Source: Tubulanus polymorphus
Lineage: Eukaryota > Animalia > Nemertea
Assembly: GCF_964204645.1 (NCBI RefSeq)
Contig: NC_134034.1
Span: 10,614,962 to 10,678,961 of the forward strand
Direction: 5' to 3'
DNA length: 64,000 nt
The position numbers and the translations under genes were made by a program. Of this stretch, positions 1-64,000 are shown piece by piece; position 1 is the first letter of the stretch, and every line of letters begins with the position of its first letter. The notes under the pieces were generated by a model, which was given only the letters and a program-made list of their open reading frames with translations, searched no databases and had not been told where the DNA came from.

Positions 1-112
1 AGATTGACAGACGTATGGAGAAACGTATAAAGGTTTAGAAAATGTTCATACGACCCGTCCAATATCCAATCCTGAGTGACTAGTGTAGCTGAACCCAAGT
101 GTCTCTTTCTAG

Positions 113-3100
113 AAATTATGTTTTGTAACGGTATCGACTGTGGTAACGGAACCTGTATTGAGAACTGGGACAACAGGACTCATCACTGTCTGTGCAACGA
201 AGGATACGAAGGCACTAATTGCAAAATGGGTAAGCATAAAGTCGGCTAGAACATTCTAGAAAAATGACAATGTTAAGGATAATTATGATAGTAATTGTAA
301 CGATAATAGTAATAATGATAGTGATCTATTTGCATAAATGGCGTAGAACTATAATGATAATCTCCGCGCGTTTTACGTCACATGAGCAAAAAGACATTTT
401 GAAACAAACCACACAATCAGCAAAAACTAGATCAGAAATAGTTTTACTGGCTGCAAGGCCATCTACACAAAATATCTCACAATGCGGAAAACAGTTTTTT
501 AAATGATTCTCACTTTTTGAATGATATCTGCGTATGCCGTTAAAAAGTATAAGAGCAAGCCATGGTCCATCTTGCAAAATAACATACATTCTTTAAAACG
601 TTATTGTTTTAGTATATTTGTGGATTTCTGTGAATTTATCTAAAGAATAGTTGAAGTTGGGATACGTAATTTCTTTCAAATCATTTATTTCCTTATTTTT
701 TTCAGTGAAACGTTACTGTTCGGAAGCCGACTGCGGCAATGGAACGTGCGCGGAGGATTGGCACAATCGAAAGCATATTTGCACGTGCCCAGAGGCGATG
801 GGAGGCTCCGACTGTAGAACAAGTGATTGTTATTATATGAATACATATGATTGATACGAAGATAGAATATTTTCGAATTTATTGGCACGATAAGACGCAC
901 GTTATCGCTCTCCCACACGCTGAGCAGGGTCCTATACACACACACACGTAGCACTGCATACCTTTATTAATGGTAAATTCATCGAGAATCAGCATCGGGA
1001 AGTTTTCAAAGTTACAAAGTATTGTTATTGTTTAAGTGGGTAAAATGGTACAACTGCAATGTGATTACGAAATCAACAGTATTTGTTCAATGTCGTTTAT
1101 AGGAAGTAAATTCTGTCCCGGAATCGACTGTGGTAATGGTGTATGTAAAGAAGACTGGGAACATCGAAGTCACGTGTGCCAGTGTGAAGAGGGTTTCGAC
1201 GGAATGGATTGTAAATCCAGTAAGTGACTAGAATAACCGCGAGTGGAGGGCTTCACCATCAAGAATTCATATCCAAGTGTCAATGTGTCTGTTCTACTCA
1301 TTTTCCCACCTAGTGATGGACTAAGAGGGACTTGCAGAAGTCCATCATTTTGAATGCCCTTTATCATTCTTTCAACAAACAAAAAGTTGGGGTGGGAGTA
1401 CTCTTGATTTGGCCTCAACGTCAAAGTGCTTTTTTGGGATGTGACCTGCCACCACAGCTGTCTGTGGAGGTTGTTGACCAAAATTTCATCAAATTTAGTG
1501 TTCACTACGAATGTCTGGCCGTTCTACCCGCTGCCCTCCCACCTCAGAGCTGTGAGGAGAGGGGCTCTCTAAGAACCTATGGTTCAGTTCTATTCAATGT
1601 GTCTCTACCACAGTGTCCTGTGAGGGGTTCCTCAAATGATTGTTGCTTTCATACAGTTTAAAACATGGATTTTCTTTTTAATCTACATGTGTTCCTCTCT
1701 TTCTCTCTCTTTCCCTCTCGCTCTATTTAAGTCATGAAATACTGTACGAACGACACCGACTGCGGATTCGGATTTTGCGAGGAGAATTGGGAAAAACGAG
1801 GACATATCTGTATCTGTAATCACGGTTACACCGGCACCAAATGCCTCCAAAGTAAGTAATAATAGTGAAGAATTCGTCTTTTTGGTGTAACAGAATTGTA
1901 GTAGATGAATTAATCAAAAGTATTATTTCTAGAGGGGCCTTTATCGAAAACCGACCACCCCCCCCCCCCCCCAAACCACCATAACTATGATGTGGTTTGC
2001 CTGGAACGCTACTACAAGAATTCGTATCTCCCCATCATGAGAGCCGATACCCCATATACAACCACCACAACTATGAGACTCTCCACCAAGAAACACACTC
2101 CGACAAAGCTTTTAAAGTGCCCGTCTTTCAATACAAAATTAATCAAAGGTATTCATTATAGTTTCCTAAACATTATGTTCAGCTGAATAATTTGTCGGTG
2201 TTTTTGTCTCTGTAGCTATCGGCCACTGTTCAGAGGACACTTGTAAACACGGCAAATGTAACGCGGGAACTTGCGTCTGCGATCTCGGGTATGCCGGGAA
2301 AAGTTGTGACCTGCGTAAGTGATGTATATATATATCAGTGTGCGACAACACGAAAAAAATCTTCACATTTTACGAATGTTTTCAGTTTTGATCGCGTATT
2401 CTATCTGTAGTCGAAAGTCAAGCCGGTGCCTGCTCGGATGCTACTTGTCTGAACGGTCACTGCGAGGAAGATCTGGAAAAAGACGGCCATAAGTGCGTGT
2501 GCGAAGATGGATACGAAGGCGATTATTGTCAATACAGTACGTTTTTATATATGGATATCCTTAGCCTATACTGGACAGTTGTGTGGGTTTCATTTGATAC
2601 TAAAATCAGTTCCACAGTTGTGTGGGTTTCCATTTGACACTGAACTCAGTTCCACAGTTGTGTGGGTTTCCATTTGACACTGAACACAGTTCCACGTGTG
2701 CGTTTGATTTGACTCTGAACCCAGTCCCACATTTTTGTGGGTTTGATTCGACTCCAGTTTAATCGGAGGTTTAATTTGACTTTGGAGCCAGTTCCACAGT
2801 TGTACGGGTTCCATATGTCACTGAAGTTAGTTCCACCGTTGTAATGGATTTAGTTGACTCTGAAATCAGTTCCACGGTTGTGTTGGTTTAATTTGACTCT
2901 GAACCCAGTTTAACAGTTGACTGTATGGGTTTAATATGTCACTGAAATCAGTTCCACAGTTGTAATGGATTTATTTGACTCTGAACCCGGTTTCACAGAA
3001 TTCTATTCATCATCTGAATGAATCATTGTAGAGACTCGATACTGCGTAGACGCCGACTGTGGTGACGGTATTTGTGAAGAAGATTGGGAGAACAGAGGAC

Positions 3101-6100
3101 ATAACTGTATATGCGAAGGCGGACTCGAGGGATGCGCGGCTAGTAAGTGCAAAATCACGATCATAACGTCGTTTTAATTCCGCCGAAACGAACGATAGTT
3201 CGAATTGTTTTTTCCGCAGATATTCACGAATACCTGGAGAATGAGAGGGAAAGATGTAACGTGGATAAATGCGGCCACGGACGCTGCATCGAGGATCCGG
3301 ATCACAACCGTTATATCTGCGTCTGCAACGACGGCTATTCCGTCGCGTCTAACTGCGAGGACAGTAAGTAATGACTAATAGAATTAACGATGATTTGAAT
3401 ATGCAAATTGGAATTAGATTATGCTAATGGTTTCTCCTTTCATTTACAAACACTTTCTTTCAATAGTCAAAGAAGAAAATTTTCAGTAAAAGTATCCAGC
3501 CCTTTACTTTGGAATAACATCAGTGAAAATCTTAAAAAAACATGGAAAATTCTAAACTGTTCCTAAGAAATTATAGAAAGCAACTTTGTGCTTGATTTTA
3601 TCATACAGTTATTCGAACTAAAATTATTGTTTTTGGAATATTACAGAAAATAACTGGCTTATTAAATGATTATATCTTAATCAAGCTGTTATCATAGTTT
3701 ACTTTGATTGCATTTTGTGTGTTAAGGGTTGACTGTGAGCATATTATTTTCTTTATTGCATTTCTCTTTTTTTCTTTTCTCTTTTGAGGGACCTGTTTTA
3801 TAAAAACTATTCCTTAGTTTCTACAGACCCCCCCTCCAGGTCCAATTTACTGTATTTTGTATTATGCTTTGTACACTATGCTGTAAATTATATTTGAAAA
3901 ATAAAGTGTTCAAATCAAATCAAATCAAATCATACCGATTATTTCAGGTAATGCACATTCTACGGTCATGCAACTTAACTTACGTTGATGGAAATATGCA
4001 ATTTGAATATGCAAATTAACTCTCGAGTTATGTATATATTTCAGAGATTGTTTACTGTAAGAATGACACTTACTGTGGTCACGGAACTTGTCAAGAGGAC
4101 TGGGAACACTATCGCCATAGATGTAATTGTACGCGAGGATATGCTGGCGTTAACTGCACCGGTAAAGATATACATGCTGGTTTGATTGATGTAGCTGCCT
4201 AGGTTCATCTTTGCGACAGCGCCGCTGGTCTTGGCTACCACGATCACCACCACCACCACCACCACCACCACCACCACCACCACCACCACCACCACCACCA
4301 CCACCACGATCACCACCACCATCACCACCACCACCACTAACATCAGAGCTCAGACCACTATTCCAAAATCTTCTATATCCTATAGTAAAAACAAGAAATT
4401 CGAGAGTTTAGTTCATATATAAGCGCGTAAATTCAGGGGAAATCCTGCTTATGGCTCATAGGCCAGCATCTTAGCTACGCATGGAAGTGGTTTTCGACCC
4501 ACATACCCAACCTAACTTTTGAAATAATCAAACCTTTACAAAGGAGGGGTATCCCAGTACAGGTATGCCAGTACATCTGAGCCCAATATCTAAGGGAATC
4601 CCCCAACGTGTTTGGTACCCTTACTCCAAGCAAAAAAAGTCCAGGGAATCCCTTATTTCATCATCAATCATCTGTCTCTCAGAATCAATGGATTTCATAC
4701 ATTCGTTACCTATCCCATTTGCAGAAATTATGGCAACATTTATCGGGGACCTGTTCTTCACTCTAGGTACTATTTTTGGGGTCCGGCCCTACGCATCTTC
4801 GAGCTACTAACCTAATTGTGGTCTGATGCCATCACCACCACCACCATCACCACCACCTGGCGGGTTAACTGACTGAAAAGGGAATCTATTGCTGAAACTA
4901 CCATTCAGATCTGAAAATACCAGATTCTAGATCTTTATTTTGCAAAGCATTTAAAAACAAAAACGTAGAACTGTATATTTATATGAAACTTAACGTTGTA
5001 TTTGAGAAAGTATTCGAAAGCAAATCGAAATCTGCAACGAAGGGAATTTCTTTCACTAGTTCTTATTGCAATGTTGTTTCGCAGATACGGACCACTGTTT
5101 GGACTACGATTGCGGTCACGGTCATTGCGTCTATCACAAACACGAAGAGACGAAAAATTGTAGCTGCTACCCGGGATACAAAGGAGAAAGATGCGGCGAA
5201 AGTGAGTACAATAACAGACATTTCATGTTAACGTCGAAATATCGTCAGGATTCAGGATGGCCGCTTTACCTGAAAATCAGGGAAAGTCGGAGAATTATTT
5301 TTTTTTCTTTAAAAAAGTGAAGGTATTTTATAAAGAAAAAGCTAAAAATCAGGGGAAATTCAGGGCATTTATTTCCCGTCAATGTCTTACGTATTTGACT
5401 GTGTTAATTGATTGCATTCTGAGCAGGTGACGAAAAAGCTAAAGAAAATAACTTACATGCCAGGGAAGCAAGTCAAATAAAAACAGCCAAACCCTGACAT
5501 TTTTCCGATTTTTCAATTTTTCCAGGAATCGACTATTGTAACGAACTGAGCGTCGAATGCGGTGACCACGGCACATGTCACGAATTCTGGAACGAGCAGA
5601 CGGCTGGCTGTTTCTGCGAGACCAACTACTACGGTGACCATTGTCAATTCAGTAAGAACATAACAGCCGTTTGATGAGTTTAAAACCCATTATATACAAA
5701 GTCTTAAAGATTAAAAACGGATTTTCAAGGCTGTAGCAGTGGGGAAGGGCACAATCGTATATTCTCTTTTTATGCATCTAATTACTAATTGATTGTTTGT
5801 GTCTGCGTACGTTTCATGACTCATTCACTCATTTAAGAAAAAATGACCGGCTGTCAGAATCTGAGGCATTTCAAGAACAAGACGCAAGACGGAGAGTATG
5901 AGATATTCTTCGGACCCCATAACAATTATAAAGCGTTGATCTACTGTAAACACATGCACACAGACTGGCCGGAAGAGTTTCTTACGCTCGTCAACGTGCC
6001 CGGAAATTACGTCAAAAACGGAAGCGGAATTGTCTACTTCCACCGCATCCGAATCGATATACACGTACGTATTTCTGTTGTATATACAAAGATGGCGACC

Positions 6101-9100
6101 TGCATCGAATCACCCAATGACATCAACGATGTATCTATTTGAGCCTCCTGTTAAACAAAGCTACATTCAATATGTGATTTAATAATCGTCTCATCGATGA
6201 ACCGATCCTTAGACCCATCCCCGAAAAAATGGCTGCCTATATAAATCCCATATGACGTCATCAAATTGCCTATTGAAATGATATACATCCGAAAAAATGG
6301 CTGCCTACATAAGTCCCCCTATGATGTCATCAAATTGCCTATTGAAATGATATACATACTCACATCCAAAAAAAATGGTTGCCTACATAAATCCCCCCAT
6401 GACGTCATCAAATTGCCTATTGAAATGATATACATACTCACATCCGAAAAAATGGCTGCCTACATAAATCCCCCTATGACGTCATCAAATTGCCTATTGA
6501 AATGATATACATACTCACATCCGACAAAAAATGGCTGCCTACATAAATCCCCCATAAGTCCCCTCGTGAGATCATCGAAATAACTAATGATTAGTACATG
6601 AAAATAATGTCGGTTTTCTAGAATATGCGCTTGATCACAAATGTATTCTACTACACAAGCGACTCAACTATGGCGACAGCGATGGCTCAGGTCGGTAAAA
6701 CTAATATTCAATATTCGATAATTACTTACAAGCGTTCTTTATTGATAATTAATTGGACGCACATTTCCTTTATCGTTAAAGAACGTGAACTATGGCGAAG
6801 TAGCGGAATGTGCCGGACCGTATATTACGAAGGGTGAATTCAGCATCGATCTAACCGGTACGCCATTCCACGTGAAAAAGGTAGGTACATACAGCCCCGA
6901 AGAATCGATGAAACCGCCGCCTGCTTTTTGTCACCATGTCATATTGGCGACCGAACGCCATTAGCGATTAACATGAAAAAAAATCCCGTTAGTTTCTAAA
7001 TCACCTGCTAAACTGCGGTAATCGAGGATTCCATTCCTATGGCAGGCGAGGATCCGCTAGGTTCTTTAGTAGTTATTCGGTCTTCAGGCCTCACTTTCCT
7101 TGCATTTCAGTCAAAATCGAATAAATCATTGATGACAACTATACTAATTACTGATTAGAAAATGAATTTAATGTGTATTAAGTGCGAGTCCTCAAATATG
7201 AAGTGTTGCCTAAGACGTTACAAGTTGGACATAATCTATCGATTGTTGGTGAATGGAGATTTGACAATTTATTTACGACGTAACAATTACGATTACGATT
7301 ACGATTACGATTTTATTCACACTCCAACCATTTCCATGGTATATGGAGGAAAACTATTACGCAAGGCGAGTGATCATCACGCCATCTGGTGGGATAGCGG
7401 TGTTGCAGTTCCGCTATTAGTTTTAAAATCTAATGAAGTGTTGGATGAACTCTGAAAGTTCCAACCTTAAACCTCACCCAGTAGAAATAAATACATTCGG
7501 AAAATCTATTTTCTTTATTGAAGTAATTATAAAACATTTCATATTTCAGGTCGATTCGCTCGAAGATCGGGTTATTTGGAAGCTATTCGGTAACGAGTCG
7601 GCACAGCTGCTTAGTCCGTCCTATCCGCAAGGTCAAACCGTCAGCGGATTTTGCGGAGGCAATTGCGGCGGTTGCTGGCCGATGAACCATCAAATACCGC
7701 TCAGATACATGTGGGGCAACGCGATCAAGCATCTCGTACCGTCGCATCCACGCAGCTGCTCCGAGTTAAAGGACGACTCCGGTTTAATCGAAGACGGCAC
7801 GTTCCAGTTGTATTTCGGCGACAAAATGCAGTATAACGCCACGTTCTATTGTAACAATATGAAGTACACGCCGGAGGAGTATTTGATTTTGTACAGTAGA
7901 AATAATTTCGCGCACGCCGACAGCACCGGCGTCGACGGTAAAGAGTTCACTTTCCACTACGCCGGTAACATCACGTACAATAAAGTGCGCGTCAATCTCG
8001 AGGTACGGCGCTCATTTGAGCATAGAAAAATTTACGTTCAGGGGCGCATTGGTTTGATACCTAAAGACGAAAAATTGCCCAGAATAGAACACACATTTTG
8101 TAGCCATATAATTTTTCGACTAGCCTCTCCATATTTGGGGTCGAATGCAATAACAGACCCTCGAAGTTTGTCAACTCCCTAATAACCGTGGTTTGTGGTT
8201 ACGTACAGTGGAACCTCGTTACAGCGAACTTCACGGCCCAGAAGTGATTTCGTTATAACCCGATAGTTCTTTATATCCAGAGTATGAAATTTACTAGGTT
8301 CTCCACGTTGGGACGAAATTCTATATTTGTTATACGCGGAATCGTTGTTTCCGAGCTTCCACTGTTTGGAGTAAAATCATTTGAATGAACTGATATCTTT
8401 AAGGCATAAGCTAGTACTGAACAGCACTGAAACGACGTCACTCGCAAGCCCGTTTTAACTTAATACCAGATCCAGTTCTGCTCCGGATCAGTTTCGTTCA
8501 CCCATAGCCTTGTCTGATGTTACCACTTAGTATCCGGGACCTAGTTCCACAGTTGTGAGTTAAGATGTTACTCATCGAAAATTAACTGATTTCATTCACC
8601 TCAGGGTTAACTATACCTCACGAAACTGCGGAACTGGATCCGGGCGGGTGGCTACACTAGGATCGTAGAGCGACGGAGATCAATGTGGGAAAAGCCATTT
8701 CCAGGACCGATTGAACAGTTTAGCGACTTCGGGTTTCAGTTTGAACCCATTACCACAGTTTTACTAAAACTTTATTTCTTTTTTCAATCGTCCCGGCCTC
8801 AGATACAATATTCGACATCAGGGGCCGGTTCCATAGTCATGGCTTAGACTTAAGCCCAGTCTAAGACCATGTTAGTTCTATAGCTAATCTAACAACTTAA
8901 GACCAGTCTAAAGACTTGAGCCCACTTTTGGACTTAAGTCTCGACTGTAGAACTGGCCCCTGTTCATTACCAAAGATCTCCAGTGAAATTGACCTAGCCC
9001 CACAATCGTGACTGATTCTTGTATTGTAAATCTACTGGATCTTACAGGAGATGTTTATAGATACTTACGACGGAACGTTCGCTGCTAAGGTCGGACCGAG

Positions 9101-10601
9101 ACCGCCGTATATGGGTGTCGGCTACGGCTGTAGGAAGAACGGCACTTTCGCGGTGGATTTGAAGCATACCGTATTCCAAATCGACATGACGGTAAGAGAA
9201 AATTAATGATCAGATGAAATTGGGGGTTTTATTTGTGATGCCGTCGATATTTAGAGAATCAGGGAACTCGGTAGTGTTGAGACTGCTATAAATATTTTAC
9301 TGAGTTCAGAATCAGGGAACTCGGTAGCGCGTTGAGACTGCTGTAAATATTTCACCGATTTGAGAATCAGGGAACTCGGTAGCGTGTTGAGACTGCTGTA
9401 AATATTTCACTGAGTTGAGAATCAGGGAACTCGGTAGCGCGTTGAGACTGCTGTAAATATTTCACCGAGTTGAGAATCAGGGAACTCGGTAGCGCGTTGA
9501 GACTGCTGTAAATATTTCACTGAGTTCAGAATCAGGGAACTCGGTAGCGTTGAGACTGCTGTAAATATTTCACCGATTTGAGAATCAGGGAACTAGGTAG
9601 CGCGTTGAGACTGCTGTAAATATTTCACTGAGTTGAGAATCAGGGAACTCGGTAGCGCGTTGAGACTGCTGTAAATATTTCACTGAGTTGAGAATCAGGG
9701 AACTCGGTAGCGTGTTGAGACTGCTGTAAATATTTCACCGAGTTGAGAATCAGGGAACTCGGTAGCGCGTTGAGACTGCTGTAAATATTTCACTGAGTTC
9801 AGAATCAGGGAACTCGGTAGCGTTGAGACTGCTGTAAATATTTCACCGATTTGAGAATCAGGGAACTAGGTAGCGCGTTGAGACTGCTGTAAATATTTCA
9901 CCGAGTTGAGAATCAGGGAACTCGGTAGCGTTGAGACTGCTGTAAATATTTCAACGATTTGAGAATCAGGGAACTAGGTAGCGCGTTGAGACTGCTGTAA
10001 ATATTTCACCGAGTTGAGAATCAGGGAACTCGGTAGCGTGTTGGGACTGCTGTAAATATTTCACCGAGTTGAGAATCAGGGAACTCGGTAGCGCGTTGAG
10101 ACTGCTGTAAATATTTCACTGAGTTCAGAATCAGGGAACTCGGTAGCGTTGAGACTGCTGTAAATATTTCACCGATTTGAGAATCAGGGAACTAGGTAGC
10201 GCGTTGAGACTGCTGTAAATATTTCACCGAGTTGAGAATCAGGGAACTCGGTAGCGTTGAGACTGCTGTAAATATTTCAACGATTTGAGAATCAGGAAAC
10301 TCGGTATTAAGGGGGTATTTTAATATTTGTGTAGTCTCTAATCTGGCGATTCGTTTCTACTCCACAGAGAACCGAATGGGAACCGTTCCAGATCGAGGAC
10401 AGTGAACCGTATCGGAATATATTCTCACAAGAGAAACAAGACGTCACCGGTTTCTGCAGAAATATGGCTGGAAATGGAAAGTGTGGAGGATGTCGACCAA
10501 AAAACGGCCGCATCTATATCAAATGTGCGTATAAGGACTTCAGCGATGAAAACTTTGGGTGGGACTGTGGCAAGCGAGGGTTCCGCGGCAATCCGCCATA
10601 A
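113..10601 (+). CDS. Multi-exon gene (5' end outside window): at least 11 EGF-like repeats followed by two tandem GON domains
   Basis: AG/GT-bounded, frame-preserving phase-1 exons each encoding one 6-Cys EGF (e.g. CNGIDCGNGTCIENWDNRTHHCLCNEGYEGTNC): 113-229, 706-822, 1103-1219, 1732-1851, 2216-2314, 2411-2536, 3032-3142, 3220-3363, 4045-4161, 5085-5201, 5526-5651. Then exons 5838-6064, 6622-6690, 6782-6880, 7550-8002, 9048-9191, 10335-10601(TAA) give two copies of the GON pattern (GCQNL..DGEYEI..IYCKHM..PEEFLTL..FHRIRIDI..YGEVAEC..GEFSIDLTGT..VSGFCGGNCGGCWP; SCSEL..DGTFQL..FYCNNM..PEEYLIL..YNKVRVNL..GTFAVDL..GFC..CGGCRP). Confidence 0.9.
2575..2997. repeat. Intronic minisatellite (~42 bp unit, cagttccacagttgtgtgggttt.atttgactctgaac)
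   Basis: About ten degenerate direct copies; same family recurs at about 37390-37650. Confidence 0.8.
4240..4337. repeat. (CAC)n microsatellite
   Basis: Directly visible; source of the spurious poly-P, poly-T and poly-V ORFs. A shorter run resumes at about 4830-4857. Confidence 0.95.
6222..6555. repeat. Intronic minisatellite (aaaaatggctgcctacataaatcccc.atgacgtcatcaaattgcctattgaaatg)
   Basis: 4-5 tandem copies; related reverse-complement arrays at about 36880-37060, 39710-39990, 48780-48930 and 54260-54500. Confidence 0.8.
8206..8364. mobile_element. Tc1/mariner-pogo-like MITE
   Basis: TA followed by TIR cagtggaacctcg ... cgagcttccactg. Confidence 0.6.
8821..8960. mobile_element. PIF/Harbinger-like MITE (ggggcc.gttcca TIRs, internal ttaagaccagtct repeats)
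   Basis: TIRs ggggccggttccatagtc / gactgtagaactggcccc; further copies at about 39110-39370 (tandem pair), 47815-47955 and 55600-55845; internal motif amplified as minisatellite at about 41790-42065 and 48045-48260. Confidence 0.65.
9255..10306. repeat. 55/53 bp minisatellite, about 19 near-identical copies filling the last intron of the EGF-GON gene
   Basis: Unit gagaatcagggaactcggtagcgcgttgagactgctgtaaatatttcaccgagtt; period 55 (9362 to 9417); no unique spacers. Confidence 0.95.
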
Positions 10602-10974
10602 AAAAAAAATAATTCAATTTTATCTTTAATTCGAATTAACTTTTCTCCTAAGGTCATCCTTGCTTGCCGGGGTTTGGTTGCCGCCCGCCGAATATCATTG
10701 TGGCATAAACCCTCGCCGCAAACCCTTCATTGGTCCAAGATTTTTTGGGCGGACGGGTTGCCGCTAAGTGACCACCAGTCTACGTATTAAGCTAAACAGA
10801 CTTCCCCTGCAGCAAGAATCGCACCGCGTCTGATTGGATAGATATACCTGACTGTGATAGCTTATTCCGAAAATATATTTTGGATTTTCTTTTTTTCAGA
10901 CCTAGGTCCGGACTTCAATTAAAAGGAAAAGCATCACACCGACACGCGGAAACCGTTAAAAGCCTGCATAGGCC

Positions 10975-11089
<115 letters not shown>

Positions 11090-12155
11090 TTAATTTTGGA
11101 ACTGTTTAGACGAAAGCTGTAACTGTAATAAGGTTTTCGTATTCTTGTGTCTATCTCCAAGTAGAATTGTTTAAATTTAACAGAATAGAAATATCTCCCT
11201 GGTAGAAAACGATTTGTTGCTTTGTTGATATATGAATGAACCCCCCCCCCCCCGTCTCCGCAGTATTGTGTTAGTATGCCCCCCCCCCCCAGAAAAATTA
11301 AGGGTCCAGCTAGCTTTCAAGTGATAGAGAGTAAGAGATTGGAAAATGTACTGATCGCATAAGCCTAGCGACCTACCGTAGATAGTATTATAGCCACATC
11401 GAGAAACTCACCACAGAAAGCGTCTCCCAAAAGCTGAATTCAAAAGAAATATTCTGCAATTCGAATAAGTATCAAACTGCCCTAGTAAAATTCCACCGTA
11501 CTGCATTCGACTGGAAGAGAACGATTCGTTATCCATGTTTTATTCTCCTCGGTAACGATGAAACCCCTGCGCCCCCAGCAGTGGAACTTATATTACAATT
11601 CCCAGATCTTCCCACTCAACTCAAGTTAAACAATCCCAATCGTACACCGATATAGTGATGTCATTCAAAAGCACGGGTAAATATCCCTACACTCCTGACA
11701 TCGACCTCTAGAGAGACTTCTAAACGTCTTGTCCTCCGTTTTTAATTTTTGATTTTTTTTTGAATAATGCGTATTCGTTTAAGACCTTTGAAATTTGTTC
11801 ACCCAGTGAGTTTAAATCGTACCATATCGATACCATTATCGTCCTAGTATACCGGTTTATTGCTTTGACTTGTTAGTACGTCACCGGATTTTGTACCAGC
11901 ATCAGTTCATTCGTACATGATCTATCTACGACAGCTGTAAACTAATGTCCCGAATTTGACTGTGTCCCAACCGAACCGATGGTCGTTTAAAGCGCAATTG
12001 GATTAGAAAATTAAGCGACAGATTTTAGTAGCGGGCGGGATTCGATAGTTTACATTCGGGTCAGAAGGATACAAACCACGTTGAACGATAAGCAAGCAAC
12101 GAAAAGGTAAGCGAAACAAAAACGCGATGATCGTCTGCCAATCCGCATGTGCCAT

Positions 12156-12305
12156 CACAGGGGCTCGTATCAGAGTTGTAGGTAATGTAAAAACGATAAT
12201 CTGTTAATCCTATGTCTATAGTATATATATATGTATAAACTATAGACACACGATTAACTGATTATCGTTTTTACATTACCTACAACTCTGATACGAGCCC
12301 CTGTG
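12156..12305. mobile_element. Near-perfect palindromic MITE (~150 bp) upstream of the CapA ATG, probably in a 5' UTR intron
   Basis: cacaggggctcgtatcagagttgtaggtaatgtaaaaacgataatc... exactly inverted at ...gattatcgtttttacattacctacaactctgatacgagcccctgtg. Confidence 0.75.
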
Positions 12306-12453
12306 GGTGCCCTGTTTAATCAATTTTGAACCAAGTCGAATCGATAAATTATTAGCTTTATGGAAACTTTTCTGACTCGCGTATTCTTTCTCGTTTTAAC
12401 AGTTTTATCAGTGAGGGTTGTTTCTATTTGATTGATTAGAGATTTTCTTCAGA

Positions 12454-14195
12454 ATGCCTCCTCATCGCTATCAGCAGTTGTTCGTCGCCTGTGCCTTTTT
12501 GGCGTTCGTTTATTACGTCATAGTCCACCGTGGATCTCCGGCGATGGTTTCCGATGATGCCCGAACACCGCCGAAGACGATATCGATGGTATTTACGGGT
12601 GACATCATGGCGCACCGGAACATAACGCGATCGGTGTTCGACGAGAAAACTCAAACTTACGATTACAACCCAATATTCAGGTAACTTTATTTCAATGTAA
12701 CTGAATGTGAAGTGTGGACGATCGGTTTTTGAAAGTTTGCTAATAAAATGTATAATTTCTGGTGTTTCTGGTTTCAATCAAAAATATCTCAGGTAAAGTT
12801 CGGAACACATGTGAAGTGTTGATGAACAGCTTTTGAAAGCACGCTGATAAAATATCTAAAGTCTAGCGTTTTTAGTTCATTTTCAATCAAAAATATCTCA
12901 GGTAAAGTTCGGAACACATTTGAAGTATGGGCGATCAGTTTTTGAAAGTGAGCTGATAAAATGTCTATTGTCTGATGTGTGTAGTTAATTTTCAATAAAC
13001 AATGTCTCAGGTGAAGTACTGAACACATGACCCCGAGTGTGGTCTATCAAAAATTGACAGACACAAGTACCAAAAGCCCGAGAGGGAGCGGGTCCATTCT
13101 ACTTCATTTCAATAAATCAATCTTTATTCTCCGTTTAGGTTTGTTAAGCCAAAATTAGCAGAAACTGATTTTGCGATCGGCAATCTTGAATGTGCAGTCG
13201 GTTCTTCTCCGGATGCGGACTTGGCGAACGGCCATTTTACGATAGTCGTACCGCCGTCGTTCGTCGAAGCTTTACGTAACGCCGGATTTGACGTTCTGGT
13301 TACGGCAAACAATCACGCAAACGATGGAGGAAAAGCGGGTGTCGTCAAAACGAGCGAAACTCTGGACGAATTCGGCATCAGGCACACGGGAGCGTTCGTC
13401 GACGGTGACGCGCGTCGGAGACTCTCACCGTTATTACTCGAGAAGGACGGGTTCCGTATCGCGCTGCTGGCGTTCACCAGACACACGCCGTCAGAACTCG
13501 ATATGGAACCGCCGACCGAAATGAACTATCTCGAAGAAACGACTATTCGTCGCGAGGTGGAACGCGCTAAAAACATGAACGTCGACCAGATCATCGCCTT
13601 CGTGCACTGGGGTCTAGAATACCAGGAACACCCCGATTACTACTTCCAGAAATTGTGGTTTAAATTCTTCAAAGAACTCGGCGTGAATATAGTGATCGGG
13701 GCTCATTCTCACGTGCTACAACCGATGGTTTGGGATAAAAAGGACGACTCCTTGGTCGTGTATTCGTTGGGTAATTTCCTAGCCGATATGACCTATAAAC
13801 TTCCATCGCTGAAAGGAGCGGCCATTTTTCGCCTGGTTTTGGAAAAGCGCGCAGACGGCAAAGTATCGATTAAAACAGCCGACTACGAGTTGACCTACAT
13901 TCAAAATCGCGCAGCTGGGAATATGAGCCAATCGTCGTTCGCCATTCTACCGGTGAAAGAGTTCGAAAATAATGCTAGGTATTTCGACGATTTGGAATTC
14001 AAGGATGAAGCCATGCGAGTTTCGGCGACGGATATGAGACGGTTGATGGCCGTCGAAACAGTCGGTATACGCGAGCGCCACGCTGAGAATTTCGATCAGC
14101 AAAGCCTAGAGTTCCAGTCGAAATTCCTGCGCATGAAATCGAATACCCCTCCATTTAGAATATGCCCGTCTTTGGAATCGATGGAGAGAAACTAG
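12454..14195 (+). CDS. capA: CapA/PgsA-family (PGA_cap, calcineurin-like metallophosphoesterase) protein, 2 coding exons, 427 aa, N-terminal membrane anchor
   Basis: Exon 12454-12680 (..TTCAG|gtaac) joins exon 13139-14195 (ccgtttag|G) in frame: FTGDIMAH..YDYNPIFR/FVKPKLAETDFAIGNLE..ALRNAGFDVLVTANNHANDGG..HTG..FVHWGLEY..IGAHSHVLQP..VVYSLGNF, the full CapA motif series. Hydrophobic LFVACAFLAFVYYVIV at residues 9-24. Possible 5' UTR intron from gtaag at 12107 to ag at 12452. Confidence 0.92.
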
Positions 14196-14497
14196 GCCGA
14201 CTGCCACGACCATTCGGAGACGTGGCACGGATCATGCACCGGCCACTCGGGATAACGCTGAAACACGAATTCATATTTGAAAGTAAAAAAAACCGGTCAA
14301 TTTCCTCACATACCCTAATGTAGAAAATATTACCAAATCGTAAAATAGATTTTGTGAAGTGTAATATTGTTGAATGATAAAATAAATAGATTTGTTTGAT
14401 GAAAAATTAAACATTGATAGGATCGGTTTCGGTTCGTCGGCGAGATGGATTACAGTAACAGATTTCGATAACGTTTGTTGCATTATATTTCGCCATC

Positions 14498-16430
14498 ATG
14501 GTCCGCACCGGAGCTCATTATGGATTTCGGTTCATTTTCTTGTGGATAACGACCGTTATGACGTCATTAGAAGGTAGGACCAGTTGCACGGCTGGAACTG
14601 AAAAAGACAATATTCTAAGCTAAATGGTCTCATGTGTTATTTGAGCTACGTGAAGGAGGTCAAACCTGAAAATTGTGGTCGTGGCACCTCTCTAGTTGTG
14701 TGGTTATCATTGTATGTGACCACAGTCTGTGAGATCGAGTTCAGGTCGAGACAGCAAACCGACCCTCCACAGACCACTCATGCGCAATCTATAGATTGAT
14801 CAAATAGGTCGGATTTCGATTGTTCTGGTACAAACCAGTATGTGGCGTGTACGACAAAAGGTCTCCGCGTTATTGTGTTGACGGCTCTGTGGGCTCAACT
14901 CTCTACACGAGAACTTCGCAATGAAACGGCGGCTAGAATGCATTTTTCTTGTTGAGCCGGACTCACACGAGGGTCATGGCTGGGTCCAGAGAAACTGGCG
15001 AAACTTCTGTGGCAATCGAGGATTCCAGTGATTATGGTTTTGCGTGAACCATAACTCAATTTCATATGTTTGACTCCTGAGTTAAATTACGTCAAATTTT
15101 CAAATAAGAGATAGAGTCGAATTTAAGTTCTAAGACTGTGGAACTGGTTGTGTATTTATTCATTTAACGCATTTTTTCAGCGAATGGTTTGAAGCCGTCT
15201 GGTATGTACGGTAGAAGATACGGCGATTGTAACGGGTATGATATTGGACCGGTTAGAAGCGATAATTTCACCAAGTGCATTGACGCGTGTGACGCCTCGT
15301 CCAGATGTACCGGTCTAGCTGTATTTAAACATAAACGGCCGTTCGAATGCTGGTTGAAATATCGTAATTGCCCGGATTTGAACGCGCAAATGTCGGTGTA
15401 TTTCTTCGAGAAGCTGTACCGCAACGACGGTAAGTCGCACGATACGGAAAAATATCGGTGGCAAGGTGAAGGTTACTGCAATACCGAGTACTAGCAGATG
15501 AGATTTATTTTCGATGGAGCGACTCTCGTTTGAAACGTATATAGCGTTTAGAAAATGATACTTTAGAATTTCAAACCTATTGTGTCGATTTAATGAATAA
15601 GCAGTCTAATTATTGTATTTAGAACGACTGTATTTTCTTCTCAAGTTCCCAAATATTCCAGGCGAGAGCGTTAAACCTTCCTTGTCGTGTTTTTTTAGCT
15701 GTGAATAAATTTTCAAATCTCCGTTTACCCAAAACCGATAGATCCATGCCTCGCCTGCGATGTGTAAGGCAACGAACTACATTTTATTTTTGATTGTAAC
15801 TTATCATCGAAAACTGCTCGAATTTGGACACCTTTAAGAACTCGATGTTGTAAAAGATCCAACATTGCAACTGGTTTAATTCGTCTCGGTCTAGATGTAT
15901 ATAGATCCTTCAATAGTGTGTATTTTGAAAAATAGTTCGTTTTAAATGGCGTGTTTTATATTCTAAATGCTTTTATTTTTGCGTTTTCAACTGCGAATGC
16001 CTTTTTCCTTCACATATTATGGAAATTGGTTTGAGTGTAATAGATATTTGTATGCGGTGGCTTATGGTCGTGGTAAGGTCTTCCGATAGGCAGGGGGGGG
16101 GGTTCCTGACCTAATACACGTCCAGTTTCCATAGATTTGTTAATATTCAGCATAATTTTTCTTTTCGTAGACGCGGGTAGAATCTTCAAATATGGCGTGA
16201 ACGCAGCGATGCCGGGGGTTATTTCACAGCCGCTGAAACCCGGAGTGACGTACACGCGTTTTAACGACGCTGTCAGTTGTTTATTGAGTTGCAGTCACGA
16301 TTCGAATTGTTACTCGTCGAATTATCGATCGACAACGAAAGAATGTTACACGTACAGTTTGCAACATTTCTACGACGTGCGCCCGATAACAGCGACCGGT
16401 TGGACTTTATACTACGTGTACTTGTGGTAG
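14498..16430 (+). CDS. Secreted two-PAN/apple-domain protein, copy 1
   Basis: Exons 14498-14573 (gccatcATGG; signal-like MVRTGAHYGFRFIFLWITTVMTSLE), 15181-15429 (GDCNGYDI..KCIDACDASSRCTG..ECWLK..C) and 16171-16430 (SCLLSCSHDSNCYSSNY..ECY..GWTLY); all phase 1 with GT/AG. Confidence 0.85.
14641..14975 (+). ncRNA. Candidate structured intronic RNA or conserved element, copy 1 (others 17327-17650 and 23024-23347)
   Basis: No conserved ORF; roughly 90% identical among the three paralogs by eye; many nested complementary segments (see findings). No known family recognised. Confidence 0.35.
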
Positions 16431-17186
16431 ACGGTGAGATACACTTTCCGGCCATCCTGAATGCTTCACGAAATTCTCAAACATATCTAAGAAAAGGATA
16501 AGTCTGGTTAAGGCCATGTTCACCCGTCAAGGGATTCGAACCCACTACGCTAAAGCTGTTCTCCGAACCCCTTGACCTCACGAGTCGTTGGAGTCGTTAC
16601 TAGCCGACCAGAATCCGGTCGTACCAATCACAGCGCTTGTTACAAACGACTTTAGGCTTCTATTGGTTTTCCCGTTAAATAGACCAATCAGCGAACGTTT
16701 TACTGAACAAGGAAGTATTTCGCAAATCGATATATGACGTCATGCGCAACAGCGCCAGTAATGAAACCACGCTTCGTGAGGCCAGGGGGCTGGTGGAAGC
16801 GAGTTCGGGAGTGATACCTGACCCCTGGCAAGCGAGGATGGGTTAAAGCTTCAAAAAATTTTCAAAATCCGAATAATCATCTTAGCCAAATATGGCTGTG
16901 CGCTCTGGTTGGGATATATTATAAATCGGTGAACGGTCTTTTCTATCAGCTGAAAAAATAATTGACACTTTCCTTGATTAATAAAAAAATATGCGCGCGT
17001 GCGCAGACTACGAATTCACTGTCGATGATGGAAATTTAATCGAACATTTGATTTCAAAACAAAATGATTTTAATGAGAAATTAAATATTCATAGCATCGG
17101 CTTCGACAATAAACATTGAGAATTAATATCATTCATACATCATTTTGGTCAACTTGTGTTGAGTTTGATTTGCAATTTGTGTCATT

Positions 17187-18793
17187 ATGTTCCGCGGCGG
17201 AATTTGTTTAGGAGGATTTCAACACTTATTGTGGATAACGGTCGTTATGACGTCATTAACAGGTAGTATACACGGACCAGTTGCAAAAAACGGCCGTCTT
17301 AGCTATATTGTTTCATGCAGCAGTGTTTGAGCTACGTGAAAGAGGTGAAACCCAGAATTGTGGTCGTGGCACCTCTCTAGTTGTGTGGTTATCATTGTAT
17401 GTGACCACAGTCTGTGAGATCGAGTTCAGCTCGAGACGGCAAACAGACCTTCCACAGACCGCTCATGCGCAATCTATAGATTGACCAAATAGGTCGGATT
17501 TCGATTGTTCTGGTACAAACCAGTTTGTGGCGTGTACGACAAAAGGTCTCCGCGTTATTGTGTCGACGGCTCTGTGGCCTCAGCTCTCTACACGAGAACT
17601 TCACAATGAAACGGCGGCAAGAATAAATTGTTCTTGTTGAGCTGGACTCATATAGGTGCAACTGGGCCCAATGAAAAAAAGAGTGGTTAATGTTAACACA
17701 ACATGTGGCAAATCCACCCGAAGATTCTAGGATTCTACTTTTGGTATGTGGATCCACCAGGTGCACCAGTAGTAATTCCGTTTCCCATACTTAAATTTCT
17801 GTTAGCTTTCAATGGGGACCGGCCAATGTTACTTCGGCAAGCGAGTATTCACTAGGTGCACGAGTAGTTTAGTCGGCATTCGGGATTTTGACTTCTTCAA
17901 TATTTCAATCGATGAAAAATCGAATCGACTTTTTTTAAAATTTCAGCTAATGTTTTGAAGCTGTCGGGTAGGTACGGTAGAAAAGACGGCGATTGTTATC
18001 ATCATGATATAAGTCTGGTGAACGCCGATGATTTATCGAAGTGCGAAGACTCGTGTGACGCCTCGTCTAGGTGCCGCGGTTTTGTGGCGCTTAAAGGTAG
18101 TCCGCCGTACCGATGTTGGTTGAAAGATTACAAATGTACGAATTTGACGAAGAAATCGGTGGCAAATTTCTACGAGAAACTCGATAGTAATGACGGTGAG
18201 TCACGTGATAGGAGAAGGGGGGTTAGCAGCCGAGACATGCAAAGATTCTGTGAGAGGAATTTTAACAATTGCAGCGAAATCCAAATAGGATTTGAAAAGG
18301 GAAAGTTTATTGAGACCATACCGTTTCGTCATCAGCTGCTGGAATATAACTTTTTCATCTTTTTCAGCACTAAAATCTTGTTTTTTAATTTTGGTTTTAT
18401 TTGACTAATATTTAACGTTTGACTTGTCGCATATCGGTGTATTTTGAGGCCGTCGGGGTTTACCTGACCCGATATACGCCTTCTTTCTGTAGATTTCATC
18501 GTTAAAAACTATCATATTTTTTTCTTTTCGTAGACGCGGGTAGAATCTTCAAATATGGCGTGAACGCGGCGATGCCGGGGGTTATTTCACAGCCGCTGAA
18601 ACCCGGAGTGACGTACACGCGTTTTAACGACGCTGTCAGTTGTTTATTGAGTTGCAGTCACGATTCGAATTGTTACTCGTCGAATTATCGATCGACAACG
18701 AAAGAATGTTACACGTACAGTTTGCAACATTTCTACGACGTGCGCCCGATAACAGCGACCGGTTGGACTTTATACTACGTGTACTTGTGGTAG
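17187..18793 (+). CDS. Secreted two-PAN/apple-domain protein, copy 2
   Basis: Exons 17187-17262 (MFRGGICLGGFQHLLWITVVMTSLT), 17947-18195 and 18534-18793; same lengths (76/249/260) and phases as copy 1. Confidence 0.85.
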
Positions 18794-18894
18794 ACAGTGA
18801 GAAACACTTTCCGGTCATCTCATAAAGGCTTCAGAAAATTTGCGTGTGCTCCCTTGAGAAACAACCGATGCGAAATATGCAATTTCCTGCTATG

Positions 18895-19320
18895 AAACCT
18901 GTCGTTTCTCTATAAGTTCAAATTCGTTAGACAAAAAATTACGTAGCCTAATTAACTAATTTACGAGTAATTTCAACTGGTTTAGAATTCAAGGCCCAAT
19001 TTTGAGAGCTGTTTATTTTCATTTCGGGAGGTTTTGTATCTTACTCGGGTGTCGTTTTTTTTTATTTGTTTACAAGAGCATATTGATATTTTACACCCTC
19101 CACAGGATTTTAAGGGAACTAAAATTCACAAAATATCTATTTTGTTTGAATCGGGCGATATTTGCAGCAGTACGAGCTGAGAAAGTTACTGTGGCAGTCG
19201 ATGATTGCGTGTCTGAGATTAGGTTTATATTAATATGATACTGTAAATTGTACCTTCATTTAACATGTTATCATGAATCGGTCAAGACTTTCTCAATAAT
19301 TTCAAAAATAAATTGTTTAC
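18895..19320. repeat. Solo degenerate fragment of the macrosatellite unit (right arm of its inverted repeat)
   Basis: gtcgtttct..aattacgt.gcctaattaactaatttacgagtaattt..catttcgggagg..gggaactaaaat..gttactgtggca matches the unit at e.g. 26125-26440. Confidence 0.75.
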
Positions 19321-19689
19321 TTATTAAACGATATTCTTTTTAATCTGTTGAAGTCGAAATATTATCATTTTGACATTAAAGGAGATTATTGGCCGCCACT
19401 GTTGGAATATATGAATATGGGATGATCGATCTTTTCTAACAGTCATTTCCATGTTGTCAAAAATAAAATGGCAGCTTTTTAGCCGCGGGGGATTAGAATC
19501 TAGGGTCCAGGGTGATAACAACATCGTTTAGATTATGCCCTCCCTGGAGTTGATGGATAGAAAGAAGGTCGACAATAGATCCCAATACTCCATTGCCGGT
19601 GCCGTCATTGATACTACGCCTAGGGCTAAAACTTTAATGTTGGTCTTGCGCAATATACAAACAAAAAAGATAACGGACTTGAAACCAAA

Positions 19690-19835
19690 GATAAATGAAG
19701 AAATCCCACACTTCGGCTGTTGACTAACAGTCATCATTCCACCTAATGATGGCTGTTAGTCAACAGCCGAAACGTTGTGGTTTCAATAAATTTGATCGTA
19801 TAATTTCAAATTCGAAGTGTGGGATTTCTTCATTT
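19690..19835 (+). mobile_element. Penelope-like pLTR remnant with minimal hammerhead motif (19739-19780) and partial inverted copy
   Basis: CCAC-CTAATGA-T-GGCTGTT-agtc-AACAGCC-GAAA-CG-TT-GTGG; core reads CUAAUGA instead of CUGAUGA, so probably inactive; flanked by inverted gaagaaatcccacacttcg / cgaagtgtgggatttcttc. Confidence 0.6.
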
Positions 19836-19924
19836 ATCTACAGTTTACACGAATTATAGTGTTAATTCGACAACTAACTCGAAACCAAAGCTTGGTTCGA
19901 TTTTCAGCGCAACTGGCCCCCACT

Positions 19925-20923
19925 TCAAATAAAGCGCCACCAACAACACATTTTCGAATACCAAGTTTTGAGCGCGTGATAGCGTTGCCTCAGAGAGGCT
20001 CGGATTTCCCTCCCGGTTACAACATAGATATAGAAATTAATGGCGTAATTCCAGCCGTAAATCATGTACGAAATCCGAAACGCTAAACCTGACGGAGCGA
20101 CGTTCGGGTTGATCCACGCCGTCATCCAGATAACGCTGGTCGGGAAACTGAGCAGCAGGAACAGAACGCACGTCGCGGCCACCGTAACCGACACCGATGA
20201 CGTAGTAGCTCGGGTTTTAGCGTTCACGCGTTGATTACGCGTCAACGTCAAAACGATCAACGTCGTCGAGACGACTATAATCGTGCACGGTACGAGCAAG
20301 GTGCACGTGATGTCCAACGATTTCATGAAAGTGGAATCGGTCGTATGAACGCAGCCGACTCCTTCCACGTAGCGAATGAACAACGCTTCCGAACTGACCA
20401 CCGACAACCCGACTTGCACCAGAACGTACGTCGTCGAAATCAGTTTCGCCGCCGTCGAATTCCAAAATCGCGGCGCTCCGAACGGAAATCGCACGATACA
20501 CATCCGTTCCAGCGACACGACGCAAAGCACGTTCGGACTCAGCGCCGTGAACACCATCAACATCGATTCCGCCAGTATACAACTGATACTGCTGCGGCGA
20601 ATTTCTATAAGAACGTCAAGAGTGACGTGGCGATACAGCGCGTTCAGATACATCAGTAAAAAGAAGAACAACATCCCGCTATCGGACACGGCAAGTGCGA
20701 GAAACATTTGGCCGTAAAGTTGTCGGCGGAATTTGGCCGTCGACATCAAAGCGACGACGAACGCGTTACCAATCAACCCGAGTACGGCGATCGCGAGCGT
20801 GTTTAAGCCATACATAACTACGTAAATGGTCGCGTCGTGTTTAGAACCAACGAACATCGTATCCGTGATGGATAAGGCGTAAATCGGTGACGTCTTATTG
20901 GTGGCTTCAGTCCTTTTTGACAT
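19925..20923 (-). CDS. Intronless class A (rhodopsin-like) GPCR, orphan peptide-receptor-like, 332 aa
   Basis: Seven hydrophobic segments; GLIGN (TM1), LALAVSD (TM2), Cys at top of TM3, SLERM..VRFP (DRY-like), ECL2 Cys, LLVP (TM5), FLLLSFP (TM6), NYAINFYIY (TM7). Confidence 0.93.
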   Translation of the reverse strand: MSKRTEATNKTSPIYALSITDTMFVGSKHDATIYVVMYGLNTLAIAVLGLIGNAFVVALMSTAKFRRQLYGQMFLALAVSDSGMLFFFLLMYLNALYRHVTLDVLIEIRRSSISCILAESMLMVFTALSPNVLCVVSLERMCIVRFPFGAPRFWNSTAAKLISTTYVLVQVGLSVVSSEALFIRYVEGVGCVHTTDSTFMKSLDITCTLLVPCTIIVVSTTLIVLTLTRNQRVNAKTRATTSSVSVTVAATCVLFLLLSFPTSVIWMTAWINPNVAPSGLAFRISYMIYGWNYAINFYIYVVTGREIRASLRQRYHALKTWYSKMCCWWRFI

Positions 20924-21299
20924 CTCAACCAGTCATCGTCCTCGAGAACCGATTTCATTGGCTGTCGCGTCGCGGAAGTTCTCGATGACCTCTCGTATTT
21001 GTCTGATAGTCAAATTAGAAAATGCCCTGCGGGAAATAAATCGAAAAGTCGAATCAAATAATGTAACGCCTCGAGGAGGTGAATAATGTCACGCCTCTGG
21101 GGTCGAATCGAAATCATTGCAATCATTTCGATACTGAATTGATCCTTAATGTGATGTTTCTTTTTTTCTGTACGAGCTGTAAACGCTTGTAACTGATTGG
21201 ACAGACGGATGTCAATCAGTAAAAAGCGTCGCAGCAGCTTCGACCATCAACCTTCAGCTCTTTAGTAACGTCATTCAAATTGATTGCGTGTGAAACTGG

Positions 21300-21705
21300 G
21301 CTCCTCTGTCTCGGAATCTGCCCTCACCTCCTTTCTCTCATCTTCATTCTCATAATTTGTCTTCGCCTCATTTGTCTTCTCGGTTATAGGACCTTTTCAC
21401 CTCCTCTGTTTCCTCCTCAGGCTCTGAATCAGTTTTCACCTCCTCTGTTTCCCCCTCCAGTCTCTGAATCAGTCTTCAACTCCTCTGTTTCCCCCTCCAG
21501 TCTCTGAATCAGTCTTCAACTCCTCTGTTTCCCCCTCCAGTCTCTGAATCAGTTTTCGCCTCCTCTGTTTCCTCCTCATTCTCTGAATCAGTATTCACCT
21601 CCTCTGCGTCCTCCTCAGTCTCTGAATCAGTTTTCACCTCCTTCGCCTCCTCCGCAGTGTCAGAGTCCGTCTTCATCTCCTTTGCCTCCTCCTCACTATC
21701 ACACT
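21300..21705 (-). repeat. 39/40 bp minisatellite reading as a frameshifted Glu-rich 13-aa repeat on the - strand
   Basis: Minus strand translates DSEEEAKEMKTDSDTAEEAKEVKTDSETEEDAEEVNTDSENEEETEEAKTDSET, then three 40-bp units break the frame. Confidence 0.7.
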
Positions 21706-21913
21706 AAGGCGCATTCGAGCCATTGTCAATTAGCTTTCACGGACGATAGATTCTATACATAAAAAAATTAGACATTGAAAAGCCTTCAAATTGAAATTTG
21801 GTCGTGAAATAAATCATTTCGATTAGAAATTAAACATTTATAGGATCGGCTTGGTCGATGCGATGACAACGGTAACAATATTGATTACATTTGTTGCATG
21901 ATATTTCGCTGTC

Positions 21914-24764
21914 ATGTTCCTCACTGGAGCTCAGTTTGGATTTCGGCACTCGTTGTGGATAACGGTTATTATGACGTCATTAACAGGTATTTATTTATTC
22001 ATTTATTTGTTTATTTCATTTACACTCAAACCCATTACAGGTATTAGAGGGACAACACAAAATTTACAAATTCAAATAACACAATATACTTGTTTAAATG
22101 AACAAACAGAAAATATCATAGTAATTAATTAGAACTATCCATGCATTGAAATATAACATTATAGAAAAATACAAAATGAGAACAGTCATTCCGTAGACAA
22201 ATTCAATTTTTTAATACGTTTCTTGCGAAAAGCTGCAAGTTCTTTAGGTGATTGAGCAAAATGATTAATCAGGATATTTTCAAAATTACAATCATTCGGG
22301 ACTTCAGCAAAAAATTGTCTTTCAAATACAAGGGACGGACAATGAATGATATAGTGTGACTGATTAGAAATGACCCTTCCTCAACACGGAGGGCACGTGT
22401 CATCAACGATGTTCACAGGAAGGTTGAAAATACGTTTTCTATAGTCGCAGTAGCATTAAGATTGGAGGTTCTAAATTTACACAAGACAATTGCGAGATCA
22501 AGAGGTAAATATGAAAGTACTTTTGTAACATAAAACTGGGTTTGAATAGTTTATAGAAACAACACCCAGGGTCATTTTAAATTTGATCATTAGAATAATT
22601 AGTACAGTATTGACTATGATATCGTTTCACTCTTGATTTAACAAATGTTTCTGAAATACTTAAACAACAACCAAGATGGCCTAACAACTCGCAGTGTCTA
22701 AAAATATATTTCAATTTAACATACCAGCATAAATCTACATAAACCTTGTCCGACAATTCCATTTATTTTTACGAGGCTCATTCTTTAATTTACACCAGTA
22801 AGAACAAATCCAATTAAAAATAACACAACTGATAGGCAATTCCCCTGATTCACCTGGAACCATTGCAGTTGGAGTGGTACGATGGAGCTAACAAATATTT
22901 ATAAATCTGGTCAAGATCATGTTCGCATCGTACAACCAGAGTATTGGTTAGAGTATACACGTACCAGTGGCGCGGTATGGATTTAAAAAGGATTAGTCTA
23001 AGCTAAATAGTCTCATTTGGTATTTGAGCTACGCGAAAGAGGATAAACCCAGAGTTGTGGTCGTGGCACCTCTCTAGTTGTGTGGTTATCATTGTATGTG
23101 ACCACACTCTGTGAGATCGATTTCAGGTCGAGACGGCAAACAGACCTTCCACAGACCGCTCATGCGCTATCTATAGATTGACCAAATAGGTCGGATTTCG
23201 ATTGTTCTGGTACAAACCAGTTTGTGGCATGTACGGCAAAGGTCACGTTATTGTCACGTGTTGACGGCTGTGGACTCAGCTATTTACACGAGAATTTCAC
23301 AATGAAACGACGGATAGAATGCCGTTTTTCTTTGTTTCGCCGGACTCGCTATGTCACGAGGGGTGCAACTGGCCCAAGGGAAAACTCGCGAAACTACTGA
23401 CGCAATCAACGATTTCCCTTCATGGCTACAGTTTTCCATCGCCCCCAGTTCTATATTCTGACTCTAAGTGTTGAAGAATTTCATTTTAAAATACGAGATA
23501 TATTCTTAAGCTCTAAGACTATGGAACTGATTGTGTATTCAGGGGCGGATCTAGGATTTTCCACGGGGGGGGGGAGGGGTGTCCAATGAGAAAAAGGGGC
23601 ACTTTTTACGAAACACCACGTACTCCGGATACTTCTACACAATTTTAGGGGGTGGTTTCGGTCATTTCATGCGTTGAAAAAATATTATCGGTGGAAAACC
23701 TTGGTCAAAAAAATTTTGTGAGTGACATTTTGAGGGCACTTCAAAGTTGAGGGGGGGGGTCCGGACAACCCGACATCCCCCTAGATCCGCCCCTGGTATT
23801 TATTAAACGCATTTTTTCAGCGAATGGTTCGAAGCCGTCTGGTATGTACGGTAGAAGAGACGGCGACTGTTACGGACACGATATTCGCTCGATGGAAGTC
23901 GATGATTTATCGCGATGCACCGACGCGTGTGACGCCTTGTCTCAATGTGTCGCTCTGGCTGTATTCAAGGATGGACCGCCGCACTATTGCTATCTGAAAC
24001 CTGAAAAATGTGCAAATTTGAATTTACAACGGCCGGTGTACACCTTAGAGAAACTGTACGGTAATGACGGTAAGTCGCGTGGTATACGCCGGGAACGAAG
24101 GGTGAAGGTCACCGCAACAGAGGCTTCGAAAAATCTCCCGAAGCGGAAATAAATAACTACAAAAACTCACGAAATGAAAACCTTTTCAAATTACTTGCTA
24201 CTCTTGAATTCACTTAATTAGGCAAAGTAATCATTTGTTTGTCCATCGTTTTTGAGCTTTTATAGAGCTCTTTCATTTTTGTCTTTATTTCGGAGAAATT
24301 CCACATGGGGCGCTAAAACTCTTTATCCTAGTCATGACAAATGATACCATGTGCCTAACGACCTAACTAAGGGGTTATTTGAACGGATTCCGAATTCATG
24401 GGCGTATCTTAAGACCATCGGGAATAACTGTTCTCAAACACGTCTACTTTCCGTAGATATTACATTGACCCATTAATGGCATTTTCTTATTTTTTTTTTC
24501 GTAGACGCGGGTAGAATCTTCAAATATGGCGTGAACGCGGCGATGCCGGGGGTTATTGCACAGCCGCTGAAACCCGGAGTGACGTACACGCGTTTTAACG
24601 ACGCTGTCAGTTGTTTATTGAGTTGCAGTCACGATTCGAATTGTTACTCGTCGAATTATCGATCGACAACGAATGAATGTTACACTTACAGTTTGCAACA
24701 TTTCTACGACGTGCGCCCGATAACAGCGACCGGTTGGACTTTATACTACGTGTACCTGTGGTAG
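21914..24764 (+). CDS. Secreted two-PAN/apple-domain protein, copy 3
   Basis: Exons 21914-21986 (MFLTGAQFGFRHSLWITVIMTSLT), 23821-24069 and 24505-24764; intron 1 enlarged by a LINE fragment and a MITE. Confidence 0.85.
21990..22950 (-). mobile_element. Decayed, 5'-truncated non-LTR retrotransposon (3' end of RT ORF)
   Basis: Minus-strand remnants TTPTAMVPGESGELPI..YWCKL and LCKFRTSN..C..C..HYIIHCP, typical of LINE ORF2 C-termini; (TAAA)n-type tail; absent from the paralogous introns. Confidence 0.75.
23540..23795. mobile_element. MITE with caggggcggatctag TIRs and 5-bp target duplication gtatt
   Basis: gtatt-[caggggcggatctagg...cctagatccgcccctg]-gtatt; empty site present in copy 1 (ttgtgtatttatt near 15150). 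Partial copy near 40592. Confidence 0.85.
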
Positions 24765-24899
24765 ACGGTGAGAAACACTTTCATGTCATCCTGAAGGCTT
24801 CACGAAATTCTCAAACATATCTAAGAAAAGGATAAGTGTGGTTACTGTTTTTAGACAGCTCGTAGTTAGATAAGTGTTAGATGTTGCAGGACGACTAGA

Positions 24900-27800
24900 G
24901 AAACAACCGTAATAACAAGCTAATTAAGTTCAAATAATTACGTTGCCTAATTAACTTATTTACAAGTTATTTGAACTGGTGCTGAATTCATAGACATTTT
25001 GTAAACACTATATTGTGTCATTTCGGGAGGTTTTTGTAACTTTCTGTGGCAACAAAAGGGTATTTCAAAGTTGTGCGCCCTCTGTGGGATTTGCAGTGAA
25101 CTAAAATCTTGAAAGATCTTTGTGTTTGAAACTCCCTTGTACATGTAGTAGTAATGGGATGGGTCAACCAGTCCGCTGAGATTGTTACTGTGGCAATTGA
25201 GGGTCAAGCGCTGTACCTATGTATATTGGATGAGTTGTTGTTTATGAAATGTTAAAATTCTCTTACATTTTTCTTCAATTGTGAATTTGATTCGTTAACC
25301 GAATTAGTGACTATAATATAAAATATCAAAACGAAGTTTGTCTTCTTTTAAACGAATAATTTAGTTTCTTATTGTAATTGGTCTTGTGCTGAATAAAGGA
25401 TAAACAGGGGTGTTGCAGGTTCGATCCTGGTCTATTCTGAGTGGTCTGAATGCTGAATAGATGATCACGATCAACACAGGTGTCGCAGGTTCGAATCCGG
25501 CCTATTCCTACTTATTCATAGTGACCTTTAATACGAGGATGGGTGCCCCGCGTGGAAATCCTCTGATAGCCTCGATGTTGAATAAATGATGAATAGGGGT
25601 GTAACAGGTTCGAATCCGTTATATTGACATTGAACCAGATTTTACTGGATGCTGAATAGATGATAGGGACGTTATAAACTGAATCCAGTTATTACTGATT
25701 GGTATGATGACTCGAATCGAGACCAGCAATCCGTTAAACATGTTGTAAACTTTCTTTACTGTTATATATCCCTTTATATAAAATGTATTGAAAACTCTAT
25801 CGAAATCTTTACAATAGATCGATTGTCACTTTAGTTCAGTGAAAACCCGATAGAGGGCGTATAACCTTGAAATACCCTTTAGACCTCAGAGAAAGTTACA
25901 AAAACCTCCCGAAATCCCTATAGATAGTTCGTTAAACACATCTATGAATTCAAAATCAATTCAATTTTTTCGCAAATTAGTTAATTAGGCAACGTAATTA
26001 TTTGTCTAACGTATTTGAGCTTTTGTAGAAACGACTGAATTTTCCCTGTTTAGTTCCCAGAAATTCCGCATGATGGCGCCACCTTCTTTATCTGGTGGTT
26101 ATAATTGTTCCTTCCCCAAAATATCAGTCGTTTCTAAATAAGCTCAAATACGTAAGACAAATAATTACGTTGCCTAATTAACTAATTTACGAGTAATTTG
26201 AACGGGTTTTGAATTCATAGATATATTTCAAACACTTTAAAGCCTCATTTCGGGAAGTTGTTATAACTTTCTCTGGGGTCTAAAGGGTATTTCTCAATTG
26301 TACGCCCTCTGTGGGATTTTCAGGGAACTAAAATCACAATAGATCTATTGTGTCTGAATTGATGGAAATGTTCGTGTAATAGTATGTGGTAGTGATAAGA
26401 GGTCAATCAGTGCACTGAGAATGTTATTGTGGCAATCGAGGGTCCAGCGATATAGTTCTATATATAAACGTATACTGAATATATATGAATTGTAATTTAT
26501 GAGAGAAAGTAAAACAATGGGTTTTTCGTCTTTATTTGAAGTGAAATGTTAAAATTCTCTTACATTTTTCTTAAATTGTGAGTTTTATTCGTTAACTGAA
26601 TCAGAAAGTGGCTTGTCCATAAAATACCGAGATGAGTTTTGTCTTCTTTATCAATAAATCGTTTTATTATGAATAAATTAGTTTCTCATTGTGAGTGGTC
26701 TTAGTGCTGAATAGAGGATAAACAGGGGTGTTGCAGGTTCGATCCTGGTCTATTCTGAGTGGTCTGAATGCTGAATAGATGATCACGATCAACACAGATG
26801 TCACAGGTTCGAATCCGGCCTATCCTGAGTGTCTAATGCTGAATAGATGATCAAGATCAACACATGTGTCACAGGTTCGAATCCGGCCTATTCTGAGTGT
26901 CTAATGCTGAATAGATAATCACGATCAACACAGGTGTCACAGGTTCGAATCTGGCCTATTCTGAGTGGTCTGAATACTGAATAGATGATCACGATCAACA
27001 CAGATGTCGCAGGTTCGAATCCGGCCTATTCCTACTTATTCATAGTGACCTTTAATACGAGGATGGGTGCCCCGCGTGGAAATCCTCTGATAGCCTCGAT
27101 GTTGAATAAAGGATGAATAGGGATGTAACAGGTTCGAATCCGTTATATTGACATTGATTCAGATTTTACTAAATGCTGAATAGATGATAGGGACGTTATA
27201 AACTGAATCATGTTATTACTGATTGGTATGATGACTCGAATGTATTGAAAACTCTATCGAAATCTTTACAATAGATCGATTGTCACTTTAGTTCAGTGAA
27301 AACCCGATAGAGGGCGTATAACCTTGAAATACCCTTTAGACCTAAGAGAAAGTTACAAAAACCTCCCGAAATCCCTATAGATAGTTCGTTAAACACATCT
27401 ATGAATTCAAAATCAATTCAATTTTTTCGTAAAGTAGTTAATTAGGCAACGTAATTATTTGTCTAACGTATTTGAGCTTTTGTAGAAACGACTGAATTTT
27501 CCCTGTTTAGTTCCCAGATATTCCGCATGATGGCGCCACCTTCTTTATCTGGTGGTTATAATTGTTCCTTTCCCAAAATATCAGTCGTTTCTAAATAAGC
27601 TCAAATACGTAAGACAAATAATTACGTTGCCTAATTAACTAATTTACGAGTAATTTGAACAGGTTTCGAATTCATAGATATATTTCAAACACTTTAAAGC
27701 CTCATTTCGGGAAGTTGTTATAACTTTCTCTGGGGTCTAAAGGGTATTTCTCAATTGTACGCCCTCTGTGGGATTTTCAGGGAACTAAAATCACAATAGA

Positions 27801-30800
27801 TCTATTGTGTCTGAATTGATGGAAATGTTCGTGTAATAGTATGTGGTAGTGATAAGAGGTCAATCAGTGCACTGAGAATGTTACTGTGGCAATCGAGGGT
27901 CCAGCGATGTATCAACGTATACTGAATATATATGAATCGTAATTTATGAGAGAAATTAAAACAATGGGTTTTTCGTCTTTATTTGAAATGAAATGTTAAA
28001 ATTCTCTTACATTTTTCTTAAATTGTGAGTTTTATTCGTTAACTGAATCAGAAAGTGGCTTGTCCATAAAATACCGAGATGAGTTTTGTCTTCTTTATCA
28101 ATAAATCGTTTTATTATGAATAAATTAGTTTCTCATTGTGGGTGGTCTTAGTGCTGAATAGAGGATAAACAGGGGTGTTGCAGGTTCGATCCTGGTCTAT
28201 TCTGAGTGGTCTGAATGCTGAATAGATGATCACGATCAACACAGATGTCACAGTTCGAATCCGGCCTATCCTGAGTGTCTAATGCTGAATAGATAATCAC
28301 GATCAACACAGGTGTCACAGGTTCGAATCTGGCCTATTCTGAGTGGTCTGAATATTGAATAGATGATCACGATCAACACAGATGTCGCAGGTTCGAATCC
28401 GGCCTATTCCTACTTATTCATAGTGACCTTTAATACGAGGATGGGTGCCCCGCGTGGAAATCCTCTGATAGCCTCGATGTTGAATAAAGGATGAATAGGG
28501 ATGTAACAGGTTCGAATCCGTTATATTGACATTGATTCAGATTTTACTAAATGCTGAATAGATGATAGGGACGTTATAAACTGAATCATGTTATTACTGA
28601 TTGGTATGATGACTCGAATGTATTGAAAACTCTATCGAAATCTTTACAATAGATCGATTGTCACTTTAGTTCAGTGAAAACCCGATAGAGGGCGTATAAC
28701 CTTGAAATACCCTTTAGACCTAAGAGAAAGTTACAAAAACCTCCCGAAATCCCTATAGATAGTTCGTTAAACACATCTATGAATTCAAAATCAATTCAAT
28801 TTTTTTGTAAAGTAGTTAATTAGGCAACGTAATTATTTGTCTAACGTATTTGAGCTTTTGTAGAAACGACTGAATTTTCCCTGTTTAGTTCCCAGATATT
28901 CCGCATGATGGCGCCACCTTCTTTATCTGGTGGTTATAATTGTTCCTTCCCCAAAATATCAGTCGTTTCTAAATAAGCTCAAATACGTAAGACAAATAAT
29001 TACGTTGCCTAATTAACTAATTTACGAGTAATTTGAACAGGTTTCGAATTCATAGATATATTTCAAACACTTTAAAGCCTCATTTCGGGAAGTTGTTATA
29101 ACTTTCTCTGGGGTCTAAAGGGTATTTCTCAATTGTACGCCCTCTGTGGGATTTTCAGGGAACTAAAATCACAATAGATCTATTGTGTCTGAATTGATGG
29201 AAATGTTCGTGTAATAGTATGTGGTAGTGATAAGAGGTCAATCAGTGCACTGAGAATGTTACTGTGGCAATCGAGGGTCCAGCGATGTATCAACGTATAC
29301 TGAATATATATGAATCGTAATTTATGAGAGAAATTAAAACAATGGGTTTTTCGTCTTTATTTGAAATGAAATGTTAAAATTCTCTTACATTTTTCTTAAA
29401 TTGTGAGTTTAATTCGTTAACTGAATCAGTGGCATGTCCATAAAATACCAGAATGAGTTTTGTCTTCTTCATCAATAAATCGTTTTATTATGAATAAATA
29501 AGTTTCTTATTGTGAGTGGTCTTAGTGCTGAATAGAGGATAAACAGGGGTGTTGCAGGTTCGATCCTGGCTTATTCTGAGTGGTCTGAATGCTGAATAGA
29601 TGATCACGATCAACACAGGTGTCGCGGGTTCGAATCCGGCCTATTCCGACTTATTCATAGTGACCTTTAATACGAGGATGGGAGCCCCGCGTGGAAATCC
29701 TCTGATAGCCTCGATGTTGAATAAAGGATGAATAGGGGTGTAACAGGTTCGAATCCGTTATATTGACATTGATTCAGATTTTACTGGATGCTGAATAGAT
29801 GACAGGGACGTTATAAACTGAATCCAGTTATTACTGATTGGTATGATGACTCGAATCGAGACCAGCAATCCGTTAAACATGTTGTAAACTGTTTTTACTG
29901 TTATATATCCCTTTATATAAAATGTATTGAAAACTCTATCGTAATCTTTACAATAGATCGATTGTCACTTTAGTTCAGTGAAAACCCGATAGAGGGCATA
30001 TAACCTTGAAATACCCTTTAGACCTCAGAGAAAGTTACAAAAACCTCCCGAAATCCCTATAGATAGTTCGTTAAACACATCTATGAATTCAAAATCAATT
30101 CAATTTTTTCGTAAATTAGTTAATTAGGCAACGTAATTATTTGTCTAACGTATTTGAGATTTTGTAGAAACGACTGAATTTTCCCTGTTTAGTTCCCAGA
30201 AATTCCGCATGATGGCGCCACCTTCTTTATCTGGTGGTTATAATTGTTCCTTCCCCAAAATATCAGTCGTTTCTAAATAAGCTCAAATACGTTAGACAAA
30301 TAATTACGTTGCCTAATTAACTAATTTACGAGTAATTTGAACAGGTTTTGAATTCATAGATATATTTCCAACACTTTTAAGCCTCATTTCGGGAGGTTGT
30401 TATAACTTTCTCTGGGGTCTAAAGGGTATTTCTCAATTGTACAACCTCTGTGGGATTTTCAGGGAACTAAAATCACAATAGATCTATTGTGTCTGAATTG
30501 ATGGAAATTTTCGTGTAATAGTATGTGGTCGGAATAAGAGGTCAATCAGAGCGCTGAGAATGTTACTGTGGCAATCGAGGGTCCAACGATGTATCAACGT
30601 ATACTGAATATGTATGAATTGTAATTTATGAGAGAAAGTAAAACAATGGGTTTTTCGCCTTTATTTGAAATGAAATGTTAAAATTCTCTTACATTTTTCT
30701 AAAATTGTGAGTTTAATTCGTTAACTGAATCCGACAGTGGCTTGTCCATAAAATACCAAAATGAGTTTTGTCTTCTTTATCAATAAATCGTTTTATTATG

Positions 30801-33125
30801 AATAAATTAGTTTCTTAGTGTGAGTGGTCTTAGTGCTGAAAAGAGGATAAACAGGGGTGTTGCAGGTTCGATCCTGGCCTATTCTGAGTGGTCTGAATGC
30901 TGAATAGATGATCACGATCAACACAGGTGTCGCAGGTTCGAATCCGGCACATTCCTACTTATTCATAGTGACCTTTAATACGACGATGGGGGCCCCGCGT
31001 GGAAATCATCTGATAGCCTCGATGTTAAATAAAGGATGAATAGGGGTGTAACAGGTTCGAACCCGTTATATCGACATTGATTCAGATTTTACTGGATGCT
31101 GAATAGATGAAAAAGACGTCTTAAACTGAATCCAGTTATTACTGATTGGTATGATGACTCGAATCGAGACCAGCAATCCGTTAAACATGTTGTAAACTTT
31201 CTTTACTGTTATATATCCTTTTATAAAATGTATTGAAAACTCTATCGTAATCTTTACAATAGATCGATTGTCATTTTAGTTCAGTGAAAACCCGATAGAG
31301 GGCGTATAACCTTGAAATACCCTTTAGACCTCAGAGAAAGTTACAAAAACCTCCCGAAATCCCTATGGATAGTTCGTTAAACACATCTATGAATTCAAAA
31401 TCAATTCAATTTTTTCGTAAATTAGTTAATTAGGCAACGTAATTATTTGTCTAACGTATTTGAGCTCTTTTAGAAACGACTGAATTTTCCCTGTTTAGTT
31501 CCCAGAAATTCCGCATGATGGCGCCACCTTCTTTAACTGATCGTTTTTTCCTTCCCCAAAATGTCAGTCGTTTCTAAATAAGCTCAAATACGTTAGACAA
31601 ATAATTACGTTGCCTAATTAACTAATTTACGAGTAATTTGAACAGGTTTTGAATTCGTAGATATATTTCGAACACTTTAAAGCCTCATTTCGGGAAGTTG
31701 TTTAAACTTTCTCTGGGGTCTAAAGGGTATTTCTCAATTGTGCGCCCTCTGTGGGATTTTCAGGGAACTAAAATCACAATAGATCTATTGTGTCTGAATT
31801 GATGGAAATTTTCGTGTAATAGTAACTGGTAGCGATAAGAGGTCAATCAGTGCGCTGAGAATGTTACTGTGGCAATCGAGGGTCCAACGATACAGTTTTA
31901 TGTATCCACGTATACTGAATATGTATGAATTGTAATTTATGAGAGAAAATTAAAACAATGGGTTTTTCGTCTTTATTTGAAGTGAAATGTTAAAATTCTC
32001 TTACATTTTTATTAAATTGTGTGTTTAATCCGTTAATTGAATCAGAAAGTGGCTTGTCCACAAAATACCAAAATGAGTTTTGTCTTCTTTATCAATAAAT
32101 CGTATTATTATGAATAAATTAGTTTCTTAGTGTGAGTGATCTTAGTGCTGAATAGAGGATAAACAGGGGTATGGCAGGTTCGATCCTGGCCTATTCTGAG
32201 TGGTCTGAATGCTGAATAGATGATCACGATCAACACAGATGTCGCAGGTTCGAATCCGGCCCATTCCTACTTATTCATAGTGACCTTTAATACGAGGATG
32301 GGGGCCCCGCGTGGAAATCCTCTGATAGCCTCGATGTTGAATAAAGGATGAAAAGGGGTGTAACAGGTTCGAATCCGTTATATTGACATTGATTCAGATT
32401 TTACTGGATGCTGAATAGATGAAAAAGACGTCTTAAACTGAATCCAGTTATTACTGATTGGTATGATGACTCGAATCGAGACCAGCAATCCGTTAAACAT
32501 GTTGTAAACTGTTTTTACTGTTATATATCCTTTTCTACGAAATGTATTGAAAACCCTATCGAAATCTTTACAATAGATCTATTGCGATTTTAGTTCAGTG
32601 AAAACCCGACAGAGGGCGTATAACCTTGAAATACCCTTTAGACCGCAGAGAAAGTTACAAAAACCTCCCGAAATCCCTATGGATAGTTCGTTAAACACAT
32701 CTATGAATTCAAAATCAATTCAATTTTTTGGTAAATTAGTTAATTAGGCAACGTAATTATTTGTCTAACGTATTTGAGCTTTTTTAGAAACGACTGAATT
32801 TCCCTGTTTAGTTCCCAGAAATTCCGCATAATGGCGCCACCTTCTTAACTGGTCGTTTTTTCCTTCCCCAAAATGTCAGTCGTTTCTAAATAAGCTCAAA
32901 TACGTTATCAAATAATTACGTTACCAGATTAGTTAATTTACGAGTTATTTGAACTGGTTTTGAATTCATAGATATATTTCAAACTCTCTATTGTTTCATT
33001 TCGGGAGGTTTTTCTATTTTTCTCCGGGGTCCAAAGAGTATTTCTCAATTGTACGCCCTCTGTTGGATTTTCAATGAACTAAAATCACAATAGATCTATT
33101 GTGTTTGAATTGATAGAAATATTAA

Positions 33126-33218
<93 letters not shown>

Positions 33219-33490
33219 CAGCAGCAGCAGTAGTAGCAGCAGCAGCGGCAGCAGCAGCAGTAGTAGTAACAAGAGGTCATCCAGTTCGCTGAGAATGCTT
33301 CTCTGGCAATCGAGGATTAAATGATGTATCAGCGTCTACTAAATGAATATGAATTGCAATTGCATATTAAAACATGGGTTTTTCTTTTTATCAATAAATA
33401 CTTTTCGCAAAAATATTTGTATGTGTTACTTATTCTGAGTGTTCAAAATGTTGAAAAGTAGGTAAACCAGGTTCGAACTCGGCCTATTTT
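24900..33490. repeat. Macrosatellite: about 6.5 tandem copies of a ~1.3-1.45 kb composite unit
   Basis: Landmark gaaatgttaaaattctcttacattttt at about 25246, 26543, 27990, 29368, 30672, 31984; each unit has a ~230-bp-arm inverted repeat and 2-5 tRNA-like ~70 bp subrepeats; almost no ORFs. Confidence 0.95.
33125..33270. repeat. (GTA)n/(GCA)n compound microsatellite inside the last macrosatellite unit
   Basis: Directly visible; replaces the short taatagtatgtggtagtgataagagg segment of the other units. Confidence 0.95.
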
Positions 33491-34444
33491 AACTCGATTC
33501 TGTGTTCTGGATAAACCCGGGACATCCCTTATCCTCTGTCGGTGGTGTGATTATCGCGGCATCTACCTGGTGATGATCTTTCTCCTTCAAATCAGTCTTA
33601 TATCATATACACGAATGCAAGAGCGTCTCTTGTCTCTCCTAGATTTACTGTTTCAAATAGTAGGTATCAATATCCCGGGTTCGAACCTTGTTTATCCGCG
33701 ATTCGGCATCAGGTCCATTGATAATCAGTAGGTGAATTGATTGCGTACACTGGTAGTTCTGTGTTTTTTCGATAGATGGCGCACGTGAAATATAGCTCAT
33801 CGCAAATCTTCGCCATTATTATATGTAAAAATTTGACAGTTCAGCCAAATTCCAATAGATGGCGCACATGTGGCAAGTAATCTTATTATATAGCTTTGTT
33901 ATATCGTTAAGAAATTATTCCAACAAAAAAGCTGCATAGTAATTAGTAAATTTTGAAATATTTGTTTATTTACCATGTTTTAAGAAAAAGAATACAACGA
34001 ATATATCGATATAGTAAAGTGATAATAATACAAAGTTGTAGGAAGATATCATTCGCATTGATTCGAGTCGGGACCCAGTTCTAGGGTTGGTTATTGTTTT
34101 ATTCAACTTTTGCAGCAAATACATAACAAGAAAAAAAGCTGTCGACTAGAAAAATTTAGCGATAGATTATGTCGAAATCGATAACAATCATTATACTACG
34201 TATCAGATATCACGATGAATAAAGAAAAGAATAAACTATGAAATCAAGATTTTATCACTCCTTGGAACTTGAAGATTGATGGACAGCTATTTAATAGTTT
34301 GTAGCCTGGAACGCCAACCGTTTCATGTTTACAATCAGTTTTTTGGAAAGTTCCGTTTTATGGTTCAATCATGTTATGGTATTATGGACGGACAATTTAA
34401 AATGTCTCAGGTGAAGTACGTCCTGAATGAAGTGCACACGATAA

Positions 34445-34609
34445 GGAGTCATTCATTTATTACGTACGTATTAGGGGGAGGGGGAGGGGTCAGTGCAATT
34501 GCGTACTGAAATGCTTTATTTATATGAAAAAATGGCTGATTTTGCGTACAGAGGGGGAGGGGGGTTGAAAATTCAAATTTCATGCGTACGTAATAAATGA
34601 ATGATCCCT
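34445..34609. mobile_element. PIF/Harbinger-like MITE
   Basis: TIR agg.gtcattcatttattacgtacg / cgtacgtaataaatgaatgatccct. Confidence 0.6.
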
Positions 34610-34902
34610 AAAAGATTTGAGGAATGGTGGCGACCTAAAGTTATGAATGTCTGAGGTGCATGATACCCGCTGAAGGGTGAGGAAGTGCAAGGTGGGGGCA
34701 CAGGCTGTTAGGGTGCAGGGTCCAGGCTGATTGAGTGCAGGTTACAGGTTAAGCGCAGATTACAGGCTGAGTGTTGAGCACAGGCTGTGGGGCTGCAGGG
34801 TAAAGACTGTGGGAGTGCAGGTTATAGACTGAAGGGGTACAGGTTACAGTCTAGAGTGCAGGACGTTACAGGCTACCAGCTACATTTGACACCTGGATCA
34901 TA

Positions 34903-35080
34903 CAGCAGAACTTGCTTAATTCAGATGACTAGGGGACTGTTCAGATTTCTCTGAGTTTTAGGAAAAATCAGAATTATGAATAACAGTTTATACGGTTCCA
35001 GGTTAAACGGACCAAATATTTCAACGGAATTAATTGAATCCGGATGGATTGGAAAAATCCGATTTAAGCAAGTTCTACTG
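34903..35080. mobile_element. Tc1/mariner-pogo-like MITE
   Basis: TA-[cagcagaacttgcttaa...ttaagcaagttctactg]-TA. Confidence 0.7.
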
Positions 35081-35232
35081 TACCAAAAGACTAACAGATA
35101 TCAGTTTCAGAATAATGCAGCATTCTAATAAGAACCAATAGATTAATAGGTTTAAATATCGTGTTTGTTGTCTTATATTCTATACGACCGGCTTTCAGCT
35201 GTCAAGGCATCGTTTTCGATTTGAATTCACGC

Positions 35233-38200
35233 TTAAAACAAAGGACCGGTTCGAAGTTCGTTTGACTGTTTACAACTCTGACACGAACAGGCGGACGGAA
35301 TTCGAATATTTCGTATAATCGCGCCGGTGCTTTTGCCGTCTTTCTCGCAGCTCAATTTCACCGGTTTCTCGACGAACTTACGCGTCTGGCAACACGTGCA
35401 CGTCTGCCGCTGCGGCGACATCGACGTCAGCCGGAAGGTGGCGCTGCTCTCGCAATAGCCGCGGCATTCGCGCAGGTCGTCGATGACCTCTTTGTTGCTG
35501 CAGACGCCGCGTTTCGCGTCGGTGACGGTGAAATAGTCGATCGTGTCGCGCGGACTTCCTTTCACAAGAATCGGACGGCAGTTCTCGCACTTGCTCGCTT
35601 CGCCTGAAAAAACATTGAACCCAAAATGAAATTGCAGGAATAGAGTGTGATTGTTGACCGAGGGGTAAGGACTCTCCTTACTCCTCGCACTATATATAGT
35701 TACTCTGAATATAATGTATATTGTGTCGATATTTTTTGTAACAATTTATTTTGCAAATAAATTCATTCATTCATTCAATATTCTACAAGCATAAACTCTG
35801 AATAAATACATTTAAAAGCGACTTTCCTTTTCCTCTTCTGTACTTGTTTCAAATAAGTAGTTCAGTTGAAAGTTACTTCCCTTCAACTGTTCAACTTCTT
35901 AATAAATACAGTTGAAAGGAACTTCCCCTGTACTTATTTCTAAATGAATAGTTCAGTTTAACCCTTTCAGTGCGTCTACACCGCAGTGCGGTGTATGAAT
36001 CTGTGATGGATTTTGCTAGTACACTGCACTGCAGTGTATTGGTGTAATTAGGTTTTATCTCTATTGAAAGATGGCAGCACCTGTCAAACATAGCGAAACA
36101 CAAGTAACTAACAATACACCGCACCGCGGTGTAGACGCATTATAGTGGTACGCCCGTTATTCAACACACTGGGTTTAATTTTTCAAAATTTTCAAATTAT
36201 CTCCAGCACTAAAGGGTATTGATTAGTCAGCACTGAAAGGGTTAAAGGAAAAGGTACTTCCCTTCAACTGTTCATATTCCTAAAACGGCCAGACAGCGAG
36301 TGTACCGGAATGATATTTACCTGCAGGTTTACACAGACGACAACAACCTTCATCATCGAATTCAGGTTCCGTCTGAAAACAGAAAACATAAAATATGTCT
36401 AATGTTAATCTGTATAGAACTGATTTTCGAATCACTCCGGAGTCGAGAAGTAAAATCCAGAAGTCAGTTCTGCGGTTCACGGTTAACAATGACTCAAATG
36501 AGTCAAATTCTAACCAACAGCTGTGGAACTGGGTCAAAAGTCTTCTGAAGTCCGTTCCATCGCAGCCTTGCTGAATTGTGACCAGCTCTATGACCGGACT
36601 CAAACAGAAAGACCGAAGTAATGATGATCTCCTTCCGGACACGGGTTTTAATGGGCGAATCACGAGTTAAATCAACAACAAAAAAAAACATCAGTCTGAT
36701 TTACCGCGTTGCATGTTCGTAGCAGCACCGGACAAGTCCTCAACGTTTCTATGACGAAAACTTCGGTTTTATTGCGCGTCAAGTAACACGTCGCTTCGTA
36801 ACACGTTTTATTCGTAGCTATCGATTCCCCAGGCTAAAAAAAATTAAGATGAAATCGGTTTTTTTTCAATATCAAATTTAGCTTGATGATGTCATAGGGG
36901 GATTTTAAGGAAGCAACCATCTTTTTAGTTCGATGATTTCATAGGGGGATTTTCAGAAGCAGCCATCTTTTTAGTTTGATGATATCATAGGGGGATTTTA
37001 AGGAAGCGGCCATCTTTTTAGTTTGATGATGTCATAGGAGTTATCTAGTGGAAGCAGCCATCGTTCTGGAAGGTTCTTAGATCAGGGGCCAGTTGTTTAA
37101 AAGTAGGTTTAGAGTTACCACGCGGATAAACGCCAAACTAACAATGAACATTGATACAAGAAAAATAATCTTTGAAAATCAACCGGTCGATCGAATCAGG
37201 TTCGTTTAAAAGGTTCGTACCTTGTAAATGACTCCGTCGACTACGCAGCACATTTCGTGGTACGTATGTATGGTGACGTCATCCTTCGGGTTGTCCCGTT
37301 TACACGCGAATAATTTACACGGTTGAGCCGGGTCGACCCAGGTTTCAGTGTCCTACGAGAAAAAATATAACGGCTTTTAATTAATACTGTGGATCCAGTT
37401 CAACAGTTGTGTGGTTTTGATATCACTCTGAACCCAGTTCCAAAGTTGTGTGTGTTTAATTTGTCTCTAGATCCAGTTCCACAGTTGCGTGGATTTAATT
37501 TGAGTCAGGACCCAGTCAGGTTTAATTTAACTCTGGAATCAGTTCCACAGGTTTAAGACTTAGAACCCAATTCTACAGTTGTGTGGGTTTAATTTGACTT
37601 TGGAGCCAATTCCACGATTGAACTCTGGAACCAATTGTGTGGATTTAATACGGTGATCTTGACGAGTTAAGTTTTCATCGGTAAATAATCAATTTTTTTT
37701 AAACTCTGGGTCAAATTTCACTCCAGACTGAACTGCAAAATCGGATCCATTCAAGTCTATCGTGTGGTTGACTCCAATAAAGAGGTCGGATCTTACTCCG
37801 AACTTACGTTAAACATTTTACTTTCGCCGTTAATCTTCGCGATGCATCTGTTTCTGATCGTCTCCTTACAGCAGACGTCGGTGCCGTCTTCGATGTAGTC
37901 CTCGTCGGGCGGTTTCGTCGGACATTTCTCGTCGATGCACTTCGCTTCGGCGCGTTTGGTCACATCGTCGATGACGACGCATTCGCACTCGCGACAATGT
38001 CCCACGTACCAGACGTCACCCGGCTAAACGGAAATAAACCGACAGTAGAGAAAGCAAGTCAATCTTTTCCACCCATTTATAAATTCCCTGATTCTTACTT
38101 GTGATTACACAAAATTCTTTAAGTGAATCAGAGAAATTTCTAGGTTTACTACGTTAAAATTCATTCATTTATCATTGAATCACGTATTGATAAAGAAACA

Positions 38201-41200
38201 CATCCGAATTCCATGAGTTTTCTAGGTTTTTAGTAAAATTTGTTAAATCTCTAATTTTTTCTAGATTTTTCTGATTCCCCGAGTTTTCCAGAATGAACTG
38301 GCACAAAATGAATTGGTGCTGCTACTACTGAGATTTGAGCGAAGTCTACTGTACCATCCAACTCAGATATCACTCTCGAGTCAAAAGATCAGATTTGAGC
38401 GGAGTCTACTGTACCATCCAACTTAGATATCACTGTCAAGTCAAAAGATCCGACTTGAGCGGAGTCTACTGTACCATCCAACTCAGATATCACTCTCAAG
38501 TCAAAAGATCCGACTTGAGCGGAGTCTACTGTATCATCCAACTCAGATATCACTCTCAAGTCAAAAGATCCGACTTGAGCGGAGTCCACTGTATCATCCA
38601 ACTCTGATATCACTCTCAAGTCAAAAGATCCGACTTGAGCGGAGTCTACGGTATCATCAAACTCAGATATCGTTCTTGAGTCAAAAGATCTAACGGAGTC
38701 GACTGTATCTCTACACAAAATACGTACCTGATAAACTTTCTGTTCACTTCTTTGATAAAGAACTGTCTTGTTTCCGTTCGGAGGGAAAATACAAATACCT
38801 GGTATCTTTACTGCAATGAATACCACGTAAAAATTATAACGTCATTATTCCGTAAGCTGGATAATTTCTTGACTCAAGTTCTACAGTTTGGAGTTTTGAC
38901 CCGGGAGTTAAAACTGAATTCAACTGAAGAGTTTTGAAGTGTGGAACTGCTGGAATTTTTAGAATTCTTAGAATTTTGGTTTCATCAAATGAAAACGCGT
39001 AAGGGAACTCACCACAATCTTCGTACACAGTACAGCCACAGATGTCCGTTCGTTTCTCGGCACTAAATCCCTGTCAAATAAACAATTGTACCAGAAATCT
39101 GCACCTCGGACCCGGTTCCATAGTCCAGACGTAAATCCAAAAGTGATCTTAAATCTTAACGCTGGTATTAGGTTGTTAAACCTAAGTCGGTCTTAGACTG
39201 GTCTTAAGTCTAAGCAATGACAATGGAACCGACCCCAGGGCCCAGTTCCATAGTCATGGCTTAGACTTAAGACCAATCTTAGACCATCTTAGTTCTATAA
39301 CCAATCCAATAACTCTTAAAATTTAAGACCATTTTTGGACTTAAGTCTCAACTGAGGAACCAGCCCCAGGAGTCTTACACTACTTTAAAACACCCTTAAA
39401 ATATTCTTAGCCAAGTTCATTTTGTAGTCCGATTTATCGTTTCGACTAGGAAAATTCAACCCCAATGAAAAACCCTTAAGAAACTGAAAGAACTTGGCTT
39501 TGATTGAGTAAAAGTCCTAAAATGTTCTTGAGATTTGCTATGTGCGCTTGGTGTATCTACTTAACTTACCAACGGGCACTCAGGAGGAAAAGCTGTTTTA
39601 CACAAATCCGGGCATTCTACAAAAAACCGAAATGGAGCATGAAATGAGTTTTTGATCAACTTGAAGAAGCATAGCTATCTTTTCCATTTCATGGATGTGG
39701 ACACCCGTTTAGTTTGATGATGTTGGGATTTTGAGGAAACAGCCATCTTTTTACTTTGTTGATATCATAGGGGGATTTTAAGGAAGCTGCCATATTTTTA
39801 GTTCGATGATGTCATAGGGGGATTTTAAGAAAGCAGCCATCTTTTTAGTTTGATGATGTCATAGGGGGATTTTAAGGAAGCAGCCACCTTTTTAGTTTGA
39901 TGATATCATAGGGGGATTTTAAGGAAGCGGCCATCTTTTGTTTGATGATGTCATAGGAGTTATCTAGTGGAAGCAGCCATCTTTCTGGAAGGTTTTGGGA
40001 TCAGGGGCCAGTTGTTGAAAAGTAGGTTTAGAGTTACCACGCGGATAAATGCCATAGTAACAATGAACTTTTAAATGTCACTATGTCAACTATCCACTGG
40101 TAAACTGTAAACAAATTTTAAGCAACTGGCCCAAGATAAATACCATGATAGTGACAATAAACTTCTTATTGTCACTATGTCAACTATTGACTGGTTAACT
40201 CAAACCTTTGACTCAAACTTTTGAGCAACTTGCCCCCAGTTTAGTCCGTATGATAAAACCAGCTCAATCAAAGTTCGAATATCGATTGAATTGTGATACT
40301 TACTGCATTCGAACTCGGCGCAACATTCGCCGGGATTTTTCTGCACGAGTTTCTGCGGTTCGACGCACGACAGCGCCGACACCTCCGGACACCGAGTCGG
40401 TTCGCATTTGACCATCGATTCCTTGCAGCAGGCGTCGACGTTGACGAGCACCTCGACTTCGCCCGGTTTCAAATCGGGAATCTTCAACGGTTTGCACGTG
40501 ACAAGCGAACACGGATCTGCGAACGAAGATGATGCGGCCGGTTACTTAGCAGCGGTGCGAACGAGTTCATTCCGGAATCAGGGATAAAATACAAGGGCGG
40601 ATCTAGGATTCTTTGAATTTGAAAAGGGCAGATAAGGCAATGCGAGCGAAACATTGCTGGTGGGTTCTGTTGAACCTACCATAGAAAATTTGGGACAAAA
40701 GGGCCATTTTTGGCCCTTATCATCAACCATTTAGATTTATTTTAGTCTTTTTAAAATCTTTTTTGCAAAAAACCAAGCCAAGAAATGAAAAGTTTTCATT
40801 GGGGACACGAGAAAAAGGTTTCTGGGTTTTTGCCTAACTTTTATCGGGTCCAACAAACCATGGACTGTATTTAAATGTAGCTCTGACCCTTTGTTTTATC
40901 AATTGCAAGAGTTTCTTTGAATTTTACCTATAGTTGTAGGAGGCTGTGTGGTTATAGGAGGCTGTGTAGTGGGAGGCTGTGTAGTCGCAGTCTCTGTTGT
41001 TGTCGTCGTGGCTGCAAAATACAAGCAATAGCAAATAGCGAATTAGTCTCCTGACATTGGTCCAAAATCATAGGATCAATCTTAATTTATAATATCAGAA
41101 CAGTTGTATGACCTTCTGCCTGGCCTATAGCACAGCCATGAATTAAGTCAAACGGAGATATGTATCCTAAATTATCCTATACACAGTTTTAAGTATTTAC

Positions 41201-44200
41201 ATTAGCTTTAGAACCAAAATGAGCTTAGACTAGTCTTAAGTAATTACACCCGCTTAAGAAGCAAAACGAGTTAACCTCTTCGCTACCATGCGCGACGTAT
41301 ATTTACGTCGCAAATATATTCATTTACTACAATTGCTGGTGTGGTGAGTCACTACGCCGCTGGTGTATAGACGTACTTAATGATCGTCTGCTTCAATTCA
41401 GTTACACTATTTGCTCATAGATGGCGAATCAGTGCCTCAAATACTGAACTGAATCGAAAATAAATATGAATATGGGAAAATGCTCTTGTGAGGGGCGTAA
41501 CATTACCTATGGTAGCGAAGAGGTTAAGACTGGTCTAAAGTTGTCAGATAAATCCAAAATGAGCTGCGTTCTACTTACGACAGTCGATTTCGTCGTTGTC
41601 GCAATCATTTTTGCCGTCGCAGCGCAGATTTCTGTCGATACACGTGTGATTACCGCACAACCACTGTTCCGGCGGACACGTCAAACATGTACACTTACAG
41701 TCATTATCAATTAGCTCTCCCAGGTACGACTCCTAGAGTGTTATGAAAAGAAAATAAAAATCAGTTTTGGTTATAGATAAGCTTACCTAAAATAAACTTA
41801 GACTGGTCTTAAGTTGTTAGATAGGATACAAAACCAAGATGAACTTAGACTGGTCTTAAGTTTTTATTTAGGTTACAAAACCAAAATGAACTTAGGCTGG
41901 TCTTAAGTTGTTAGATAGGATACAAAACCAAGATGAACTTAGACTGGTCTTAAGTTTTTATTTAGGTTACGAAACCAAAATGAACTTGGGCTGGTCTTAA
42001 GTTGTTAGATGAGTTTAAACTGGTCTTAAGTTGTTAGATGGGTTTTAGAACCAAAATGAGCTTAACGCCGGTTTTAATCTAAAACCTGACTATTCAATGA
42101 TATGTTTCTTTTACCTCGGGGCACGCAGGGCAGACTTTAATATGACAAATCAGCGACGCATTGAAACACCGACAAGTCTCGCATTTCTCGTTCACCACCA
42201 GATCACCAGGCGGCACCACCGTATCGTTATAAACGCAGGGACATTTGAATGGATGTACGCAATCTTTGCCGTTACAGAGCGTTCCCGGTACCGGGCAGAC
42301 TGACGGACATTGCGAGCCGTCGTCTATCCCCGGACACAGAATCGGTGGTGGAATCGTCGTAATTTCTGGAGTGGTCACAATCTTTGGAGTGGTCACAATC
42401 TCCGGAGTGGTCACAATCTTCGGAGTCGTAGCTGAAAAGGAAAGAAGTTCGATAAGTTCAAGGATCCAATTTCGAAGCGTGTCTGAAGTTGTAAGATTGA
42501 CTTTAGAACTCGGATGTTCTTAGGCTGGTCTTTAGTTAGATACTCTTATTAGTCCATCCTTAGATGCTTTTAAATCTCAAATGAAGACGCACCTTTTTAC
42601 CATTTTTTGACGCCTTATAAAACGCTACCATTATGAAATCTAAACAATGTTAACCATTCAACGTCATTTTACAAACGACAACCGTAAATCTATGTGCAAA
42701 ACGTCACAGGTCTATGCGTACACATACAAGCAATTTGGCAAAATATTATTGACAAAGATGTAGAATGGCTTCCTGTGATTATATAATGACCTATATTTGA
42801 ACGACGAAATGTTATATTGCATAGAATATAATTAGAAGACGTATTGAAATGGTGAAGGATGTATGATTATAGCCGCGTTCACACTAGATTAGGCACTTAT
42901 GAGGTACCGTACTTCGCTGGCGCCGAATTCACCAAAATACGGCGCTCATTCAGCCATTTACGTTCACACTACGAGTCGCGATTCAGTGCTTACTAAGCCC
43001 AGTATAGTAGTCACCCAGTGTGCCAAAAGAGGGCAGTGTAATTAGTGCTAAGCGTTTTGTACTACGAGGATGTGAATACGCGGCTAGCTAAGCGCCGTAC
43101 AGAGATCGGGTTTTCGGCTTAATAAGCCGCGTATTTCAGTACGGAACTGAATAAGCCGCGAATAGGCCTCGAATTATTTCCTAGTGTGAACGCTTAGTAC
43201 CGTACTGAAATCCTAGTGTGAACGCCGCTTATATCAGGCGGCAGGCATAAATAGAAATGATAAGTAAATCGGATTATTCGGTTAAATGGCGGATGTATAC
43301 ACGATTAGGAAGTCTGATATAAAAGTCAGACCCTGACATGGGGATGCTGGTGGAATGACGAAGCTATCTACGATCTGTGTAGGACCGGCGGCGTTAATTT
43401 CATCAGCGGCTACAAGCGGTCTATATAAAAATATGTAAATATATAATTTCAATATTCAAATATTTTAGAAAATATGTTCAATATTAGGGGTATGCGGGTT
43501 TCATGAGATTAGCAATTTATAATAGCATAGTTGTCATATATACGGCTCCGTGTCCTCTGATGGCATGTGTATTTCAATTCAATTCAATTCTTTATTGATC
43601 CTTATAACATTGAAATTCCGCGATAAAATTCCCAAATTCAATAAAGTTACGAATTTTAAAATAAGAAAATACAACATACAAGACACACGGGTAATTCATA
43701 CAGAATAACATAAACAAGTTATCTTAAATGACACTGTCTACTTCAACCCAGACTCAAGATAGGATATCGAATGACAGCCAAACCGGGCCCAGGGACCAGG
43801 CCGGCTGGCTAGACCACACGATATGCTCGAAGTCATGATGGTGGCAGACATCAGAAGAGCTCTTTCTTCAACCATGGAGGCAATGATGAAGTTTCAATGA
43901 CAATTTTCAATAAAAAATTAAACCACTACTCAGTAGTCGAAGACCTGTATCATCTACCCAATCGCCAAATCTCATATTTCCCCAAATTTCTTAAAACTTC
44001 GATTTCAAATTTGCAATTCCACATTAGATTATCCGAAAAATTCTACATTTTTTTCGCAGGCGTTGAATAATTTTCTTGTTGTCTCCCATATTCTTTTATA
44101 TATAACTGTTGTTTTACCATTTCTAAATTCATGCATCAGCCAAAGAGCATATTTCATATGGAATCATGGGAATAAACATTAATAATATCAATAATTATTA

Positions 44201-47200
44201 TAATAATTATTACTAGCAACTCGATTAACAGAGAAATCTATAAGCATCTCCTGTACTGTCATCTGGTTACAGAAGCGAGGATGAGGCAAGAGGTTTAAAA
44301 TTTACGCGGGCCAACTACTTACAACCGAAAGTGCAGTTCGGTAAAGTCAAACTGTTCTGGCAGTAAATACGATCGCCGAGTCGATACGTCGTGTAACCCG
44401 GCGGACACTTGCAAAAACTGCACAAAATCGAATAATCTTGTTCGAGGCAATCGCACGAAACGTCGCATAAACACCGAGCTTCACAAACTGAAATAAAAGT
44501 CCAATGGCCCTGTGGCTTACCATCAAGTCATCGAGTGCATATATTGTCAAAAATATTATACTAACTATAAATTAATTTGGATCGCAATCAAATGTAGAAT
44601 AGATTACCGAATTAAAACCATCAACTGACGATATGCTGAACAAACTCTTCAAACAACGATCTTTTATTCTAAATCTAATCACTTCATTAATTCTTAGCCC
44701 CTTATTACACGATTAATACATTACAAGATATTATTATACTCGCAATTTCCAGATTTTATCATCCTCGAATTAAATCAAAATACGCGCCCAACGCACGATT
44801 TCTCTCAGTCTCATCTGTGTTTGTTTTTGACAGCACGCGTGTGATAACTATGCTGTAATAAGATAAAACCCCACTATCTATAGATTAAAAGAATTTAAAA
44901 ACAAGAATTGATTTATTTAATCTAAAATATATATAAGACACGACGTTTCGATCTCACACTAGAGATCATCGTCAGGTGAGTTTTAAGACGTTGTGTCTTA
45001 TATATATTTTAGATTGAATAAATAAATTCTTGTTTTTAAATTCTTTTAATCTGTAAATAGTGGGTTTTTATCTTATTATCCGTTCACCACGTTTGAGTGT
45101 GGTTATCGTTCTACTATGCTGTACGTTCTCTATTGATCGCTTCGCACGGATTTCCGTAGTACGATACCGATATATATATATAAGGGTATATGTGTGTAGA
45201 CTAGCTCCCACCTCTAAATCAGTTGAAAAAACTGACTGTTGATTAGATGAAAATCTGAAAGCATTCCACTGCCCGCTATTGTCTACAGAGGGCCATAAGG
45301 GCCTGTAGGTCGAAAAGTAAATTGAGATCAGTCGAACTAAAAACGGTAACACTTCCAGGAAGGATTGAACTTTTATATATTTCAATTCCAAGCATGCAAA
45401 TTGTCATATGTAAAAACGTGCCATTACTTACTGCTGAAAAGCGGGGTTTTTGCGTGTTTTTCAAGGATAAGTCCCCTAAAAATAACTCGATCACTATGAA
45501 ATTTTTGTGGGCTCGAGAACTCATTATAAGCCAAACCATGACACCAAAAATCAACACTATTGGTTCAACAGCGAAATGTTTGTGCCTTGTTGACACACCG
45601 GTACTCTATTCATTTTCGATGAAAACTGCTTCATCAGACCGTTGACATAGGCAAACCTACGGTTCGCCAAAAATAAGAAACGCGAAATAGATACTTTCGT
45701 ATTTCAGATGAGGCTATTTAGTCACAAGACTTTCAGCCCAACTTCAGTACAAAATCTACTCCCCTCTGCCTCTGCCTCTCCCTTTCTCACCCTCCCCATC
45801 TTTTTTCCTCTCCCTCAACAAGTACTTACCTTGTTTTGTTGTAGTTGGTATTGTCGTTGAGAGAGAATATTCCTCTTCGCCGCCTTTGAACAAAAAATGG
45901 TTAAGCATTCACCTTAACGTTATCACTGAATGAGTGAACTTGGTAAATGAGTATGGACTGATAATCTGATGTAGAAGATTAATGAATAATCCCACAATTG
46001 ATGATATTTCGAAGTTTATCGATCGGAAATTTTCGAGATTCATCTTAAATCTCATCTTCAGGGAAACAGTGATAAAAAATAGTTTACTGTCACGAGAGAA
46101 ATCCCACAATATATGCAGCCAAAATTGAAAACTTCCAAACTTCTATAGTAAAATGATATCTACATTTCGAGCAACATTTCGGCCTAATAGTAAGCCGAAA
46201 CGTTGCTCGAAATATCATTTTAACCCTTTCAGTGCATATACACCGTAGTGTGGTGTATGAATCGGTGATGGATTTTGCTAGTACACCGCACTGTGGTGTA
46301 TTGGTGTTATTAGTTTTTATCTCTATTGAAAGATGGCAGCACCTATCAAACATAGTGAAATATTAGTAACTAACGATACACCGCGCCGCGGTGTAGACGC
46401 ACTATAGAGGTATTCCCGTTATTCGACACACTAGGGCGGAATTTTTCAAAATTTTCAAATTCTCTCCAGCACTATAGGGTATTGATTAGTCAGCACTGAA
46501 AGGGTTACTATAGAACTTTTCATTTTTGGCTGAATTTATTGTGGGATTTCTCTCAGTATTCAAATAAACTTTGAAATATCATTGTTATCAGCTGTTCATT
46601 AGTGGTTTGACCTATTTGTTCCAAAGATTTCTCGACGTGGCTTGAACGTTACCTGGTAATGTTGTCATAGGTGGCCTCGCTGTCTTTTCCATCGGGGTCG
46701 TTCTGCCGAGATCAGATTTCGGCGTGGCTGGCAAGGAAAAAACCAAATCAATAATAATAACAATATATAATAATAATTACAGGTATTTAAAGTGCCAGTA
46801 TCCACTGCAAAGTGATCGCTGACACCTGGCTAGTGGGATAGGATATCGAGCAGCTGCCCGTGAAAATAAATGGGTCTTAAGACTTCGCATGAAGACAGCG
46901 ACGCTGCTGGCAGCTCTTATATAACGTGGAATAATATTCCACAGGCGTGGGGCAGCTCTTGAAAAAGCACGGTCTCCAAGCGAGGCTAGCCTACTCCTGG
47001 GTTGTGCCAATAGTAAGTTGTCTTTAGATGGCAAGGCACGCGTTTGGGCGTACTAAGTGTCAAGTGTGGAGCGGTGTGGCCGAGTGGTTAGAGCGTTCGA
47101 CTCTGGGAAGCCAGGTCGCGGGTTCGAACCCCGTACATTGCCGTAATGTCCTCAGGCAAGACACTTATCCTCATTGCCTCTCTCCACCCAGGAGTAAATG

Positions 47201-50200
47201 GGTACCTGGCCTGATAGATGCCTCCTGAGCGTTTGTTAGCAGCTCGGTGTTACTTCTCCCCAGGGAGAGATGACTGATACATGTTAGAGTATAAAATTGG
47301 CTGGGGTAATAATATCGAAAAATTTAAAGCGCTCTGAGCAGCCTGGCTGGATTTAGCGCTATATAGGACACATATTATATTATTATTCCTGCAGGTATGG
47401 TGGAGCGAAACCATTGATACATTTATATGTTAGTAATCAATCATTTTAAAAAATAAGAAGGGAGCAAATGGTCGCCCTGTTATGATAAAGTAAAAACTAT
47501 TTCACTTACTTCCGCACGGACAGTAAAAACGAACCATCATATCGACGCAGTAAGGCGGATTCGGATTGTTGTCAGCTCGGCAGACATAACCGATCGTACG
47601 GTCACACGTATCGTTCAATCCGACCATCGACGATAGCGTCGTATTGAATCCGTACATCGCGCACTGGATTCGCGACGGCGCGTCGCAGAATTCGTTCGAT
47701 TCGCGAATCTTATCGATCAGTTCGAATTCACCGACGCCGCTCTGCGGGCGACCTGCGCGTCGAGAGAGAGAGACGGAGAATCGTAAACTTACGTATTATT
47801 GATTTAGACACAGCGACCAGTTGCACAGTCGTGACTTAAGTCTAAAAGTGGTCTTAAATCTTAAGTCTGGTCTTAAGGTATTAGATTGGCTTTAGAACTA
47901 GGTTGGTCTTAGACTGGTCTTAAGTCTAAAGCCATGACTATGCAACCAGCCCCAGAAGCCAGTTGCACAGTTAGGTCTTAGTGGTGATAATTTGAAAATT
48001 TTTGAAAAATTCCACCCGTGTGTTGTATAATGGGCATGCCAGCTCATTTTGGTTCTATGACCAATCTAACAACTAAGACCAGTCTGAGCTCATTTTAGTT
48101 CTATAACCAATCTAACAACTTAAGACCAGTCTAAACTCATTTCGGTTCTATGACCAATCTAACAACTTAAGACCAGTCTAAACTCATTTCGGTTCTATAA
48201 CCAATCTAACAACTTATGACCAGACTGAGCTCATTTTGGTTCTATAACCAATCTATAAGTATTCACGAGTCTAAAAACAAATTGTGTGACAACTGTCCAA
48301 CTGACCCAAGGATCACAGTTTAGATAAATTAGATCTTTTTCCCAATATTTTCATGAAACAATTACCTGTTGATATCCAGTCGGTCCATGTGCAGTTTTTG
48401 TGAATGGTGATTGTTGGTTTAGTAGTGATGCCGGGAGTCGTTTGGACCTCGGTGACTGCAGGAGTCGTCGCTTTCGGGGTCGTCTGCTTACACAAATCAT
48501 CCTTGACGCATTTGACGCCTGACTCCGTACAGATACACGCAGTACAGTCGTCTTTATTCCAAGTTGTCAATGGCTGCAATAGAATAATGATGAATCAATG
48601 GAAAAGGGATAAAGGGGAATTAACATAGATTCACGGGATTTATCTTTAGCTAGATAGACTAGTTGTGGTATGGCTGTCTACAAATCCCCTTATGACATCA
48701 CCATGCATATCCTCATATGAATTATAACACACATCAAAATATGAAATTCTTTCTGACATCATCAAATAGTCATAGAAGACAATTTGATGATGTCATTGGG
48801 GGATTTATAGAGGCGACCATTTTTTCTGGAAGTGTCTAAAGATTTGATGATGTCATAGGGGACTTAAAGAGACAGACATCTTTTCTGAAAGTGTCTATAG
48901 ATTAATTTGATGATGTCATAGGGGGATTTATGGAGGTCGTCTGTTACTCACGGGAACCTCGTTTCCTGAGTCGTCGATGCACGTGCAATTAGCCTTCGGA
49001 ACGCACTTTAACGATCGGTCGTAGAACCAGCCGTCGGGACACGAGGAGTCGCGTTCCTTACAGCCCGGGATACACGTGCTGTTCACGCATAGTCCCATCT
49101 CGTGAGACAGAACCAGCGCCGAGTGACATAACCGCGAACATCTATACCGACACTCGTCCCAGTCGCTACCTGGCGGGCAAATCGCTGTTTTCAAAAAAAA
49201 AAACAAAACAAAAAAGTAGAAATTATGTAAAAGGGGAACGAAATTATTTCGACTTGAGTATTCCTGAGATAAATATTAGGAAATAGTTGAAACATTGAAT
49301 GTTACTTCGATCAAAGAAATATTTCTGAATCGTTTTATTCTCAGTGTGCAGGGATTTTATAAATTTCATCAATTGGTATTTTCTAATCTCCTCTGATCTT
49401 GTTCTTCTGATCCTTAACTCAGACTAATTTTGCTGCTGGTCCCTGGTTTGTGCGAGTTAGGTTTACCTGTTGTGGTTGGGCGAGTCGTCTGCTCAGGCGT
49501 CGTCTGCTCAGGTGGCGTCGTCTGCTCAGGAGTCGTCGTCTGCGCTGGCGTCGTGGTCGTACCTGACGTAGTCGTCGTCGTAAAGGCCGCGCAGCCGAGC
49601 ACTTCGAAACGCATCGCGACATTATCACCGCTCCACAGTTCGGGAATCACGCGCACGTAACGCGCTGTCACGTTCTTGTGAAACAAAACCTCGACGGTGC
49701 TCTCCGCGTTCGAGTTTCCGTCGAACATCACCGGTTTACCTTTGTTCTACAAAAAGAATGCAATAAAAATTTGCACCTGCAAATGTGGTGAAGTTAGCAA
49801 ATTCTAAGTAATAACAGCAAAAATTGGGATTTGAACCCAACGAGGCTAGACGCCAGCTAAAACCATTTTACTACTAAAAGCCTAACCCTTCCCTAACCTA
49901 CCCTATTACCTACAATGCATAACCCTAACCTTGACCCTAAACTCTTATTTTCTGCAGTTGACAAAACCGCCATTTGGCTTTTTAATGCCTGTCCATGGAA
50001 ATGAGAAAAAATTGTTCACCGTTGATCTCAAGTGACCACACTGACCTTGAAAATGTGGAAAGTCTGTCCATTTTTGCTGGTCATCACATAAAACTTTGTG
50101 ACGTAAGATCCAAGTCGCGCGTTTCCTTGCAGCTGCAATCCGGATACCGTAGTCTCGTGGCCGAGATCCACTTGTATCCACTGTTCACCATCGGAGATTC

Positions 50201-53200
50201 TATAAATAAATGTCCTCCGTGGTTAATAAATTAAAAACATTTCTTATTTCAAATAAATCTCGGATGGACAGAAATAGTCTAATCGAAACCGAAGGTGAAC
50301 AGAATTTTTGTTATCAATTGTCATTATTGTGGGCTTTCTCTACATATTGCACAGAGGTTTTCATGCAATAAGATAAAAACCCACTATCTACAGATTAAAA
50401 GAATTTAAAAAACAAGAATTTATTTATTCAATCTAAAATATATAGAATACACGACGTTTCGATCTCACCCTACAGATCATCGTCAGGTGTGTACGTCGTG
50501 TATTCTATATATTTTAGATTGAATAAATAAATTCTCGTTTTTAAATTCTTTTAATCTGTAGATAGTGGGTTTTTATCTTATTATCCGCTCACCACGTTTG
50601 AGTGGTGGTTATCGTTCTATTAGGTTTTCATGCACTTACCCAGGGACCCAGGACGAGGCCACAGCTACAGAACTATCAGTTATGATGCGCCCTTTACTCG
50701 CTGAGAACGTACTGTTCAGTTCGCTGGAGGCCTTGAATTGACCATCACCGAATATTGCTTTGTTACCGAGACCAAGCGGCTCGGTACAATACGCCGGAGT
50801 GGGAACTATCTCGGTAGTAGTTTCAGGAACTATCTCGGTAGTAGTTTCGGGAACTATCTCGGTAGTAGTTTCGGGAACTATCTCGGAAGTAGTTTCGGGA
50901 ACTATCTCCGTAGTTGTTTCGGGAACTATCTCGGTAGTTGTTTCGGGAACTATCTCGGTAGTAGTTTGAGGAACTATTTCCGCAGTAGTTTGAACTCCTT
51001 CAGTAGTTGTTTGAGAAACTGTCTTGGTAGTTGTCGTTCTGGGTCGAACTGTTTTTTCTTCCTCCGGCGTCACTTCGCCGTTTCCAGTAGGAGCGATAGG
51101 AAGCTCGGTTGTCGTAGTCGGCTGTTCGCATGAACAGTAATATCGTATCATGTAATCGTTTTTACAGCCACCTTTGTTTTGAGAATGAAGACATTTCAAC
51201 CCGTCGGACACCGTACACGTAGCCACGTCGTTGGTATCCGTGAACGAGATATTAGGTTTACCGGCGACCGAACATTCAATATCCGTTATAAAACCTTTCA
51301 GACACATCAGTTCTTTCTCTTCCTTGGATATTGATTCCACATCGCCCACACTTTCAGCTGAAAGATTTCTATTGTGGTTGATATACGGGGACCAGAAATC
51401 ACATATTTTAGACGTCGTAGTAGTTTCCGTAGACGCAGTTGTTGGAGGCACAGTTTCAGCAGTTGGAGGAACCGTTTTTGCAGTAGTTGGGGGAACAGTT
51501 TCTGCAGTTGTTGGAGGAACAATCTTTTCAGTTGTTGGAGGCACAGTCTTTTCAGTTGTTGGAGGAACTGTTTCTGCAGTTGTTGGAAGAACAATCTTTT
51601 CAGTTGTTGGAGGCTCAGTCTTTTCAGTTGTTGGAGGAACTGTTTCTGCAGTTGTTGGAGGAACAGTCTTTTCAGTTGTTGGAGGCACAATCTCGGCAGT
51701 TGTTGGAGGCACTGTCTTTTCAGTTGTCGGAGGAACTGTTTCTGCAGTTGTTGGAGGAACAGTCTCTGGAGTTGTTGGAGGAACTGTCTTTTCAGTGGTT
51801 GGAGGCACAGTCTCGGCAGTTGTTGGAGGCACAGTCTCGGCAGTTGTTGGAGGAGCTATTTTGGTAGTTGTTGTAGCAACTATTTCTCTAGTGGTTGGAG
51901 GGATGGTCGTCGTGGTTATTTCTGTAACACATAAAACGTTACTCGACTTACTTTGAATCAGGTGTCATGATTTGGTAAAAAGTAAAAGCATGGAATAGTC
52001 AAGATTGAATTGTTTTGCTCATCGAAAACTATGAAGTAACCAACAGCCATTAACCAAAAAACTTTTTAGTTTAGATATTTTGCGAAGCTGCATTTTCAAA
52101 ACTAAAAGAGTAGTGATGTTTAGACTCAATTCTACGAGCCATTTTCAAAAACTAAGACAGTAGTGACGTTAAGACTCAATTCTATGAGCCATTTTCAAAA
52201 ACTAAGAGAGTAGTGACGTTTAGACTCAATTCTATGAGCCATTTTCAAAACTAAGAGAGTAGGGACGTTTAGACTCAATTCTATGAGACATTTTCAAAAA
52301 CTAAGAGATTAGTTATGTTTAAATTAAAGCCTATGAACCATTTTCAAAATTCAGCTTTGAAAATGGCTCATAGGATTGAGTCTAAAAGAGGCCAGCAGAA
52401 GCCAGCGCCTAACACTTATCTATCTTTCTTTTCCATCTCATTTGGATGCAGCAATGTACTTTACCGATACGGATACATTATCTACAGAGATGAAACTTCA
52501 AAACGTACCTTCACAAGAACAGAAATATCTCATCATGTAATCATTTTTGCATCCACCTTCGTTATATTTATCGTTACATTCGAGTCCGTTTTCGAGGTCG
52601 CACGTCACATTTTCTCCTCCGACCGTGTACGACTTGCCGGCGAATCGAGCCAGACGACACTGCACCTCCGTGAACGTACCGTCGCACGCGCGTTTTTCGT
52701 CGGGCGTCAACTTCTCGAAATCGCCTCCGATCAAACGCGAACGCGGTTTATCGCGATTCAACCACGCCGTCCAGTAGTCGCAGCGTGGTGGCGCCACCGT
52801 CGTTTCCGTTGTCGTCGTAGCGGCTGGGGGAGTCGTCGGGATCGTCGTGTAACACGAACAGAAAACGCGTAATTCGTAATCGTGACACGGGAAGTCCGAC
52901 GGTAGATCGGAGTTTTTGCAGACGAGCCCGCTCGTCGCGTCGCACGTCACGCTCGGTTGACCGGTGTAGACGTGCGAAACGTGCGACTTACTGTCGCGGC
53001 ATTCAACGCGGTCGGGCGCCGCGCAGAATTGATATTTCATGCGAAGGTTTTCGAACGTTTCGAAATCGCCGGCTTTCGACGGGGTCATCGAGTTCATCCA
53101 CGGCGACCAGCCGTGTACGACGCATTCCGGAGGGAACGGAGTCGGAGCAAGCGTGGTAGGTGGCGCCTCGGTTGTTGTTACTAGAAAATAGTGAAATAGA

Positions 53201-56200
53201 AAACAATCACTCCTTGTTACGAGCGTGTTGAAACATGAATCCCTTTCAGTGCGGTGTATCAATCACACAACAAAATGCGGTGTATAAATCAGTTATGGAC
53301 TTGGCTATTACACCGCATCGTGATGTATTGTTGTAATTAGTTATCATCTCTGTTGAAAGATGGCAGCACCTGCCATGCAATGTTAAGTATTAGGAACTAA
53401 CGGTACATCGCACCGTGGTGTAGATGCGCCATAACGGTATGCCCATTATACAACGCACAAGGGTGGAATTTTGCAAAATTCTAAATTTATCTCCAGCACT
53501 TCGGGGTAAGAATTGGTCAACACCGAAGGGTTAAACTAAAATGTAACGTGCTTCTTTACAGTTAAAGTGAATTTAAATGTAGCGTGCCGAAATTAAACAT
53601 GTGAAATTAATCATTTAACCCTTTCAGTGCATCTACACCGCAGTGCGGTGTATAAATCAGTGATAGATTTTGCTAGTACACCGCACTGCGGTGTATTGAT
53701 GTAATTAGTAATTATCTCTCTTGAAAAATGGCAGCCCGTGTCAAACATAGTGAAATACTAGTAACTAATGATACACTGCACCGCAGTGTAGACGCACTAT
53801 AGCGGTATTCCCGTTGTTCAACACACTAGGGCGGAATTTTTTAGAATTTTCAAATTATCTCCAGCACTATAGGGTATTAATTAGTCAGCACTGCAAGGGT
53901 TAAAAGTGAAATGAACTACGACAAGCACACGTACGTATGAACTGAAATGTACTCACAACTTTCGCTACAAATCAGCAAATCGAATCTCAAACTCGCTTCT
54001 CCGTGCATCGTTTTCGGAATAATTTTGATGCACTTCGTATCAAATTCATAATCGAACAGCGAAAATATCGGCGTCGATTTGTCGTTATTACCGACGAAAA
54101 CCTGTCGACGAAGATAACATTTACAACCAGCCCGGTCGAAGCATTTTCTGCGGAACGTTTCAAGAAGTTAGTCTAATTCAAAATGAAGTCGGATAATTCA
54201 AATATGAGGACCGAAAAGAGGGATAATAGACGATGACATCTTTTTCTCCAAGGATTTATAGATAATTTGATGCTATCATAGGGAACTTAATGGAGGCAGC
54301 CATCTTTATCTGCAAGGTTTTCGAGATCAAATTTGATGATGTCATAGGGGGAGTATAAAGAAGTTACTATCTATTCGGTAAGGGTTTATGGGCCAAATTT
54401 GATGATACCATCGAGGGACTTTACATGTAGAATGAGAATCTTTTCTGGAAAGGTGGATTGAATTTGAGGACATCATACGTGGATTTACTGAGAGCGGCCA
54501 TCTTGTCCGTACCTGTTGAGATCCATCTGGTTTGCGAATCGGCGAAAATTTATCGCAGCGATCATTGCCGACAGCGACTGTGTACGACTCGGTCCACTGC
54601 GCCAAATCCTGGCGTCCGCGCGTCACCAAGCCGATAACACGTACAGGCCTCGGGTACTGAACGCCGATCCAAGGGCGCGTATCGTGAGTACGCGCCGTCC
54701 ACCCGCCGAATCCGCTCGAGTCGGCGGCCGCGCGCAGACGAGCGCGATGCGGACCATGGCGCATGTCGTTGTTGTACACGGTCGACGCCGAGTAATTCTC
54801 ATCGGCGACGGTTAGAACGTCACCAGCGAGAACGACGTCGCAAGCTGTAAATATTATAAACAAATGATTGACATTTTCAAACATATTTCATGTATTGAAT
54901 CTTTAGCCCTTTCAGTGCGTCTACACCGCTGTGCGGTGTATGAATCATGATGGATTTTGCTAGTACACCTCACTGCGGTGTATTGATGTAAATAGTAATT
55001 GGTTTTTATCTCTATTAAAGACGGCAGCAACTGTCAAACAGTGAAATACTAGTAACTAACGACACACCGCGCCGCGGTGTAGACGCACTATAGCGGTATT
55101 CCTGTTAATTAACACGCTAGGGTGGAATTTTTCAAATATTTTAAATTATCTCCAGCACTATAAGGTATTTATTAGCCAGCACTGAAAGGGTTAATAAAGG
55201 CCACTTTTGTTTGATTTGGTCTTTCCCAGACATGCGCGCTGTTTTCACTGATTTGATCTGCTCGGAATCCAATCAATGGACACAGTCAAATACGTAAAAC
55301 AAGGACGGAAACTGTCGCTGACTTTTACCTATTTAGGTAGAATCTCAACAAATATCTATGATTTTTAGCTTTTTAACAAAATTACTGGCTTTTTTCATGA
55401 AAATTTCAAAGTGACTTTTCCCCGATTTCCAGGTGAGTGTGGCCAACCTGTTTTTAACCCTCTTGAAAAAAACAATCAAAATATTCTTTCATCCATCAAA
55501 CTAAAAAACTATCAAAGACTAAAAATCAAAGTATCGAAAAGAATTCTTCACGAAAAGTGTTTCAACCATTTAATTTAATCATTCAAAGTCATGGTTAAGA
55601 TTAACGACCAGTCTAAGACCAACCTACTTCTATAGTCAACCTAACAACTTGAGACCAGTCTTGAGATTTAAGACCATTGGACTTAAGTCAAGACTGTGCA
55701 ACTGGGGCCGGTTCCATAGTCAGGTTTTAAGACCAAAAGTGGTCTTAAACCTTAAGACTGGTCATAAGTTCTTAGATTGGCTATAGAATTAAGTTTGTCT
55801 TAGACCGGTCTTAAGTCAAAGCCTTGTCTATGGAACTGGCCCCAGGGCCCCAGGGTGTGAGCAAGGGTGAATACTCAAGCCCAGCATTCGCTTGAGCCGA
55901 AATGGCACAGCTTTTACCGGACAGGATCGACCCCTCAAAAATTAGGCTTGGAGAGAAATGCATCGAAATAACATACCCGCAGACGCGCATTGACAGTAAA
56001 CTCGTACTTCGTAATCCTGGCACATTCCGTGTTTCTGCTTTTCATTTTTGCACGACAATCCGTCGTGGACGGTGCAGCTGACGTTCCGGTCGCCGGCGAA
56101 ATGCGTGTTCGCCTTGCTACCGGCGGCGCGACACTGAATCTGCGTGATTTTGTCAGCGCTGCAGAACACGTTCGGGTGATTCTGAAAAATCGTGCGATAG

Positions 56201-59200
56201 TAAGTTTTTTATCGCGAGAAAAGAAAACGATCGATAAAAAAGTAAAAGATGAATTTCACGATGAAATGAGGTTTACCTCGATTGAATCTATAGTTTCAAA
56301 GTCGCCTGATCCGTATGTCGGCTTATCTGTGTTCAACCACGGCGTCCATCCGGTTGATATACACGGCTTTACTGTAGTAATTGGAGGAACAGTTTGCGCA
56401 GTTGTTGGAGGAGCTATTTTGGTAGTTGTTGGAGGAATTATCTCTTTGGTTGTTCCAGGAACTATCTCTGTAGTTGTTTGAGGAACTATTTCAGTAGTAG
56501 TTCCAGGAACTATCTCTGCAGTTGTTGGAGGAACAGTTTGCGCAGTTGTTGGAGGAGCTATTTTGGTAGTTGTTGGAGGAATTATCTCTTTGGTTGTTCC
56601 AGGAACTATCTCTGTAGTTGTTTGAGGAACTATTTCAGTAGTAGTTCCAGGAACTATCTCTGTAGTTGTTTGAGGAACTATTTCAGTAGTAGTTCCAGGA
56701 ACTATCTCTGTAGTTGTTTGAGGAACTATTTCAGTAGTAGTTCCAGGAACTATCTCTGCAGTTGTTGGAGGAACAGTTTGCGCAGTTGTTGGAAGAGCTA
56801 TTTTGGTAGTTGTTGGAGGAATTATCTCTTTGGTGGTTTCAGGAACTAGCTCTGTAGTTGTTTGAGGAACTATTTCAGTAGTAGTTCCAGGAACTATCTC
56901 TGTGGTTGTTTGAGGAACTATTTCAGTAGTAGTTCCAGGAACTATCTCTGTAGTTGTTTGAGGAACTATTTCAGTAGTAGTTTCAGGAGCTATCTCTGTA
57001 GTTGTTTCAGGAACAGTTTTCGAAGTTGCTGGAGGCACAATCTTTTCAGTTGTTGAAGGAACAGCCTTTTCAGTTGTTGGAGGCACAGTTTTTTCAGTTG
57101 TTGGAGGCACAATCTTTTCAGTGGTTGAAGGAACAGCCTTTTCAGTTGTTGGAGGCACAGTTTTTTCAGTTGTTGGAGGCACAATCTTTTCAGTTGTTGA
57201 AGGAACAGCCTTTTCAGTTGTTGGAGGCACAATCTTTTCAGTTGTTGAAGGAACAGCCTTTTCAGTTGTTGGAGGAACTGTCTTTTCAGTTGTTGGAGGA
57301 ACAGCCTTTTCAGTCGTTGAAGGAACAGTCTTTTCAGTTGTTGGAGGAACAGTCTTTTCAGTTGTTGGAGGAACCGTTCCTGGAGTTGTTTGAGCTATTT
57401 TTTCAGTTGTCGGAGTAACTGTTTCGGCAGTTGTCGGGGGAACAGTCTCCACAGTTGTTTGAGCTAACTTTTCAGTTGTTGGAGGAACAGTCTTTTCATT
57501 TGCTGCTGTTGTAACAGCGTTTCCAGTAACTGCAGTAGGCAGCGCCGACGTCGTCGTTTCCAGTGACTCGCACGCACAATAATACCTCACCCTGTAATCA
57601 TCGCAACCATCGGAGTTTTCCGCATTTCTACAGACGGACCCGTCTTCTAGAGTACACGTCGTGTTTTCATTCGTCATATAAACCGAATCGTTCGGCTTCG
57701 AGGCGACTTTACATTCGATATCGGTGATGAATCCGTGAGGACACAACGTATTCTTTTCGTTCTCGGTCATGAATTCGAAATCACCGGCCCCCGAATCAGG
57801 ACTATCACGGTTAAAATAACGAATCCAAAAATCACATTTCAACGTAGTTGTTGGAGGCACTACCTTAGTGGTAGTTGGAGGCACAGTCTCTGCTGTTGTT
57901 GGAGGCACTGTCTTTTCACTTGTTGGAGGAACAGCCTCTGCAGTTGTTGGAGGCACAGCCTTTTCAGTTGTTGGAGGAACTATCTCTGTAGTTGTTTGAG
58001 GAACTATTTCAGTAGTAGTTTCAGGAACTATCTCTGTAGTTGTTTGAGGAACTATCTCTGTAGTTGTTTGAGGAACTATCTCCGCAGTTGTTGGAGCAAC
58101 AGTTTTTGCAGTTGTTGGAGGCACAATCTTTTCAGTTGTTGGAGGCACAGTCTTTTCAGTTGTTGGAGGCACAGTTTCTGCTGTAGTCGTAGGAACTATC
58201 TTGATAGTTGTTGGAGGCACTATTTTTGTCGTTGTTGGAGGAACTTTTTCAGTTGTAGTTCGAGGAACTGTCGTGCTAGTAGTTGCAGGAGGAACTATCT
58301 TTGTGGTAATGGCCACTGGAGTTGTCGATACTGTTGAAAGAACAAAAATAAACAACCTTTGACTGAAGCAATGAACATAAATCAAATCAATGAAGTCGAA
58401 ATAAGATTTACAACCGCGCAGCTGTGGATGTCGTCGATTTCTTACCAGGAGCACATTGACACTGGACGCTGATCTCCCAGTCGAAACATAATCCAATAAG
58501 TTGACCTACTGAATGACATATCATACCGACGTCCTTGTTGCAGACAACGTTTAGCACCGAACCAGCTTTCTTAAGCTCTCCCTGTTGCTCTTTGCATTTG
58601 ACTTGTGTGATTTGATCATTCGAACAAAATGCATACTTAGTCCTGCGAAAAATGGAGACAATATCAATCTATATTCAATATCTTCTTAAGAATTTGTCAT
58701 TTTCCACATTCATGCTTCCTGTTTAACCCTATCAGTGCTGACTGATTAATACCCGAAAGTGCTGGAGATAACTTTCAAAGGATTCCACCCAAGAGTGTTG
58801 AATGACAGGCATGCCGCTATAGTGCGTCTACTACGCAGTGCGTTGTATCATTAGTTACTAATATTTCACTATTTTTAACAGGTGCTAATTGCTAACATTA
58901 AAATAAATTTCTAACATTAACCCTTTCAGTGCGTCTACACCGCAGTGCTGTGTACGAATCAGATTTAATTAGTAATTCCTAATTATCTCTCTTGAAAGAT
59001 GGCAGCACCTGTCAAACATAGTTAAATATTAGTAACTAACGATACACTGCACCGTGGTGTAGACGCACTATAGTGCTATTCCCGTTATTCAAAACACTAG
59101 GGTGGAATTTTTCAGAATTTTCAAATTATCTTCAGCACTATAGGGTATTAATTAGCCAGCACTGAACGGGTTAATACTCCATGATGCAGTGTACTAGCAA

Positions 59201-62200
59201 AGGCCATTACCGATTTATACACCACACTGCGGTGTAGACACAATAATATTTTCGGTGTTGACGTAATAAAACGTTTTGAAAAATCTTTGCAAAATTTCTC
59301 CATCAAGTGCTTTTTTTCCACCAAATTTCAACGGAGAATGAAATACTGACCTCAAGTTTCCCCAGATTTTATTGCCGGAGATGCCGGCAGACGGATTCAC
59401 AGTCATCCACTTCGTCCAGCCCGGAGTACAGATCGGAGCGTGCGTCGTCAGCGGTTGCGTCGTCAGTTCCGGCGTCGTCGTACACGGCACCGGTGTTTTC
59501 TTCACTTTGCCATTTTCACCGCAGAAACTATCGAAATAGAAATATTGAATGTTATGAGAGCGCAAGTCTCTCTGCGACTTCCTAAATCCCTTATGAACAA
59601 TTAAGCTTGAGACAAAAATTCCAACGTGTTCTGCGTCAAATAAGAACACCGAGAAAAAAGATGGCGGATTTCACCAGTGACTAAATGCGATACCACAGGG
59701 CTGGGTCATATAGAAACGCCTTGGGCGATCACTCCAAATTTAGAAAATGTTTGCAAAAAACATAGTTAAGGGTACTCAAGGAAATAATGAATTTACTCAA
59801 AGTACTCAAAGGAAATAATGACTTTAGCAGTGGTGAGATTGATGCAGAGTGGATTAGGACATTTTTCACATCATCATTTTTTTCACACATTTTCACCGTA
59901 GAAAAGCTGGTATTTTTCACATTTTAAGGAAAAAACAGCGAGAAGCTGCAACCTTGCCTCTCACGATGGCAAAACAGCACTTAGTTGCTAGGGGCAAAGG
60001 TATCAGGATCTACAAAATTCATGTTTAAATGAAGAGGGGCTCTAAAGATAGCATATTCGGTAGAAAAGCACCTCAAAATTTTCAGCAAACAAACTTTCAC
60101 AAATTTTTTGAAATTTTTTTTTTCATAGAAATTTCAACTGTTATCAAATTTTTCGCATCAATCTCGCTCCTGATTTTGTTAAAATGAAAGAAAATTTTGC
60201 GACCCAGAAAAAATAATCTCCTACCAGATATAACACGGTGGGCAGACGCTTTCATCGAAAATTTGTTGACCTTCCGTGTAATTTTTGCCGTTCACGCGAC
60301 AAACACTCTTGCAGTCTTTCTCCTTGACGCAGACGGCCGGTCGAGATGAATTGTGATAAACCTGTCCGGGCGGACACGGCTTCGGGGTGCAGCCCTCCAA
60401 ACACATCTGCAACACGAGGAAAGTAGAACAGTTGCATTCAGAAGTGGCGAATAGATAATAAGATTAAAAGCTATGGTTACGTATGTTTTTTCAAGGGAAT
60501 ACAGCTATTGAAGGGAATACAACTATTGAAGGGAATTCAGCTATATATATATCTTTATTCATAACAATGTTACAAGTTGAAAAATAGAAAAGTCAAAGGG
60601 AATACAGCTTTTGAAGGGAATACAGCTATTTCTACAGCAGCATGGGAACAGTCCTCCCCCCTGCGAAGGTTACCTACCTCTTCTTTACAAGTTTGCGTTA
60701 TTTCTTTGTAGACGTTCTTGTTTTCGCATGTTTTCACCGGACACTGACTGATGCACGGCTTGTAGTTCTCGCATTCCTCGTCGCATTGCATGGCTGTAAC
60801 AAGCGCATAAAGAATTCTCAATGTTTCAAACAAAATTTTCCATATTCATACGTATACTCTATGAAGTTTAAGTCTACTTGGACCCAGTTCCACAGTTGTG
60901 AGTTGAGATTTGACTTTGTTAACTCGTTGAAGATGAACTAATCTTAACTCTGAGTTCCTGAAATCCTGGAACTCATTTCGTGGGATATTTTGCTCAATTT
61001 CAGTTTGTAGGCTAAAAAGAATCGCATTGTTAAACTTGGGAGTCTCTTTTCTCTAATTCAACTTGAGTAAAAGAAGACTTTTCAACAGTCCTTCAACTGA
61101 GTGTAAAACGCATATAAAAACAATGGTTTATTCACACTGCATGTACAGTTTTCCTGGTCAGTTTTAACACCGACTCATCGTAACTGTAACTGTCATTTTC
61201 AAATAAAAACTGTGAAGACGGGCGGAAATATTCTCCCGGAAACGTTAGCAAAACTTTTGAAAATACGATATTCATTAAGACCAGAAACAGTCTCCTACTG
61301 TATATTTACACTGATTTAAGGTGATTAGTCCTAAAATTGAGCCGAATATCCCGGTATAGAAACTTGTTGCAGCGATTAAAAGTTGAACTTACGGCAGAGT
61401 CCTTGGTGGCGCCAGCTAACCGCGATACCGTTGGCGGCGCACTTGTCGGCGTACGTGCCGATCGCCGTGCACAGACATTCGCAATCGCCGCCCGAATCGC
61501 ACGAACACGAATCGAAAACACAACGTTCGTAGAATCCGTCGACGGGAATCACCGCGCGGCACTAAAACAAACGGGAGAATTCGTTCAGCGTCGAACATTC
61601 TCAAATTCTCTATTTGAAGCCCCCCCCCTGAAAAAGCTTTCGACACCGTAACGAAGAACCCGAATCCTACCTTTTCGAACGTTTCAGTTTTGAGAACGCC
61701 GCACTGCTGTTTGGCCCACGTTTCTCGTTCGGGGTGTTCGCAGACGAGCGCCACTTCTTCGGAATCGCCGCACGAGGTCGAATGCTACGATTTCAGAAAC
61801 GAAAAATTCATTCAACATGAGTAATGAAAACCATTCGATATGACGATATATGACCTTTCCAAATCTCTTTCAGGCAGGTTCAGGCAAGTTGGAAGCTGGT
61901 ATGCCTGAACCCGAACTGAAATTTCCATGAGCTTCGATTCTGTTACACCGATCATCCAACTATACAATATGCACCTAAATTTCCGATTCCTAAATCAACC
62001 TCCTGTATCCTGCTGGCACGTGCAGGGTGACCACTGGCTTGCCTTTTCCCCCTGACTATTCCCTGACTAAGTTTATTTTCCCTGACTCGATCTGCTAAGA
62101 ATCTGATCAATTAACACAATCAAATACGTAAGACATTGACGGAAACTGCTTGATTTTACACTCAATCTCAAACAAATTTCCATGACTTTTCCCTGAAATA

Positions 62201-64000
62201 CTATTCCATGATATTCAAACTATTCCATGTTGTTTCCCCTGACTATTCCCTGAAATGCGTGTTGTTTTCCCTGACTTAATCTGCTAAGAATCTGATCAAT
62301 AAGCACAGCCAAATACGCGAGACATTGACAGAAACTGATTGCATGCGTGATTGAATTAGGCTATCCCTGAATTTTTAGCTTTTTAAAATAATCTTTTCTT
62401 GAAGAAAAGAAAGTTCACTGACTTTACCCTGACTTCCAGGTAAGGGGCACCCTGCCGTGCGGTTGGTTCGTAAAGAAACTGGCGAATAAATCAAATAAAC
62501 AAGAAACGGAAAATCATCCCTATTTCACGATCGAACCTACCCGCCAACTATCGGCAAAATCTGTGACGCTTTCTTCGGGAAAACCGCCGCTAGGGGGCGT
62601 GAAATCGTCGTCCTGGTCGTTGTTGAACGTGCCGCACAGTCCGTAGACCTGACCGTGATGTTCTTCGTTCAGTTTCACGTACAGGCGTCTGCCGGCCTCG
62701 TGTACGATCTGTAAACCGGGTACGTCTTTCAATCGAATTATCTCGAACAGACCTTTGTGCGTGACGATCTTTTGAGAGCCTGAAAAATTCAGAAAATCCG
62801 TTTTTTCATCGTGACTAAAAGTGCACCGCGGTTATTTATCCTTTGAATAACTTCGATATCCGTGAAACGGAGTCTACTCTATGGTGTCATCCCCAAGGAT
62901 AACTCTGATACCCGGTCTATAAATCCGGGATAAAAGATTTATACCTAAGGATAACTCTAGTCTATAAAACCGGGGTTAAGGATTTATTCCTGGGGATAAC
63001 TTTGATACCCAGTCTATAAACTGTGCACTGGTTAAGGATTCATCCCATTGGATAATTTTGACACCTACACTGGGTACGGGTCGAAGTTAACTTTCATACC
63101 AAATTCATAAAACTGGGCCCAGGTTTAGGATAAATCCCAAGGGATAAATTTAATGCCCAGTATCTAAAACTGGTCCCAGGCTAAGGATATCTCCTTAGGG
63201 ATAAATTTGGTACTCGTTCTATGAAACCAGGTCTAAGTTTATGATTTATCCGAGAGCTAAGTGTCTCGAAGAATGTTTTGTTTCAATTGAAATTAAGAGC
63301 AATTAAGACACCAATTTTAAAGAGCGAAAAATTGAAAAAAATATATGGATCCCAGTTCCGCAGTTGTTAGATAGTTAAGATTCATTTTCAATGTTTTAAC
63401 TCTTGAGTTATATTCAACTTCAGTAAGAACGAAATAAGCACTTTCAGCGACTTACCGGTTTTGACGCTGATCGATTTGACGCAAGTGACGCCGGCGCCGC
63501 ACTTCGTAATATCGGCGATGATCGCGAATTTATGTGCGTTGTCCGGTTTGCTCTGCACGAGCACGTACGTGCATTCGCCTTCGAAATCGTAAACCTTTCC
63601 GTCGAACGTGATGTAGTGATTACCGCCGTAGACGGTGCACGTTCCCTGGCACTTCTTCTCGCGACAATTCCAGTTGCGATTCTGACACGTGCTGAATAAC
63701 ATTCATAAACGATCGATTTCGTCTAATTCTTTTGTAAAATTTCAAACGATTTTTGATAAATCGGTAAATAGGATTTTTCTTTTAAATTTTGACTTTGATT
63801 TTATTTTGCAAACTCACCAAGCTCGACACTCCTCTTCGAAACTCTCGCCGTTGTGGTAGTTTTTACCGTCGTGCGTACACGGGCAGTCGTCTTCGGCGAT
63901 GCAGGTGTCGCCCTCTTTAACGAAGCCCTCGTCGCACTGGCAGCCCGGCGAGCAGCGATCCGTCTCGCAGGTCGGTCGCGATTTCAGATTGCCGCACGTC
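35233..64000 (-). CDS. Gel-forming mucin / hemocytin-like protein (5' end outside window): TIL-VWD-C8-TIL, 7 CysD(WxxW), Thr/Pro-rich PTS, 2 F5/8 type C, TIL, LDLa, VWC-like modules, C-terminal cystine knot
   Basis: Exons read from splice sites: 63818->64000, 63456-63691, 62541-62779, 61671-61784, 61393-61561, 60678-60793, 60225-60406, 59351-59527, 58446-58642, 56277-58330, 55977-56181, 54513-54844, 53957-54101, 52509-53180, 50640-51921, 50046-50199, 49467-49746, 48952-49184, 48366-48573, 47510-47752, 46653-46727, 45830-45883, 44323-44487, (43338-43409 tentative), 42115-42431, 41579-41732, 40928-41011, 40304-40516, 39570-39616, 39013-39070, 38728-38810, 37808-38023, 37221-37352, 36705-36833, 36321-36372, 35233-35603. 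Motifs: [20 protein letters not shown] and GLCGTFN (VWD), [12 protein letters not shown] (C8), [23 protein letters not shown] (CysD), [16 protein letters not shown] (F5/8C), [21 protein letters not shown] (LDLa), [15 protein letters not shown] (cystine knot). Confidence 0.93.
35962..36241. mobile_element. piggyBac-like MITE (~280 bp, TTAA target duplication)
   Basis: TTAA-[ccctttcagtgc...gcactgaaaggg]-TTAA. Confidence 0.85.
38335..38700. repeat. 60 bp minisatellite, about 6 copies
   Basis: ttgagcggagtctactgtaccatccaactcagatatcactctcaagtcaaaagatccgac repeated at exact 60-bp period inside a mucin intron. Confidence 0.95.
42871..43229. mobile_element. Harbinger-like MITE
   Basis: TIR agccgcgttcacactag / ctagtgtgaacgccgct. 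Confidence 0.65.
44858..45112. mobile_element. Penelope-derived foldback retroelement with minimal hammerhead ribozyme (- strand, 44938-44978)
   Basis: Long inverted arms around CAC-CTGACGA-T-GATCTC-tagtgt-GAGATC-GAAA-CG-TC-GTG; 11-bp flanking duplication actatgctgta (44847-44857 and 45113-45123). Confidence 0.8.
46224..46504. mobile_element. piggyBac-like MITE, inserted into an older foldback
   Basis: Same family as 35962-36241; flanks gagagaaatcccacaat..ttctatagtaa and ttactatagaa..attgtgggatttctctc are mutually inverted. Confidence 0.8.
46750..47045 (-). mobile_element. L2-clade LINE 3' end
   Basis: [38 protein letters not shown] is the characteristic L2 ORF2 C-terminus, followed by a short 3' UTR and (TTA)n tail. 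Confidence 0.85.
47068..47387 (+). mobile_element. tRNA-derived CORE-type SINE with L2-like tail
   Basis: A box tggccgagtgg, B box ggttcgaaccc, CORE-like gtcctcaggcaagacactt...gtaaatggg, tail aaagcgctctgag..tagcgctatata..(att)n. Confidence 0.85.
50368..50621. mobile_element. Second Penelope-derived foldback with minimal hammerhead (- strand, 50449-50490)
   Basis: ACAC-CTGACGA-T-GATCT-gtagggtg-AGATC-GAAA-CG-TC-GTGT; 13-bp flanking duplication aggttttcatgca (50355-50367 and 50622-50634). Confidence 0.8.
52090..52345. repeat. Intronic minisatellite (cattttcaaaactaagagagtagtgacgtttagactcaattctatgagc)
   Basis: About 5 tandem copies. Confidence 0.85.
53241..53530. mobile_element. piggyBac-like MITE, diverged copy
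   Basis: ccctttcagtgc...caccgaaggg-TTAA with the family's internal sequence. Confidence 0.7.
53619..53899. mobile_element. piggyBac-like MITE
   Basis: TTAA-[ccctttcagtgc...gcactgcaaggg]-TTAA. Confidence 0.85.
54907..55190. mobile_element. piggyBac-like MITE
   Basis: ttag-[ccctttcagtgc...gcactgaaaggg]-TTAA. Confidence 0.85.
58727..59242. mobile_element. Nested piggyBac-like MITEs (inner copy 58921-59170 inside an oppositely oriented copy)
   Basis: Inner element bounded by TTAA on both sides; 58727-58916 and 59175-59242 are the two halves of a reverse-oriented copy. Confidence 0.75.
62890..63260. repeat. Degenerate intronic minisatellite (ggataact.tgatacccagtctataaa...)
   Basis: Recurrent ggataa...tctataaa...aggat motif, about 6-7 copies. 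Confidence 0.65.

Follow-up and report, generated by a model that had tools for sequence, protein, structure and literature searches.

The window, by which we mean the whole 64,000-nucleotide stretch of the Tubulanus polymorphus genome that was analyzed, contains a CapA-family gene with two coding exons (Table 1). Joined, the exons make 428 codons, or 427 amino acids and a stop, and without splicing the frame that runs out of exon 1 ends after 76 codons; the original prediction of a 427-residue reading frame split by a GT-AG intron was therefore correct. The ends of this intron are GTAACTTT...TCCGTTTAG, with a pyrimidine-rich acceptor. The exons were searched separately, and exon 2 matched Pfam PGA_cap (PF09587) with an E-value of 1.2e-50 and a score of 172.9 bits, against a curated cut-off of 27. 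As had been claimed, the CapA motifs are intact: GD (residues 49-50), NLE (91-93), NNHAND (133-138), HWG (232), GAHSH (263-267), and YSLGNF (284) are all present. The protein has one hydrophobic stretch, residues 9-25, with a mean Kyte-Doolittle value of 2.3 over its 17 residues, and this would agree with the type II secretory-pathway topology that had been proposed.

Table 1. Features of the CapA gene, in window coordinates.
Feature	Position	Strand	Description
Probable 5' UTR intron	12107..12452	+	Consensus donor AAG/GTAAGC at 12107, acceptor at 12452
Coding exon 1	12454..12680	+	227 nt (75 codons + 2 nt); short N-tail, signal-anchor helix, stem, and first strand with Asp50 and His54
Predicted type II signal anchor	12478..12528	+	Residues 9-25, the sole hydrophobic helix; from hydropathy, topology inferred
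Coding intron	12681..13138	+	458 nt, GT-AG, phase 2, in the Arg76 codon; position common to four paralogues
Coding exon 2	13139..14195	+	1057 nt; remaining CapA (PF09587) domain and C-terminal extension
NLE to NNHAND segment	13182..13325	+	NLE (Glu93), altered pocket loop GHFTI, NNHAND (Asn134, His135, Asp138); alignment to MslH Glu44, Gly60-Leu64, Asn87, His88, Asp91
HWG to YSLGNF segment	13605..13793	+	HWG (His232), GAHSH (His265, His267), YSLGNF then ADMT, where the donor clade has S-x-Q-R
Candidate polyadenylation signal	14381..14386	+	AATAAA; from sequence

Spliced reads had been named as a check on the gene model. No read or contig across 12680/13139 was found in the sequencing runs, which were compared with window positions 11300-15000. 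The splice is backed by an intron at the identical codon and phase in four paralogues, and the RefSeq proteins of three paralogues read across the equivalent site. A join of 12683 to 13167 in genomic run X1 was considered as splicing evidence and rejected, its probable source being paralogue L004, which has a 152-nt intron. Donor/acceptor pairs comparable to those of the putative 5' UTR intron were found 5' of paralogues L001 and L003. Repeats lie within both introns of the window gene. The coding intron contains 2.4 copies of a 109-bp tandem unit (12772-13029) at >1000x single-copy depth in the genomic runs, and a second high-copy repeat occupies approximately 12155-12306, inside the probable 5' UTR intron.

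Animal genes stand on both sides, as the original prediction had stated, with a GON-domain gene upstream and PAN-domain genes and a GPCR downstream. The PAN-domain genes, arranged in tandem at 14498-18400 with an apparent signal-peptide exon, begin 300 nt past the CapA stop. The GPCR is an intronless rhodopsin-family gene on the minus strand (19925-20923) for which a protein search gave no match at E 0.001, and a mucin-like gene, also on the minus strand (50600-59700), has extended Pro/Thr repeats, WxxW-type segments rich in Cys, and exons that resemble discoidin. The GON-domain gene has an intronic 55-bp minisatellite of 19 copies (9254-10306), and an (AT)n repeat lies at 10978-11086. Nesting of the CapA gene within the GON gene was rejected because the latter seems to stop near 10600.

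Read depth in the deepest genomic run was 23-25, a single-copy value that was equal for the exon and both flanks, and contigs from the genomic runs link the intron to exon 2 and exon 2 to 500 nt of flank. Exon 2 has a GC3 of 0.57 and a CpG observed/expected ratio of 1.65, within the ranges of host exons (0.50-0.65 and 1.5-1.8), in keeping with the codon style described earlier and unlike the nearest bacterial genes, in which GC3 is 0.16-0.29. Run X5, which comes from a separate study in 2014, had reads in 8 of 9 exon-2 bins and in 0 of 12 flank bins. Its exon-2 sequence of the window copy is free of differences, including identical 3' pieces, and the intron repeat stood at 13-36x exon depth versus approximately 750-3000x in the genomic runs. 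This coverage suggests that X5, whose library type is not on record, is a transcriptome in which the window copy is lowly expressed. In run X6, taken as RNA by guess, nothing of the window gene region was found.

The window gene belongs to a family. When 5.8 billion proteins were searched, its three best matches were T. polymorphus proteins that RefSeq names "CapA-like", and in exon 2 all three are letter-for-letter equal to loci of the host genome. The genome search for paralogues that had been proposed yielded six CapA copies, which the original prediction had not noticed: four on the contig of the window, one on contig C12, and one on contig C1. Five of the six share an intron of 152 to 681 nt at the identical codon and phase (phase 2), and these five have an N-terminal hydrophobic anchor. 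The C1 copy has no intron at the shared position and appears to keep the bacterial layout, with a cleavable-type signal and no coding intron. The window gene is one of three recent copies; its exon 2 is 77-82% identical to those of two neighbours versus 39-48% for the remaining copies. Within this trio dN/dS was 0.39-0.46, and dS between the trio and the remaining copies was saturated, which argues for an old transfer and moderate purifying selection on the copies. The neighbours of the paralogues are animal genes, among them GPCRs, a homeobox gene, and a CAP-domain gene.

Several features of the family bear on its internal history and annotation. Paralogues L006 and L003 (G000:C10:10049976-10055889) lie head to head, approximately 3 kb apart, yet are 39% identical. 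The window copy (12454-13024) and L003 (L099 2591-3184), which are 570 kb apart, encode identical protein in the latter half of exon 1; the introns of the two can be aligned, and exon 2 of the window copy is nearer to that of L004. Gene conversion or mosaic duplication is a possible reading of this pattern. RefSeq protein XP_074658673.1 (P0121; G000:C10 ~10044800-10051500, L098) joins most of L006 to a downstream CAP/SCP-domain gene, including the signal peptide of the latter and omitting the L006 anchor, and is probably a chimeric annotation. We found no paper on a CapA gene family in Tubulanus. Domestication and expansion of CapA in a ribbon worm are apparently new to the literature, the paralogues having been annotated automatically in RefSeq.

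After the worm's own proteins, the named matches were Bacteroidota, as were 80 of the best 80 bacterial genome loci in an alignment-based search. Marine Flavobacteriaceae proteins that match the C1 copy in length and signal-peptide layout are 52-54% identical to it, and exon 2 of the window copy is 40-45% identical to Flavobacteriaceae relatives. In a maximum-likelihood tree of 49 rows built on exon 2, the six worm copies form one clade (bootstrap/SH-aLRT 84/93) within a group of Aureivirga, Polaribacter, Tenacibaculum, Flavivirga, and Lutibacter (96/94), and the enclosing Flavobacteriales node has support of 99/98. Larger quick trees agree with this one. The claim that a bacterial gene had been domesticated was thus upheld by its nesting in Flavobacteriaceae. 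Conserved columns of the donor clade are kept at 67-69 of 95 positions in the recent trio (67 in the window copy) and at 84 of 95 in the C1 copy. One transfer followed by later duplication would be the simplest reading of the tree: a capA-family gene of a marine Flavobacteriaceae-type bacterium would have entered an ancestor of T. polymorphus a single time and then duplicated to six copies. We consider this history very likely, although monophyly of the six copies is supported at 84/93 only. Protein searches returned no cnidarian, nematode, or other nemertean CapA, and the control for other nemertean proteomes was also empty; ten long-branch representatives were without name or bacterial. A transfer independent of the cnidarian pgsAA event is likely. 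Neither pgsAA nor the nematode gene PolS is in the match lists, which fits a separate transfer; neither was included in the trees.

Among the bacterial relatives, donor-type capA genes stand alone, with no conserved operon. In Cytophagales (L007-L086), capA often follows the DNA-repair pair of Lhr helicase and metallophosphoesterase, with a phosphate transporter and an amidohydrolase close by. A glycan pathway, as read from gene neighbourhood, was not adopted because a GT4 glycosyltransferase precedes two close relatives and not others. A SPOR peptidoglycan-binding domain is present in 13 of the 53 longer relatives, which suggests that the donors work at the cell wall. The bacterial proteins P0135, P0183, P0225, P0245, and P0200 comprise CapA-SPOR fusions and one protein in which CapA occurs twice, together with LRR_5 repeats and a Mur ligase. 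Such SPOR and Mur-ligase fusions hint that stand-alone CapA proteins may act on peptidoglycan.

The fold was predicted for RefSeq paralogue P0002, which is 77% identical to the window copy (pLDDT 85). The model has a helix at residues 2-24 and a calcineurin-like fold whose top match is MslH, with a Z score of 30.6 over 299 residues and an rmsd of 3.2; the next matches are phosphoesterases with Z of 16.9 or less, 14 Z units under MslH. MslH is also the only PDB sequence match of the window protein, at approximately 21% identity, and the MslH family NF038314 is the only NCBIfam match, at 39 bits and so below its 700-bit cut-off, with no lasso-peptide cluster. MslH is a CapA-family peptide epimerase that acts on the C-terminal Trp of a lasso peptide and has a solved structure, PDB 8GQ9 (PMC8179263, PMC10406935); no other relative is both characterised and of solved structure. 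It holds one metal by Glu44, Asn87, His259, and His261, binds the terminal carboxylate of the substrate, and inverts C-alpha via His88/Asp91 and His295/Asp11 (PMC10406935). Its authors proposed that CapA is an epimerase too (PMC8179263). The earlier statement that the biochemistry of the family is unresolved overlooked this enzyme. Bacillus CapA/PgsA was later reportedly shown by Kato et al. in 2024 to be a Glu epimerase.

In a sequence alignment, worm residues Asp50, Glu93, Asn134, His135, Asp138, His232, His265, and His267 fall on the metal-site and His/Asp positions of MslH. The catalytic residues are kept in all six worm copies, and the seven that lie in exon 2 are invariant in 160 of 160 donor-clade proteins. 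The Asn after the Glu ligand, used by the two-metal enzyme YmdB, is absent from the CapA family, as it is from MslH. The donor clade has an additional invariant His, His54 of GDxMxH, that might complete a second metal site and make the protein a phosphoesterase. Within the recent trio, the window copy alone has Ser instead of the otherwise invariant Pro of GxHPH, a change that may weaken its enzyme. In the alignment, the side-chain pocket of MslH (Gly60-Leu64 and Ile319) corresponds to GYPQF and the SxQR Gln of the donors. This donor pocket is retained in the C1 copy, and the window copy reads GHFTI and ADMT. With catalytic residues kept and pocket positions changed, we conclude that the core was retained and the pocket rebuilt towards non-polar. 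Loss of the polar Gln-Arg and of Tyr-Pro-x-Phe from the pocket indicates that the substrate is probably not the bacterial one and probably not glutamate.

The signal peptide, we infer, was turned into a short anchor plus stem, an arrangement seen in Golgi enzymes, and the predicted topology should place the catalytic domain of the five anchored copies in the ER/Golgi lumen or on the cell surface. By analogy with MslH, our best guess, held at a probability of roughly 0.4, is that the window gene encodes a Golgi-type membrane-anchored L/D epimerase. A single metal on Glu93, Asn134, His232, and His265 would bind a free alpha-carboxylate, as in MslH; His135/Asp138 would take the C-alpha proton and His267/Asp50 would give a proton back on the opposite face. 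The outcome would be an L-to-D change in some secreted peptide, at its C-terminal residue, or at a comparable center that bears a carboxylate. The broader proposal is that the Tubulanus CapA family comprises secretory-pathway L-to-D peptide epimerases of bacterial origin, which would give secreted peptides (toxins, or components of mucus or tube) a D-residue at their C-terminus; we regard it as doubtful. Few enzymes are known to introduce D-residues into animal peptides. Against an epimerase, D-amino-acid peptides are not known from nemerteans; a fold shared with MslH shows no function; MslH is of low identity, has its own C-domain, and receives its substrate from MslB1; and the extra His54 could complete a second metal site.

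That extra invariant His also figures in the main rival, which shares the origin proposed here and takes the worm proteins as luminal or ecto-phosphoesterases or phosphodiesterases (or other metal hydrolases) of calcineurin-like fold, which for example would take phosphate or phosphodiester groups off secreted glycans or nucleotides. Nucleotidases and phosphodiesterases make up the fold matches other than MslH, weak Pfam Metallophos matches occur in 20 of 112 relatives, and in Cytophagales the gene's neighbours often include a phosphate transporter and a sulfatase-family gene. However, the nearest clade does not conserve this arrangement, the Asn for the second metal of YmdB is absent, and the lead of MslH over phosphoesterases in the fold search is large. 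We judge this rival serious but somewhat unlikely. The enzymes might instead keep the probable cell-wall substrate of the donors, peptidoglycan stem peptides, and serve defence or digestion in mucus or gut. Export of the donor proteins, the SPOR domains of longer relatives, and the one fusion to a Mur ligase all fit such a role, as does the donor pocket kept by the C1 copy, which this antibacterial reading suits better than it does the window copy. The window copy is membrane-anchored with a rebuilt pocket, the nearest relatives are without SPOR, and the SPOR matches are weak; we give a cell-wall role a small chance.

The original prediction had suggested a polyanionic secretion, with cnidarian poly-gamma-glutamate as the precedent; a role in making poly-gamma-glutamate was not supported. 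Cnidarian pgsAA is a horizontally acquired CapA gene (Denker et al. 2008, cited in PMC5375639), and a worm CapA that helps make or mature such a secretion (mucus, tube, or pseudocnidae), as proposed for pgsAA, would follow this precedent. The family name CapA/PgsA and the type II topology shared with Bacillus PgsA (PMC7490850) also speak for it. The host is a nemertean, a case that had been considered, and tubulanids possess pseudocnidae, but the paper that reports them never mentions glutamate (PMC7897414), and nothing in our analysis ties the window gene to pseudocnidae, mucus, or tube. PgsB is the polymerising subunit, and PgsA by itself gives no polymer in E. coli (PMC7490850). Searches of the worm genome gave no match for CapB/PgsB (TIGR04012 and a CapB protein, exon by exon, so that a heavily split gene could be missed), no PF14102 match for CapC/PgsC, and no RimK-type ligase (intron-split genes could again escape); the earlier observation that the window lacks capB and capC thus extends to the whole genome. 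Both genes were absent above cut-off from five donor-type bacterial genomes, and capC was below cut-off in 61 of 61 related genomes, six of which have a strong match to donor-type CapA. Identity to true operon CapA is only 28-29%, and the polar pocket residues are gone from the window copy. A missing capB is not fatal, since cnidarians make the polymer though only pgsAA is reported to have been transferred. Polyglutamate synthesis by worm CapA is nevertheless unlikely, and we leave the polyglutamate role only a slim chance. Contamination, decay of the copy, or vertical inheritance within animals would be in line with the missing splice junction in reads, the trees without cnidarian and nematode CapA, and the Pro-to-Ser change in a conserved motif. 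These readings have a slight chance, being largely refuted by the contig of chromosome scale, the flanking genes of the host, the intron common to the copies, single-copy depth, host codon use, dN/dS <1, recovery from an animal of a second study, and deep nesting in Flavobacteriaceae. As originally held, the CapA gene is a domesticated transfer physically in the worm genome, neither contamination nor relic.

With the worm included, at least three animal groups have retained CapA-family genes but not the polyglutamate ligase, so the usual name "polyglutamate synthase" must be incomplete. The worm family offers a test set, with one donor-like secreted copy, five anchored copies with changed pockets, and cultivable donors (Aureivirga, Tenacibaculum). 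If the epimerase reading is true, animals would have a new way of making D-amino-acid peptides, and cnidarian and nematode CapA might likewise be epimerases rather than polyglutamate synthases. If the proteins are ordinary phosphoesterases, the family would still be a well-supported example of gene transfer and expansion, though a modest one.

Among known systems, MslH has the same fold as the worm protein, with equivalents of Asp11, Glu44, Asn87, His88, Asp91, His259, and His295 and no second-metal Asn. It differs in its fourth ligand, His261, and in its GHGPH motif, where the worm has HWG and GxHxH, and it is a cytoplasmic RiPP enzyme, whereas the worm protein is membrane-anchored and has the extra His54. 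The stand-alone exported CapA proteins of Flavobacteriaceae are direct relatives in the tree and likewise lack capB and capC; they are uncharacterised and, unlike the window copy, intronless and AT-rich, with a signal peptide in place of an anchor and a conserved YPxF and SxQR pocket. Bacillus CapA/PgsA (capBCADE/pgsBCAE) shares PF09587, an N-terminal membrane anchor, and a catalytic domain outside the cytoplasm, but is only 28-29% identical and has PgsB, PgsC, and PgsE as partners, none of which the worm has. The closest parallels in animals are cnidarian pgsAA and PolS of plant-parasitic nematodes, the latter a horizontally acquired PF09587 gene (PMC4901422): in each, a bacterial gene of this family was retained by an animal without its operon. 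The worm case is set apart from both by a Flavobacteriaceae donor, six copies, the switch to an anchor, and a rebuilt pocket.
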